A stretch of DNA of 61,604 nt, the filler included, from Schmidtea nova (taxonomy: Eukaryota): the NCBI GenBank assembly GCA_044892505.1. It is 4 parts of 2 records of this genome, joined end to end, with 100 filler letters (N's around TTAATTAATTAA, not from the genome) between each part and the next. Parts side by side here need not be neighbours in the genome. Positions count along the whole stretch, not along the records: positions 28,267 to 48,858 come from CM097882.1; 3 more parts are not named here. One strand, given 5' to 3'. This document shows positions 1 through 61,604 of the stretch, one piece after another (position 1 is the first letter of the stretch; each line of letters opens with the position of its first letter). A program made the position numbers and the translations under genes. The notes beneath the pieces are model-generated. The model worked only from the letters and a program-made list of their open reading frames with translations. It was not told the DNA's origin and did not search any database.

Positions 1-37100: not shown

Positions 37101-38443
37101 CATTGTTTTCACCAAATGAAGTGATATAGAAATGACGCTAGTAATTTAGGAAATATTAAGCTGGCTAGTAAACAAGATTAAATAATAATTTAACGCATTA
37201 ACGCCCACGTATTACGCTTAATGCGATGCGTATAGCAGCTAATTACCTTACGTAATTACAAAAATATTAATTGCTTTTAAAATCTCAATATTATGCAGTG
37301 TAAATTCGTGTTAGACTTAAAATCATTTTTGATAATAACGAATTAAAATCCGCAATTATCATTTATCAATTTTTTGATACCATATCAAAAATACGGAATT
37401 TCCCATTGCTACCAGCTTGGCCATTTCTCTTTCATTATCAATTCCTTACACTCCGATAATGAAAGAAGATATTTTCTATAATTCAATTATATGATATATA
37501 CCCCCGTAAACACGCAAAAACAAGAACTTTTATCATGAAATTAGAGATAAAAATTTGATATCCTTTTTAATATCTTTTTTTCTTTCTTTGATATCTTTCC
37601 GTATCATAATTGAAATTTTGAAATATATATATATATATACCTAATTCTGTTTTTACACGAATTGCTTTACACGAATTTAATTTACCACGAATAAAAAAGA
37701 ATTTTTTTTCTCTTTTTAAACGAATTGCTTTGTTTTAACACGATTTTCAATACTTTTTTTCCATTCAGCCAATATCTTTTTTTACACGAATTTTTTATCT
37801 ATCGTGTAAAAGCACGAACTAGTCGATAAAAAATTTAAGCGCGTTGAAGATAATAATGGAGGAAAATTAAGTTGAAATATGGATAATTTTAAAATAACAT
37901 TAACAGTTTTATCTTAAAATTTTTAATTTTTAATTTTTGACTTTGTATTTATGTTTATAATATATTTCTAAAGGAAAATATAATTTTCGATTATTACTAT
38001 ATTCTTTTTTTCCATGCTTTATATAAGGTTGCTTTCTATATATATGTGTGTGCCACAAAATTACAAATCAATTTTTAGTGCTTTTCTCTCAACCGATTCA
38101 CTTCAAATTTTGCACACTTGCTCACTTCCGGTGACAATACATGGATATTGAAAAAAAATTTGAAAACAAATTTTTTTTTAAAAATTTTTTTTGAGGACAC
38201 ACGAAAAATGTAATATAATTTTCCCTTCTACAAAATATAACAAAAAAAAATTTCTCAGCCAAGTGGAGTTCTGCTCGCATAAAGCATGGATTTGAAAAAA
38301 GAATTTTTTTTTGATTTACTAGTTTACATTTAAGAACGCAACTAGATTAAATATGATTCCAGTAAAAAATATTTTTTATTTTTTTTAAAAAAAATTGAAA
38401 ATAAAAAAAACTTAATTTATTGATTTATAAATAACATTAGTAG

Positions 38444-38632
38444 TTAAAAAAGTAAGAGGTAAAGCTTTGTGATACCCACTGCAAACCCAAAAAGTAGACT
38501 AGTTTCGAGCCTTTTGCTCTCATCAGTGAATTGCTCTTTCCGTCTCCTGCATAGCACTGATGAGAGCCAAAAGCCCGAAACTAGTCTACTTTTGGGGTTT
38601 TGCAGTAGCTATCACAAAGCTTTACTTTTTAA
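38444..38632. repeat. Head-to-head palindrome (family 2) with two canonical-core HHR motifs
   Basis: Minus: CTGATGA GAGC aaaag GCTC GAAA CTAG TC (38526-38497). Plus: CTGATGA GAGC caaaa GCCC GAAA CTAG TC (38557-38586). 26-bp spacer; arms continue to AAAGCTTT..TTAA. Confidence 0.88.
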
Positions 38633-39209
38633 TATTTGTTTTAAAACAAACAGTCATCCGACAAATATTTTTCTTCATTATGGATATAAACAAAATCAGC
38701 GTTGTTTCTAAAATCCATTTTAAAAAATAAGTCATTAAAAATACAATCAAATTTTATATTTCAAAAAACGAAGCAAATCAAAATTTTCAATTTGAAAAAT
38801 TAGTTTTTATATTTGTTAAGTATTCTGACATATTTTGATTGTTGGTGTTTTGTTGTTTATTTTGTAAAATCAATAAATTACATATTAATCAAAATTTATT
38901 GGTATTCGGAAAAAAAACTTAATTTTAACTGTAAATTTACAATTTTATCATTTACAGAATAAAGACGGGGTAATTTTCCAATGCATAAAATCAACAAAAA
39001 AGTTATGTCAGTCTGTAGATTTTAATTTAGATTAACACAAAATCAGTCGAATATTTGTTAAGGATTTTCCTTAATTTTGATTTCAATTTTTTTCTCAGTT
39101 TTTTATGTCATAAGTTTAAATCGGTCTATAATTTAATCTGCGACATTTTACATTTCAATTCTAATAACTAGCATGTTGTATGGATAGTTATTTATTGAAT
39201 CACACACAC

Positions 39210-39249
<40 letters not shown>

Positions 39250-39468
39250 CAATTTGAAAGACTGAAAATTAATTGATACATTGATGAGAAATAAATGTAA
39301 AGTCTGTCACAGAATTTAGCGCTTTCTTGAAATCATATTTCAATTGTTAATTTGACCTGTCTATTCTGACTATTTTTAATAATATACTTTCTAAAGAACT
39401 GGATAACAATGAGATAATTTTGAGAGAAAAAAATCAAATGCAGTAAAAAATTGAAATATTATTTCTAG

Positions 39469-39744
39469 AATCAAGGCCATCTCTTTCAAGTGTTGCAAAT
39501 CACGGTCTCAACTATGAATCGGCCACCTCGTGCAATGATATATTTGTTAATAAAGTGTGCAAAAATGAACTCCAGAAACTTAATTGCTCTGCTGATTGTA
39601 TCCTAGATTATAGCAAGCAACTCGATTCGGTATGCTTAAGTTGGATTTTATTTACAGTTTCAGCTATTATCTTCATTCTTTCAGACAACAGATGGAAATG
39701 CTTTTAATTTAACACAAATTTTCGGCACTGCCTTTCTTTAAATA
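39469..39744 (+). CDS. Candidate host-gene exons, unknown product
   Basis: Exon 39469-39629 (ESRPSLSSVANH..DYSKQLDS) with AG/GTATG boundaries, a 55-nt intron, then exon 39685-39744 ending TAG. Confidence 0.33.
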
Positions 39745-40394
39745 GCATTTGAAGAAAGCATTGCTGAAAAAGTGTTAAGTTAAAAACATTTTGATCAATA
39801 ATGTATGAGATCCGAAATTGATATTGAAAATTTATATTTTCTTTGAAACAAAAACTTATTTAATTTTTAAAATTCCACAAGGAAATTTACACAAATTTAT
39901 AAAGATAAAATTCCAGTGAAATAATTTGTAAAATTAGCCGTTTTATTGTAATTTCATTTTTAAAATATTTTTTAAAAATTCTACTTTTCCTAAAGAAATA
40001 TTAAATATTTTCAAAAATTGTTATATTATATGGAAAAATAGAAAAACGGGTTGGGAAACTTATTTCTTCACAGATATATTACTCTTTCGAGTTATATATG
40101 TTGGGTTTTTTGATAAGTTGGTTCAAATCTCTGACTCCTCGTGCTACTTTTACAAAATAAGTCACCCAACACAATAACTTTTGTTTAGTTTCTATACACA
40201 ATTACAATCTCGTTAACACTTGTTAATAAAAATCATCTTCCCTTTCTGGTACACAATTTATTGATTTGTATGAACTCTGTAGTTAACCTTCTGAATAACT
40301 CGCAATACTATCTTCAGTAGTAGGATGTGTCCTCGTTTGGTACAGTACCCTAAGGTTACCTAATAATTGACAATCGACCTCTAGATGGCATAAT

Positions 40395-41785
40395 TATTGA
40401 CCACACTGGCGTAACAATTGACATCAATTACATCATTTTGACCCAATTACATAATTTGACACCATCCTGACCTCAATTATATTATTTTGACATCAATTAC
40501 ATCATTTTGACTTCAATCACATCATTTCGACCTCAATTACATCATTTTGACACCAATTACATCATTTTGTTATCAATTACATCATTTTGACCCCAAATAC
40601 ATCATTTTGACCCCAATCATATCATCCTGACATCATTTTGACATCAATTACATCATTTTGACCCCAAATTACATCATTTATATCATTTTGACCCCAATTA
40701 CATCATTCTGACCTTAATTATATCACTTTGACCCCAATCATAGCATTTTGACATCAATTACATCATTTTGACCCCGATTACTTCATTTTAACCCAATCAC
40801 ATCATACTGACATCAAATACATCATTTAGACCTCAGTTACATAATTTTGACATCAATTACATCATTTTGAACCCAATTTCATCATTTTAACCACAATCAC
40901 ATCATCATGACGTCAATTACATCACTTTAACATAAATTACATCATTTTGACAGCAATTACATCATTTCGACCCCAAATTACATCATTTTGATAACAATTA
41001 CATCATTTTGACATCAATTATATCATTTTTGACAACAATTACATCATTCTGACCTTAATTATATCACTTTGACCACAATCATATCATTTCGACCTCAATT
41101 ACATCATTTTGACACCAATTACATCATTTTGTTATCAATTACATCATTTTGACCCCAAATACATCATTTTGACCCCAATCATATCATCCTGACATCATTT
41201 TGACATCAATTACATCATTTTGACCCCAAATTACATCATTTATATCATTTTGACCCCAATTACATCATTCTGACCTTAATTATATCACTTTGACCCCAAT
41301 CATAGCATTTTGACATCAATTACATCATTTTGACCCCGATTACTTCATTTTAACCCAATCACATCATACTGACATCAAATACATCATTTAGACCTCAGTT
41401 ACATAATTTTGACATCAATTACATCATTTTGAACCCAATTTCATCATTTTAACCACAATCACATCATCATGACGTCAATTACATCACTTTAACATAAATT
41501 ACATCATTTTGACAGCAATTACATCATTTCGACCCCAAATTACATCATTTTGATAACAATTACATCATTTTGACATCAATTATATCATTTTTGACAACAA
41601 TTACATCATTCTGACCTTAATTATATCACTTTGACCACAATCATATCATTTTGACATCAATTACATCATTTAGACCTCAATTACATCATTTTGACCTCAA
41701 TTACATCATTTTGACACCAATTACATCAATTTGACCTCAATTACATCATTTTGACACCAATTACATCATTTTGACCTCAATTATG
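40395..41785. repeat. 20-bp satellite (consensus ACATCATTTTGACMYCAATT, ~70 units) with a 562-bp higher-order duplication
   Basis: Diagnostic variants recur exactly 562 bp apart (GTTATCAATT at 40569/41131; GACGTCAATT at 40909/41471). Confidence 0.95.
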
Positions 41786-41789
41786 TCAA

Positions 41790-42345
41790 ATATGACCACA
41801 GTTACATCACAATTGATTACCATGTATGTAAGCAAGTGTTGTTCAGATATGACTGTAGTTTCTGGCAATATGTGCGTAGATATTATCGGAAAAAGAGTGG
41901 CGGCTGTTCTGTTTGGAACATTAGACAGTAAACATTCGTCAGTTTGTCGACATATACCTACAAACACACACTGTTGAGGTAATACTCGACCAACACAGTT
42001 TTTGCGACGAGTAAACAGCCTTTCGTCGATTTCTACCGTAGTGTTAGGCCCACCTATGACAATGGGATTATTGATCAATGTATTAACGCACACCTCAAAG
42101 CTAGTTGTTCCAGTCTATGACAGATGACTTGATAATTTCAAGCAGTTTCATAGAAACGTATCCTTTGGCCACCAATAAATAAACAAAACTATTTGCCTGT
42201 ACGATAGCCGAGATCCTTGTAAGCATGTCCATTGCCTAACAGGCATATCTTGACGACATGAACTCTGGCGACATCTCCAACGATCCTGTCAATCTGTCAG
42301 CGACTAAGTCATGATATGGTTGTTTGAACAGTGACGCAGGCAATG
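41790..42345 (-). mobile_element. Merlin (IS1016/ISXO2-like) transposase remnant, N-terminal and catalytic part
   Basis: WRCRQSSCRQ Zn-ribbon, then IGGPNTTVEIDERLFTRRKNCVGRVLPQQCVFVGICRQ..VPNRTAATLFPII..ILPETTVISE; homology stops at the satellite. Confidence 0.85.
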
Positions 42346-43658
42346 CACATAAAGCGGATAATTGTAACAAATTCATATTAATATTTTATCATTTATTTTA
42401 TTTATTTATGCAACTTCAGCTAAACAGTATAAAGGTTGTTGAATAATTGAATAATTCAACTGATTAAAAATAATTAGGGTGAATTAACAGACAACTACCA
42501 AACACTAAAAAGGTGACAGAACATTTTCTTTGGCTCCGTATAAATATTTTATTGTAACCTAAAAAACTCGAAAAATTAGAATTCTGAGTAATTCATAAAA
42601 TATTTCTGAATGCCAAAGTTTCGTTAAGCCTTTATAATATAACCATGGAGTCGGGGGGGGGGGCATAGAGCACATGTTGGAAATCACGGAATCAGAATAT
42701 TACATAATCACGTACTTATTTTTGTGAGGCAATTTTCTCTTTTGTGACTAACCTTCATTCGGTCTCGGTATTTATTTAGATGGGAGATAAACTGACACGT
42801 ATTCTCTCTGGCCCATTTTCAATGTAGTGGGCGACAAAATTGAATGCTTCTTCAATAGATTGATTAAAAGTTTTTGATTGTTTAACGGTTTATGTTAAAC
42901 GGATTTTATTAATTTTTTATCTGTAATAAATGTCATCACATGGCCGTTGAAATACATTAGAAAGCAAGTGATCACAAATATTTTCACAATCAACTCTAAT
43001 TTGTTATTGTTATCCCGATAATTGACGTAAAGTAAGTTTTCAATGCAAAATCTTTTATCATTTTTCAGCTCACTTATTTTCTCTTATTTTCTTTTTTAGT
43101 ATATCGATTTGGTTTATTATTGATAAATTGTCTCCGTAAGAAATGAAAATAAAGGAAATTCTGATTTAATAATCTCTGTTAGAATCAAGTTGATAAATTT
43201 TCTTTTGGAAATATTTGTCTAGAAAATTTTATCTCTATTGAAAATTTAAGAAACCAGTCTTATAACAATATTGGAATGTGTAAACAATCTCTAGTTTCAG
43301 TAAATATTTCAACTTTAACTACTAAAACAAATCTAATTGATTTTTTTATTCTAAAAACTTAATTAAAAATGAATAGATTGGTTAGATAAAATTTTATTGT
43401 CATTACGCGCATAACGAGTGTTTTTTCGTTACTTTAAATATCTTACAGCATCATTTGATTATTAAAATACCGACAATCTGTGTTAGTGCTATTCATTTAT
43501 TATTACCATTCCTAACCTGTACAAGTCCTATATGACTTCTTATTAATTCTTTCCGGTCGATGTGCCGAAAGCGCATATTTCTGAATGCATTCTATTGAAT
43601 GATGTATTTAATGCAATTTCTTGTTTATAATGCTTGACGGAATGTTTATAAATCGGAA

Positions 43659-43751
<93 letters not shown>

Positions 43752-43853
43752 TGAATAAATACGTAAACGATTAGTTTTAATAATAATATTTTCTTTATAG
43801 TGTTGTTAATGTAAAGCTTATCCAGTTTAATATTGTGAACATTTAATTTTCAG

Positions 43854-44053
43854 AAGAAACATCAAGAATCTATTTCCAGTACTTCAGAAGATCTGATAGA
43901 ACACGAAGCAAAACTCAATGCCGCTATAAATACTATTCCTCATGATCAGTTGTCTGATGTGAGTTCCATATTAAATGAGTTCGATGGAATATTTATTTTT
44001 CGTAATTCAGGAATTTCCAGAAATTGAGAAAACGGTTGCAAAATGTGATAAAG
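43854..44053 (+). CDS. Candidate host-gene exons, unknown product
   Basis: Exon 43854-43958 (KKHQESISSTSEDLIEHEAKLNAAINTIPHDQLSD, phase 0/0), 52-nt GTGAGT..TTCAG intron, exon 44011-44053 (EFPEIEKTVAKCDK) with a GTATGT donor. Confidence 0.42.
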
Positions 44054-44447
44054 GTATGTGAAAATTGTAATCATTTTTTTGCCCACTAAACTCTAAAATT
44101 CCAATTTTTTCCGCCGGAACCCCAACTAATTAAATTTATTTTAAAACTTTTAGCGAGAGGAATGACATTGATTTTCACATCTAAGATTTCACCAGCGTTC
44201 TCATTTAATATTTGCTTTATTAACAGAAATCGGTGACTTTATGGAATTGGAAAATAACACTTTGATTTAATCAAATTTATTGCGTTCTTCCAAAAACTTT
44301 AGCACAAAAAGTGAGTGCCTTACTATTTATTTGACGAAACATTTTTTTAAAAAAAAGTTTAAACAAAAACTGATAATATCCATTGGCAAAACGATTGTCA
44401 GAGCTCATTATACCGCGGAACAACATTTGTGTATCATTGATCTAAAC

Positions 44448-44769
44448 CAGGACTTCTTAAACTATCGGTCGCGACCCCAAATGGGGTCGCTTAGCAAGAT
44501 CTTGGAGTCGCGAAATTTTAATGTAAAATATTTAAATACTCGAACTTATAAAATCTAGATATTTAATTGTGACATAATCACACTTTTTTATCACTCGCAA
44601 TATTTAATTTTATATTTTTGTATGTTTCTAAACAAATTCTAAAATATGTATGTATATTGTTACGTAATCAATAAATCATCACAGAATATTTATATATATC
44701 TTTCTTTTATATTTATATGGAATCGCCAAAAAACATACAATAATAATAGGGGTCGTTTAAGAAGCCCTG
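44448..44769. mobile_element. hAT MITE with perfect 8-bp TSD
   Basis: TIR CAGGACTTCTTAAAC / CAGGGCTTCTTAAAC; TSD ATCTAAAC at 44440-44447 and 44770-44777; GGGGTCGC subterminal motifs. Confidence 0.93.
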
Positions 44770-45129
44770 ATCTAAACAGCAGATTTACGCTTGAAAATGT
44801 TGAATTAACTGCTCTTTTTGAACGATTGGAAGTTTCGGAATTTCATAATTTATTGTGTATAAACAGCGTATAATGCTAAATTTGAAAATAAATTACTGGA
44901 AAACATCAGCTAGGGCATTAATTAGTCAAATTTTAATATGATATAGGAAAGCTGTCTTTCCTCTGTCTTTTAAATTATCAGAAAAATATTTCATATATTT
45001 CAGTATTGGTTTATTTCTAATTTTAACAAATGATTGTTAGAAGATGAAATTGTTATTAAACAATATTTATTTAAGTAATTCCTAAAACATAACAACCAGT
45101 TTTAATACTATCTATAGTACTTTCAATTG

Positions 45130-46454
45130 GCTCCTATTTATTCGCTATGTATTTTTTATTAAACGCTATGTATTTTTTTCTAAGTAAATATTTATAAAAT
45201 GCTAAGTATTATATTAATTATATAAGTAAAAAATAGAATTCATTAGGTATTTAATTATTTTATTATAGGTAATATTTTTAATTTTTATAAGTAAAAAAAT
45301 ATAAAAACTAAGTAAAACAATGAAAAATTCATAAGAATAAACAAAAAGTGACACAATAAAAAAATCCATAAAAATACAAAGACTATTTCACAAAGACTAT
45401 TATAAAAATATTTGAAATTATTGTTTTAATAAGGCTTTTTTAGCTTTAGTTGGTCTTCCTCTTGGTAGTTTACTTCCAATAGAAGTATTCTTAGCTACTG
45501 CCGGTACTTTGCAATATTTAAGTCTTTATACCTCAGGCTTTATACCTCGTTCATGAAAGATTTCTAACATTCTCTTAGGTTTTATTTTAAGCTTAAACAA
45601 CTCTTTAATTAGTTCTTTAGCTTCGTTAGATATTGCAGATTTAGACATGTTGGAAGTTATGCTCAGCTTCTGCCCTAAAAAGAATAACTTCGTCTGATCT
45701 TGAGTCGTAAAGTAAATGTAATGCAGAATCACTGCTTGCCTTTAAATTTAACTTGATTGCATCGATAGTAAGCTTTTTTACCATCTTCAGTTTTGTTGGA
45801 ATAAGAGTAACTCCATATCTTCTCTTCTTTAATTGCATTTTTTGCTTCTTCAGCACTTTTAAATACTTTTTCATGAGTCCAAACTTTGGACACTTTTTTG
45901 GCTCGTGGTTTCTTTAAACTTGTAACTTCAACATCAAACTCAAGATCAGACTGATAATCTTCAACTTGTGCAAAATTATTAGCCATTATAAGTTCAGTAT
46001 TTGTTTTAATTTTGTTTATAATAAATAAATATTTGGGCTTATAAATATTCAGAAACTTGGATAATAAATTAAATCAGATCACATGAAAAAAAAGACTTAA
46101 ACAAAATGATTAGAGTTCTAAGACTTTACGTAGAAAAACATACTTCATTGAAAGTTTGTAATAATTGTCGAAAAAAAATAAGATCTAAGAACATCTTAGA
46201 AAAAATTAAGATTTATTGATGGATTTTATTAATTGACATATCGTTTTTATTAATTTTACTTATAACTTGACTTGGCATTTATTTATTTTACATAGTTTTT
46301 AATTAATTACTTAGCGAATGTATTAAATATCTAGAATTAATTAATTAACATAGAAGTGTTTTACTCTACTGATACTGTGTATTTATCTACATAGAAAGTG
46401 TTTATAAAATACATAGCGTTTAGTAAAAAATACATAGCGAATAAATAGTTCTCC
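45130..46454 (-). mobile_element. Mutator-like (MULE) internal-deletion derivative
   Basis: 43-bp TIRs with 1 mismatch (45134-45176, 46406-46448); 9-10 bp direct repeat (C)TTTCAATTG at 45120-45129 and 46454-46463; N-terminal YYRCNQVKFKGKQ..LHLLYDSRSDEVILFRAEAEH zinc-finger-like region and C-terminal PRGRPTKAKKALLKQ*; no DDE core. Confidence 0.8.
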
Positions 46455-46489
46455 TTTCAATTGCATCATCTCGAAATGGGAGTATTATT

Positions 46490-46739
46490 AGTTTAAACTA
46501 TATTGTTTGATCGTGCACATCCTTTTTCCAAAAAAAGGTGTAAAGACAATTGATTGCATTTTAAATTTAAAAACAAGAGCGACATATGATCGTTTTTCTT
46601 TTATATCTCGGACAATTTCTCCCTCGACAGTAGTTGTAAAACTGTGTTTCCTCTCTGTCATAATTTTCATTAGATAATCAGTTAAGTTTCCTCCTGATAA
46701 ATCAATTTTAACAATAGCAATAGGTAAAGCATATTCTTC
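46490..46739 (-). pseudogene. act: Actin pseudogene fragment
   Basis: [57 protein letters not shown] matches actin [57 protein letters not shown]. The following [13 protein letters not shown] resembles LFQPSFLGMESCGI after an internal deletion. Confidence 0.9.
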
Positions 46740-47949
46740 GGTAACCCGCTGTTGGTCACGCGACGGCGCAGCGCTCACCCTATCGATTTTTGCCGTTTTT
46801 TTGTATGAAACATATTAAGTAGCGGGTCCCTCTACTTTCCCAGAATGATGTTTTTTTCAATATTACATGCTGGTCTTTCAACAATCATTTCTTCATTTTT
46901 AGATTCAATGGCATCAGTTTGACGATTGCCATTAATTCTAAATATTGACGTTCTTGTGATTTTTGTTGTAGTTTCGGTTTTTTGAAGAATATTTTCTCTT
47001 TGAATCCAAAATATTTGCAAAGAGCCTTCGGAAACACAATATTATCGTGTAATTGTGCAATTACTTTCGGGTTTTGGAGTTTTATAATAATTTCTAATCG
47101 TTTATTACCATTTAAATATTTTCTTTTATCCATCGTAAGGAATAAAATCAATGTAAGTAGATTTATTGGAGAAAAAATAGGAAAAATTAATAACGAAAAA
47201 ACGCTCTCTGTTAAGTACGAATTTATTCTCTATATTCAATTTGTGTACTTAAGCGCAAGATTACTGTACTTGAAGAGGTGGTTTCAAAAAAAAGTAGGTG
47301 CGTTAAACTAAAAGATATTAATTTTATTTTAACACCTCTATTCAATAATTAGTATAACTGAATGTAATAAAATAAGGTTAACCTAAAATTGAAAAAGTTC
47401 TTTTACACATAAATGTAGTGGTTTATCTGGTTTGATGTGATTATTTGTCATTGAAATTTGTTGCATTACATTAACAACTTTTGGTGTTTATACAAAAATG
47501 GATGAATGCTAATAATTCTGAAACATATTCCATGTTTCAGTTTGCTCTAATCTTTTTTCCCTTTTTTGTTTCCCAATTTTAAAACTCAACTGAAAAAGTA
47601 ATTAGTATAAATAAAAGCCATCTCCTATGTTTATCGCTGTTGATGTTGCTGATAAATAGGATGACAATGAGAAAACAAAGTTCTAATTTCAAAAGTGATG
47701 TCTAATTTTTTATTTATTATTTAGTTTTTTATATGAAGACTATTGAACAAACTTTTATAAATTTAAAATTGGCACACGAATTTTGAAATAAATAATTTTT
47801 CAATCAAGTCTTTATATAAAAAATAAATGAAAATTTGTGAAATAGAAACAAAGAGATAAAAGGGTGTTAGTAAAAGATGTTAATGCAGTGTTTCTCAATC
47901 ACTACACCATCACATTGATGAGGATACCTAAATAATAAATAATATTATA

Positions 47950-61604: not shown

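What the first reader, a model, noticed from the sequence alone, without database searches (positions are those of the whole stretch)
38444..38632. ORF-less head-to-head palindrome carrying a canonical hammerhead core on each strand
Seen: two copies of CTGATGA-GAGC/GCTC-GAAA-CTAG-TC diverge from a 26-bp spacer inside ~80-bp inverted arms, with no RT ORF nearby. Known: PLEs carry minimal type-I HHRs with a palindromic helix III that need dimers to cleave, and PLEs often form inverted ends. Inference: this may be a non-autonomous hairpin-like retroelement that presents a ribozyme whichever strand is transcribed. An unrelated family shows the same architecture 4.5 kb away (33865-34054), so it may be a recurring unit rather than an accident. 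Stem I is partly broken in both copies here, so this copy is probably decayed.
Basis: partly seen in the sequence, partly recalled or inferred. Interest (0 to 1): 0.72.

Follow-up and report, generated by a model that had tools for sequence, protein, structure and literature searches.

The report
Dead back-to-back ribozyme repeat, U1 motif
This palindrome is a decayed, back-to-back pair of pieces of a very common self-cutting-RNA repeat, likely pasted in by a Penelope-type jumping gene in a known pattern; neither half is predicted to fold into a working ribozyme, and the odd part is that the repeat family carries the first 11 letters of the U1 splicing RNA just ahead of its ribozyme.

Summary
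The palindrome is real: arms 38447-38528 and 38555-38637 (72 of 83 columns alike), each with a hammerhead core. It is not a two-way ribozyme. The left arm lacks the 5' strand of helix I, the right arm has helices I and II broken, and read-through RNA folds into one long hairpin that hides both cores. Both arms are pieces of an abundant non-coding repeat with a canonical, retrozyme-type type I hammerhead; a single, non-inverted copy lies at 30237-30376. The layout matches published Penelope-like (PLE) insertions: an inverted truncated copy, a 30-45-nt tail on one arm only, no clear target duplication. A second family, the 3' repeat of a GIY-YIG-bearing element, forms such palindromes at 33861 and, without any ribozyme, at 28018. 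Of six other inverted junctions of this family seen in contigs, none keeps both cores. Two details stand out. The arms meet inside a small family hairpin whose loop belongs to the tail-less arm, which favours two annealed cDNAs over fold-back. And the family carries the U1 snRNA 5' 11-mer about 45 nt before the core, internal rather than terminal; I found no paper on it. No RNA evidence was obtainable.

The parts
38447..38528 (-). Inverted arm: tail-less piece of the repeat family; hammerhead core 38497-38526, helix II intact, helix I 5' strand missing
38529..38538 (-). Rest of the inverted arm after an 18-nt gap: upper 5' stem and loop of the family's small hairpin, in the orientation of the inverted arm
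   Evidence: window letters compared with loose-end consensus; centre printed
38537..38542 (.). Junction of the two arms, inside the self-complementary hairpin stem (2 shared T, one base lost or two changed)
   Evidence: read directly; exact crossover not fixable
38539..38637 (+). Direct arm: helix I 5' strand, core 38557-38586 (cut site after 38586), helix II with one broken pair (38575), helix I 3' strand broken (38588, 38591), 3' body
   Evidence: (table 3)
38630..38673 (+). One-sided 3' tail (30-45 nt; start not sharp) ending at the family's main 3' boundary
   Evidence: loose ends behind 38672/38673: 45+61 contigs in X1, 31 in X2, 24+35 in X3, 23 in X4; shared with 30345-30376
30237..30376 (+). 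Single, non-inverted copy of the same family, tailed; helices I and II fully paired, C3 of the core changed to A; 5'-truncated in the hairpin
   Evidence: (Rfam HH9, E 0.0073, below gathering)
33861..34067 (.). Comparison: palindrome of an unrelated family (3' repeat of a GIY-YIG-bearing element); minimal hammerhead with U3-A8 core; inverted arm lacks helix I; extension on the right arm only
28018..28166 (.). Comparison: palindrome of that second family cut 3' of the ribozyme, so with no hammerhead; one end runs into masked N
798..1981 (+). Comparison: HTH/GIY-YIG ORF of PLE aspect (798-1787) followed by the 3' repeat (1878-1981) that the 33k and 28k palindromes are made of

Best explanation
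The palindrome is one decayed insertion of an abundant non-coding hammerhead repeat (retrozyme-like), likely written in by a Penelope-type reverse transcriptase as two back-to-back cDNAs, and it is predicted to be inactive as a ribozyme on both strands. Shown: both arms are family sequence; one arm has the tail, the other not; they meet inside the family's self-complementary hairpin; they share three changes that are rare in the family. Inferred mechanism: the PLE protein extends both ends of a DNA break on uncut (or circular) family RNA, starting at two sites 30-45 nt apart (left end tail-less, right end tailed). Both cDNAs run through the hammerhead and stop at the hairpin. Having the same sense, they can pair only where the sequence is self-complementary, so they anneal through the hairpin stem and repair fills in. 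Both templates came from one source locus with an already broken helix I, or the arms were later converted to each other. An 18-nt deletion at the centre and about 10% drift between the arms followed. The family itself likely is transcribed from a captured U1-type snRNA start (U1 5' 11-mer 45 nt before the core, with family sequence continuing upstream of it), cut by the hammerhead as a dimer through the palindromic helix III; this last step is inference only.
For: Inverted truncated copy plus one-sided 30-40-bp tail is the described PLE pattern (PMC8557442 passages); a PLE protein extends both strands and starts at two sites that bound the tail, and hammerhead cleavage is not needed for insertion (PMC11167929 passages). 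Tail on the right arm only; same asymmetry in the 33k palindrome. Two 3' end classes in contigs: 38672/3 and about 40 nt earlier (222 and 119 contigs loose behind 30326, long contigs stopping at 30326-30328). No target duplication above 6 nt and none at the junctions. Hairpin loop lies in the orientation of the tail-less arm, which cannot have templated the tail. Six other left-arm-to-right-arm junctions have unequal break points, e.g. 38528>38643 joins an inverted copy running through the whole hairpin to the tail alone. Shared changes at 38588, 38591, 38605 and their mirror sites are not among the letters reaching 3%. Family majority keeps C3 and full helices; helix I and II probabilities 0.89-1.0 in the 30k copy, 0 in read-through RNA.
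Against: No partner PLE was identified: no sequence shared between this family's 3' end and a PLE was found in the window, and no genome is held. One search, laid on a single arm, listed no opposite-strand joint among 3142 and 1626 contigs; it also missed this locus's own junction, so it is insensitive, but it gives no support. The six junctions rest on 1-2 contigs each, sides 26-36 letters, at 80% likeness, 15 of 26 joints shown. The tail-less end class is blurred because the 30k reference diverges at 30327-30345. Full unit length, tandem arrays and the promoter were not seen. The U1 match tested is 11 letters against the human sequence, not the host's gene.
Confidence: 0.7

Rival explanations
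1. Snap-back: one cDNA folds back on the hairpin and copies itself, giving the second arm.
For: Junction lies in the hairpin stem, nearly in register; explains the three shared rare changes directly.
Against: The loop is in the orientation of the left arm, so the left cDNA would be the one that folded back, yet it lacks the tail found on the right arm; other junctions are asymmetric. Needs a later loss of the left tail exactly to the family's second 3' end.
Confidence: 0.12
2. A single tailed insertion was later duplicated in inverted form at DNA level (replication slip or break repair at the hairpin), with no second reverse transcription.
For: Also explains shared rare changes and the hairpin junction; arms are closer to each other (64 of 71) than to the 30k copy (55 of 64 each).
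Against: The left arm stops where many family copies stop; the same one-sided-tail layout recurs in an unrelated family at 33861-34067 and in print for PLEs.
Confidence: 0.1
3. One reading: a dedicated hairpin retroelement that offers a ribozyme on whichever strand is transcribed.
For: Core letters intact on both arms; a second palindrome has cores on both arms.
Against: Inverted arms lack helix I in both palindromes; read-through RNA hides both cores; ribozyme-free palindrome at 28018; 0 of 6 other junctions keep two cores; single copy at 30237.
Confidence: 0.04
4. Assembly artefact (chimeric fold-back read).
For: PLE inverted structures are known to trouble assemblies; no listed contig spans the whole palindrome.
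Against: Arms differ at 7 of 71 columns; contigs in two runs cross flank, left arm and centre into the right arm with no difference.
Confidence: 0.02

Closest known systems
Metazoan non-LTR retrozymes (Cervera and De la Pena 2020, PMC7229834, passages read; Li, Clavereau and Pollet 2026, bioRxiv 10.64898/2026.07.22.740005, part 1 of 5 and passages read)
   Same: Non-coding, abundant repeat with a canonical type I hammerhead (6-bp helix I with distal helix, 4-bp helix II, palindromic helix III); dispersed monomers; proposed dependence on PLEs.
   Different: Full tandem units and circular RNA not shown here; U1 5' motif and inverted pairs are not mentioned in the passages returned (no hit for 'snRNA' in the preprint, none for 'inverted' in the main text of PMC7229834).
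Insertions of endonuclease-bearing Penelope-like elements (PMC8557442, PMC11167929, PMC4209133; passages read, part 1 of 4 of the last)
   Same: Inverted 5'-truncated copy, one-sided tail, two 3' ends, opposite-strand hammerhead pairs ('dual min-HHRs ... in opposite strands').
   Different: This family has no ORF attached in the window and a canonical, not minimal, hammerhead; junction in a self-complementary hairpin is not described in the passages seen.
SINEU of crocodilians (Kojima 2015, PMC4494074, part 1 of 5 and passages read)
   Same: Non-autonomous retroposon holding U1 5' sequence.
   Different: Here only 11 letters were matched, they are internal (12 more shared letters upstream), a hammerhead follows, and the insertion pattern is PLE-like, not Tx1-like.
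Newt satellite 2 (Coats et al. 1994; not held, seen only as cited in PMC2220036)
   Same: Hammerhead repeat said to be transcribed from an internal snRNA-type promoter: a precedent for the promoter idea.
   Different: Whether it holds transcribed U1 sequence could not be checked; no promoter was seen here.

Membership tests
Canonical metazoan type I hammerhead | Conserved core CUGAUGA..GAAA..UH | tested here: met
   Both arms; family majority has C3 (C in about 99% of depth at 30265)
Canonical metazoan type I hammerhead | Helix I 6 bp, helix II 4 bp, short palindromic helix III | tested here: met
   Met for the family and the 30k copy
Canonical metazoan type I hammerhead | Same helices in the two arms of this locus | tested here: not met
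   Helix I probability 0 in both arms; helix II 0 (right) and 0.27 (left)
Canonical metazoan type I hammerhead | Self-cleavage as monomer or dimer | not testable with these tools
   Bench assay needed
Non-LTR retrozyme | Non-coding, high-copy repeat with type I hammerhead | tested here: met
   903-3142 contigs per run laid on 200-600 bases (these include flank repeats); the one 103-aa frame over the 30k copy has no Pfam hit
Non-LTR retrozyme | Tandem units each with a hammerhead | tested here: inconclusive
   Only a few 'goes back' joints (38646>38541, 38672>38551, 30326>30266); unit length unknown
Non-LTR retrozyme | Linear and circular monomer RNA | not testable with these tools
   No RNA holder listed
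PLE-type insertion | Inverted 5'-truncated copy adjacent at the 5' end | tested here: met
PLE-type insertion | 30-40-bp tail on one end only | tested here: met
   30-45 nt on the right arm only
PLE-type insertion | 3' end shared with an autonomous PLE | tested here: inconclusive
   None in the window; genome not held
PLE pLTR with minimal hammerhead | Short helix I (4-5 bp), unpaired base before helix II | tested here: not met
   38k family has the canonical build; the 33k family has the minimal build with U3-A8
SINEU | U1- or U2-derived head at the 5' end | tested here: not met
   The same 12 letters precede the motif in X1 (115 contigs) and X3 (77 contigs); no Rfam U1 hit on the 3' body at E up to 10

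The most novel reading that the evidence does not exclude
The family is a retrozyme that captured a U1 snRNA gene's promoter and first bases, so that an external Pol II promoter became internal to a tandem or circular unit and every full copy can transcribe itself as a capped RNA with a U1 5' end able to pair with splice donors; and its inverted insertions record how PLE integration ends: two cDNAs, one from each side of the break, joined through a self-complementary hairpin of the template.
Probability: 0.3. Interest if true: 0.68.

Novelty: new variant of a known kind. Interest (0 to 1): 0.38.

Why it matters
The palindrome as such is an ordinary by-product of Penelope-type insertion. It matters in two smaller ways. 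How PLEs make their inverted ends is called an open question in PMC8557442; loop orientation against tail position is a simple test that separates fold-back from two-cDNA joining and can be run on thousands of copies. And how animal retrozymes are transcribed is unclear; an exact U1 5' motif ahead of the ribozyme names a candidate start site and promoter, and, if transcribed from there, an abundant RNA that could pair with splice donors.

Tried and rejected
Whole genome: not held. Rfam on the whole window at E up to 1: no hammerhead or U1 hit, only hairpin-driven miRNA matches below gathering; miRNA reading rejected. SINEU-type head: my reading, dropped after one search showed shared sequence upstream. 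A U1 loop-II likeness in the 3' body: 7 letters, no Rfam support; rejected. Pattern scan for U1 5' motif plus hammerhead core in metagenome contigs: 2 hits, neither with helix II or family likeness on reading; taken as chance. Scan of viral contigs for a U1 gene to compare with: 0 hits. Pfam gave no family for the two PLE-like ORFs; their label rests on Atlas feature hits (HTH_animal/GIY-YIG 0.96; DUF8422/RT-domain 0.97) and recalled PLE motifs. No RNA holder listed. Look-alike search of earlier notes by sequence: nothing. The U1 11-mer could instead be a perfect splice donor on the opposite strand; not excluded, but I saw no reason for an antisense intron. Papers: searches; none listed a hammerhead repeat with a U1 5' motif (17: one review, unrelated passages; 21, 34, 48: zero papers). 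Coats 1994 not held. Repbase/Dfam entries and supplements were not seen and may hold this family.

Full report
Setting. The window is AT-rich (16-41% GC per 2 kb), full of TA runs and transposon debris: two Ty3/gypsy-type elements, DDE fragments, an actin fragment, and ORFs of PLE aspect. It reads like an animal genome; earlier notes on the same genome call it a planarian, which I did not test. No whole genome is held, so family-level evidence comes from contigs of four public runs of one study.

The observation. The arms align over 83 columns with 72 matches, far above 1000 shuffles (109 against at most 37). Both carry CTGATGA, a 13-nt helix II region, GAAA and CTAGTC; ACTAGT is self-complementary, the palindromic helix III that PMC4209133 links to dimer cleavage. 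Contigs cross the left flank, left arm and centre into the right arm without a difference, and the arms differ at 7 of 71 columns, so an artefact is unlikely; no listed contig spans the whole.

The family. A second copy lies at 30237-30376, single and not inverted. It folds into a full type I hammerhead frame: 6-bp helix I, a 2-by-2 internal loop and a further 4-bp helix, 4-bp helix II (pair probabilities 0.89-1.0; Rfam HH9 E 0.0073, below gathering). Its core C3 is an A, but about 99% of the depth has C there. This is the canonical build of PMC4209133 and of metazoan retrozymes, not the minimal PLE build. 3142 contigs of X1 and 1626 of X3 lie on the 209-base stretch; depth is no copy number, but the family is clearly abundant. 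Its main 3' end is 38672/3 in all four runs. A second end about 40 nt earlier is suggested by 222 and 119 contigs that go loose behind 30326, by long contigs that stop at 30326-30328, and by lower depth over the tail, with the caveat that the reference diverges just there. A few 'goes back' joints hint at partial tandems; the full unit was not recovered.

Neither arm is a working ribozyme. The right arm has two breaks in helix I and one in helix II; the left arm has no helix I 5' strand. RNA read through the palindrome folds into one hairpin of -115 to -126 kcal/mol with probability 0 for both helices on either strand. The same holds for the palindrome at 33861-34067, whose arms are the 3' repeat that follows the GIY-YIG-type ORF at 798-1787: its inverted arm starts at the core and lacks helix I. 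A third palindrome of that family, at 28018-28166, is cut 3' of the ribozyme and has none. Among the 15 of 26 joints shown, six distinct ones lead from the left arm to the right arm, that is, other inverted junctions of this family; none keeps a core on both sides (1-2 contigs each). So the inverted layout recurs, but two cores are an accident of where the arms stop. PMC8557442 describes the inverted truncated copy and the one-sided tail, and PMC4209133 notes opposite-strand hammerhead pairs 100-700 bp apart.

How the two arms were joined. Contigs show what normally precedes 38541: ATACTTACCTGGCGCGAAGAGCAATTTTCG (X2 row; 72-124 contigs per run at this place). By eye this holds a hairpin with a GCAA loop. 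The '26-bp spacer' is made of it: 38529-38538 is the reverse complement of the 5' stem and loop, after an 18-nt gap in the left arm, and the rest is the direct 3' stem and helix I strand. The crossover thus lies in the stem, where both orientations read almost alike. Both arms share three changes (38588, 38591, 38605 and mirror sites) that do not reach 3% in the family, so they come from one source or were converted later. My first reading was snap-back. Earlier notes on other genomes proposing two-armed insertion made me check orientation: the loop belongs to the left, tail-less arm, which could not have templated the tail of the right arm. With the unequal break points of the other junctions (one joins an inverted copy running through the whole hairpin to the tail alone) this favours two cDNAs, each primed at one side of the break from one of two start sites, as the anole PLE protein does in vitro (both strands extended, two starts bounding the tail, cleavage not required), then annealed through the hairpin stem. 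This step is inferred. Against it: one search listed no opposite-strand joint, though it also missed this locus's own, and no helper PLE was matched. No target duplication was found.

The U1 motif. The first 11 letters of that upstream consensus equal the U1 5' end given in PMC12527174. Chance of an exact 11-mer in 190 nt on two strands is about 1 in 10,000, before allowing for the many motifs one might have noticed. It lies about 45 nt before the core and is lost from both window copies. It is not the 5' end: the same 12 letters precede it in X1 and X3 (agreement 0.74 and 0.78 over 30 letters), so this is not a SINEU head. That figure cannot tell whether some copies also start at the motif. 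The simplest use for it is a captured snRNA start site with its promoter inside a tandem or circular unit, for which newt satellite 2 is a cited precedent. A strong antisense splice donor is the alternative. Two earlier notes report 16-17 U1 letters in such repeats of other genomes; they are unchecked leads, not support. Ten paper searches listed no report of this feature; subscription papers, Repbase and supplements were not seen.

Verdict. Observation largely right, interpretation of a two-way ribozyme wrong. A known insertion pattern of a known kind of element, with one undescribed feature of the family (U1 5' motif) and one informative junction. New variant of a known kind; interest 0.38.

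Noticed in passing
window 28018-28166: Palindrome of the 33k family with no ribozyme; centre made of short mixed-orientation repeats; flanked by masked N.
   Followed up: partly
window 39710-39810: Old, decayed small palindrome with weak likeness (71%) to the 33k family's hammerhead region.
   Followed up: no
window 798-1981: HTH/GIY-YIG ORF of PLE aspect with its 3' repeat; the hammerhead has the U3-A8 core variant reported for Cercyon elements.
   Followed up: partly
window 13297-14316 (+) and 4660-5064 (-): RT-like fragment of PLE aspect (ends in masked N) and a second GIY-YIG-like fragment; neither hit Pfam at E 0.01.
   Followed up: partly
window 19275-24067 and 50954-54897: Two Ty3/gypsy-type elements with direct repeats of 228 nt (100%) and 157 nt (99%), hence recent.
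   Followed up: no
window 14361-15302: Array of 39-nt diverged tandem repeats with strong strand skew, possibly a coding repeat.
   Followed up: no
window 40414-41849: 20-nt tandem array with higher-order period of about 560 nt and strong GC skew.
   Followed up: no
window 38250-38333 and 30170-30238: Both family copies lie beside or in other repeats (high contig depth).
   Followed up: no
window 46488-46814 (-): Decayed actin fragment (Pfam E 0.0008), probably a pseudogene.
   Followed up: no
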